From Paramoeba atlantica (lineage: Eukaryota > Protista > Discosea), in contig CDRNVI010000211.1 in assembly GCA_977017575.1 (NCBI GenBank), forward strand, positions 1-57,072: 57,072 nt of DNA, written 5' to 3'. The notes beneath the pieces were generated by a model. It was given only the letters and a program-made list of their open reading frames with translations. It did no database searches and was not told where the DNA came from. The position numbers were made by a program, and so were the translations under genes. Shown here piece after piece: positions 1 through 57,072 of the stretch. Position 1 is the first letter of the stretch. Each line of letters starts with the position of its first letter.

Positions 1-643
1 TATAGTTCTGGTGGTTGAAACGTGTGTATATCTAGGGTTGCCGTCCGAATAATAGACGTGATAAAGATTCCGAGAATGATGGTGTGCTCGGCTTCATTCA
101 TTGAACCAACGACTCACTGTGTCTCAATTTATTTGTGTTAAGTTAAATTATTGCGAGCGAGGCTTCATACACATCTTGTCGTGTATGTATCCTTCCTTTC
201 AAAGGATGTCTGTATCAAACTTCAATCATGTATCACGGTGTCTGCATAAATTATACGTTATGCAGTTGCAATATTTCGTTTGTATTTACTATTACTAACT
301 TTATTTATTTACTATAGTAACAGTATTTATTTTAGTTTTCCTAATTTTTCTCTAAATGAATTTCCCGACAGCATATTGAAGCCTTTTCAACATTCGACTT
401 GTTCGGATGCTGTAGAGACCACTTCTTGCGTGTCGTCGGCCCCTTCAGGGGGGTGTGCCTGAGTATTCATGAATGTGCCTCTTTTTTCTGGCCTTCATGG
501 TGCCAGGCCTGCCATGGCGCGTCTACTGCGCCGTGATAATGACGGGTTGGTGGACCCTCTCTGGGTAAGCCCAGATTAGGACTACCAACCCTGACATTTT
601 TGGCTCAAATCCTCCCTTTTTCTTCAGCTTTCGAAACAAATTT

Positions 644-758
644 TTCTTTTTTAGGCTCTTCGTCAAACGCGGTGGTATTTTTCAACGCGAAGCGCGCAGC
701 ATGAGGGACTTCTAAGTTGAAAACAACCACCGCGTTTAACGAGGAACCTAAAAAAGAA
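644..758 (-). repeat. ~115-bp palindromic hairpin element (family H), copy 1
   Basis: Arms ttcttttttaggctcttcgtcaaacgcggtggtatttttcaac and gttgaaaacaaccaccgcgtttaacgaggaacctaaaaaagaa flank a ~30-bp asymmetric core. Homologous copies at 37977, 46682 and 55817. Confidence 0.85.
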
Positions 759-762
759 TTTA

Positions 763-2533
763 GAGTAACCCGGGGTGTGGAATAATTTTTAAATGCGGAT
801 TAATATTTAAAGTCTCTTTAATATTTAAACTGCAAGTTAATATTTAAATTTTATTTAAATATTACTATCCCCCCCCTTTTTACCAAAGCCTCTCGCAGAA
901 TGTAAAAGATTCCAAAAAAGGTCTTATACCCCACATGAATGCTTTCATTGCTGAAAAGTGGTCAAACGAACGATTTCAAGTATGCCACAAAGAGCAATTG
1001 CTTTCTTGGGGTTCGATTGATCGTAGCAAAGGGATGCGTAAAGCACACCACAAGAAACACCCATTGTTGCGCACCAAAGAAGTCCTTGAAGGTTACATAC
1101 GAGGCAGACGTCATTCGAATGCACTTGTTACTTTTGAAAACGTTAAATCAGAAGCAATTCGAATTCTCCGACGACAACCCGAGGCCCAGCAGCACAACAT
1201 TCGCACTGTTAGTGATTCTTGGGTATCCAGGTTTTTGCACCGATACGCATTCAGTCAACGCATTGTGCAAAAAAACGCAACTTTCTAGGGAGCAACTTCG
1301 GGAAAAGGTGGGAAGTTTTTTTACTTTCATTTGCTGCTCTCTGAGAACAAAACTTTTCAGCTGTATCTTCAATTTCGATGAAATACCGTTGTCCCCTAGA
1401 GGATCCATGAAATCCTTGAAGACCGTCTCTGAAAAAGGAGAAAAAGATGTACACGCTTTGGTGAATCCGGCTGACGAAAAGAGGTGCGCCACCCTAATTT
1501 CCGGTGCAGGCCTGGTGCTCGACGACGCTGGAAATCCCGTGAGTCAATTTTTTATCCGTCCTGTAATAATATGGAAAGGTACAAGTGCAATGCGCCATAG
1601 TGACATTGACAGTCGTACAGTTCAAGCTTTCACGCCAAAAGGGGTTGTAAATACGGAATATATGCTGAAGTATTTCATTCCCCACCTTAAACAAGACTTT
1701 TCGCAGCTTGGATGTAACGCTCCGGTGCTTTTCATAATGGATTCTTGCCGGGCTCATTTGACTTCTCAGGTTCTACGTACTTTTAAAGGAACCATAAAGC
1801 CTACCCGGTAGTAGTACCAGGTGGCACAACAGACCAAGTTCAGTGGGTTGATGTTTTCTACGCCTCTAAGTGCAAGTCCGCCCATCTTACATTATGGGAA
1901 AAAGAACATTATACCAAGCGCACAGCCTCTCAAAAAAGGGTGTGGCTACACTCTGTCGTTGCACGCGCTCACACCCGGACTACCGAATGCATGGACATCG
2001 CCAAGCACTTTCGTTCGTTGGGGTATCTGAATCCTTCGCTGGCGGAACTCCGATCACCCCATCTTTCTGGTTTTCGATTCGTAGCACCTGAAAATGAAAC
2101 CTTGAGCATTGAGGAGCACAAAAAACGAATTTCTGAGTCCTTTCAAAGTGGTTCAAATTTGTCGCAAAAGGGGCTTCTGGACAACTTCATAAAAATAAAG
2201 AAAGGCTAACCTTGAAAGTAGAGTAAAGCAACTCGAGAAGAAGAAGCTTATAAATTATTATTTATTATATTTTTACCTCCTAATATTATAAAGTTTATTA
2301 TATTTCTACATTCGAGTGTCAGCGTGTGAGACCCAAAACGAGATCACGCGCGATCATACCCGCAGCCCTTCATTCACAAAAAAAAGAACATACCTTGAAG
2401 AACATTCTGGAATTCAAATATTAATCTGCTTGCACATTAATATTCAAATCGTTTTCTCTTGCAGGTTACTATTTAAATTGCGGATTAATATTTAAATTGG
2501 AATGTAAATATTAATCCGCACCCCGGGTTACTA
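763..2533 (+). mobile_element. pogo/Tigger-like DNA transposon, full length but decayed
   Basis: Terminal IRs (G/T)AGTAACCCGGGGTG(T/C)GGA flanked by TA (761-762, 2534-2535). Subterminal ATTAATATTTAAA repeats at both ends. Contains a DDE_1-type transposase relic. Confidence 0.85.
935..2209 (+). pseudogene. pogo-family (DDE_1) transposase, frameshifted
   Basis: CENP-B-like HTH end (VSDSWVSRFLHRY) in 935-1288. NFDE, IIWKG and VLFIMDSCRAH in the 939-1811 frame. VVPGGTTDQVQWVD follows a 1-nt frameshift near 1808. Confidence 0.85.
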
Positions 2534-2859
2534 TATTTTTTTTTGAAATACTAAGTACTATAAACTATATAAAGTTTTATAAGTTTTATAAAATTTTAAG
2601 GACCCCTGATTAAAAATGAGGCGTTCCTTGTCTGCGCGAAAGGAGGAGGCGGGGAGAGAAAAAGAGGAAAGCACTTGTATAGAAGAAGGGGAAATCTCTG
2701 ATGGGGAAGAGGGGGAAAGCTCTAGCCTGGAAGAGGAGGAAATCACTTGTGGAGAAGAGGGGGAAAGCTCTTATGGGGAAGAGGGGGAAAGCTCTGATGG
2801 GGAGGAAGAGGAAGATAACGAGAAAGCCATATTAGACAAAGGGTCTGTGACCCTACGTG

Positions 2860-3434
2860 CAAAACTGGACGATTTTTTTGAAATATGCGAGAAGAGAATC
2901 ATTGACTTAATTGCAATGACCACTCATAATGCCTCTAATGCGCAAGGAGTGGCTAGAAAGACTCCCGGTGATCGAACAGACGAAGCGTCTAAGGTTTTCA
3001 CCGAACGCCATGCTTCTATTCTACCGTGCTGGCCGCACGTTGTCCAACTTTTGTGCAATGACATTGTATCCGATACCCATTGACCTTGCTGGCGGGCTAG
3101 CTCTCTTTTGCCAGAGTGGAGTATGTGTCTATCTCCTTGCGACGAGTTTGAATTGAATTCGTCAGTAGATTACGTCATTGAAAAAACCGTTAAATGGTTA
3201 ATATTTGCGAATGTAGAAATGGTTGTGGCCGATATATCGTCTCACTACAATGTTGCTGATATCGGAACACGACCACTTATGAATTACTCGGAAGATGTTA
3301 AAGCTCGTTTGTCCAGCACTGTAAGCCGCTTGCGATGGTCGCTGTCTCAATACATAGATAAGGCTGTGACGTACGTACCACGCAATGAATTTCTTGTGGA
3401 TGGTGGCCTTGATAACAAAAAAGATGGTAATTGA
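2860..3434 (+). pseudogene. hAT-like transposase fragment
   Basis: ORFs 2616-3083 and 3108-3434 share a frame (stop at 3081-3083). Degenerate hAT motifs: IAMTTHNASN (tDNaxN), CWPHVVQLL (CxxH) and DIGTR (TRW). Preceded by GEEGESS low-complexity repeats. Confidence 0.6.
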
Positions 3435-3662
3435 AGTCTGGCATCAAATAATAACAATAAGCTACACTTCATGTTGAAGGCCAGACATCAACACAAAAAC
3501 TGCAGCACGTGCAAACGTACTTTTCATCGACGTATCACAAAAGTGAAGCAAAGAGTCCAATAGGGTTTGAGAAAGTCGAAGGAATAACAATCAACCCGCC
3601 TTTGCGCTGCCCCCAACGTCGCCCCTTCCGGTGTCCTCTCCGTCGGGCACTCCGAAATTTCG

Positions 3663-3770
3663 GCACCCGGCGTCAATAAGACAAGACGCTACATGCCTAG
3701 GGTGCTTGAAATCTTTTGGGGAGGCACTACCCAGCACCAGTAAAACAAGGTGCCAAACAACTAGGGTAGT
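3663..3770 (+). ncRNA. Two copies of the structured RNA module (outer stem, 6-bp inner stem, A-rich loop, 9-nt bulge ending CUA)
   Basis: gcaccc-ggcgtc-aataagacaa-gacgct-acatgccta-gggtgc and actaccc-agcacc-agtaaaacaa-ggtgcc-aaacaacta-gggtagt. Same geometry as the units at 45201-45451 and 52396-52642. Confidence 0.65.
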
Positions 3771-4499
3771 ACTCCTTCCCACCTTCTTTGAAGGCGCGCG
3801 GAGGGCTGGTTGTCCCTCACGTAGGGACCGCTGATTAGTGTGTCGCCTAGCCTCACTGCTTCTCCGACACCCGTTCACTGTGAAGTGCCAGCCGTGGCTT
3901 GCTACGGCTGGCTTGCCCGCCGGTCCGCAAGGACCGGTCGTACGCATCGGAGTAACATCCGAGCCGTCGGGCCCCCTCGCGTGGACGGTGGAGGGCCCAT
4001 AGCCTGTAAAGGCCAAAAGGGTGCAAGAAACAACAGCAATAACAATAATAGAAATGAACTACTCCTCCTCCATAAGTAATTATAAATACACCTCAAACTA
4101 GCACTTTTACTCCCTTGTGACTTATAATTCCAATGCCTTTCATAAGTAAATATAAATGCAACTCCGATCGATTCGATCGATAATTTTTTTTGTCTCATAT
4201 TTTTTTTGTTTTCTTTTTTTGTTGATTTCTGATGAGCTTGACAACCTTGCTGAGATTGGAGTGGAACGACTGAAAGATGTGCAACGATTAGTGAGTTGGG
4301 CTTTATTCAATAAAGCCCATTTCTTACAATTACATTTTCGAATTTCAGTAGATTCATACACTGGGGGACACTGGGGGTACTAGGTTCGTCTGCTCAATTT
4401 TATGCCAAAAAGGTGAAATTTCTTAAAAAAAACTTGCAATTGACGTTTTTGATCCTCTTACCATTTTATGATACTGCTAATTACACGGGAAACGATATA

Positions 4500-6242
4500 C
4501 AGTGGTTTCAGTTGATCTTGCCCCCCCCCTCGGAATTTTGATTTTTTTTATCCATTTTTGCTCATCTTTGCAGCATTGGACAGATCTCGTTCCCCTAGCG
4601 AAGAGCTTTGCCGCCTTTTTTTCATAGAGACCCCCTGGTGCCCCTTGGGTGACCCGAAAGTTGACCAAAATAATAAAAAATGATATTTTTTTACCATATC
4701 AAAAATGGAACGAAAAACGGATTTTATGTCCAAAAGTTAACTCTAAAGGAAAAGAACTAGTATCCGGAATGGCCTCCATTGTTTTGCAACACTTTTTGAA
4801 GTCTATTAGGGACTGAATCAATTGTGTTGCACACTTTACGTTTTTCTTGTGGACGTTTTAGAATCTGAAAAGCTTTTTTAATGGCATCGGCGAGGGTAGC
4901 ATGATTGTGGGGCTTAATTTTTTTCTTTATGATACCGTTCATTTGTTTCCAAACATTTTCTATTGGATTTGAATCAGGCGAATTCGCTGGCCAAGACAAT
5001 TGTTTAATACGATATTTAATCAATTCACCTTTTGCCAAGTTATGGGTGGTAGCATTATCCATTTGCACAGTCACATTGTCAACGTGGTCTTTGAGATAAT
5101 GTAAAAACCCATTAGGCTTCTGAAACGAGTCAAGGATCACTCCCCCAGTGACCTTGTGCACGTTTTCATAAGTTGTATTGTCATTGGGTTCAAACACGTG
5201 CAAGAAAAATCCGTGTTCTACACTAATACCCATCCAAGCCATTACCCCCTTCCCCCCATACCACCTACGGTTTCTGCAGCGAGGTTTTCTTTGGCACCCT
5301 TTAGGTCCAATGAAAAACTGAGACCCATGAACCCCACAGGTAAACAACTTTTCATCGGTCCAAATGATTTTGTTTAAATCTTCTTTAGGCCATGTAAGCA
5401 ATTCGTTTGCTAATCTCAAACGCTGCGACTTGTGTTCCTCAGTTAGGTCACAGTTCGGCGACTTAGCCCATCTACCGTAATCAATATTTTTCAAAATAGT
5501 TCTTATTTTGTTTAACGAACATTTATACCCCATATTCAGCACTTGCTCGTGTATCCAAGTATAAGTTAAGCAACCATCGTACGTTTCGTTTTCATCATCC
5601 ACAATTTTTTTTACAAGGTCCTTAAACCGCCTTGATGATTTTTTTCCTGGGGATTTTTGGGGTGTAAGATCTTCTCCTTCCTTCCACAGGTTAACAATTC
5701 TTCTTATGGTGCGACGGTCACGTCCGAAATTATTAGATAATTCATGTATGCTTAATCCCTTTTTGTGTTGCTTTATTATTTCTTTTCTCTCGCAAAGAGG
5801 TAATGCCACGGTTCCTTTGTGGGATATTGGGGGATTGTCTTCTCTTTTGTCATTCCATCCTTGTACGTACTCCCCCTGTTTGGGGTTAGAGGGTCTAGTC
5901 TGCATAATGTAGAGGTGTTGACTATATTAAATTAGGCGATAGGGATGGTACTAGACATTTAGAGCTTTCAAATTATCAATTTAGAACACTATTACTCGTA
6001 CTTACATGTTCAAAATGTACAAAAAAATCGGGAAAATGTGACAAAAAATGGTTGTGTACACAGAAGACGTCAAAAAAACAGTGTTTTTCGGACCCAGGGG
6101 GCACCAGAGGGTCTCTATGAAAAAAAGGCGGCAAAGCTCTTCGCTAGGGGAACGAGATCTCTCCAATGCTGCAAAGATGAGCAAAAATGGATAAAAAAAA
6201 TCAAAATTCCGAGGGGGGGGGGAAGATCAACTGAAACCACTG
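4500..6242 (-). mobile_element. Intact Tc1/mariner element with ~155-bp TIRs and TA TSD
   Basis: Near-identical TIRs beginning CAGTGGTTTCAGTTGATCTT at 4500 and ending at 6242. TA at 4498-4499 and 6243-6244. One uninterrupted transposase ORF. Confidence 0.95.
4757..5905 (-). CDS. Tc1-family transposase, 382 aa, DD32E
   Basis: N-terminal HTH (LSIHELSNNFGRDRRTIRRIV), WTDEK, QMDNATTH, WPANSPDSNPIENVW and the C-terminal NNGGHSGY. I counted 32 codons between the second D and E. Confidence 0.93.
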   Translation of the reverse strand: MQTRPSNPKQGEYVQGWNDKREDNPPISHKGTVALPLCERKEIIKQHKKGLSIHELSNNFGRDRRTIRRIVNLWKEGEDLTPQKSPGKKSSRRFKDLVKKIVDDENETYDGCLTYTWIHEQVLNMGYKCSLNKIRTILKNIDYGRWAKSPNCDLTEEHKSQRLRLANELLTWPKEDLNKIIWTDEKLFTCGVHGSQFFIGPKGCQRKPRCRNRRWYGGKGVMAWMGISVEHGFFLHVFEPNDNTTYENVHKVTGGVILDSFQKPNGFLHYLKDHVDNVTVQMDNATTHNLAKGELIKYRIKQLSWPANSPDSNPIENVWKQMNGIIKKKIKPHNHATLADAIKKAFQILKRPQEKRKVCNTIDSVPNRLQKVLQNNGGHSGY

Positions 6243-6244
6243 TA

Positions 6245-6351
6245 TATTCCACCAGAGGGCTATGTGAGAGCTCTCAAATGCGCTATTATTTTCCAAAATT
6301 GGCCGAGTATTAAAATTTTTAGACCTCCCCCAGATCGAGCTGATCCCCCTG
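6245..6351. mobile_element. Right terminus of an older TA-element hosting the intact Tc1
   Basis: GAGAGCTCTCAAATGCGCTATTATTTTCCAAAATTGG box, then gatccccctg-TA. An uninterrupted homolog lies at 23405-23528. Confidence 0.75.
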
Positions 6352-6810
6352 TAGTTCATTTATTCTCTTTTCGCTCTTTGGTGCCCACACACCGGCCCCC
6401 TACGCCGGCCGGGCGGAGAACGTTTAGTTTGACTCCAAAATATATCTTTTCCTTACTTGTTGATATATAACTGGATAACTAAATTTTACCCCTCCCCCAT
6501 GCCCCCCGTTACCCCGAGAGGAAGAAGAAAAGAAGACCCCCCTTGTTTCGCACGCCCGCTTCGTCGCCCTGTCTGCCGCCCTCCTCGCCCGCCCTGTCTA
6601 GAATCATCATCATCATCATGAAGAGTACTAGTGTGAAATTCCAAGTTTTACCCCTCTCCAGGTTCACTAGGTTCACATCCATAAGTAATTATGGTTATAA
6701 TTATAAATTCAAAAGAATTATAATTTATACTTATAATTACTTATGGAGGGGGGAGTAAACGTTACCTGATCTCAAGGACCTGTCTACAGGTCCTACAAGG
6801 TCTAGGTGTA

Positions 6811-7574
6811 CACCCCTGGGCAGCTTCACTTACCCCCCCCCTACAGGTCTTGCATTTTGTTCGATTTCGGAAATATTTGGTATGGGACTGTTTTTCGCTC
6901 CGATCGTCTCGAATCCGCGATCGTTTTCACTCGAGCGACCTTGATTTGCTCCGAGACCTTAAAATGTTTGTCCAAAAAGTCAATTTTTTTTTTGCCCACC
7001 CTAGAAAAATCGACTTTTTTTCCGTTTTTTCCTCAATGGTCAAACGATATCGGGCTTCTTCCCTCCCGAATCAGCGTATTTCACCAGAAAAGCGAACTCT
7101 CATCATAGCACGCTACAAGGAACTAAAATCCCTACGTGCTGTAGCTAATGAGCTCAAACTTTCCAGGAATGTTTTTTTTCTCCAGGAATTCGATGTTTTA
7201 TCAGGAGTACATGTCGATAAATTAAGAAATCCATTTAAAGACTTCCGCAAACGACTTAAATTGGTGGTAGAAAAGAAAGGTTATCACATTGGTTATTGAA
7301 TACGTATTCAGCGTCTTTTTTGCGTTCTCTAAGCATGATTTACTTTTTTAAAAACATAAAAAAATATTTAAAAGCAAAAAAAAAATTCAAAAAAAAAGTG
7401 TACACCCTCAAAAATTGTCTAGTCATTTTAGTAAAAAAATATTATTCCAATCATGAAAAGGACCACGGATTCGAGACGATCGGAGCGAAAAACAGTCCCA
7501 TACCAAATATTTCCGAAATCGAACAAAATGCAAGACCTGTAGGGGGGGGGGGTAAATGAAGCTGCCCAGGGGTG
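6811..7574 (+). mobile_element. Non-autonomous Tc1 deletion derivative (764 bp)
   Basis: ~110-bp TIRs CACCCCTGGGCAGCTTCA flanked by TA. The internal reading joins an HTH (LRAVANELKLSR) to a Tc1 C-terminus (RLKLVVEKKGYHIGY). Confidence 0.9.
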
Positions 7575-8026
7575 TATATGCATGTACACCCTTCAAAAGG
7601 TCCTGGGAAGGACTACGTCTCCCCCCATGTGGATAAAGGATACCGGCTTTACAGTTTCGTGGAAACCGGCACAACGGGAAGGCGGTGCCCAGATGCCTCC
7701 TGGGCTGCACTCCCAACCAAGACCCAAACACGTGTCGTTAGTCACGCCCTTTCAGTAATGCAACAAACTTCCGTTTAACGGCCTAGCCGTCAAACACTGA
7801 TACAAATATCAGAGTAGATATTCTTGCACGCCCTGACAAAATGCGCCCCCTCATTAATAAATATAATTATAATCTATAAACCTTTTTAGTTTATAATATG
7901 CAGTATGCAAAAAAAACTGTTGACATGTTTGACACTTTTTTATTGTTGGTGTTTCCCTGTGGCCAGGGAATGTCGTGTGCATTGAAATAGTATATCAGAG
8001 TAGTGTACGCGTGGGTACTAGGTATA

Positions 8027-8798
8027 CAGGGGGGGCCACGAAAACTGACAAGGTCCGCATTTTAGCGTCCTGAGGCCGTTTGAGCTGATTTTTGTTGCAA
8101 ACGAGAGATCTTGTTCTGAATATCGTGTCTACGCTATTTAAAATACAAAAACGTTCGCCGGAAAACATTTCCAATGAGTTACAAAAGTGAAATTTTAAAG
8201 ATTTTGCAATTTGAAAAACGGGTCTAAAATTCGTAATTTTTACGTAACACGGCCCAAAAAGTTCCCAGAAAGTAGGTCTTAATAGCCAGTATTCCCACCT
8301 CCACGCTCACGTAGTATAGCGTGGCTCGGAACTCCTCCGTATCAACGCCGTTATCGCGCGAGTAGGGTGCACGTGCCACGTCACCTGACTCATCGAAACG
8401 CGCTTTGTACCGAGAGACAGAGCTCTCTGAACAGTTCATCATACGTGCCGTATCCGGAATAGATGTCCCACGGTGTCTTTCGTGTGCGCAGACAATGCGC
8501 ACAGGATATGAACACTGTTCTGGTGATAGCTGGCGACGGTTTAGTCTATTCCGTTTGCCCATAGTAAGGTAAAAAGAAGAAAAAATAGCCTTTTTTACGT
8601 TTTTCGATACTTTTTGCAAAATACTTTGCCCAAAATTTTCAATATTTTGTAAATATATTTTTTTTGATTAGCAGAAACGGGCTCCAAATAGCGTAGACAC
8701 GATATTCAGAACGAGATCTCTCGTTTGCAACAAAAATCAGCTCAAACGTCCTCACGAGGCTAAAATGCGGACCTTGTCAGTTTTCGTGGCCCCCCCTG
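8027..8798 (-). mobile_element. Non-autonomous Tc1 deletion derivative (772 bp)
   Basis: ~115-bp TIRs CAGGGGGGGCCACGAAAACTGACAAGG flanked by TA. Minus-strand ORF 8224-8619 keeps only the HTH (TSIPDTARMMNCSESSVSRYKARFDESGDV). Confidence 0.9.
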
Positions 8799-9629
8799 TA
8801 TGTTGCCATAGAGCTTCCGACTCAATCGGCTTTGTAACAAAAGTGTGATCGTATGCAAGTAAAGAAAAACATGTGAACAGTTCTTTTGCAATTTCGAGGT
8901 AAGATTTTTTAGGCGAAAAACACAATTTACTGATGCATAAAAACGAAGCATGTACCTTCAAATGAATACTAGCGGAACTCTTTCTTGTGCCTTGATTGAT
9001 GTCTATATGCGCCTACGCATGCTGTCGACCAAGGAATGGCTTAACCTTGTGGTATGCTTGCTTCATTCCTATTTGACCTGACTTTAGAGCTCCAGAACAC
9101 CTGTGAATCGAGTTGCGCGACTCGTTAATTGTTCTTTTTGGATGTTCTGTGTATGTATTCTGGGGCTCCGAGGTGCGCCTAATGGGCTGTACATTCTAAA
9201 ATCGTGTAAATCTCATTAACAGAGAAAATATTAATGAGAGGGAGGTAGTAACTGTAAAACATTCACCGAAAAAAACATTCTCCCAACAATAATTTACTCC
9301 TATGAAAAGGGTGATGAAGAAAAGGTTGCAGGGGGAATATGCACGAGCAAAGCGACCAATACATGAGCATGGCCGCCGTTCAAACGTTTGTATTACCAAT
9401 TCTCTGAATATGAGAATATGTAATTAATATTTAGAAAAGACATACAATACTCAAATTAACACTATCTTATTCAATAATAACACAATATTATTTAAATCGG
9501 GCCGTCTAATTCTATAATATTTAGTTCCCAATTTGAGTGATATCCCACCGCAAAATTTAACTATTTCTTTGTCAAGTATTTTTTGTATGCTGAGTTTTTT
9601 CGTGCCTATTTCCCATTATAGAGATCACT

Positions 9630-10352
9630 TTACCTACATATTCCACAAACACGCGGGATCGGTCTGTCGCGTGTCATCTCACCATTGCTTACCGTAATCT
9701 TTGTTCGCGCTACAGTATAATACAGATTTTTTAACTCGTCTCTGATATTTAGGAAGCCTTCAAGTTCTGCATTAAAAGCTAAAATTATGTCGCGCATGTT
9801 TTCGTGCACGAAATCGAATTCAACATGACCAGAAAATTTATTGTCAGACATATTAAGATAGACTAGAAAGGGTGGCAGGTGACGAAAATCTGGAGTACCC
9901 GTGAACTGGTTGTTGGATATGTTAATGAATTCCAGTTTCGGAGGCAACTGATCGAAGAGAAACTCACCCGACAGGAAGTTGTTCTGTAGGCTTAAGTTTC
10001 CCAACTCGGACGGCAAATATTTTACATTCAGCCGACCTTGCAGTTTCTTGCTAATGTCTTCGCCCATTCTGCCACACCAGTTTATTGAAATCACGTCGCC
10101 CTTGTCGTTACATCTGACTCGGTCCCATCTGCATCCCGGGGTATCGGTGGACCATGAGCGTGGAGGGATTTCTACGAGTCTTATCAAATCGTACTCCACG
10201 GGTAGCGACACGGCACTGACTTTGGATGGACGAGATGTTCCAGTCACATTAGAACTACTCGTTGAAAGTGTCGTGTCGGATGAGTTCGTTTCTATCCAGG
10301 CTTTCTTTCTTAACGGTTCCGTTACATCGGCCGAGAGCATAGAGACAATCAT
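9630..10352 (-). CDS. LRR protein subfamily A, copy A1 (240 aa)
   Basis: LPVEYDL motif, cap WSTDTPGCRWDRVRC, and LPxxLxxLxLxxNxFSG repeats. Highly similar to A2 and A3. Confidence 0.9.
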   Translation of the reverse strand: MIVSMLSADVTEPLRKKAWIETNSSDTTLSTSSSNVTGTSRPSKVSAVSLPVEYDLIRLVEIPPRSWSTDTPGCRWDRVRCNDKGDVISINWCGRMGEDISKKLQGRLNVKYLPSELGNLSLQNNFLSGEFLFDQLPPKLEFINISNNQFTGTPDFRHLPPFLVYLNMSDNKFSGHVEFDFVHENMRDIILAFNAELEGFLNIRDELKNLYYTVARTKITVSNGEMTRDRPIPRVCGICR

Positions 10353-10451
10353 AATTACAAATACAAATCAAGAAAAAAGAAAATTTCAGAGCAAATGCGG
10401 AGAAAATGCACCCGAAAAAGAAGAATTTCGCCTGCGGCGCATTTTTATTTT

Positions 10452-10558
10452 TTTAACACAGATTTCTGTCGGGCCAAATATTTTCGAGTTAACACAGATT
10501 AATATCATACAGATTAATGTTCTCCAGATTAGTATTACACAGAAAAATGTCCCCCCTG
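10452..10558. mobile_element. Solo TIR-like terminus with CAGATTA subrepeats upstream of A-type LRR genes
   Basis: Ends cccccctg-TA like other Tc1 termini here. Near-identical copies end at 15106, 18019 and 22680. Confidence 0.65.
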
Positions 10559-10964
10559 TACACCTTTAATATAGCTTTATAGAATATAAAGCTCCCAGAT
10601 AAGGTAGCGCGGGATGAGCATTATGTGAATTTACACGAGTATGTGAATTTACATGCCCAGATAAGGGACTTCGAACGTCAACGCGGTGGTGTTGAAATCG
10701 AGTTGCAAAAAAATGGGTAAAAGAATGGGAAGAGGGGACTCTCGGCATAGCCGCGGAGCTTTATCCCAAATTGCAGACGCCATCAGCGAAGAACGGAAGC
10801 TACAAGAAGACTACAGGCGCATTAATCTCCTCGGGGAAGACGCCCCACTAATCTCCTCGGGTGACACGCCTCTGTTATCTCCCCGGGGAACGCGCCCACT
10901 AATCCACGTGGGGAAAGCTCCCCACCAATCCACCTGGGGAACTCGCCCCACTAATCTTGGGGAC

Positions 10965-11085
10965 CCCCCTATTTAGCGGGGGTCGCGCGAGCGACCCCTG
11001 ATAAATGGGGGGCAGGTGGTAGTTGTCTTGGGGAATATGAGAGGCCGAACGCACGGAGGGGCCGGCCGGGCCACTGAGTCTGACG
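10965..11085 (-). repeat. GC-rich dispersed module
   Basis: The reverse complement matches 37493-37618 (gcgcgacccccgctaaatagggggg...tcagtggcccggccggcccctccgtgcg). Confidence 0.85.
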
Positions 11086-11430
11086 TTAGTGGGAAGTAAT
11101 TTGCGAAGCCCAACTTTTCCATCATACCCGACCCCTAGAAAAGCCAAGACTTTGTTTACCCGTCGGCAAGACAAAAATGTGTGTCGTTAGTGGGAAGTAT
11201 TTTGCGAAGCCCAACCTTTCCATCATATCCAACCCCTAGAAAAGCCAAGACCTTGTTTACCCCGTCTGCAAGACAAAAATGTGTGTCGCTAGTGGGAAGC
11301 AATTTGCGTAGCCCAATTTTTCCATCATACCCAATCCCTTACAAAGCCAAGATGATTGAAGCCCAACTTTTCTGACTGAGCCCAACTTTTCCACCATACC
11401 CAACTTGTAATAAAGCCAAGACCTTTTGAA
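11086..11430. repeat. ~100-bp tandem repeat, about 3.5 units
   Basis: g(t/c)tagtgggaag...gcccaac...ccatcatac...aaagccaag recurs at 11086, 11186 and 11288, with a partial unit after. Confidence 0.85.
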
Positions 11431-11580
11431 GCCCATACACGTAAAGAAAACGACATTCAATGCAAGAACGCACACGAAATGCAAATATCCAATACAAACA
11501 AGGCCCGCGCAGTTTCATAGGAAATTAGTGTTTTATGACACAATATTTGAAGGAAGAAGCCCACGCACACGAAATGAGAT

Positions 11581-12570
11581 TTAAGATTCCTGCGAGCTGT
11601 CCAAGAGAATTTGCGGTCGAATTTTCCGTAATTTTTGCACAAACTCAGATGGGGACTGATCTTGGAGCACCACTTTCGGTCGAGCATTGATATTGCTGGA
11701 TACGGAATCAAGGTCTGCTTGGGATATATTACTGAAAGGATGAGACTTTGGGTAGAAATCTCTGACGACGCCGTTGAAATTTTCGACACCACCAGCTCGC
11801 GTACGGTTTACAAAAGTACGATGAGCAATTAAGGGAACGATTTACGCTCTCGTACTTCGCGAATTCCGTTCCATTATCATATGTGAGTGTCCGTACCAAA
11901 AAGCCTTGAAGGGCGCTGGTGATAGTCTCTGCTACAAGAGTCGATTTCTTGCATGATATCTTTTTCAGGATCCCGAAACGACTTTTGCGCTCAACCAGGG
12001 TAAGAAAGTATCCACTGTGGCGTATACCTTCTATTAGATCACACTCCCAATACTCACCAAACAATACTCACCCAACAATACTCACCGTATCGTTCCCGAT
12101 CGTTAACAATGCTGGGCCGCATATCAATATCTGTACGATTAGGGATGCTGGTACGATTAGTTCCACGACGACGGCGTTGTCCACGAATTCCCCCCCGACG
12201 GAGGCAACTCTCCAAGTTTTGACTCTTATTCCGACTAATAAAACCAAAAGTTGCCTTCCGCGAAATGCTCACACCTTCTTTACGCAAAGTAACAGATATC
12301 TGTTGAGGGCTAAAGCGCCGACGTAACAGAGATATGACACTCTCTTTGATGTCTCCTTCAATTTTGCTTGCACCAATATTGCTTGGTTAAGTGCTCGTTC
12401 AGCCCGCTTCGCGTTGTACACACCATCCCGATCTCCACGTGCCAGTTCTCGACTAATTTACTTTCAGTTTTGAGGCAATTTGTGATGGGTGAAAAGTTTT
12501 CTTGATTGTGGAGAACCTCAATAAGTTGACGATCTTCTGAATTAATACGTTTTCTAGATGTTTGACACAT
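11581..12570 (-). pseudogene. IS30-family transposase relic
   Basis: HTH start (RINSEDRQLIEVLHNQ), IPNRTDIDMRPSIVNDRERYG, GEYWECDLIEG, TLVERKSR, TLTYDNGTEFA and YFCKPYASW. After a frameshift, VENFNGVVRDFYPK...INARPKVVL runs to TAA at 11581-11583. Several frameshifts and a triplicated ~13-bp segment at 12048-12090. Confidence 0.9.
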
Positions 12571-12597
12571 GGTGCAAGAAAGACAAAAAAAATATTA

Positions 12598-12885
12598 TCC
12601 GGTTACATTATGCATTATCAGGTTACATCATGCGTTATGAGGTTACATTATGCGTTATCGGGTTACATTATGCATTATCAGGTTACATTATGCATTATAA
12701 GGGTGCGAGTTACTATGCATTATAAGGGTGCGAGTTTTATGCGTTATCAAGGGTACAATATGCATTATCAGTGGCCCTATATGCATTATCAAGGGTACAA
12801 TATGCGTTATCAAGGGTACAATATGCGTCATCAGGTTACATTATGCATTATAAGCGCGCGAGTTTTATGCGTTATAAGGGTGCGT
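12598..12885 (+). repeat. Minisatellite with constant TATGC(A/G)TTAT(C/A)A core and variable 8-13 nt linkers
   Basis: Units of 20, 21 and 25 nt with linkers such as ggttacat, agggtacaa, gtggccc and gggtgcgagttac. The same core appears in the 37195-37970 arrays. Confidence 0.9.
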
Positions 12886-13104
12886 ATGCCCCGCCTGGAC
12901 CCCCCCCCTGGATCCCCCCCCTGGACCCCCCCCATGGACCCCCCATTTTTTTCAATTTTTTTTTTCAGTTTTGGACCACCGGAGCCACCTTTTATATTTT
13001 TTTCTTCTATTATATTACTGTGCTCCCCTCTGTATTTTCACTGTTTTTTTTCACTTTATTTTCAATAATCGAGGGTAGAGCGGTAGTTTTACAACCACCG
13101 CAAT
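12886..13104 (+). mobile_element. Terminal module of composite element T (ends GCGGTAGTTTTACAACCACCGCAAT)
   Basis: Homologous ends at 29217 (minus), 38798 and 56705, all stopping at the same base after a short hairpin. Confidence 0.75.
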
Positions 13105-13289
13105 TTATAAGCAAAGTTTAAAAATATTAATGAGATCCGATAAGTGATTTTTTCTTATTATGGACCTCAAATTTTGATTTTCCAGACACTTCGTTCAACT
13201 TGGAGGCAATTTTTAGTGCAAAGTATGTGTACAGATGTCTTTCTAGATAAAAAATGGAGAATTTGAGGTTTATAATTATAAAAGTGCGA

Positions 13290-13757
13290 CTCAGAATTAT
13301 AATCCCATTAAATTTCTACAAACAATCCCTTTAATCATTTTTGGAGGTTTATAATATTAATGAGAGGGGGGGTAGTAACTGTAAAACATTCACCGAAAAA
13401 AACATTCTCCCAACAGTAATTTATTCCTATGAAAAGGGTGATGAAGAAAAGGTTGCAGGGGGAATATGCAAGAGCAAAGCGACCAATACATGAGCATGAC
13501 CGCCGTTCAAATGTTTGTATTACCAATTCTCTGAATATGAGAATATGTAATTACTATTTCGAAAAAATATATAATACTCAAATTAATACTACTATTTAAT
13601 AATAACACAATATTATTTAAATCGGGTCGTCTAATTCTACAATATTTAGTTCCCAATTTGAGTGATATCCCACCGCAAAATTTAACTATTTCTTTGTCAA
13701 GCATTTTTTGTATGCTGAGTTTTGTCGTGCCTATTTCACATTATAGAGATCACTTTA
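13290..13757 (-). repeat. Orphan 3' flank of an A-type LRR gene
   Basis: Matches 9210-9632 and 21300-21787 up to the stop-codon junction (gagatcactttacc), but no coding sequence follows. Confidence 0.8.
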
Positions 13758-14178
13758 CCCCTCTATCTATAATAACCCCTCCGCACCAATAAGGCGCTCC
13801 CCCCTTAACTTTTCAGAAAAATGTCCGTTTGAGCTGATTACATTTTGCAGATCTCAACACAAAGACTTTGCGCGTGAAGAAACGAAACAAAAAGAAACCC
13901 ATATGCAAATTTTAAAGAAGAATTACCATTTTTTCACCTTTTCCCCTTTGTTAGCCACACAAAATAGTAACTGTAAAACATTCTCAGAAAAAAGATTCTC
14001 CGAACACTATATTATTCGAACTAACACTATAGTATTTAAATAAGACCGTCTAATTCTATAATATTTAGCTCCCAATTTGAATTCTATCCCAGCGCAACAT
14101 CCACTATTTAGTTGTCAATTATTTTTTGTATGCTGAGGTTCGTCGTGTCTATTTCCCTTTACAGGTATTAACTCACCA

Positions 14179-14901
14179 TCATCCACGTATTCCACAAGCA
14201 GACCGGCTCGGTCTGTAGCGTCTCATCTCACCATTGCTTACCGTAATCTTTGTTCGCGCTACAGTATAATACAAATTTTTTAACTCGTCTCTGATATTTA
14301 GGAAGCCTTCAAGTTCTGTATTAAAAGCTAAAATTATGTCGCGCATGTTTTCGTGCACGAAATCAAATTCAATATGACCGGAAAATTTATTGTCAGACAT
14401 ATTAAGATAGACTAGAAAGGGTGGCAGGTGACGAAAATCTGGAGTGCCCGTGAACTGATTGATGGATATGTTAATGAATTCCAGTTTTGGAGGCAACTGA
14501 TCGAAGAGAAACTCACCCGACAGGAAGTTGTTCTGTAGGCTTAAGTTTCCCAACTCGTACGGCAAATATTTTACATGGAGCCGACCTTGCAGTTTCTTGC
14601 TAGTGTCTTCGCCCATCGCGCCACTCCAGTTTATCAAAATCACGTCGCCCTTGTCGTTACATCTGACTCGGTCCCATCTACATCCCGGGGTATCGGTGGA
14701 CCACGAGCGTGGAGGGATTTCTACGAGTCTCATCAAATCGTACTCCACGGGTAGCGACACGGCACTGACTTTGGATGGACGAGATGTTCCAGTCACATTA
14801 GAACTACTCGTTGAAAGTATCGTGTCGGATGAGTTCGTTTCTATCCAGGCTTTCTTTCTTAACGGTTCCGTTACATCGGCTGAGAGCATAGAGACAATCA
14901 T
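14179..14901 (-). CDS. LRR protein subfamily A, copy A2 (240 aa)
   Basis: 19 amino-acid differences from A1 by manual alignment. Intact ORF. Confidence 0.9.
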   Translation of the reverse strand: MIVSMLSADVTEPLRKKAWIETNSSDTILSTSSSNVTGTSRPSKVSAVSLPVEYDLMRLVEIPPRSWSTDTPGCRWDRVRCNDKGDVILINWSGAMGEDTSKKLQGRLHVKYLPYELGNLSLQNNFLSGEFLFDQLPPKLEFINISINQFTGTPDFRHLPPFLVYLNMSDNKFSGHIEFDFVHENMRDIILAFNTELEGFLNIRDELKNLYYTVARTKITVSNGEMRRYRPSRSACGIRG

Positions 14902-15198
14902 AATTACAAATACGAATCAAGAAAAAAGAAATTTTCAGAGAAAATGCGGAGAAAATGCATGGAAAAAGAAAAATTTCGCCTGCGGCGCATTTTTATTTTT
15001 TTAACACAGATTTCTGTCGGGCCAGATATTTTCGAGTTAACACAGATTAATATCATACAGATTAATGTTCTCCAGATTAGTATTACACAGAAAAATGTCC
15101 CCCCTGTATACCATTTATATAGCATTATAGAATATAAAGCTCCCAGATAAGGTAGCTCGGGATGAGCATTACGTGAATTTACACGAACATGCCCAGAT

Positions 15199-15694
15199 CC
15201 TCCTCGCCGGAGGTGTGCGGGTGCGGAGAGCTGGCGTCCCAGGTGCAGAGAGCTCGGTTGTCATGTGCAGGTGAAGAGATCCGGATGCGTAATCCCCATA
15301 TTACAGTTTCGGGGGCAATCCGGGTGCAGAGAGCTGCGACAGAGCCGAGGTGCGGAGAGCTGGGCGACCGCCAGGTGCAGAGAGCCGAGTCTCGTCGGCG
15401 GAGGACACGTCTATTGGTCCTCAAGGGAGGCCACCGTGACGCATGGCCCTCTCGGAGAGGAAAAAGCCAAGTCGAAAAAAAGCCGAGAGGGGGAAGCACA
15501 CTCACTCCAGGGGAGTGAGTCGGGGAGGGGTGAAGTGGTGAAAGCGCGTCCCCTGCTTCAGCGACAAGAGGGACAGTTCCGACCTTAGTGCCGGCCGGCA
15601 ACGGGCATGAAAATATAGTAAGAGTATGCCCGTTGCCGGGGAAAGAAAGGATGAACTAAAGAAAAAGTACCAACAAGGTACAGAAACTGTATCT
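15199..15694 (-). other. SL-headed ~500-bp insert, copy 1
   Basis: The minus strand reads AGATACAGTTTCTGTACCTTGTTG|GTAC (15694-15667). A 14-bp hairpin ccggcaacgggcat/atgcccgttgccgg follows. About 270 bp is homologous to 47972-48245, and the distal part has ggtgc(a/g)gagagc repeats. Confidence 0.7.
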
Positions 15695-16260
15695 TTATCC
15701 AGCGTGTTCAAGTCCGTTGGAAGTCCACCTAAATCCACTTCGCCCTCTAGTTTGTTGTACCCTAATCTAATGACCTGCAACTTTGATGGAAAATCAGAAA
15801 AGTTTATCATACCGGTAAAAGCGTTGCAACGAAGCTCAAGGTCCGTTAGACTCGGGGGTAAAGTACTGAAACAATCGGATCCAGAAAATTTGTTGACTGA
15901 TGCGGATACTCGCAAAATGGTCCTGGGAAGATGTTCTAAGTGCAATGTTCCAAAAAGCGCCTCGTGCATGTCAAGATCTGAGTCAGTGTGCCACTGAAGT
16001 TCCGTAACCTCTCCATGTTCATTGCATCCCACTCTTGCCCAATTGCACGCAGCTGTGGATGTCGTCCAGGATGGATCAGGATGCAGTACGTCCGCTACAA
16101 GTCGTTCTAGCTCATATTCTTGCGGTAGAACAGACCCGTGTACTTTCCCGGGACGACTAGATGGATTGCAAACTTCCCCGGAACTCGGGATGTCTCTGTG
16201 CTGCTTCCTATTTTTTATAGGAGGTGACTGATCATCACGAGTTCGTGTTAGGAGAATCAT
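15695..16260 (-). pseudogene. LRR subfamily B, 3'-truncated at the SL-like insert
   Basis: TRDDQSPPIKNRK, LPQEYELERLV and WTTSTAACNWARVGC, then ~4 LRRs, then DTVSVPCW encoded by the SL motif. Confidence 0.85.
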
Positions 16261-16284
16261 GTGCAAATAAGAATCTGATTTACT

Positions 16285-16312
16285 ATCTCTTAAGAAATAG
16301 AAACAAGGAAAT
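16285..16312 (-). promoter_or_regulatory. Candidate trans-splice acceptor (polypyrimidine tract + AG)
   Basis: The minus strand tatttccttgtttctatttcttAAG lies ~25-30 nt upstream of the ATG. The same arrangement occurs before the other two B genes. Confidence 0.45.
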
Positions 16313-17879
16313 AGCTAAAAATCGACTAAATGATTCAGATCCCTCCACGACTACGGCAACTAAAAAGCGCCACCCATACACGAAGACATGCCTAACATGA
16401 CATGAAATCTATGTGGCTCGACACAAGAGTCACGTGACTTGCACATGTCTCAGGAAGGTAGTCTGCCCAGAGCTCTCCCTATAGACCTCACTCAGTTTGG
16501 CTCGTCGACATCCCTCCACGCTTGGGAAGTGGACACTACAAATCGACGATTTGTAGTCGTCTCCTTTTTCCTCTTTGAGCCCTTGTCCGAACCATAACAG
16601 AAGCTCCACACGGAGCCGAGATCGATCCACTCTATCCGGCGGACGATCTGTTGCGTCCTCGAAACCTTCCTACGCAGCTGTGGTCACACAGCAGGCCACG
16701 CACAGGTCGATCCAAGGACGAAACCTGAAGAATGGCGAATGCTTGAGCCCCTTAACAACCCTCGAAGACGGTATGGCTCAAGTCAAAGCGAAGTGCATTG
16801 TTCCAGCCGCCCAGAAGGACGGTGCCACAGACTCTCATCCAACACAGAAACAGGAGTGCAAAACTGGACCTGGAACACCAAGCACGCATGCAACGCTGTC
16901 GACTGCAGGAATCACTCCTGGAGGGTAAAGCCCAGGACCTTGAACGTTTTCGAGCTGCCGAAACTGTTATTCAACGGGGAGGATAGGTCTCAATGTTGTA
17001 AAGCTTATGTGCTACTTATAAAATTTGTAAAACTTGGCCAATTTTGGAAAAGAATAGCGCATTCGAGAGCTCTCACACAGCCCTCCTGTGGAGGACATGT
17101 CGTTGTGCATAAAATCAACAGCTTTGTAAAATAGTAGGAGGGTCAAAAAAGTCGATTGCAAGTTTTTAAGAGATTATGACGTTTTTTCCCCGAAACGTAA
17201 ATCCAAACCTAGCACTCACAGTGACCCCCGTTCCTCTCTATACTAACAATATCTCTCTCTAGCAATATTTAAGTATCCATGGTGCGATGAATGCGTTCCA
17301 GGATTTCTTAAATACGTTAACACGTTTCGTGAAAACCCTCTTGGTTGAAGCTAAAACAACCTCATAAAACGCCTTTTCACTTTCAACTTCCGAGGGGTTC
17401 GCAATTCGAGCTTTTAGGTCAGCATTACTCTCAATTCCAGTCATTGACAAGACAAAAAGATACGGAAAGCGAAATAACAAACTAAAGATGTTCAAAAATA
17501 GTCTTACTTCTATCTACATCAAGGCCTACAATATGAGTACTCCATACACATCGTATATACGAAGTGAAAATTCTTTTTTATTCAAATTGTGCTCTACTCT
17601 CCATCCAAAAACTAGCATTTTCTTGTCTCTCCAAGCCAAAAGCAAACCGCAGTCTCGCGTGGTCTCAGCGCGGTCTCGCGCGGTCTCGTGTGCCACGACC
17701 GGCAGCCCCTCCATTAAATACTTTCTCCTGCTTTTACAGTCGACGGCGGCGCTTGAGGTCCTGCCGGTCTTCCGCGATTCTTGGTGGTGCGGGGGGAAGG
17801 CGCAGTGGTCGCCGTTTGAAGGACAACTGGTGCCTGGATCGGGACCTTCGTACTCACTGGAATAGGAGGTCGAAAATTT

Positions 17880-18420
17880 CAGAGAAAAAGACGTAAAAAT
17901 GCCGATTGTTTTTTTAACACAGATTTCTGTCGGGCCAGATATTTTCGAGTTAACACAGATTAATATCATACAGATTAATGTTCTCCAGATTAGTATTACA
18001 CAGAAAAATGTCCCCCCTGTACACCATTTATATAGCATTATAGAATATAAAGCTTCCAAATAAGGTAGCTCGGGATGAGCATTACGTGAATCTACACAAA
18101 CATGCCCAGATAAGGGACTTCGAATGTCAACGCGGTGGTGTTGAAATCGAGTTGCAAAAACTTTGGTAAAAGAATGAGAAGAGGGGACTCTCGACATAGC
18201 CGTGGAGCTTTGTCCCAAATTGAAGACGCCATCAGCGAAGAACGGAAGCTACAAGAAGACTACAGGCGCATAAAGAAGTTGTATTCAGAAACGAGGGTCC
18301 AATCATGGACCGAGATGTTTGACCCGGACTGTATCGAGGTGGATGAATCGAGCGCAGGGAAGTTGTAGAGTATGCCGCGGGGATGATTTTCCATCCTCCA
18401 CACCTGGGGGTGACCCCCCC
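17880..18420. repeat. Copy of the A-type upstream flank with no LRR gene
   Basis: Near-identical to 22540-23070 and partly to 10440-10820, but the LRR ORF is absent. Confidence 0.85.
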
Positions 18421-19696
18421 CGGCCCGACAAGTTCGAAATTTTTGGGATGACGCAAAAAAAATATTGTTGACCAAAAAAAGTAGAATTTTTTTCATGAAG
18501 CTTGTGTCATACTAATAAACAAGAAAGTGTTAATAAACAAGAAACGATTCTACGACGACATCTTAAAGACTGAAGATTGATTTTCGATAGTGTACACCTC
18601 CAGAAATGAAGTGCCCTATCTTCGCCCATATCAAAGCCTATGTTGAAGAGTTTTGTCTCTTCCCATACATGTATACTCAATATACATGTATAGAAGAGTT
18701 TTGTCTGCGGACTCTAGGGATCTAAATCCGATTGAAAATCTGTGGTCCAACATGAAACTATATCGAAATACGAAATGTTCAATGACTATATCCTAAATTA
18801 AACAAGACCGCTTGTAGTGAAAATGAAACGAGCGGGAGTCGAACCTGCGATTAACCAATGACGAGCGGCATGTATTACCAAATCGAATCCCGAGACGTAC
18901 ATGCTATTAAACACAGTGATTGGTGCCAAAATCGAGGTTACGGACGCTGGACCCCTACTCGATCCACCCTACCCCGGACACCATAGAGAAGGAAAAGGCA
19001 GAGGTTGTAAACAACCCCAGCAATGTTGAAAACGAGCTAAATATCTTGTAAAGGGGGGTACACCCACTATTGGCAAAAAAGTTTGCCAATAGTGAGTGAT
19101 TTTTACCCCCTTTGTCCAAGGGTGGGTGATTTTTAATTCCTCTTTTACCGCAACGATTTCGACAAATTGTTATAAATATGCATTCAAAACTAATAGTAGT
19201 CGCTATATACAGAGTAGCCGCTAGTAACCACTGCTATATAACCGCCAAAGGAAACAAAGCTTCTGACCAAAAAAAAAAGCGCCGCTTCGCGCCGCGGGGC
19301 CGGTTCCGACAATAAAGTACGCCTCCAAAGGACGAAACCCATGCGATCGGCAAAATATGGCAGAATAGTGCCGCTTGGGCGGTGGCCCCCCCTCTAAGTA
19401 GGGGGGGTACAGTATCCGTCAGAATACAACAATCTTTCCGTGAACTGGTGTAATTTACTGCTCGGAAAGGAGCGAAAAATTACGCACAAGGCCTTTGTCG
19501 CTTTCCTCGCAATACATGCCACGAGCTGCACATTAGATAGCACTAGAGTCGGTTCTACAGCAACAGTACAGGACCGTGAGTTCCGCATTTTTGGCACCGA
19601 CCTCCGAAAGAAAAAAAGAAAGGCTCAGTTCCTGCGTGAAAAGTGGTACCGGCAGCCTTGAAAGTGCCATATCAGCCTTGAGCCGAGCATCGAAGC

Positions 19697-20486
19697 TCAA
19701 AACCGAATCATCAACATGTATTCTTGAGGTAATTTAGACCAAGCTTTACATACACTTTTTATGATATCTTCCTTATTTGAAGGAGTGTACTCATCGACAA
19801 GCTCTTGCACCATACTCCACACGTTTTCTATGGGGGAAAGATCAGGGGAGTTCGGTGGCCAATTTGGCAATAGTGTCATTTCGGTTTTTTTCAAGATAAG
19901 CCTTAGTTTCTTTGGCTTAGTTCCGTAGAGTCCTGGGTTATTGCTTAACGACAAAACGGATAGCATATCGGGTAGCGTATCGAGTTGGATATTTCCTTCC
20001 AAACAATTATGGTTGAGTAAAAGCTTCCCCAAATCTTCAGGAAGAGAAGCAAAACCAGACACACCGGTAAAGCAATTGTGCTTTCAAGCTTCAGAGTTTT
20101 GAGACCCTCCGGCATATCCTGCAAATCAGCGCGCCTGAAAAATTATTATGGCTAGCAATAAAAGCAAAGCAGGACTCGGGCATATCGCTGAGGTGAAGAT
20201 TGCCCGTAAATTGATTGCGTTTGATTCGTATAATCTCGAGCGATAGTGGAAGTGCGTCTAATTTAAAAGGACCCACAAACGTGTTATTACTGATGTCCAG
20301 TCCATTCAGCAACGGTAACGCACTAAGATTTAATGACCCAGACAGCTTATTGTTCTTCAGGTTAAGATGTTTAAGCGTATCAGGCAAGAAACGAAGATCG
20401 ATCTCCCCCGTGAACCCGTTGCACGAAAGATAAAGATCCTTAAAGTTAGTGTGTTGATATAATTTTATGAAATTTATGAAACGCAT
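19697..20486 (-). pseudogene. LRR subfamily B C-terminal relic fused to a Tc1 C-terminal fragment
   Basis: LRRs homologous to the 3' half of 53691-55283. ORF 19697-20062 runs from NHNCLEGNIQLDTLP in frame into WPPNSPDLSPIENVW. Confidence 0.85.
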
Positions 20487-20799
20487 CTAATTGAGTTGGA
20501 AGAGAGAACAACAAGTTTCCTATAGCCTACCTCCACGGCACCCCATACATGACACTTAGGTGCCCAACGCACTGTTTGTCGCTTTGCGGGCTTTTTGCCT
20601 GGAGTCACCCACATCTTTTTTCTATGATCATTTGTATCGAACAGCTTTTCGTCAGTAAAAACTAAACGAGAGGTGTCCCATTTTAATTCTTACCATTTTA
20701 AAGCAAACAATACCCTTTTCTTTTTCCTCCGTCAGTCCTTGTGACAAAGGCCGTGACCCATACTTGTAGCCTAGGGAACGTATATCTCTATTGATGGTG

Positions 20800-21126
20800 T
20801 CAGAAGATACGTTTACACCCTTTCTCTTCAGTTTTCCACGAATCTTGCGAGAAGACCCATTTATGAGACCCCCGCTTGATCCAAAGGCTCAAGAGCATTT
20901 TAACAAGATTTCTTCTTTTTTTCATTCTCTTTTTTACTTCAGGGCTTTCAGTATAAATATTTTCCAGCGAATCATTCTTCATATATTTTCTAATATGTTT
21001 TACATTAACATTAAACTCGCGAGCTAGTTGTTTCTTTGCAACCCCCTGACCATACCTCATGCGCAATAACACTATTCCACTTTCTGTAAGACCACCCCTC
21101 AGGTGTCGATATGTATTTTTTGGCAT
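20800..21126 (-). pseudogene. Probable transposase N-terminal HTH fragment
   Basis: GVAKKQLAREFNVNVKHIRKY is HTH-like. The adjacent 21180-21300 resembles 40450-40545. Confidence 0.5.
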
Positions 21127-21784
21127 GATAAGGTAAAAAAAATCAAAAAAAAAAAATTATCTTTTTGTTTTTCCAAGAGACCTAAAAACGGCGGGAACGT
21201 ACAGATCTCAAACTTTTATAAGAAAAAGTGGTACGATAACCCCCCTAGCCCCCCTCGTGCGAAAAATAAGGGGGGGGTGCCTTTTTGATGCGGAGGGGTT
21301 CAGTTATAAAAGTGCGTCTCAGAATCATAATCTCATTAAATTTCTACAAACAATCCCTTTAATGATTTTTGGAGGTTTATAATATTAATGAGAGGGGGGG
21401 TAGTAACTGTAAAACATTCACCGAAAAAAACATTCTCCCAACAGTAATTTATTCCTATGAAAAGGGTGATGAAGAAAAGGTTGCAGGGGGAATATGCAAG
21501 AGCAAAGCGACCAATACATGAGCATGGCCGCCGTTCAAACGTTTGTATTACCAATTCTCTGAATATGAGAATATGTAATTAATATTTAGAAAAGACATAC
21601 AATACTCAAATTAACACTATATTATTCAATAATAACACAATATTATTTAAATCGGGCCATCTAATTCTATAATATTTAGCTCCCAATTTGAGTGATATCC
21701 CACCGCAAAATTTAACTATTTCTTTGTCAAGTATTTTTTGTATGCTGAGTTTTGTCGTGCCTATTTCACATTATAGAGATCACT

Positions 21785-22507
21785 TTACCTTAGTCCACAT
21801 GTTCCATAAACACGCGGGCTCGATCTGTAGCGTGTCATCTCACCATTGCTTACCGTAATCTTTGTTCGCGCTACAGTATAATACAGATTTTTTAACTCGT
21901 CTCTGATGTTTAGGAAGCCTTCAAGTTCTGCATTAAAAGCTAAAATTATGTCGCACAAGTTTTCGTGCACGAAATCGAATTCAACATGACCAGAAAATCT
22001 ATTGTCAGACATATTAAGATAGACTAGAAAGGGTGGCAGGTGACGAAAATCTGGAGTACCCGTGAACTGATTGAAGGATATGTTAATGTCTTTCAATTTC
22101 GGAGGCAACTGATCAAAGGGAAACTCACCCGATAGAGAATTGAACGTTAGCCGTAAAATTTCCAATTCGTACGGCAAATATTTTACATTGAACTGGCCTT
22201 GTAGTTTCTCGCTAGAGCCCATCATGTGACCCCAGGTTATCCAAATCACGTCGCCCTTGTCGTTACATCTGACTCGATCCCATCTACATCCCGGGGTATC
22301 GGTGGACCATGACGGTGGAGGGTTTTCTACGAGTCTCATCAAATCGTACTCCACGGGTAACGACACGGCACTGACTTTAGATGGACGAGATGTTCCAGTC
22401 ACATTAGAACTACTCGTTGAAAGTGTTGTGTCGGATGAGTTCGTTTCTTTTCGGGCTTTCTTTCTTAACGGTTCCGTTACATCGGCCGAGAGCATAGAGA
22501 CAATCAT
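21785..22507 (-). CDS. LRR protein subfamily A, copy A3 (240 aa)
   Basis: Intact ORF. It differs from A1 and A2 mainly between residues ~88 and 147 and in the C-terminal tail. Confidence 0.9.
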   Translation of the reverse strand: MIVSMLSADVTEPLRKKARKETNSSDTTLSTSSSNVTGTSRPSKVSAVSLPVEYDLMRLVENPPPSWSTDTPGCRWDRVRCNDKGDVIWITWGHMMGSSEKLQGQFNVKYLPYELEILRLTFNSLSGEFPFDQLPPKLKDINISFNQFTGTPDFRHLPPFLVYLNMSDNRFSGHVEFDFVHENLCDIILAFNAELEGFLNIRDELKNLYYTVARTKITVSNGEMTRYRSSPRVYGTCGLR

Positions 22508-23404
22508 AGTTACGAATACAAATCAAGAAAAAAGAAAATTTCCGAGAAAAAGACGTAAAAATGCCGATTGTTTTTTTAACACAGATTTCTGTCGGGCCAA
22601 ATATTTTCGAGTTAACACAGATTAATATCATACAGATTAATGTTCTCCAGATTAGTATTACACAGACAAATGCCCCCCTGTATATAATTTATATAGCTTT
22701 ATAGAATATAAAGCTTCCAAATAAGGTAGCTCGGGATGAGCATTACGTGAATCTACACAAACATGCCCAGATAAGGGACTTCGAATGTCAACGCGGTGGT
22801 GTTGAAATCGAGTTGCAAAAACTTTGGTAAAAGAATGAGAAGAGGGGACTCTCGATATAGCCGCGGAGCTTTGTCCCAAATTGAAGACGCCATCAGCGAA
22901 GAACGGAAGCTACAAGACGACTACAGGCGCATAAAGAATTTGTATTCAGAAGCGAGGGTCCAATCATGGACCGAGATGTTTGACCCGGACTGTATAGGTG
23001 GATGAATCGAGCGCAGGGAAGTTGTAGAGTATGCCACGGGGATGATTTTCCATCCTCCACACCTGGGGGTGACGCCCCCTGGCCCACAGTTTTGTAAAAT
23101 AGTGGGAGGGTCAAAAACGTCGATTGTTTTTTAAGAAATTCTGACGTTTTTCCCCGAAGCGTAAATCCAAACCTAGCACTCACAGTGACCCCCGTTCCTC
23201 TCTATACTAACAATATCTCTCTCTAGCAATTTTTATGTCCCCTGGGGTGAAAAATGGCTCTCCGACAATTTCTCCCGAAGTGAACGTGACTCGTCTTTGA
23301 GGCATGAATGATGAAAACAGAGGAAATCTCAAAAGCAATCAAAAAAATTGCGAAAATGCAAGTCAAAAAAAACTATTTTCACTCTAAAATGCGTCATGTG
23401 TAAA

Positions 23405-23528
23405 AGCACGGGAAACGATATTTCCTCCACAGGAGGGTTGTGTGAGAGCTCTCGAATGTGCTATTATTTTCCAAAATTGGCCAAGTTTTACAAATTTTAG
23501 ACCCCCCAGTATTAGCTGATCCCCCCTG
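23405..23528. mobile_element. TA-element right terminus; empty-site homolog of the Tc1 insertion at 4500
   Basis: cacgggaaacgaTAtttcc...gagagctctcgaatgtgctattattttccaaaattgg...gatcccccctg-TA. Confidence 0.8.
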
Positions 23529-24808
23529 TAGATAAGGTAGCGCGGGATGAGCATTTCGTGAATCTACACGAACATGCCCAGATAAGGGACTATATTGTAT
23601 GAGGGGCTGCGGGTCACGTTAACCGCGTGTCGTGTGTGACATTATACTGACGAAGAGAAGCTGATAGAGAAAGCTAAAAAGTCTACAGTATTAAGTAACT
23701 TAAAGTTAGAACTAGGTGACCTTCCAAACAGAATAAAAGAAATCAAATCGGTCCCACTACTCGAACTTTCTTCAGCTTCAATTTTGTGCATATTAAAGTG
23801 GGGGTCACACTACACAAACTTTCTTCAGCCTCCATTTTATGCGTATCAAAAGAGCGTAAGGGGGGGATGCGTATTAAAGAGGGGGTCACAGTACTCTGTT
23901 TTTTAAATTATAACAAGGGAAAATTTTATTTCCTTCTCGGAAATTGATTTTTCAATTGGCTCTATTTTCTGCTTTCGCGACTGGTTTGTTCGAATATGAC
24001 CTTCCTCCGAGCAACGATGAAGATGTGAGTGACGGTCCTGATTCCGAGAGGTATTAACCTCGAGGAAGTGGCTTACTCTACACAAGAAACGTTCCGCATT
24101 CCATTGATAAAGGTTGGAAACCTCAATGAAGTGGTATGAGTAGCGCCGGAAAGAAGAAAAAACCTAGCGAATGGAAGATAACTGAGTTAGTTTGCACGCT
24201 GCGGCTGTGTCAACTCTCTGATCCAGAAAAAAAACGTTCTCTAATTCTGGTGCAACAATCGACACAAAATGAATTAAAGTTCTGGGCTAACACCAAAGAA
24301 GTAATACGCGTAAATACGTTCCTTCTTTGGCCTCTTGTGGAACGCTGAGTGTATGCACTGGCAGGTGGATCGCCTACAATATTGCAGGGACTCTACTGAA
24401 GAGTTGAGTGTAGGCGATCCACGAGTTCTTGGGTTCAGGTCTCGTGGGATGTGCTACTTTGAATTTTACAAAGACAATCGTGAGGATCAAGAAGCCATAC
24501 AGCAATATCGAGATCATGTTAAAAAATCCATTCGTCCGATGTTAGATTGGGGAAATATCCTGCACATGGAAAAAGAGTTACATACGAACGCTTAACGTCA
24601 ACTAAAGTTGAAAAACGAGAAATGAAAAGCTGCCCGGCCTAATGATCATCGAATAAAACAGAATCTTAGCAGAAAGCGAAATCGTAAGGAACTACTTAAA
24701 AAACAATGAGGCGCCCCGGAATTGGCCCGAATTTGACTGAATTTTCTTTAATCGGTTTCGATCCCCTACTTCAACCACTAGTAACATTTCTCCAACAAAA
24801 TTACAACG

Positions 24809-25543
24809 CTATGTAGCGCAACGTACAATCTTCGTGCTCCGAATTCGCAGAGCTGAACATAGCTTTTCGGGAAGAACAGATTTTTTAACCTCACCACTAA
24901 GATTCACGTTACATGACAAATCCAGCTCATCCAATGAAGCCGGCAGGCTACTTAGGTCAACATTTCCTGAAAAATTATTATTTTCCAGTCGGAGCATAAT
25001 CACATTAGGTAATTCGTTCAAGTAAAGTTCTCCGGACAGCATGTTTCTGCCAAGGCATAAATTGAGAAGCCCCGAGGGCAATCTGGTTAAGCACACTTCA
25101 CCCGTAAATCGGTTACCAGAAAGAATCAGCGTGGTCAAATTCAAAGGGAGAGCTGCCAAGTCCAATGTTCCACTCAGCTCATTGTCCCGAAGACTCAAAC
25201 GGTGCAAACTGGAAGACAAAGTGCCTAGCGGAACATCACCGGAAAGTTCGTTTACATATGCATAAAAGGTGTGCATGGTTTCTGGGAGATAACGAAAGCT
25301 TAACGAACCCTTCAGTTTACTCATCGGCCACTTTATGGACATAATCTCGCCCTCTTTGTTACAATCCACACCGTACCACTCACAGGCAGGGGTAGATGTG
25401 TTCCACGAAGAAAAGGAATTCTCAACATTGCGAACAAGTCGTGCAAGTTGGTACTCATGGGGGAGGTTCGTGTTACTCACTTTTGCGGCACGTCTCACCA
25501 CGCGTGATTCTGTAACATCCGCAGCGGGAAGGGTGTAAAGCAT
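24809..25543 (-). CDS. LRR protein subfamily C, copy C1 (244 aa)
   Basis: AADVTE, LPHEYQLARLV, cap WNTSTPACEWYGVDC and ~7 LRRs. Confidence 0.9.
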   Translation of the reverse strand: MLYTLPAADVTESRVVRRAAKVSNTNLPHEYQLARLVRNVENSFSSWNTSTPACEWYGVDCNKEGEIMSIKWPMSKLKGSLSFRYLPETMHTFYAYVNELSGDVPLGTLSSSLHRLSLRDNELSGTLDLAALPLNLTTLILSGNRFTGEVCLTRLPSGLLNLCLGRNMLSGELYLNELPNVIMLRLENNNFSGNVDLSSLPASLDELDLSCNVNLSGEVKKSVLPEKLCSALRIRSTKIVRCAT

Positions 25544-26589
25544 GAAACTGAACGTCGTACGGAAAAGTTTGCAAAAATGGTACTAGAATGCGGTTTTACT
25601 CCACTTCCAGTATTGGTCCCGAATTCGAGGCTAGGTCACGACCTCTACCCATACACGTGTATTCGGTATTATGTGCTGATGTACAATAAATAATTTATTG
25701 TATTGTACATTAGCACAATTTAAAATTGTGTTAATGTACAATACATCGTGTAATACATCCCACGGCTTACTGCGTCCCACGGCTTACTGCGCTTCCTTTG
25801 ATGAAGTGGAACTCGTCACCATTGCACCAAGGAAGAGAAAAATGTTTAGTTGTGCTTAATGATGCTTAATTTACTCGGAGCTAAGTCCAGGGTATGTCAT
25901 GTACGCAAATAATGCGTTTCTGGTACGAAGTATGCCGAGTAGAAAGTGTGCGCCCCTGTCGGCGAAGGGATTTAGGCGTAAACAAATAGTTTGTTACACT
26001 TGTAGACTGAATCTCTCTTAATATCAACAATTATACAGCATAAATTATGAATTTTCGTAATATTTCGAATAATCTGCACAATTTTGACCCTACTTTTTCC
26101 TTAAAAATTTCTCATATATGTTTTTTATGAGACTTTTTATAGCGCAAAACAGCTTAGAATTTCGAGATCTGTTGATTGGTGACCCCCCTGTATATAGTAC
26201 TTTAAAATTAAAAGTTTATAGTACTATAAAAGTACTATAATAAAGTTTTTAAAGTTTTAGGGATCCCTGGAAAAAAAATACTAGTAAATTTTGGGAAACG
26301 ATTCATGCAACTGCAGCACTCATTTTTTGGGCTAGTTGTAGGCGGAGGAATGGATAATGTCAAGCACCAGCACATAGTTGTAAGCGTTATGTACGCCGGA
26401 GAAATTTGTTTGCTACTTGTGTATCATAAGCCAAAGTAGAGAAGCCGAAATGTATGCACACCTTAGGGTGCACAGCATAATCATAATGACTCAGAGGAGG
26501 TTCGCGGCGCCAGAGTCCGCATCTCAACTCTATATGCGCTTAAACGGGGGGATCTGACCGGATGCTCTTAAGGGGGGGGACAGTAAAAT

Positions 26590-27079
26590 AAATTCCGTGA
26601 CACAGGAATTTCCGTTTTTCCCTGGCCTGCAAAATCTCCAGACCTGAATCCGATCGAAAATTTGTGGTCTGTGATGGACACAGACAAAAATCTTCTTCGA
26701 CCCCGAAATCGACAGCAACTGGAAGCCGCTATTGAGGGGTCTTTCCATAAATTGAAACAGACCCACTCTACAACGGTTCAGAAAACGTTGAAGAGTTTCA
26801 GGAAGCGTTGTGAAATTGTTATTAGTCGGAACGGGGGGCACTGTGGTTACTAATTGTCTTTTGCAATCCAAATTATATTATTAGAAATTATTGACACCGC
26901 TAAAATATTGCAATATGTGTTTTTGGCCCTTACGTGAAAGGGGAGTACCCCCCAAACCCCGGAAGCTACCTATCCTAAAACATGCAACTCTGTGAGAGCT
27001 ATCCAATGCGCTATTATTTTCCAAAATTGGATAACGTTTACGAAATTTAGACCCCCCCACCTTTAGATTCGCACCCCTG
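26590..27079 (+). mobile_element. Tc1 3' fragment with right terminus
   Basis: WPAKSPDLNPIENLW...RCEIVISRNGGHCGY stop, then the shared subterminal box and cacccctg-TA. Confidence 0.85.
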
Positions 27080-27194
27080 TATAAGGCGGAAATACAGAGT
27101 TCGCGGAAACTTTTTTATAGTAAAAAAAAGTCTATTTCAGTGGATGAAAGTTACTTTTTAAAGTACTTTTTTACTTTTTTTACTATAAAACTTT

Positions 27195-27400
27195 CAATTT
27201 TTTCTTCTGAAAACGTCTTAAAACGCCTATTTGGGTTACCCCCGAGGCCCCCGGAACGCAGTCATCCACTCCCTACGTCCAATACGCCTCCAGCAGGACT
27301 CCCGAGCCAAATATCTCTTACTGGGAGTCAGCCCCAAAATGGTCCAAGTATCTCTTACTGGGGGGCTATCTTACAGGAGGGGGTATACGGTAGTCTTGAA
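27195..27400. repeat. Dispersed module homologous to 44745-44925
   Basis: ctgaaaacgt.ttaaaacgc...ttgggttacccc.gagg...ctccc.agccaaat.tctcttac...tctcttactgggggg is shared by both copies. Confidence 0.8.
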
Positions 27401-27675
27401 AAGAGTATCGTGTATTGTATAGAGGCCTAATAAGAAACTGTAATGAATACAGACGAATCAAAATCACGATGAAAAAAATTTCTGCGATTCTAAAGTATAC
27501 GAAGAAAAAAGGTTTTTGAAAGTTTGTAGAAAAAAATAAAGTAACTTTAAAGTACTTTCTTGAAAGTTTTAAAGTTTCGGCGAACCCTGCGGAAATATAA
27601 AAAATAAGTGAAATATGAATAAATAAGTGAAATGTGAATGAATAATCATACCCCGGATTACAAAGATATTCATCA

Positions 27676-29147
27676 CTATAAATTTTCATATTGCTCTTCC
27701 ACAATCACAATATGAGCCCTTTCAAACGTAATATTTCTACCTTCCTGTGCTTTGTGACTGACATATCCATGTAGCTTTGGGTTATCGCTTAAATCTAATA
27801 ATAGCGTATCGGGTAACGTATCGAGTTGGATATTCCCTTCCAAGCAGTTATGGTTTAGTAAAAGCTTTCCTAAATATTCAGGGAGAGAAGTAAAGCCAGA
27901 CACACCGGTAAGGCAATTGTGGTCAAGTTTTAGAGTTTGAAGCCCGGCCGGCATATCTTGCAAATTCAGCGCGCCTGAAAATTTATTATGGCTAGCGATA
28001 AATTCAGAGCAAGGCTCGGGGAGGTCGTTGAGGTGAAGATTGCCCGTAAATTGATTGCGTTTGATTCGTAAAATCTCAAGTGAAGGTGGAAGTGCATCTA
28101 ATTTAAAGGAACCCAGAAATTCATTATCACTGATGTCCAGCTCAATTAACCCTTCCAGTAATTCACTGAGATCTGGTGATCCAGATAGCTTGTTGCGGTA
28201 CAAAAAGAGATGGGTAAGAGAATCAGGTAGGAAGCGAAGATCGATCTCTCCCGTGAGCCCGTTACGCGAAAGGGTAAGTTCTTCAAGTGTATCGGGTAAG
28301 TGCCGTAAGTCTAACGTTCCGGTCAACGCATTTTTGGAAAGATTCAAATCGGTCAGCCCGGTTGGTAACTTATCTAGACTCGACACGCCCGTAAACTTGT
28401 TGCCCGACACGATAAATGAGGTAAGGTTCTCAGGAAGGGAATCCAACTGTAGAGAACCACAAAAACAATTTTGAGAAAGGTTTACATCCTCGAGTAATGA
28501 TGGCAGACCTTGCAAATCAAGTGTACCCGTCAGTTCGTTATCTTGCACACTCAGGTGTTTAAGCGTTCGGGGCAAATTACTCAGGTGTAACTCACCTGAA
28601 AACTTGTTTTGTTCAGCATTGAAAGTTTCCATCTGAACTGGCAGGGCACCAAGATCCATGTCCTCTTCAGACTGAATCGTGCCTGAGAAAAATTTACTGC
28701 GCCAGTAAAGCCGTTGAAACTGAGATTAAGGTACGTGAGATTCGTCGGCAAATTGTCTAAACAAACGGATCCAGAAAAATCTCTCTCCGATACGGATATT
28801 CGCAAAACCGTCTTGGGAAGATGTTCTAAATGCAATGCGCCATAAAATGGCCCGTATGTCTCAAGTTCTGAATCCCCGCCCCACAGAAGTTCCGTGACCT
28901 CTCCATGTTCATTACACACTACTCCAGCCCAATTGCACGCAGCTGTCGATGTCGTCCAGGATGGGTCAGGATGCAATACATCCGCAATGACTCGTTCCAG
29001 CTCATATTCTTGCGGTAAAACAGCCCCGCGTAATTTCCCGGGGCGAGTAGATGGATAAGGTGCCGTCTTATGTGGGACCTCTTGATGCAGTTTCCGCCTT
29101 TTAACAGGGGGTGACTGTTCATCACGCGTCTCGGTAACGCGATTCAT
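27676..29147 (-). pseudogene. LRR subfamily B, frameshifted by an internal deletion
   Basis: Colinear with 53691-55283 but lacks about 121 nt (equivalent to 54705-54825), giving overlapping ORFs 28581-29147 and 27676-28659. Confidence 0.88.
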
Positions 29148-29216
29148 GTGCTAAATCTAAGGAATATCTGGTCTCTAAAGATAGTAAGGAAGTAAAAGAA
29201 GCGTTATTACTGTGCT

Positions 29217-29570
29217 ATTGCGGTGGTTGTAAAACTACCGCTCTACCCTTGATTATTGAAAAAAAATTGAACACAAACAGTGAAAATATAAAGAGGAACA
29301 CAGTAATATAATAGAACAAATTATAAACGGGGACTCCGGTGGTCCAAAATTGAAAAAGAATTTCTTCGGGGTCTAAGGGGGCGTCTTGGGGGGGGCATAC
29401 CGCACGATTAGTTTTTTTGAAAATATTACTTTTCGAAACAAACCCGCACAAGGGGTAGCCGGGGTCATGGCGCGCATTTTCCACCCCTCTACCCGGGGGT
29501 GACTCCCCCGCGTATCCGCAGGACGGTTCCGCCAAGTTCGGATTTTTTCGGAAAAAACAATTTGAAGCAT
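29217..29570 (-). mobile_element. Composite element T, terminal ~350 bp
   Basis: The reverse complement matches 38470-38798 and 56340-56705. Confidence 0.8.
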
Positions 29571-30409
29571 GGACAAAGAAAGTCGTAAGCATTGTACAAA
29601 AACACTTCACTGAAGCCTGACACACTCAGCATGGGAAGAGATTGTGTATGCAAGGAGAGATTGTACATGGCCAAGGATTTGCTGTTGCATACTATGGACT
29701 TCTATGCCACTGCGAACTTGTTGGTCTTCAGAGATCAGTAGACGTTGGTGCAGCGGATGGTTTGTTAAAAATCCGTGGAGGAAAAAGTCGCGAGCACTAC
29801 GTTGTTGACATTGTTCAGACACCAGAAGTGCGTCATTTACTGATGTAATTGAAATCATCATCGACAACCCCTAACTTACTCCCTAATTGGAATAAAGTAA
29901 AGACCAATCGCTTGATAGCGACCGTGGCCGTCCGATCGGGACGGAATGACCATCAAACATGGTCCTTTCACTATCTGCGCCACCACTGCGCTGGGCAACT
30001 GACGCGACAAGGAGTCGACCTCAACTCTTCGACGCGGGAGCTGGATGTCAGGAATCACAGCCACACGGTATTCTATGGAATGATACACGAGTAGTGAACA
30101 TCATGAATATGCATACACATGTAAATGCGTATACATACTTCAATTGTTTTGGTGAAGGTTTAATTTTTATCGCATTACAGATTATTTACTGTACCCCTCC
30201 TACTTAAGAGAACTTCCTAAGAGTCCGCCGATTTTGGGCATTTGCACTTTTAAGTGGGGATTCAGAATTTTCCGGACTCCTAAGAGGGGGGTCGGCATTT
30301 CTTTATATATTTTCATTTCACGACCTACGTAAGCACGCTAGATACCGGTTCCAAGCCCGGGTCGCTTCGTTAATACCCAGTATCATTGGAGGGAAGTGTG
30401 AGGAAGATA

Positions 30410-31760
30410 CAGGGGTGGGCACGAAAATGTGGGGGAGGGGTCAAAATTTCTATAACTTGGCCAATTTTAGAAAATAGTAACGCATTCGAGAGCTCTCGCA
30501 GAGTTACGTGTCACGTGATAATGCGTCTCCCGCGCTTTTAATTTTATTAAAATTTTAAAAAAAATCTTGATTTTTCAAAGTGCAAAATTCTGCAGTTAGG
30601 CCACTTTTTCGTTTTTTTCCTCTTCTTTCTGCCCTCATTTTTGTTCTATGACCCAGAAAAGAGCATTTTCAAACAACATGAAGGTACAGAAACGTGACAG
30701 GGGCTGTTACAGTCCTTGTGGACAAATAAAGGCCTCGCATAGGATCCTCCTCGTGAAGAAATACGAGGAAAATGGCTCTTTTTCCGCCGCCGCACGCGAA
30801 GCAGGTTGTCACGAGAACACTGCGAAGCGTTTTTTTATATTCAGCGATACGAGGAGACAGGGGACGTGGATAGGTCTCCTTACAAAGAGCGTCAATCAGT
30901 TGTCATGACTCCCGAGCTAATGACCCGGGCTATAACCCTCATGGATGAAGGTACACGAGATTTGCCTTACGGAATTCCGTCATGGCCGAGCCTCGTGTCA
31001 ACCCTTCAGTCCGAAGGGTTTCATTGTTCCCGGCGCTCTATCACGCGCACTTTAAAGCGTGAAGGCATCATTTGGCGCACTGTCCCCCGTCATCCAGCTC
31101 TTGCGGCTGCGCACAAGCAGAAACGAGTTGAGCTGTGACGCGAGCTGTCGGAGTGGACCCCTCGTGATCTCGAGTCCACAATTTGGACGGACGAGAAGAA
31201 GTTTACTTGCGGGGGGCGACAAAGATTACCTACCTTTGCCGCAAAGCGGATCCCCCCAAAGTACACCGAGGAGAACAGGAAAAGTGGCGTGGCGGTGATG
31301 GCATTATGGCGTGGATGGGGGTGAGTATAAAATACGGTTTTTTTCCACGAAAAAACAAAGATGATGATGGAAATAAAATTTCAGTAAACGGAGCTGCATT
31401 TAAAGACGCTATGCTAAAAAAAACGGATTTTTTAGTTTTTTGAAGAGACATTCAGGCGCCGTTATGGTGATGGATATTGTCCTATCCACAATACTGCACG
31501 TCGTCATTTTGATGAAAATAGTGTCACAATGCTGGCTCCCCAAGTCCCCTGATCTTAACCCCAACGAAAATATTTGGGGACAAATTGAATCACACACAAA
31601 TACTAAATGTCCTAAAAATAGGGGGAATTGCGTTATGCAATACATTCAGGTATCGAATTATTGAAAGGAGAACATGATGTGTTTTCATGTACTTTACAGA
31701 GCATGCCTAGACGAATTAAGAATGTTCTTGAAAAATGAGGTCGTTGCCCCACTGGCCAGG
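30410..31760 (+). mobile_element. Decayed Tc1 element (left terminus plus transposase relic)
   Basis: TA-CAGGGGTGGGC terminus with the shared box. HTH (FSAAAREAGCHENTAKRF), CSRRSITRTLKREG, WTDEKKF, GIMAWMGVS and WLPKSPDLNPNENIW, with many frameshifts. Confidence 0.85.
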
Positions 31761-32449
31761 ATACCTGTCCAGTAAGTTCAGCGACCCATTGTCTCGGCGC
31801 ATGAAACGAGCCAATGCTTGCCTGGTACCGTGACTGCATACACAATGTTTAAATTAAAAAAAGGGGGGATCAGAGAGAGGCTCTAGTACTCGCAGGAAAA
31901 ATAAATAAATTAAAGGTGATTAAAGGAACCACAACTAGGAGGTAAAGATGCTGTGTTATTAAATTTGTAGCGTTTTTCTTAATGGCTTGTGTTGCGCATG
32001 GATGTTGCACATGTATCTATACAAAGAGATGCAATACTTTATTCGATTTCGTAGACCTGCCTTTTAAAGTTTCTTGGTCTGTTGTTTCTCTAATGATACG
32101 CTCGCAGCGACGGACACCGGCACAAGATGTCGAATCTAATCCTCCTGATAGTCAAGAAAATGAGGATCGGTTACCGACACTGTGTGGAAGCCGAATCAAT
32201 CTGAAAAACATGCTGCAATTCCAGAGGAAATTGGAATTAAAAAAGGTTGCTAGTTATACGAGTGAGATGCCCGAAGATCCTTGCGGGCTCGCGGGGATGA
32301 AATTCACCGACATAGCTTACCAGGATGAAGGCTTGGAAAACAAAGCTATAATAACTCGAAAGATCCTCAGCGTCAGATCTTCGGGGGATGTGACGTTCTT
32401 GGAAGAGTCCTTAACAGAGAGCAACAATAACAGAGAACAACAGGATACC

Positions 32450-33720
32450 CAGTCAAACTTCGTCAAACGTGTAGATTTCTTGAATGAAGGTCTCCCATGA
32501 TTGGTGGCTAAGAGCAGTATGTTAACGGAAGCCTTCCTTTCGTTCGTACGATCATGTCAAGAAATACGCCCAACTCATACGCGTCACAATAATCGAGCTA
32601 AATTACACTTTGGAATACCTGTCGGCTATACGCTACTGTGGGAAATGGTGTGCCAAAGCGCGGCAAGATCCTGAACTTTTCGAAGCGGACACAAGATACG
32701 ATTCGTTCAAAAAATCAAGGAAAATGCAAAGCGAAGCAAATGCCCCAATTCTACGCCCTTGTATCCATCATTCGTACCTTGGTTAAAAGCTTTGAACCTT
32801 ACTCTTCGGAAAGCACGTAGCACTCCTGAGCAAAATTATCCAAGCGAATATTTGGACAGAAAAATGTTGCTTCAGTTAGTTTACCACGTCCGTTGCAAGG
32901 CGGGAAAGAAAGCTCCTGCTGTCTTTAATATCCAGTAGAAATATATTACTCCTCCCACCATTAGGTACATTTCTTGGGTTCGATTTTCGATGGGAAGAAA
33001 AATTTCTTCTTTGGAAGCATGCTGCTCAGAACATAGAAAATTGGGACAAAATACAGATTTTGAATTGCCACAAAGTGCGCGATATTCTACACGTGACAGG
33101 TATAATCATGTGGGACACCCACTTGAGAAACGTGCCTTTCGCGAAAGGCCTTTGCTCGAAGGGCGAGTGTTTAATAATGAGACCGAGATGTTGCTTCTGA
33201 AGGACGCCATGATCCGGATATTGCAGAATTATGAAAGTGTGCGGAAGCAACCCAGACTGGTATCGAGTTATGCGATTGCCTTTTCGGACGCTCGCTATCT
33301 CGTACGGGATACGGTGTATATGATACGTGTGGATGCGTTTTGATTGAAAGGTCTATTCCCGTGCACGGAAACTCGGATATTTACACGTTGGAATCTCGGT
33401 CCGCGAAAGCAGCTCTTCCAGAAGGCTGGAAACTGGCTCCGCACGTGCTTTTAGGCTGTGACAACATGGACGCAGTGCACTCTCTGCAAAGAAAAACTTC
33501 GAGCAGAAAAGAAATTTGTGATGAATTGTTGGAAATTGAAAAACAGAGCTGCGAAAATAATTTAAGCAGTCAAGTATTTTATATTCCTACTACTAACACT
33601 CACAGTATAACCGGTGTCGCTTACAATTTACTAAGTGAATCCGGCGTTACATACGGTATATGGGTAAATCCCTGGAAAACATATGCAAGGGTGACAAGCG
33701 CAGAGCTGCTTTGCTAGCTG
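32450..33720 (+). pseudogene. Possible RT/RNase H relic of a tyrosine-recombinase (DIRS/VIPER/TATE-like) retroelement
   Basis: HFGIPVGY and GTFLGFDF are RT-like. IYTLE..SAKAAL, HVLLGCDNMDAVHSL and FYIP..N..LLS resemble the DIRS-type RNase H pattern. Heavily degraded. Confidence 0.45.
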
Positions 33721-34461
33721 CTGTTTCATTGACAGGTTCTATATCAGACCCATTCATTATATGGAATGGTGTAGAAACCCATAGTGGTGCACATGTTCGT
33801 CTGCTTCTAGCTCCGTACAGGATCAAACTTCCAATCACGACAGTTCTACTGGGGTACTACTTGAGCTTATCCATTGCATTTTGCACCCCTATTACGTTCC
33901 AGTGCGTGATAAAAAGAAGTTTGTAATGAAATTGCCTTTGATATTTTTCATCGACTGTTGCAGTGTTCGCATTAGCTCGAGTACTCAAGAGCAGATTAAT
34001 GATGATTGTCGAGAAGGTGCTGCATTTGATTAAGAACAGTATGTGTTTCTGCGAGATGCACTGGAAAATTTCAGCCTTGTGATGTTGGTGTTCGTGATCG
34101 ACTCAAACAAAGGTTACGTTATGAGCGCTCAAGTATTGCTGTTCAGAAAATTCTCCTAAGTATTGCCGTTCAGAAAAATCAAAGGGACAACATATCGGAA
34201 CATCAAAAACGCTCGGGAACAAGATATCCAAGGAGCAACTCCTTGAGTCCATCACACTCTCGTGCAACTATACGATAAGCCCCAAGCAATGTGGCGCTAC
34301 TGTAAGCGCCTGGGAAATCCATGTACCTATCCACAGTATGGAAAACTCCAATTTCATGCGCACAACACCACGCACGACCATTCGCTTGAAAAAAGAAAAA
34401 ATGCGAGTTTCGTTTGTTTGTTTTTTTGAAACGTGACAAATGACTATGGGGGGCTAACATG

Positions 34462-34536
34462 TGACAGATAACTAGGGGGGGGGGGCAGTATAATTATAAA
34501 TCATAATACTGTACCCCCCCTACTTATCTGTCACTA
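34462..34536. repeat. Small hairpin built from TIR motif GTAGGGGGGGTACAGTA
   Basis: gacagataactagggggggggggcagtat ... atactgtaccccccctacttatctgtc. Single arms also occur at 19395 and 30187. Confidence 0.7.
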
Positions 34537-34687
34537 CTTTTCGCGAAAAGGTGACAGATAAGTGTTTTGTAGAAATTAAACACTAAGGAGGGGAGAGGAA
34601 AGATCAATGAAAAAGACGTGAAAAACAGATAAAAAATGAACGGAAAAAGAAAACGGCGCCGCTTCACTGACCCCGAACGACAATTCA

Positions 34688-37063
34688 ATGAGTGCAAATG
34701 TTTTTGTCCGCAGCTGCGTTCCTTGTCTTGTGGCAAAGACGAACTTGTCATGCAAAGCTGCACACGCTTTACTTCGTAACTATGAAGAATTACGCCCTAA
34801 GAGAGCAAATACTGAAGAAATTCTCCATGCACTTGGCAACAATCACAGGGTCATGCGTGATTGCGAGAAGGATTTGGCCAACGAAATATGGGAAACAATG
34901 ATTTCAAAAATCGATATTCATCCTTTCTTCGGGGTAGCTGTGAATGCTGGGGTTGACGAGCACGTATTAGTAGGGGTAGTGTACACCCTTGTACAGCTTC
35001 ACTTACCCCCCCCTACAGGTCTTGTATTTTGTTCGACTTTGGAAATGCAAACATTTCCATTTGGTATGGGACTGTTTTTTGATCCAATCGTCTCGAATCC
35101 GCTGTCCTTTTCACTTGAGCGACCTTTTTTTCCTCCGAGACCTTAAAACTTCTGTCGAAAAACCCGATTTTGTTTTGCCCACCCAAAAAAAAACTTTATT
35201 TTCAGTTTTTTCCTTAATGGCCAAGAGGTAACTGGCTTCCTCTTCTCCCAAATCCACCGGAAAGTCGAACCCTGATCATAGCACGGTACTAGGAACTATG
35301 ATCCTTGCATGCTTTAGCTAAAAAGAATAGACACGAAATACAAGACGCTATGCTTCAAACATCCGACCATTTCACAGTACAACATGTTGACGAGCTAAGA
35401 AGTCCATTCAAAAACTATCGCAAACTACTTCAATTTGTGATAAAAAAGAAAGGTTGTCATATTGGATATTGAATACGTATCTAGTGTCATTTTTGCGTTA
35501 TCTAAGCATGATTTAGCAATATCTATTACCACCTATGTACCATCCGAAGCGCAAAGCATTCAACAGCAAAGAAACAGCTGAGAGTTTGGTTAATACATTG
35601 AATTCTATTCTCGGCATTACTCTGGTACGAAAATTGAGATTTTTAATGGTGGATGGCTGTGCCGTTAACTGCGTGGCCCGTGATGAGGCAGAAGAATAAA
35701 AAAGAATATATGATCACGTTCAAAGAATTGGGGAGTCAGACTGGATAAACTTCGGAAACCGGGCCGTGGACATGATGCCACACGTCTCCTTACTATCTTG
35801 CTTTCGTCATTTTCTCAATAACCTCGCGATGGATGCGGTGAAACCCTTTCAGGAAACACCCCTTTTTGAACTTAAAAAACTCTTCAGACAAACTTTTTAT
35901 GGACAAGATCTGTATGAAGAAGGGGCGGTATCGTGGTGTGGCCCTAGACGTTCTTCTTGGATCTTTCGACGAAGAAACTAACAAAGCGGAACAATTTTTC
36001 ACTCAATGGTATGGGGGGCTGTCTAGCAATAAACTGGACGATGAATATCATACAGAGCTGGTGTGTCAGCTTCGTAGCAGCGTACAGATTTTGAAACAGT
36101 ATGCTCCCGATGAAGTTGATCTAATTTTGGCGGAACTGAACGCTCAGCATGAAAATATTCCTCGGTGTCGTGACGCACTTTCATTGTATGGACCTCAAGT
36201 AATTGAAGCTGCTCGTAGAGCAAAGGATGTACACGGCACTACGGCTCCTAAGTTAGGAGGAGTTACTCGCTGGTGTCATGATAAGTTCAGCAGCATTTCC
36301 TTCTTTTCTACTCAGTTACCTACTGTTGTCGCGTTCCTCAAGCAAGAACTGAAAAACCCCCGAGTCTGTCAGTCTGTACGTAAGTGTATGGATCGTATTG
36401 CTCGGGGAGGGGTAGATAACCTTGCGACTTCCGCAAAATATTTTCTTGAAGAACTAGCTCCTATCCAGAAAGCGTTACAGAAATTTTTGGATTTAGACGG
36501 TACGCCTTTAGCAACGGGAGTTTGGCCAACTTTAGAAAGATTACGGAAGGCTAGTCGGGGGGAAGCTGCAGTGAAGCTTTTGAATGTGCCCTCAAGCATC
36601 ACATAGATCGACTTTCAGTTCATCACAATATGAAATATTGGAAGACGTCATGTGGTTTGCACCGGATTTCATTGCACTACGCGCCCGGAAAGCCGATCTC
36701 AAACCAATTGATTTCAGTCGTGCTAATGACCTTTTTCGAGGCGGTTCTCCCATTTTTCAAATTACGAAAAATAAATGGAGTGAATATGTGAATTGCGTCG
36801 ACTACGAATGGGATTCGCGAGTGCACAAGTGCGAATTGCATTGGTGGCAAACAGTTGGAGTCTACAAATACCCAGGGATACACCAAGCGGCGATACATTA
36901 TTTATGGGTACCCCCTTTAGTAACGAAATGTGATTCCTGGATGTCGGTTATGAACACCAAGTACAACTCCCGTCAATCATCCATGGGCACTCAAACAGTA
37001 CAAAACTCTATGCTGTTACGGGGGAACTACGACAAACTCGGGTATCTTGACAATTTGGAATAG
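34688..37063 (+). pseudogene. hAT transposase, interrupted and frameshifted
   Basis: FFGVAVNAGVD, KETAESLV...FLMVDGCAVN, SCFRHFLNN (CxxH), GVTRW and LAPIQKA. The dimerisation domain WWQTVGVYKYPGIHQAAIHYLWVPP...CDSWMS is present. Split by a Tc1 derivative at 34984. Confidence 0.85.
34984..35515 (+). mobile_element. Second copy of the 6811 Tc1 derivative, nested in hAT, right TIR missing
   Basis: TA-CACCCTTGTACAGCTTCACTTACCCCCCC terminus. Ends with KKKGCHIGY homology. The internal deletion breakpoint differs from the 6811 copy. Confidence 0.85.
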
Positions 37064-37194
37064 TTAGGATCCGCGGGAAATGGGGATTCGGGGGAACTTC
37101 TTTCAAGCTTCCGAATTACTCAATAAATAGGCTGCTGATGCGAGTCTGCTTTTCTTCTGATACATCATAAATTTTAGGCTCTGGCGCCCGCACA

Positions 37195-37970
37195 TTAATA
37201 ATGCATACTCAGCGGCACATTGATAATGCATATAGCACATTGATATTGCATATAGCACATTGATATTGCATATAGCACATTGATAATGCATATCGCGCGA
37301 CCCCCGCTAAATAGGGGGGGAAGATGGTAGTTGTGGGGTATGGAGGCCTTCACGCAACTCCGGGGCCTCACCGGGAGCAAAGGTGAATTTATTGGGTACC
37401 TCGGCCAAGCATCTTTACGTTCCATTTACGGTTCTGTTGTGCAGACGGGTAAACAAGATCTAGGTTTCGTTTTTGGGTGTCACACTTTCACGTCACTCAG
37501 TGGCCCGGCCGGCCCCTCCGTGCGTTCGGCCTCTCATATTCCCCAAAACAACTACCACCTTCCCCCCATTTATCACGGGTCGCTCGCGCGACCCCCGCTA
37601 AATAGGGGGGGAAGGTGGTAGTTGTGGGGTATGGAGGCCTCTCGCAATTCCGGGGCCTCACCGGGAGCAGAGACGAGTGTTCACTATTTCTTGAAAACAC
37701 CTTTAATTTCCAAATAATGCATCATCAATGTGCTGTATGCATTATCAATGTGCTATATGCATTATCAATATGCTATATGCATTATCAATGTGCTATATGC
37801 ATTATCAATGTGCAGTAACTATGCAATATCAATGTGCCGCTTAGTATGCACTATCAATGTGCTATATGCAATATCAATGGGCTATATGCATTATCAATGT
37901 GCTATATGCATTATCGATGTGCGGCACGTTATGCATTATCAATGTGCAGTAACTATGCATTATCAATGTG
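37195..37970. repeat. Inverted pair of 20-bp ATGCATTATCAATGTGCTAT arrays around a duplicated GC module
   Basis: A reverse-orientation array at 37195-37295 and a forward array at 37717-37970. gcgcgacccccgctaaatagggggg occurs twice in between. Confidence 0.9.
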
Positions 37971-37976
37971 CGAGTG

Positions 37977-38798
37977 GGTTTTCGTTAAACGCGGTGGTTG
38001 TTTTCAACTTAGAAGTCACACATGCTGCGCGCTTCGCGTATGAAACTACCACCTCGTTTAACGAAGAGCCTAAAAAAGGAAATTTGGCCTGGAAAGCTGA
38101 ACGGAAACATTCTAGACAAAAATAGCCGATTTGCGGGTAAAAATTTGCGGGATGACTTTTTAGTATTTTTGCTCTCAGAGCACTAAATCCGACATTTTAA
38201 TTGAACGTATTGGGTAGAGAATGCGACTCCAACCACACCATTCTTTCGACACAAAAAGGCCCCTTGGGGTCCGAAAAATATTTTTTCACCCTTTTTAGTC
38301 AAAAATGGGCCATTTTCGCGGGCATACCACGGCTCGAAGAAGAGATACCTTGCGAAAACAACTGCCCAGAAAGCTAGTATAGGCCCCAAACTATCGAAAT
38401 ACAATAGGGGAAACGATTTTGGAAAAATATTTTTTTTGTAATTTTTTTCGCTAAGTTGAAATTTTTTTCAATTTTTTTTTCCGAAAAAAATTGAACTTGG
38501 CGGACCCGTCCTGCGGATACGAGGGTGGGTCACCCCCGGGTAGCGGGGTGGAAAATACGCGCCAAGACCCCGGCTACCCCTTCTGCGGGTTTGTTTCGAA
38601 AACTAATTTTTTCAAAAAAAATTCGTGCGGTATGCCCCCCCTAGACCCCCCATTTTTTTCAATTTTGGACCACCGGAGCCCCCGTTTATAATTTTTTCTT
38701 CTACTATATTACTGTGTTCCTCTTTATATTTTCACTGTTTTTGTTCACTTTGTTTTCAATAATCGAGGGTAGAGCGGTAGTTTTACAACCACCGCAAT
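37977..38798 (+). mobile_element. Composite element T: hairpin H, ~700-bp body, hairpin terminus
   Basis: Colinear with 55817-56705. Ends ACCGCAAT. Confidence 0.8.
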
Positions 38799-39550
38799 TC
38801 ATAACCCATTATAATATTGTTGTATTGATTTATAATTATTTATAATGTATGGATGTTTAATGTATTGTTTGGAGAATGTTTTACTACTACTATTACTAAT
38901 AACATCTACTCTGATATTTAAACTGATATGTTCTGGGGTTTTTTCCATGTTTTGTCTCATACTTCAGGTCCATTAAGGATAAACTTTCCCCACACTTAAA
39001 TTTTACTCGTATTATTGCAACGCGAGATATTTTGTGTTTACCTATACAGCAACAGTAAACGCCACAAGCTTATACTATGACAATGACTAGTACAGTCAGA
39101 ATTTTCCGTATCTTTATTTTATTAAACTTCATTAATTGCGTTTCTGAACATGTTTCAATTAAAAGTTGACGCATTTAACACGGTTAGAACTTCCTAGCGG
39201 TCTGACGGACAACCTGGCGACAGCCACACGTTGCTACTTTCTTATTCTCTAATAGTCATCTATTCGTCCGAATACCATAGGGTTGTAGATGTATGCTTGG
39301 CAAGGCTTAAGTCTGAGTCTTTGTCGGGTTTATTTCGTGTGAGGTACGAAGAACGTCCTCGCGCAACGCTGCCGTTCACCCCCTTTTCTTCCACTGGTGT
39401 AGTTCTTTGCGCAGTGGAGGTTTGTAACCCCAGAAAAGCGAAACGAAGAATTGCTTCCCATCGCCCGCGCAAGCCCTGGACGTTGCGTGGCAGCGTGTCC
39501 AACGAGATTCGGAGAACCCGATAGGTTCTGCTGTGAAGGAAAGTACTACC

Positions 39551-40010
39551 GTAGGAACACTTAACGTGACAACGCTCAAACTTGAGGGGTAAGACGAGTT
39601 TTCTATCCGACGATGCAGATGCTTTTGTGAAATTCTCTCCTTTATGGTAGAAAAGGGGATTGACGTATTGTGCCTCCAGGAGACCAGATTTAAGTTTTCT
39701 GATGATACTTGTGAGGACGGCGTGCTATACAGAAAAGTTGAGAACCTAGGATGCACGTTCCGTATATACTTGCAGTCAGCGATATATGCACCTGCAGTCA
39801 GCGACCGGGGGGATTCATATAGTGGCACGGGAATTGTTAGTCGTCGAGTTCTTTCGCGGGTGCGGAAGGTAAGTGATAGAATCATGTCAGCTGGGTATCA
39901 TCTCAATGATGGGAAGGGTACTCTTTTAAATGTCTATGCTCCCATTAGGGACTCCTCTGAAGCCGACCATGCGCAGTATTCGCGACACATCCGCAGTACT
40001 CGTTCGAAAA
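39551..40010 (+). pseudogene. APE-type endonuclease of a non-LTR retrotransposon (5' fragment)
   Basis: VGTLNV, IDVLCLQET, SGTGIV and LLNVYAP motifs. In-frame stop near 39590. No RT follows. Confidence 0.85.
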
Positions 40011-41934
40011 GGTTAACCAGGGGGAGATACACCTGGTTTTGCTTCATCTTCCTGCAATGTATCTAACGCTGCAGTTTCCATCAACATCTTTAGTAAAAAT
40101 GATCTGTTTATATGTTTTGTTCGACATAATTTTTTTTCTTCACTGTCAACTTGCTGTCTATTTGGTGTCTTTTTACTTTCGGATATCCTCGTATGTATTT
40201 CACAGAAATAATATTTCTGTGAAAAAAAACCTCAATATTTAATATTGAGGTTTCATGTCTGTTGATTGTTCGGGATACCGTCCTCGAAAATTTGGCATAA
40301 TAATAATATTTTCCCCATGGTGTCATCCCTCCCCTGGATGGACGGTACTTGGATTTTACCATAATTTTACAGAAAACTGTTCTCAAAAATTCTTTTCTCA
40401 AACAAATTTTTTCAAATTGTTAAAGCACAGCTAAAAACCCCAGGAATGCACAGATCTCAAAATTGTGAACGAAAAAGTGGTGCTGCAACCCCGCGCGCGA
40501 AAAACAAGGGGGGAGGGGCTGTCTTATTCTTGTGGAGGGGTTTAATATCAAAATTGCTAGCTTAATATCGAACCTTGATTTTGATATTGGAGTGACCCCC
40601 GGTTTACATGAATTGTCCACAGCAAAGAGGTCATGAAAACTCGTTCGGTTCTCATGTGGTAAATAACCTGTACCGTATTCGGTTCAGTGTGAAGATGTCG
40701 TCACTCGTATGACAGTTTGCGAAAGTTGGGTGCCAAAGGCTCCAGAAGCAACTACAGTTTCAGTATGATTTGTGTGCCATTCTCTTCATCTTATACTCTT
40801 GATTTTATTTTCTTATATACAACATTCTTGTATGTTGTCTTGATTTAATGTTCCCTAAGCGTTTTAGGTCCACAGCTCCATTTTTGGCTAACTGTTTCTT
40901 TCGTCTTCTTATCTGGGATTTTCTATGGTTTTACCCAGTGTCAATCCAAGTGATGAAAACTTTTTATCAGGTCTTAGATTTACGAACGCCTACTTGTCTG
41001 ACGGGACACAATTTTCTGCCTATTGAATTGAATGACTAAACATGTATTTCATCTTAAGATTTCTCGTGTCAATGATATAGAAGCATTAATTTAATTGAAT
41101 TTTTAATACATGTATGCTTTCTGAAATGTTTCGGAAAAGAAAGACAGTAAGCGCATCCCCACCACCACATCCCATACCACATCCCACAGCATCCTTGGCT
41201 TCTCCTCTTAACCCCCCCTCCTAGTGTTGCTTTTACCAAAGCCAGGCAACGCTGAGAGACAATTCTTCATTCAGAGGGAAAAATCGTTGCAAAGTACTAC
41301 AGATGCAACTATTTTAATGTTACAAGGCCGCGGGTGTGATATCAGGGCCAATGCCTCATGAACGAAATAGCTGCGTATTGGCCAAAAGCATGAACGAATA
41401 GCGGCATTATTCGACATGCAACCGGCAAATTACACGCCCTATTCCTTCATTAGCGTGCACGCGGGCAACCCGCACGATCTTTGAAGGAGGCTAAAATTTC
41501 AGGACGCACGGCTCGTGCTTGCGTGATACAATTGAGCATTTTAATGATTATATTATAAATTTATTATAATTATAATATAAATTTATATTGATTATTGATT
41601 ATTATTGATCCACACAACTGTATGCGATACCGCGTGCTCTAGTCGTGCTCGAGTAGCTAAGTTCTTCCGCCCTATGTGCTAGGCGGAGTGCCATTGCCTT
41701 TGCACTGGGAAAAGGAAATTTAGAGGATATCGAGATTGTACGTTTGCAACATGACTACAATTCCATGTAGCGTGCATTTGTAGCCAAAGTAAGTAAGGAA
41801 TAAAAAGTAAGTAAAGGAATATTGCATAGTTTAAGAATCATAAAAGTCAAGCTTTGGTATTTTCCGTCCTGCTTCTGGCACAGTATCTAATAATATTTGG
41901 ATCGTTCTACGGTGTTGCAAGTGTAATGGTGGCA

Positions 41935-42720
41935 TCTTGTATCATGAGAACACGAAGCTCGTGGGAAAGTAGATACGCTCGTATCTCGCCTTGCAGATTT
42001 ACGTTGTTCGACAAATCTAGCTCATTCAAAGTACATACATGTAGAATGCTGCTCATGTCAAAATCTCACAAAAAATTGTTCTTGAAAAGGTGAGGACAGG
42101 TTCGGCTTTGGAGATGACTTAAACAAAGTTCTCCTGCTAACTGATTACAGTCAAGACAGAAATATTTCTCCCCTGACGGATAGGTACATTCGGAAACACA
42201 AATTTCGCCTGTAAATCGGTTAGCGCAGAGGTCCAGATTTTGCAAATTCGGAGGGAGATTCATCAAGCACAATGATCCACTATATTCATTCTTTTTTGTC
42301 TGTTCATACAGACAGACGCCTGCAGAGATATACGCCTGACTATACGACGACCGTTCTCAACGGCCATTGCGGCGCCTTCAACGCCGGTCGTACGCAGGGA
42401 TTCGGCCTATACAGGATTTCCACTGCGGGGGGCGTCGTTGAGAGTCTGCAAGAAACCTTTCGGCTACGCAGCGTCGTTGAGAGGCTCTCCCCGGCGTTCA
42501 TCCAGCCGGAGCATTCGAAGGATTCGGCGCGTCTGACGCGCTGCACAGGTGTGGGAAGCGGCCGGCCCCTCTTCAACGGAAAGATGAGTTTCCGGTCCTG
42601 GCGTCAACCGGAAAAGGACATACATAAGAGGTTAAGAGTATGTCCGCTTCCGGGAAAAGAAAAGATGAGCTAGAGAAATCTTGTGGGAGATTCATCGCAC
42701 TCACTCTACCTAAATCTTTG
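41935..42720 (-). pseudogene. LRR subfamily C relic, split by a GC-rich insert
   Basis: LPPNLQNLDLCANRFTGEIC...LDLSNNVNLQGE at 41935-42272. An N-terminal remnant at ~42680-42720 resembles 43655-43686. Confidence 0.75.
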
Positions 42721-43054
42721 TGCCTTCAATGCCATACAAAAAACTCTTCAATTCTAGAGCAGCCTTGTTTCTCTGCAAGAGATCTTTTGATGCTGTCCCC
42801 GGTTGGACATTTATAAAAACGGGATATTTTTAGGAAAATGCCCATTTTTGAAGATCACGAGAAGGTATCCTTACCATGAAAATTACTTTACAACGTAGTA
42901 TTCTCGAAACCTCATTAAAAGGGCTTAAAGCATCTTAAAATGACATAAAAAGCTTCCAATGTTCAAAAAAAAAGATATTTATTTAAAAAAAACACCGCAC
43001 TTTCACCGGCTTTGAACCCAATTATTTATACGTCTTTCATACGGTCTCACAAGA

Positions 43055-43741
43055 CTACGGTCCTATACGTGTAATACTCGTATTTCTAACCGTGAGATGA
43101 AATCCATCCATCTCTCGAAGCAGACGCCTTTCTACCTCGCCATGCAGATTTACGTTGCTTGACAAATCGAGCAGGTATAATGAGATTGGAAGATTACATA
43201 AGCACACTTTTCCTGATAACTGATTGCAGTCAAGAAAGAGATATTTCAACCCCGAAGGCAATTTATCTAAGCAAATTTCACCTGTAAATCGGTTACCGGA
43301 GGCGACCAGCTTTTTGAAAATCGGAGGGAGAGCTGTCAAGTCCAATGGTCCACTAAGATTATTGTTCCGAAGATTCATAGATTTTAACCTGTAGGGCAAA
43401 GTGTTCAGTGGAACTTCGCCCGAAAGTTTAGTAAGAAAAACATCAAACTTGCGTAATGTCTTTGGGAGATAAACAAAACTCAACGACCCAGTGAGTTGTT
43501 GGTATGACTTCCCTGAATAAACGTTCCACTTTATAGACTTAATCTCACTCGCTACATCACAATCCACGCCGTCCCACTCGCAAGCAGGGGTTGACGTATT
43601 CCACGAGGGATGTGGATTTTCAATATTCTGTACGAGTTGTGCAAGTTCGTATTCTTGTGGGAGATTCGCCTTGCTGACTCTACCTGCTCTTCGTGTTGCG
43701 TGGGATTCTGTAATATCCGCAGCGGAAACGTTACAAAGCAT
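43055..43741 (-). CDS. LRR protein subfamily C, copy C2
   Basis: The track start at 43798 is GTG. The ATG at 43741 (MLCNVSAADITE) aligns with the C1 and C3 starts. Intact cap and LRRs. Confidence 0.88.
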   Translation of the reverse strand: MLCNVSAADITESHATRRAGRVSKANLPQEYELAQLVQNIENPHPSWNTSTPACEWDGVDCDVASEIKSIKWNVYSGKSYQQLTGSLSFVYLPKTLRKFDVFLTKLSGEVPLNTLPYRLKSMNLRNNNLSGPLDLTALPPIFKKLVASGNRFTGEICLDKLPSGLKYLFLDCNQLSGKVCLCNLPISLYLLDLSSNVNLHGEVERRLLREMDGFHLTVRNTSITRIGP

Positions 43742-43944
43742 AAAATAACCAATGCAGAATAATGTGTATAAAATTTTGAATAAATTGCATGACACCACAA
43801 TACCGGTGGTATCTCCTAGTTACATATTACGAGTAAAAATATATGGTTAATGGATACTTATATTGCACCCCAAAAAGCATGTTTTCGTCTTTGACATTTG
43901 TTTCCCAAAAAAATCATTTTTCTTCTCAGAAATCATAATAACTA

Positions 43945-44420
43945 CATGCCTTACACGTGTTCGTGTTCCAATATGGGCTGTGTGCTTCGAAGGAAATACG
44001 ACGGTGATATTCCCGAAGACTTTGTGGCGTTTTTGGTTTCGCACGGCATAAAACGCCAAGCATTGCGTTCTACGCATAAAGGATGCGGTACTCCACACAA
44101 ACGAAATCCAACATTGAACATCTGCTGGCGTAAGCATGGATTATTCAAGTGTAGGAAACGCCTCACAAGACTTGCGCCTTCCTTTTCTCCCAAAAGGTTA
44201 TGTTCTGGATCAAGCTGTGCCAAAGGGTGGAAATGTCCAGCGCAGCTTCGCAGTGCAAAGTGACCAGGCGTACAGCTTTTTTATGGAAGCGTCAGCTTTT
44301 AGGGTGGGTTCACAATGCAGTTTTAAAGCAAAACGACGAAATCAAATTTTCGAAGTGCGCTGCCGACGAAACCTATCTATTTCCACGAAAATATCATCGT
44401 GGATGACCAGCGCGAAAAAG
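43945..44420 (+). pseudogene. Merlin/IS1016-like transposase N-terminal fragment
   Basis: Cys-rich start, FWIKL..VEMSSAASQCKVTRRTAFLW (HTH) and ADETYLFPRKYHRG, matching the Merlin IDES.F.KRKY.RG pattern. Confidence 0.75.
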
Positions 44421-44479
44421 GGCCTTTTATATGGCCACGATTACCATTGGTCCCCCAGGGAGCAATGCGCAGTTGCAAA

Positions 44480-44729
44480 AAATTATCACCTGGGAGAACT
44501 CAAGCCTTTCGCTCTTGTGCCGAGAAGTGCGATTGGGCACTCTTGGGGCACCTCGTTGCACAATACCTTCTTCCTTTAGGGCTCTAATAAAGGCTCTTCG
44601 GCTGCACTGTGAGCCGGTTTGTTTTAAAACTTTTAAAACCAAAGGGTACATGAAGGGCAATGTAAGGGAAGTGTTGCGTTTAGATGATCCATTAGCCAGT
44701 TTCCTCTTTTTTCCCAACTTTTTTGACAA
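44480..44729 (-). pseudogene. Tc1 transposase middle fragment
   Basis: CSRRAFIRALKEEGIVQRGAPRVP...HKSERLEF is homologous to 31020-31140. Confidence 0.7.
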
Positions 44730-45133
44730 TTGTTTCTATTTTTTTTTTCTGAAAACGTGTTAAAACGCTTCCTTGGGTTACCCCCGAGGTCCCGGACATG
44801 CATACACCCACCCCCTACCCCCTGTACGCCTCCTGTTGGGCTCCCAAGCCAAATCTCTCTTACCGGGGGTCAGCCCAAAAAGGGCCAAATCTCTCTTACT
44901 GGGGGGGTATACGGTATTTCGAAAATCGACTCCTAAAACGGATTTTATGAGGTTTGGGCCTCAGCTACCATTCTACGACGTTTTTTTCGACAGATTCGAC
45001 TCCTGCCCCTACTGGTAAGGCATCAAAAACGGCCCAAATTCGGGTTGAAATTTCGCGGCTGAAATTTCGCCGAAAAATCCAGCTTTTTCACCCAAAAAAA
45101 TAGATTCTTCATGATCTTTTTCCAATTTTTATG

Positions 45134-45654
45134 TTATAGAGTCAGGGCATCCGGCTTATGTCGGATGATGGGACTTAGTGATCCCAGCTTCCCGAGCTAA
45201 CTCACCCGGTGTCGTAAAGCAAGACGCTAAACAACTAGGGTGAGATTGCTTTCATGGAAACTGGAAATGGCAATTCCAGCACCCGGCGCCAACAAATCAA
45301 GGCGCCAAATAACTAGGGTATGAGGAATGCCGCGGAAAGAGTCTGCCCGGCACCAACAAATCAAGGTGCTAAATAACTAGGACAGAATTCTTTATCCCGC
45401 GTATGGGGTTACCCGGTGTTAGCAAAACGAAACACTAGGAAACTAGGGTAAATACCCATACGCACCAACTAATAATCATTGGATGCTTGCCGTTGTGCAG
45501 TCTGTAATGCCCACAGCCTAAAAACTGTGACGCATGGCAAAAGCTATGATTTTCATTGCCTGGCGCGCGCCGCTAAAAGCAGTTAATATTGGATAGTGCC
45601 CGGCTATCTCCGGGAAGGTACGTCCCTACGGGAAAAATGTCTTTTCCAATCAAT
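45134..45654 (+). mobile_element. 5'-truncated 3' end of an R2-like (RLE) non-LTR element, copy 1
   Basis: Homologous to 52325-52854. The ORF stop at 45198-45200 is followed by four structured modules. The CAAT tail is split by a TIR element and resumes at 46665-46680. Confidence 0.6.
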
Positions 45655-46664
45655 GGGCGGTAGGGACAAATATTTGACGAAAATTTGATTTTTTTCGAAA
45701 TTTCTCACAATAATTTTTTAAACGTTTTCAAATCATTTTCGTATTCATGCAGCCATTTTCAGCGTCTCTGAGTGCATAATTTTATTAACTTGTTGCACCA
45801 TACTTCTTTAGTAACATGGCATAGTAATTCACTCTATCGAAACTTTTCCCATGGGTAGATCACCCAGAAATCCAACACTCTGGTCGAGAGTGCAATAAGT
45901 CAGCGCGGCGAGACGTTCATGTCGGCGCTTGAGCTCCCCTGACGATTACTTGGGAATGATCGGTTACTTTGTTTCTTCCCGGCGATCTGAAGGAAGTTTC
46001 GACGCTTTGATCCACATGAAATCAACATTTTCTTACCTGACAAACGCAGATGACTATCGCAGGACGGCAAATGCGTTTCTGAGTGAATGAAGGGCACCGG
46101 GTCGCCCCGGCTGGCCGCTGGCTCCCTCAGGATGTTCCCCCTTTGGGAAGTTGCCACCCTCCTTCAAGGGTGACACAATAGGCCCTTCACAGACGTTTGG
46201 GGGTGCGAGGTCCGAACGCCTCTACCAGTTTCTGCCGACGTGTTTAACGTTGTTTAACGACCACATCGGGTACGGGAGTTGGTTCCATGCGGGGGGGAGG
46301 GGGTCCGAGTCGGTCCCCCAGACCTCAGACCTATTCGGAGGGTCTGTGTGGATTCGGAGCAGCTGTGTGAATCACTAATCATTGTTCTTGCTGACTGGTC
46401 GAATTTCTCGGAGTGTTAGACCGCCCACTATTACCGTAAGTCCCGTAAGAGACATTGGGCCCCAGTAAACGAGATTTGGTTCGAGGGGCTGGATGGGGGA
46501 TCGTGGCTGGGATGGGTGACGGTAGCTGGGCGGGCGGTGATGTCTCTTTTAAACGCTTAAAATGGTTGTATGAACCTGCAAATGCCATAAAAACATTTAA
46601 AAGGACTTTTGAATCATTTTCGAAAAAAAACAATTTTTCGTCAAATATTTGTCCCTACCGTCCC
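45655..46664. mobile_element. Non-autonomous TIR element (1010 bp) inserted in the (CAAT)n tail
   Basis: ~46-bp TIRs GGG(A)CGGTAGGGACAAATATTTGACGAAAA. CAATCAAT on both sides, so the TSD is 4 or 8 bp (ambiguous inside the microsatellite). No transposase. Confidence 0.85.
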
Positions 46665-46681
46665 CAATCAATCAATCAATT

Positions 46682-46806
46682 AATTTTTCTTTTTTGGGCT
46701 CTTCGTTAAACGCGGTGGTAGTTTTCAACGCAAAGCTCGCAGCATAAGTGACTTCTAAGTTGAAAACAACCACCGCGTTTAATGAAGAGCCAAAAAAAGA
46801 AAAATT
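46682..46806 (-). repeat. Palindromic hairpin H, copy 3
   Basis: Arms ttttgggctcttcgttaaacgcggtggtagttttcaac and gttgaaaacaaccaccgcgtttaatgaagagccaaaa. Confidence 0.85.
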
Positions 46807-47222
46807 GGCAAAAGATCATGAAGAATCTATTTTTTTGGGTGAAATTGTCAAGGAGAACCCGCAGCGCTTCGGGCCGCGGGCCCGAATTTTCGCATTTTCA
46901 TGACTCGAATTCTGGTCTGGTACGCTTATGCACTCCTTTTTCTCAAAACCGGGGAACTCATAAGCAGGAGGGGTATAGTGCTTGGAACCACCCTGCCTTT
47001 TCTTGTAAACGGGTACCAAGATCCACATGAAGACGAGCACCAAAGGTGGTCATTCTGCCAAAAATCTTCGCTCTGGATGGCACAGGATGGCACGAAATGG
47101 CACAGGGTAGCACCGAATGGCACAGGATGGCACAGGATAACTGCATAGTGTCCTATGGTAATACATGTGTAATATTAAATGTATGACAAGATGCTAGGAA
47201 CTAACAATGACCCGACAAGTTA

Positions 47223-48485
47223 TTAGAAAAGTAAAGTAATATTCGTGTTTCTAATGTTGAGATTAAAGCCAGCCATATTCGGAAGCAGGCGCTTTTCTAT
47301 CTCGCCATGCAGATTTACGTTGTTTGACAAATCGAGCTGGTGCAATGTACTCGGAAGGCTTCTTACGTCAATTTTGACGGAAAACCTATTCGTGAATAGT
47401 CGAAGATCGCATAAGTTTGGGAGATCACGTAGACAAAGGTTTCCTGATAACTGATTACAGTCAAGACTGAGATATTTCAACCTAGGAGGCAATCTATCTA
47501 AGCAAATTTCACCTGTAAATCGGTTACCGGAGAGGTTCAGCTTGTTCATATTCGGAGGGAGAGTTGTCAAGTCCAATGGTCCACTAAAATCATTGTAAGC
47601 TAGAATCAAAACACCTAACTTGCAGGGCAATGTGCTCAGTGGAACTTCGCCCGAAAGCTTAGTAAGAAAAAAACTGAACGTGTATACTGTATTTGGGAAA
47701 TAACCAAAATTCAACGATCCAGTGAGATCTTTGTATGACTTATTTAAATACCCGTTCCAATATATAGACGTAATCTCATTCGCCTTATTACAATCCGCGC
47801 CATCCCAATTACAAGCAGGAGTTGATGTATTCCATGAACAATGTGTATTCTCAATATTCTGTACGAGTAGTGCAAGTTCGTATTCCTGTGGGAGATTCGC
47901 CTTGCTGACTCTAGCTGCTCGTCTTGTATAGTGGGATATATAGTGTATATACACTTTGTATATACAAATGTAGATACAGTTTCTGTACCTTGTTGGTACA
48001 TTTTCCTTTAGTTCATCTTTTCTTTCCCCGGCAACGGGCATAGTCTTACTGTTAATATGTCCGTTGCCGGCCGGCACTACGGCCGAAACTGTCCCTCTTT
48101 CTCGGCGAAGTAGGGGACGCGCTTCCACCCCATCACCCCTCCCCGGCTCACTCTTTGAGTGTGTTATCTTCCCTCCCCGGCTTTCTTCCCTTCGCGCCCT
48201 TTCCTTCCCGGGGCCTCCCTTGAGCACCACTGGGCGTGGCTCTGCCTCGTCTTATCGCGAGGCAGCGGTCGGTTGCAGTGCGCCCCTCCGGCTGCGTAAA
48301 GAGAGGGCGAGTTGCCTGGACCCCCTCTACCGACAGAGTCCGAGATAAACCCCCTTGGTGCGACATCCGTCATTACGGATTGTGCCGATGATATCGGCTG
48401 TCGCATCAAGGGCTGTATCTCTGCGCCAACGAGCGCATGAACATCAAAACACTGTAATATCCGCAGCAGAAACGCTACAAAGCAT
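47223..48485 (-). pseudogene. LRR subfamily C, copy C3, interrupted by the SL-headed insert
   Basis: MLCSVSAADIT lies at 48485-48452 and the rest of the gene below 47937. The track ORF 47223-48230 is a chimera with insert sequence. Confidence 0.88.
47938..48451 (+). other. SL-headed ~510-bp insert, copy 2
   Basis: AGATACAGTTTCTGTACCTTGTTG|GTAC at 47972-47999. Hairpin ccggcaacgggcat/atgtccgttgccgg. Preceded by 34 nt of palindromic filler. No TSD compared with intact C2. Confidence 0.72.
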
Positions 48486-48932
48486 GAAACTTCAAAAAAT
48501 GTAGAATGTGTAGAAAAGTTGAATGAATTTGTTTTGCATGACACCACAATACCCTCTAGATCACCTAGTTGTGGAAATACGATACAGCGAGGGTTGGTAA
48601 TAGATTTCGGGAACAAACAATCTAAATTCCGCAAAAATGCTTTTTAAGTACTATACATGAGGAGCTGCGGGTGGGGATTCGGTGCGGTCTCGGTGCGGTC
48701 TCGGTACGGTGTACCCACTTATCTCAGTGCAGGAACAGGAATGCGGAGTGTGGAATGGGTGGAGGGCATGGGCGTAGAAGGCGAAGGCGAGGATTCATGA
48801 ATCCGGACATTGTTGGAGAGGAAATCTCAATGAAATTTAAGGTTATTAACAAATCTGTACGGTTAGAAACAAATCTACTAAAAGGAATATACGCGTGATT
48901 TTACCAAAGAAAGGGGTAACTCTGATACACTT

Positions 48933-49103
48933 GAGGGGCTGCGTGTATGATCTCGCATGATCTCGCGTGATCTCGCATGATCTCGCGTGATCTCACGTGA
49001 TCTCGTTTTGAGGTCGTCCAACCACCCTCCCGAGCCAAATCCGCTCTAGAGAGCTCTCGCGTGATCTCACGTGATCTCATATTGGCCTCACCCGCAGCCC
49101 CTC
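48933..49103. mobile_element. 171-bp MITE with GAGGGGCTGCG TIRs and ACTT TSD (Sola-like termini)
   Basis: ACTT at 48929-48932 and 49104-49107. Internal tgatctc(g/a)c(g/a) 10-mers. Solo ends near 2358, 23600 and 48659. Confidence 0.7.
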
Positions 49104-49206
49104 ACTTATTTATAACTACAAAATTACCACGAGCCTTGAACGTAAATAATATTACTTAGTACACTTACTTGATTTTTTAGTCTCATAGGCAACGCCATCT
49201 AGTATC

Positions 49207-50181
49207 TTAAGAATACAATAATCCGAAGATCGTGTACTTGAATGAGATAAGTACAACCCCCAGGAATCCTGTGGAACTCACAATTAGTGGAGATTCTATG
49301 AACCCGATGTTGGATGAACCTGTGTACTCATCCACTACAAGAGCTGTCGCAGGTTGCGAACCTCCAAGTAAGGAAGCTTGATCGTGCACGATCTCTTCAA
49401 ATACTTGACGGTTCATCCAACCAATCGAAGTTACGTACACCTTCAAAGCGTTGTCGAGCGTCCGAGCAACATGATGTCGAGCGTCTCGCAGTATGCGGGA
49501 CTTTTCATCTTCTACATTAGACTTGAACAGTACCGTAGGAGGAAGGGGAAGAGCTTTTCTGTTGTGAACATCGTAAACACGGGAAAGAAAAACAGTTATA
49601 CTTTCCTTGTCGTTGGTGGTTACGACTTGCACGTTACGAAGCCCTATGGGAGCCAATGTTACTCTCGTATTTTCACCATCAACGGGAAGAGACGTTTCAT
49701 CCCCAAATGTCACATACGCGTATGAACGGACTTGATTTTGTATGTAGAGCTGCCGTGCCCAAGCTCGTATTCGCGAGCCCACGTCGGAAGGACCCACGTA
49801 GTGGACACGTCCAAATCTTTGGTTTATCCACCCGAAAAGACGCTTGAAGCGCTTGTATATGCGTTCCTTCGTCTCATCGGCAAAGTCTTGAAGCTGTATT
49901 CCGTATGTTTCCATAACGGAAACGACGAATACCTTCGTTACAGCATGTTTACCATTGAATTCTTGGAGCAATTTAAGGTGCACTTTCTTTAAAATTGCCT
50001 TCCGTTCTTTGTTAAAGCCTCTCTGGCGCTTTCTTCCCTTGAGACCACGCTTAATACGTGATTGATAAAAAGAGGCACCGTTGCTTTTAATACTTCGGAC
50101 AGTTCTTAAACTGATCCGATACTTTTCGCTCAGCTTTTTTGTGTCCAATTCGCTCAGACACACATTCAACTTCTCTTGCAT
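49207..50181 (-). pseudogene. Second pogo-family transposase, truncated after the second D
   Basis: HTH (LSEKYRISLRTVRSIK), FGDETSL, KESITV, PPTVLFK, GWMNRQVF and ALVVDEY. Homology is lost after ~49300. Confidence 0.85.
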
Positions 50182-50559
50182 AGTCAAACACACTCTAAAG
50201 GTCCTAGGTATGCTCATGGGAAGAGAATCAAGTGTGTTGTGGGGAGGACGGCGGGCTACCGGGGGACCAGCTCTCGGCGCTGGCGGAATAACCGTAAACC
50301 AGCGTCCCAAAGGACCTGAAATCGCCGATCCACAAGTGTGCGCTTTGTCTAGCGTCTCGTTCTCGTTCGAATCGACAGTCATTGAAAGGATGAAGGGAAC
50401 TATTAATAAAGTTTCAGTGATTTCCATAAATGAAAATTTTAGAAATTTACGCTATATTTACTCTACACTTTTGGTCAAAAAAATTGTGCTCCGGTGTTTT
50501 CCCAAATAGGTGCTGTCGCGGGGGCCAAATAGGTGGTGTCGCGCAGTCATTGACATGGA

Positions 50560-51862
50560 GTATTATACTTACTGGACCGGAGAAACACCCCCTCGACGTT
50601 GACGTCGACCCATCTTCGTCCTCCGGGGGACCGGAATACTCGACTTGCGTGAACCCCGAACCTTCTTACAATCCGTGGCATGGACGCAAAACTCCTCATT
50701 TCTGAGGGCTGCGCCGCACACGCATTGGAGTTCAGGTTCAGAGGGGGTACAGCGGTTGTCTCTCATTCGGGATCCCGCATATAGTCCATGCATTCATCCA
50801 CTCAGTGGAATGAATGTTCTTGATCTGTAGCGTGCCCAGGAAGTCCGCCGTAAAGACTTTGTTTACAAACGGTTTCGTTCCCAGGGAGCCCATTCCCCCG
50901 ATCAAGGCTTCGGAGCATGTAGTGATGGCCGCGTCTACCTGTAGGTTGGCCCCGGGGTCGTGCCTTTCATTGCCTTATCATCAAGTCTTATTATCAAAAT
51001 CTACTTCAGTACACGTTTGTAGTGTTTATGAATTCATGTCCGCGTCAGAAGACCGTCGTACATGTAGAATCATCATTAGAAAGCAATCGGTGTAGGTTAT
51101 CTTATGAAGAATCTCTTTTGGGCCGATGGCCCCCTTCCGCGGTAAAATCTTGTCCATTCTTTAATCTAAAGCATTACATTCTTGGAATTGATCTCTGCAA
51201 CGAGTCGTCTGAGATGTACACAAGCAGCACTCTCTAGAATATTGTACCTATTCTGCTCACCTGGCAGACTCGTTTTATCTACGTTGTGACCAATTTTTTC
51301 TCGCTGCTATGAGTGGTCGCCTTGGTCTCTAAAATCAAAAGCGACATACCCAACAGCTCAAACAAGGCTAACGGCCTGTGATAGTCGGGCTGCGCAAGTT
51401 GTTGGTTTTTTGGGTCCCTTCCCGAGAGTTTCCGCGGACATGGTGCAGCTATTGTAAACCATGTTATCGACCACGTAGGCCCACTTACTCGAACAATGAG
51501 AGGACGCAACAATGCCGTGATGGCCGCGTCTACCTGTAGGTTGGCCCCATTAAGCCTCAGTCCCGACACCCGTACTGATCTCCTCCTGTATGAACTTGTT
51601 CGCAAACCCGGGGTTCCGCGGCTATGTCAATATCATCCAGATATGGCCATAGCTTGAGACACCCCGAGAATTTAGCCGTCACGGCTGAGATGGCGCCCTG
51701 GATGCCCAGAGCGAAGAGGATGGGCCCAATGGGGTCCCCTTGTTTGACCCCCGGGAGCTCGGGATACAGAGCCCCTCCCCCAAATGTAGTTTGCGGAGGG
51801 GCCTTTCCCGACAGGGGTGATCCCTTCCAGGGGGGACAGGTTGGGGTGTCGTTGGAGGGCAC
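50560..51862 (-). pseudogene. CRE/SLACS-like non-LTR retrotransposon relic (RT plus CCHC finger)
   Basis: GVKQGDPIGPILFALG, PYLDD and GLRLN, then CVCG...HATDC downstream. A ~30-bp direct repeat at ~50922 and ~51518 indicates rearrangement. Confidence 0.7.
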
Positions 51863-52134
51863 GGAAAATCGCCCCGCGGGAAATGCGGGTACTGTGCCCC
51901 CCCCTTATAGTGCCGCGGTTTTCGACCAAACGGCACTATAAGTGGGGGGGGTAGTAGGTTTCAGGTCGAGGGTGAAAATTTTCCCCATTCGAAAATAAAG
52001 CGCGCCGCTTTGCGGCTACTCGTAAAAGTATTTTCTAGATCTGCCGCCACGACCACCTCGTCGGGTCTGTCGCGGAAGGGAGAGACTCGCAGCGAGAGAC
52101 TCCCACCTCATACACGAAATGATCACACCCGAGA

Positions 52135-52854
52135 GTGTACTGGGCTCCGAATTGGAGACTCTGGAACACCGCTGGGAGGTGGACTCTTATCTGTTCGCGA
52201 GCCAACGGTCCGGCAAGCTTGAGAAACACGTCCCCCATAGCAATGGGCCTGAAGGAGGAGTGGTGTCCGACCGGGGCCCCAGGTTTGATGAAGAGCTTGA
52301 GGTTGGCTCCCGTGAGGAAGGACCTTATAGACGAAGTCAGGGCATTCGGCTTATGTCGGATGATGGGACTTAGCGATCCCAGCTTCCCGAGCTAACTCAC
52401 CCGGTGTCGTAAAGCAAGACGCTAAACAATTAGGGTGAGATTGATTTGGTACAACCTAGAAATGGCAATTCCAGCACCCGGCGCCAACAAAACAAGGCGC
52501 CAAAGAACTAGGGAGTGAGGAATGCCGCTGAAAGAGTCTACTCGGCACCATCAAAACAAGGTGCTAAATAACTAGGACAGAATACTTTTTCCCGCGTATG
52601 GGGTTACCTGGTGTTAACAAAGACACTAAGAAACTAGGGTAAATACACATACGCACAAAAAAATAATCATTGGATGCTTGACCGCTGCACAGTCCGTAAT
52701 GCACACAGCCTAAAAACTGTGACGCATGGCAAAAGCTATGATTTTCATGGCCTGGCGCGCGCGGCTAAAAGCAGTTAATATTGGATAGTGCCCGGCTATC
52801 TCCGGGAGGGTACATCCCTGGGATAAATGCCCTTATAAATCAATCAATCAATCA
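52135..52854 (+). mobile_element. 3' end of an R2-like (RLE) non-LTR element, copy 2
   Basis: The ORF end SPIAMGLKEEWCPTG...LMKSLRL resembles the RLE C-terminus. TAA at 52393-52395, four structured modules at 52396-52642, and an (AATC)n tail at 52838-52854. Confidence 0.6.
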
Positions 52855-53419
52855 TAGACGGTTGGAGAGAGTTGGTGAGATTCCCGGGGTGATCCAAGTC
52901 CCCGCATCTCTGGGATCGTCCGCCTGGAGGATAGGGATCAAAAGTTCGTTAGTCCATCCAGAAGAACCAGGCGCTCTGAGCGGGGCCAGGCTCAGAGCCT
53001 TACTGGCTACGTCCGCCGTGTAGACTATCCGCCGTGTATACTATCCGTATATACTCTTGTCGTAGGCATACTTTAGCTAGAGGGTCTAGTGCGGCTTCGA
53101 GGATCTTTGCAGCCGGGAGAAGGTACCTACCCGGACTAACTGTTCGGCTCGTTTTGTAGCTGACTGGGGGGGGCCGTTGACGGGGAGAGGCGTGGGAGCC
53201 AGGTCTTAGACCCCTCCCAATGAACCCTCTTACGTAGGCGGAATGAACACCGGAAAGTGGTGTTTCAGCTTAGGAAAAAGTGGATAAGTCCGTTGTTTGC
53301 GGGTACAATAACATAAACACTCTGCATTGAAATAAATAAACAAACAACCCTAGCCAGCTGTTTCTGAAAAAGCTTATTCTCTGAACAGGAAGCGTGGAAG
53401 AACAGGGATGAAAACCTCG

Positions 53420-53509
53420 TGGTGGGGGCTCTCGAATGCGCTATTATTTTCCAAAATCGAACAAATTTTACGCATTTTAGACTCCCCCGCCATGGGATTT
53501 TGACCCCTG
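53420..53509. mobile_element. Solo Tc1-type right terminus
   Basis: ctctcgaatgcgctattattttccaaaat box, then gacccctg-TA. Confidence 0.7.
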
Positions 53510-53690
53510 TAGAATTAAAATAGAAATTTCGATTTTCGGGCCTATCATTCCCATACTTTCAAAAAACGTTGAAACTCACATATTGTCTAATATCACACAC
53601 ATACATTCGCATTTTTAGTATGTCTTCTCTGACACATTGAGCGCAACAATGCACGTCATAACGCCCTACGTGGTCTTCGCATCCTTACAG

Positions 53691-55283
53691 TTATTCGCCA
53701 TTTCCCAGGTCTTTGACAATCCCAATATGAGTTCTGTCCAACAATATATTTATGGACCGCCGTACCTTTCGACTGACAAATCCATGGAGCTCTGGGTTAT
53801 CGCTTAACGCTAAAGTCAATAACGTGTCGGGGAGAGAATCGAGTGGGATATTCCCTTCCAAACAATTATGGTTTAGCAAAAGAGTTTCAAGCGTTTTAGG
53901 GAGCGATATGAGACCGGTGACATCGCTAAAGCCATTGTGATCAAATTTTAGAGTTTGAAGCCCGATCGGCATATCCTGCAGATCTAGGGCTCCCGAAAAC
54001 TTATTATGGCTAGCGATAAAAACAACGCAGGAGTCAGGCAAATCGATGAGGTGAAGATTGCCCGTAAATTGATTGCGTTTGATTCGTAAACTCTCAAGTG
54101 AAGGTGGAAGTGTATCTAATTTAAAGGAACCCACAAATGCATTATTGCTGATGTCCATAAAAGTTAGTTCCTCGGGCAAATCACTGAGATCTGGTGATCC
54201 AGATAGCTTGTTACGGTACAAAAGGAGGTGGGTAAGAGAATCAGGTAGGGAGCGGATATCGATCTCTCCCGTGAATGCGTTACGCGAAAGGTTAAGGTCT
54301 TCAAGCTCCTCTGGTAAGTTCCGTAAGTCTAACGTCCCCGCCAACTGATTTTCGGAAAGATCCAACTTGTACAGTTCATTTGGTAGTGTATCTAGATTCG
54401 TTATACCCGTAAACTTGTTGCCCGACGCGGCAAATAATTTAAGGTTCTGGGGAAGGGAATTCAACTGCAGAGATCCTTCGAACTGGTTTTCTGAAAGATC
54501 TACTAGCTCGAGTGATGATGGCAGACCTTGCAAATCAAGCGTACCCGTCAATTCGTTATCTAGCACAGTCAGGTCTTTAAGCGTGTCTGGCAAATTATTC
54601 AGGTGTAGCCTACCTGAAAACTTGTTTTCAGCTACATTGAAAACTTCCATGTGTACCGGCAGGGCACCAAGATCCATGTCCTGGGCAGACTGATTGGTGC
54701 CTGAAAAAAACTGATTTCTAGTCAACGTCAATATCCTCAACTTTGCTGGGAGGCTACCCAAATCAATGCCACCTTCAAACAAGTTAAATTCCAAATTAAT
54801 GACTTGCAACGTTGGCGGAAAAAGAGAAAAATTTACTGTACCAGCAAAATCGTTGAAACTGAGCTTAAGGTACGTCAGGTTCGGCGGCAAATTATCTAAA
54901 CAAACGGATCCAGAAAAATCGTTCCCTGTGGCGGATACTCGCAAAACGGTCCTGGGAAGATGTTCTAAATGCAATTCGCCCGAGTATCGCCAAACCCAGA
55001 TATCGGAATCAGCGTCCCACATAAGTTCCGTCACCTCTCCATGTTCATTACATCCCACTCTTGCCCATTCGCACGCAGCTGTGGATGTCGTCCAGGATGG
55101 GTTAGGATGCAATACGTCCGCAATAACTCGTTCCAGCTCATATTCTTGCGGTAGAACAGACCCATGTATTTTCCCGGGGCGAGTAGATGGATAAGGTGCC
55201 GTGTTATGTGGGACATCTTGATGCAGTTTCCTACGTTTAACAGGGGGTGACTGTTCATCACGCGTGTCGGTAACGCGATTCAT
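53691..55283 (-). CDS. LRR protein subfamily B, intact (530 aa)
   Basis: Basic N-terminal PPVKRRKLH, LPQEYELERV, cap WTTSTAACEWARVGC and about 17 LRRs of ~23 aa. No evident signal peptide, TM segment or GPI tail. Confidence 0.93.
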   Translation of the reverse strand: MNRVTDTRDEQSPPVKRRKLHQDVPHNTAPYPSTRPGKIHGSVLPQEYELERVIADVLHPNPSWTTSTAACEWARVGCNEHGEVTELMWDADSDIWVWRYSGELHLEHLPRTVLRVSATGNDFSGSVCLDNLPPNLTYLKLSFNDFAGTVNFSLFPPTLQVINLEFNLFEGGIDLGSLPAKLRILTLTRNQFFSGTNQSAQDMDLGALPVHMEVFNVAENKFSGRLHLNNLPDTLKDLTVLDNELTGTLDLQGLPSSLELVDLSENQFEGSLQLNSLPQNLKLFAASGNKFTGITNLDTLPNELYKLDLSENQLAGTLDLRNLPEELEDLNLSRNAFTGEIDIRSLPDSLTHLLLYRNKLSGSPDLSDLPEELTFMDISNNAFVGSFKLDTLPPSLESLRIKRNQFTGNLHLIDLPDSCVVFIASHNKFSGALDLQDMPIGLQTLKFDHNGFSDVTGLISLPKTLETLLLNHNCLEGNIPLDSLPDTLLTLALSDNPELHGFVSRKVRRSINILLDRTHIGIVKDLGNGE

Positions 55284-55310
55284 GTGTTAAATCCAAGGAA
55301 TATCTGGTGT

Positions 55311-55338
55311 CTTAAGATAGGAAAGAAAGAAAAGAAGC
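55311..55338 (-). promoter_or_regulatory. Candidate trans-splice acceptor
   Basis: The minus strand cttcttttctttctttcctatcttAAG lies 27 nt upstream of ATG 55283. The equivalent at ~29175-29202 has TAG. Confidence 0.5.
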
Positions 55339-55816
55339 ATTGTTATTATTACCATGCAAAACCGCCATATACCCCTATTGCGGTAGAGTATAAATCCCGA
55401 GGCATAAGAAGTCACCCCCCTCTAAAATTTGGTTATTTTGTCCCTTGGGTTTATTTTTGTTGCATTTTTGCCGATCTCGGTGAAGCTTGTTTGCGCATAC
55501 ATGTATCATATAGAGAATAAAACTGGGAACCAATAAAATATGAATTTACTACTACCACTTTCTTACTTTTTCGCCACCATTTTTTTTGCAAACTTTGAGA
55601 CATCTGTTGAAACTTAAAACAGTACGATCAGATTCAAGAATATTATTAAAAGCTTTTTTACGCACTTAATTAGAGTAGTGCAAGACGGATTCATTTCATT
55701 ATTTTAGGAAGAGGCTTTTTTCATTATTTTAGGAATCTCCAAAGCGTTTGGATAAAGTTGGCTTTACAGAAACGGTATCTTTATCGTATGAGTAGTTTTT
55801 CTACCTTTCCCGTACT

Positions 55817-56705
55817 AATTTTCTTTTTTAGGCTCTTCGTTAAACGCGGCGGTTGCTTTCAACTTAGAAGTCTCATGCTGCGCGCTTCGCGTTGAAAACT
55901 CCCGCCGCGTTTAACGAAGAGCCTAAAAAAGAAAATTTAGCCTGGAAAACGGAAAGATTATAGCCAAAAATAGCCGAATTTCGGGTACAAATGGGGTCAT
56001 TTTCGCGTAATTTTGCTCTCAGAGCACTAAATCCGACATTTGCGCGTGGGAAATCACTCGCAGGCATGAATGAAAGCCTACCGAACGTATTGGGTAGAGA
56101 ATGCGACTCCAACCATACCATTCTTTCGACACAAAAATGCCCCATTAGGTCCGAAAAATACTTTTTCACCTTTTTTAGTCAAAAATGGGTCATTTTGGGG
56201 GGCGCACCATAGTTCGAAGAAGTGATACCTTGCGAAAACAACTGCGTAGAAAGCTAGTGTAGGTCCCAAACTATCAAAATACAATAGGGGAAACGATTTT
56301 GGAAAAATATTTTTTTTTGTCAGTTTTTTCGCCAAGTTGAATTTTTTTTCAAAATGTTTTTTCCGAAAAAATCCGAACTTGGCGGACCCGTCCTGCGGAT
56401 ACGCGGGGGGGTCACCCCCGGGTAGGGGGGTGGAAAATGCGCGCCAAGACCCCGGCTACCTTTCTGCGGGTTTGTTTCGAAAACTAATTTTTTCGAAAAA
56501 AATTGCTCGACCATGCCCCCCCTGGACCCCCCCCCTGGACCCCCCATTTTTTTCAATTTTTTTTTTCAGTTTTGGTCCACCGGAGCCCCCTTTTATATTT
56601 TTTTCTTCTATTATATTACTGTGTTCCTCTTTATATTTTCACTGTTTTTGTTCACTTTTTTTTCAATAATCGAGTGTAGAGCGGTAGTTTTACAACCACC
56701 GCAAT
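55817..56705 (+). mobile_element. Composite element T: hairpin H copy 4, body, hairpin terminus
   Basis: Colinear with 37977-38798. The ~45-bp arms are near perfect. Confidence 0.82.
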
Positions 56706-56715
56706 AAAGTTTATA

Positions 56716-56815
56716 CAGGGGTGTAAATTTGGATGTGGGGGGGTCTAAAGTTAAAAGTCTAAAAGTTAAAAGGGGTCTAAAGTAAAATTATAGCGCATTC
56801 GAGAGCTCTCGAACT
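56716..56815. mobile_element. Tc1-type left terminus
   Basis: TA-CAGGGGTG, then the reverse-complement shared box tagcgcattcgagagctctc. Confidence 0.7.
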
Positions 56816-57072
56816 GGGCTCATGAACGTGCATGTACGGCATCTGCGTTAATTAGAATTTCGAGTGCACGTAAAAAAAATTAGTTTTTTGGGAGGTAAAA
56901 TTTTGCATTTTTCACAGTTTTTCTGATTTCTCCCTGATTAATGCTACAAAGATGGGGTTGTGGGCCATCACCCGAACACAAAGACTACGAAAGGGTTTAT
57001 TCTTCGCCTGGGCACGTAAAAGCAAGCTGGTGCATGGTTCTTGTTGCGGATTACGAAACAACACAATCTTTT

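Follow-up and report, generated by a model that had tools for sequence, protein, structure and literature searches.

In stringent-type LINE/SINE pairs, such as those of the eel UnaL2/UnaSINE1 type, a single hairpin lies at the very 3' end of the element, beside the tail repeats. In the SINEs derived from 7SL RNA, the Alu domain binds SRP9/14, and in flaviviruses the duplicated folds at the start of the 3'UTR are pseudoknot-based and have a demonstrated exonuclease-stalling role. SINE bodies have been traced to the 5' regions of RTE and Vingi LINEs (Kojima, 2018; PMC5786205), and Pr77, the first 77 nt of trypanosomatid retroposons, combines a promoter with an HDV-like ribozyme (PMC3383444, PMC8190864).

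The module described here, from a stretch of 57,072 nt of Paramoeba atlantica DNA that was analysed as a whole (positions 1 to 57,072 of contig CDRNVI010000211.1; hereafter, the window), is an uncatalogued structured RNA that belongs to a known kind, the conserved LINE/SINE RNA domain. Like the UnaL2/UnaSINE1 hairpin, it is common to autonomous LINEs and their non-coding riders, shows compensatory changes and is presumed to be a protein handle; unlike that hairpin, it is internal, occurs in zero to four copies, is joined to several unrelated tails and coexists with a separate terminal hairpin. In our working model it would resemble the Alu domain, as a structured SINE RNA that docks a protein and thereby brings the RNA near the LINE machinery, although its fold and origin are different and no 7SL or other small-RNA match was found in Rfam. 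With the flavivirus 3'UTR elements it shares the arrangement of tandem, small, conserved folds just after a stop codon in a non-polyadenylated RNA, but no pseudoknot was seen in the module and Rfam gave no match. Similar to SINE bodies (the CORE, V, Deu and Ceph domains of SINE superfamilies, and bodies derived from LINEs; PMC5786205), it lies between head and tail in families that differ in their tails, and part of it is of LINE origin, with the tails exchanged. By contrast with those bodies, its source is the start of a LINE 3'UTR and it is a short tandem hairpin with clear covariation. Finally, it recalls Pr77/L1TcRz (PMC3383444, PMC8190864) in being a short signature common to LINEs, SINE-like elements and relics, in a related protist group, and differs from it in being internal or in the 3'UTR, in forming a nested hairpin and in matching no HDV family.

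A preliminary description of the window, made from its letters alone, had reported ten units of nearly fixed geometry. We built a covariance model (R1; 55 positions, 13 pairs) from a structure-blind MAFFT alignment (A1) of these ten window units. Run on both strands of the window with the filters off, R1 recovered exactly those ten as strong matches, at the positions and with the geometry that had been described, all on the + strand and scoring 54-71 bits, with the next-best match in the window at 11 bits:

45197-45250, + strand: module A1, inner stem GGUGUC/GACGCU, R1 score 66.4 bits
45274-45328, + strand: module A2, inner stem GGCGCC/GGCGCC, R1 score 67.3 bits
45338-45392, + strand: module A3, inner stem GGCACC/GGUGCU, R1 score 71.4 bits
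45404-45457, + strand: module A4, inner stem GGUGUU/AACACU, R1 score 62.3 bits
52392-52445, + strand: module B1, R1 score 64.0 bits
52469-52523, + strand: module B2, R1 score 66.5 bits
52533-52587, + strand: module B3, R1 score 67.1 bits
52599-52648, + strand: module B4, R1 score 54.4 bits
3658-3712, + strand: module C1, R1 score 60.3 bits
3722-3776, + strand: module C2, R1 score 69.0 bits

Each unit runs, from 5' to 3', through an outer stem ending in CCC, an inner stem, an apical loop, the inner return strand and a bulge to GGG and the outer return strand. The inner stem has 6 bp, starts with GG and is stacked directly on the outer stem, with no gap. The apical loop of the window units is A-rich and 9-10 nt long, except in 52599-52648, where a 4-nt deletion leaves 6 nt, and their 3' bulge is 9 nt long and ends in CUA (UUA in 52392-52445); the single-stranded consensus is A-R-Y-A-W-A-A-C-R-A for the apical loop and AAA-N-AACUA for the 3' bulge. 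In the minimum-energy fold, the outer helix of module A4 is longer by about nine pairs (about 45395-45466). A strict IUPAC pattern of the module matched six times in the window, compared with an expectation of zero from 100 dinucleotide shuffles.

The structure of the module is real and under selection. In the alignment of the ten window units (A1), 93.8% of the cells are paired, compared with 32-41% when the partner is slid by 1-3 columns, and two-sided change is seen in 8 of the 13 pairs. The covariation score of these units was reached by 0 of 500 shuffles, a control that overstates independence because the copies are kin by descent, which leaves the number of pair types and the slid controls unaffected. 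RNAalifold, applied to the structure-blind MAFFT alignment, returned the same two helices with three more outer pairs. Among 67 distinct copies (97 R1 hits, 30 sources), 93.1% of the cells are paired (33-42% in the slid controls) and 10 of the 13 pairs show two-sided change; this larger alignment (A3) was fitted to the model, and the structure-blind A1, made from ten units only, agrees with it. The outer helix has a further four-pair extension, set off by one bulged base, that also covaries and brings the count to 14 of 17 pairs, and with this extension the hairpin is 55-60 nt long. When the entire 501-nt element (45140-45640) is folded, its minimum-energy structure contains all four modules (z = -4.07).

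The strand on which the structure acts can also be read from these data. Cells with G.U or U.G number 95, those with A.C or C.A 25, and the + strand folds better than the - strand (Wilcoxon p = 7e-4), which together indicate that the structure belongs to the + strand as RNA. The pair that closes the inner helix is a conserved G.U in 46 of 66 sequences. Covariation of both stems had been proposed from the ten units and is borne out by the ten-unit and the 67-copy alignments alike, as is, by the pair counts and the folding comparison, the earlier suggestion that G-U pairs favour the plus strand.

The module is not confined to the window. In the 45.7-Mb, 248-contig assembly that contains it, R1 gave at least 150 scored matches, all with E <= 4e-11, and the strict pattern found 359 copies (183 on the + and 176 on the - strand), while the reversed pattern, used as a control on the same genome, had no matches. 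The earlier count of ten copies at three loci therefore holds for the units of the window and falls short as a total. Thirty types of inner stem were found among 80 copies from different contexts, and in 66 sequences the unpaired bases are conserved more strongly than the stem bases: loop positions A23, A25, C27 and A29 and bulge positions A48, A52, A53, C54, U55 and A56 are retained in 60-66 of the 66. Stronger conservation of unpaired bases than of stems fits recognition by a partner and not mere stability. A variant of the module, found genome-wide (e.g., C1:85401-85437), has CGUUUCACACGA instead of the A-rich loop and a 5-bp inner stem, with the bulge AAAUAACUA retained; because the variant swaps the loop and retains the bulge, the core of the module seems to be the bulge and the junction, not the loop.

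The arrays of the window lie in SINE-like elements of about 500 bp and about 400 bp:

45140-45653, + strand: SINE-like element, copy A, with a 60-nt head, four modules and a tail of about 195 nt
45140-45200, + strand: non-coding 60-nt head, ending in TAA, also present in SINE families with different tails
52335-52854, + strand: SINE-like element, copy B, with four modules and an (ATCA)n end
3635-4047, + strand: second SINE-like family, about 400 bp, with two modules at the 5' end and a 270-nt GC-rich tail

Copies A and B and a third full copy on another contig (C27:276229-276727) are 91-94% identical over about 500 bp and share a common, sharp 5' end 60 nt before unit 1, upstream of which they diverge completely. 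In the self-comparison of the window, 45140-45639 and 52335-52829 are 91% identical and their upstream flanks share nothing. The 3' end of all three copies consists of a hairpin preceded by ATCTC and of a short CAAT/ATCA repeat, with ATCTC, then the hairpin, and a short CAAT repeat in copy A. Copy B has a target-site duplication of 6-7 bp (TAGACG at 52855-52860), and the C27 copy is flanked by one of 9 bp. The array elements thus show the features of SINEs, being short and non-coding, with discrete ends and, in copies B and C27, target-site duplications.

All genome matches to the head with unit 1 begin at query base 1-3, and the head folds as two small hairpins (z = -2.1) and has no match in Rfam. 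As to the tail of the 45140-45653 family, only its last 46 nt recur elsewhere in the genome. A related and much commoner SINE (L063:7684-8226) combines this head with three modules, a body and a distinct tail ending in (ATC)n, and is inserted inside a LINE ORF with a 14-bp target-site duplication. At this locus (L063:5824-9196), the LINE-like ORF is split by the three-module SINE and its frame resumes after the 14-bp duplication, so that the insertion is recent.

The preliminary description had placed unit 1 right after the stop codon of a retroelement ORF, and this does not stand, as no retroelement ORF ends at 45200 or 52395. The frame closed by the TAA at 45198-45200 spans fewer than 50 codons, the one closed at 52392 has 90 codons, extends across the boundary of the element and matched nothing in Pfam, and the ORFs that neighbour the arrays are LRR genes on the other strand. 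Given the shared sharp 5' boundary and the presence of the same head in the SINE with the 14-bp duplication, the TAA at 45198-45200 lies in a non-coding SINE head and is not an ORF stop. The context of the units at 3663-3770, which had been called unrelated, turned out to be the second SINE-like family (3635-4047). Genome copies of this family match the window from 3635/3653 to 4035/4047, and it starts about 5-25 nt before the first module. Its 270-nt tail alone recurs at many more places in the genome, and several of these tail-only matches lie 40-47 nt after the ends of LINE ORFs.

Further repeats were seen beside these elements. The contigs C76 (every 10.9 kb; L031:275-455), C59, C26 and C136 have a 5'-truncated copy of the 45140-45653 family in each rDNA repeat, oriented against the SSU rRNA gene and some 1 kb upstream of it. 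This copy comprises units 2-4 and 160 nt of the tail and is 83-88% identical to the family; homogenisation of the rDNA array seems to have multiplied what was a single insertion. The window itself is also rich in other repeats, among them three 1.2-kb copies (9227-10409, 13276-15186 and 21304-22564; 88-96% identity) and, at 37190-37972, a tandem array with units of a few tens of bp.

Overall, the module is present in three LINE lineages of this genome and lacking in two, with some of these placements taken from coordinates only. In the first lineage, an ORF with an RVT_1 domain (L064:3-1136) is followed by a single module (L064:1163-1216), 24 nt after the stop, and, downstream of the module, by GC-rich hairpins and an (ATC)n tail. 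Five copies of this lineage were found, 100% identical, and its open frames reach 1145 codons. The last 145 nt of the three-module SINE are about 97% identical to its 3'UTR, and on sequence evidence the two form a standard LINE/SINE pair. The second lineage (L082), whose protein is 43% identical to that of the first, has two modules (L082:5487-5618); it was read on an ENA contig of assembly ERZ24900291, which is apparently from the same or a very near organism and hence is not independent evidence, and the closest LINE proteins in the public library also come from this assembly. In the present genome the second lineage has five copies with the same 51-nt spacing and the same R1 score, and in a third lineage two modules lie no more than about 200 nt from the end of the ORF, both as placed by coordinates only. 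The preliminary description had assigned the motif to a LINE 3'UTR, which is correct for these three lineages elsewhere in the genome and incorrect for the arrays of the window, as these are borne by SINEs.

As to the lineages lacking the module, one (L084) has none within 2.5 kb. The other is the LINE lineage that shares the tail of the 3635-4047 family, in which the gap from ORF to tail, by coordinates only, is just 40-47 nt; this leaves no room for a module in the LINE, while its SINE carries two. In a search for the clade of these LINEs, Pfam recognised only RVT_1. In the L082 lineage, the ORF runs through 14 codons of the first module (L082:5487-5541) and its stop codon (L082:5527-5529) is the invariant UAG in the AACUAGGG junction; the conserved bulge with U at position N also gives UAA in another frame. 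A read-through or recoding signal was considered and rejected, as no ORF follows the module and the stop lies 24 nt upstream of it in L064 vs inside it in L082.

The module matches no named family, and the preliminary description had likewise been unable to place it in one. Rfam (15) gave no match at the gathering threshold over the whole window, and at E<=10 over 45000-45700 gave only chance-level matches to miRNAs, snoRNAs and riboswitches (11-17 bits). We rejected an H/ACA-like snoRNA of the trypanosomatid single-hairpin type, since the internal loop is one-sided with a continuous 5' strand and forms no two-sided pocket, no conserved AGA/ACA box follows the hairpin, and no snoRNA matched at threshold. 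Also rejected were the preQ1-I riboswitch, as the 3' GGG pairs with the 5'-side CCC to give a nested topology instead of an H-type pseudoknot and Rfam gave no match, and the self-cleaving ribozymes (hammerhead, HDV-like, twister, pistol, hatchet and hairpin), to the family cores of which Rfam gave no match.

Beyond this genome, the strict pattern had four matches in JGI metagenomes, where R1 scored just 10-12 bits, that is, at chance level, and none in the contigs of prokaryote genomes or in viral contigs. LINE relatives at about 30% identity from other sources (L083, L085 and L086) have no module, and a literature search on kinetoplastid retroposons found no description of such a module. Within the reach of these searches, which covered metagenomes, prokaryotes, viruses and LINE relatives, the module appears restricted to this lineage.

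The organism appears to use a spliced leader (SL). A likely SL RNA gene is present in a 1454-bp tandem repeat (L077:1440-1600 and 2895-3022), which carries a 5S rRNA gene on the other strand (L077:577-695 and 2429-2547, - strand). The SL exon ends in CAGUUUCUGUACCUUGUUG, followed by GUAUGAGAAGC, and a literature search for the SL sequence found no occurrence. The last 20 nt of the SL exon followed by GT were found at 177 places in the genome (95 forward, 82 reverse), mostly dispersed and including 47975-48451 of the window. In the copies read, the shared sequence begins some 28 nt ahead of the exon end, at ATAAAGAT, and runs on into GTAC, not GTATGAG; this shared start and continuation indicate an SL-headed SINE family, of which five sampled copies contain no module. 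A likeness of the module to the SL in the sense strand was looked for and rejected, the mean local score of 9.4 being below the shuffle mean of 10.8.

We think it probable that non-LTR retroposons carry the module as a portable cassette of structured RNA, which acts in cis as an accessory docking site for a protein and not as a priming handle. The cassette would act in the sense transcript of the element, as a hairpin whose CCC/GGG-ended outer helix, with the 6-bp inner helix stacked on top, displays the apical loop and the 3' bulge. It stands at the 5' edge of the region shared by LINE and SINE, opening the 3'UTR in LINEs and repeated one to four times in tandem within the body of SINEs, with the 3'-terminal hairpin and the microsatellite tail downstream. 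A protein, which may be LINE-encoded or a host RNA-binding protein, could dock there in a sequence- and shape-specific manner and so raise the chance of the transcript being kept, placed and copied, and SINEs may have multiplied the cassette to compete. In no element read is a module 3'-terminal: 130-270 nt separate the modules from the tail downstream, and a distinct terminal hairpin follows them. The modules number zero to four per element and are joined to at least three unrelated tails. The never-terminal position and the LINE lineages without a module suggest an accessory portable cassette. The same features make it unlikely that the module is the handle that the LINE reverse transcriptase grips for target-primed reverse transcription, as in stringent-type pairs: a module that is common to LINEs and SINEs and covaries would suit such a handle, but it is a different hairpin, with the microsatellite tail, that lies 130-270 nt further downstream, at the 3' end, elements carry anything from 0 to 4 copies, some LINE lineages lack the module altogether, and the same block of head and modules is joined to different tails. 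A module-bearing SINE that rides on a module-less LINE leans towards a host factor or a general property of the RNA, and it could equally reflect a role in RNA stability or localisation independent of the LINE machinery. A fair rival, which we nevertheless regard as improbable, is that the module stabilises the RNA, for example by stopping 5'-3' exonucleases and so protecting the 3'UTR part of the transcript in the manner of the flavivirus elements. The position of the module at the very start of LINE 3'UTRs, its tandem copies, the beginning of one SINE-like family (3635-4047) about 5-25 nt before the first module, and the microsatellite tails, rather than poly(A), at the ends of the element RNAs are all in keeping with such a block, whereas neither a pseudoknot nor ring-forming complementarity was seen in the module, the viral exonuclease-resistant families of Rfam gave no match, and the first module of the commonest SINEs is placed behind a 60-nt head.

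The partner of the unpaired bases might also be an RNA. In the antisense orientation, the mean score of the likeness between module and SL was reached by 2 of 1000 shuffles, and the SL contains CCUUGUU and AGUUUCU, the complements of the conserved loop end (AACAAGG) and of the bulge core (A-R-N-AACU), respectively. The loop and bulge could base-pair with the spliced leader, in the SL RNA or in trans-spliced 5' ends, and tether or circularise the retroposon RNA, a reading to which we assign a small chance. It draws mainly on a variant with a GGUACC stem, whose complementarity to the SL exon end covers 17 of 19 positions and includes a single 2-nt gap; this variant occurs in LINE 3'UTRs and supplies the third unit of the commonest SINE. 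Among 65 variants the top antisense-SL score was 27, a value attained by none of 2000 mononucleotide shuffles of the SL and by six of 2000 dinucleotide shuffles. However, the GGUACC variant accounts for 0 of the 10 window units, and most variants, all ten window units included, share just a 7-mer with the antisense SL. The mean module-SL duplex energy is weakly better than that of shuffles, 12 of 300 of which reached it, the pairing would require the covarying inner helix to open, the sampled SL-headed SINE copies lack the module, and the resemblance may stem from the descent of one variant from an antisense SL fragment. The chance is similarly slim that the cassette originated as, or still is, an antisense partner of the SL, with its loop end and bulge set against roughly the final 18 nt of the SL exon. 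If this were true, trans-spliced LINE RNA could close on itself 5' to 3', SINE RNAs could latch on to SL-bearing RNAs, and pairing with the SL would replace the poly(A)-based closed loop and select full-length templates. We consider it very unlikely that the module is a self-cleaving ribozyme or a ligand-binding aptamer, even though its conserved unpaired nucleotides sit in a fixed scaffold and its bulge resembles the A-rich tail, ending in ACUA, of preQ1-I aptamers. Rfam gave no match even at E<=10, the helices are nested where preQ1-I forms a pseudoknot, no pattern of a conserved catalytic core was recognised, and the copies are full-length on both sides of the module; neither the catalytic option of the preliminary description nor ligand sensing has support. 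Equally remote is an action as DNA, in which the module would serve a DNA transposon, either as a hairpin in single-stranded DNA or as a double-stranded site for protein binding. Some cores are partly palindromic (e.g., GGCGCC and GGTACC), but the variable-length target-site duplications, the microsatellite 3' tails and the tails shared with LINEs are marks of retroposition, the excess of G.U lies on one strand, and no terminal inverted repeats were seen.

The function of the conserved central parts of SINEs is a long-standing question, and the module is an unusually clean case of it, being small and strongly covarying, with near-invariant single-stranded bases, and separable from the terminal priming hairpin. 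As it occurs in zero to four copies in SINE bodies and some LINE 3'UTRs of one genome, elements with and without the module can be compared. The new points are the presence of the module in three LINE lineages and its lack in two, the stop codon inside the module in one lineage, the SINE-borne nature of the window arrays, and a likeness to the leader that is antisense and not sense. The module also adds an uncatalogued structured RNA, in several hundred copies, from a poorly studied protist lineage.
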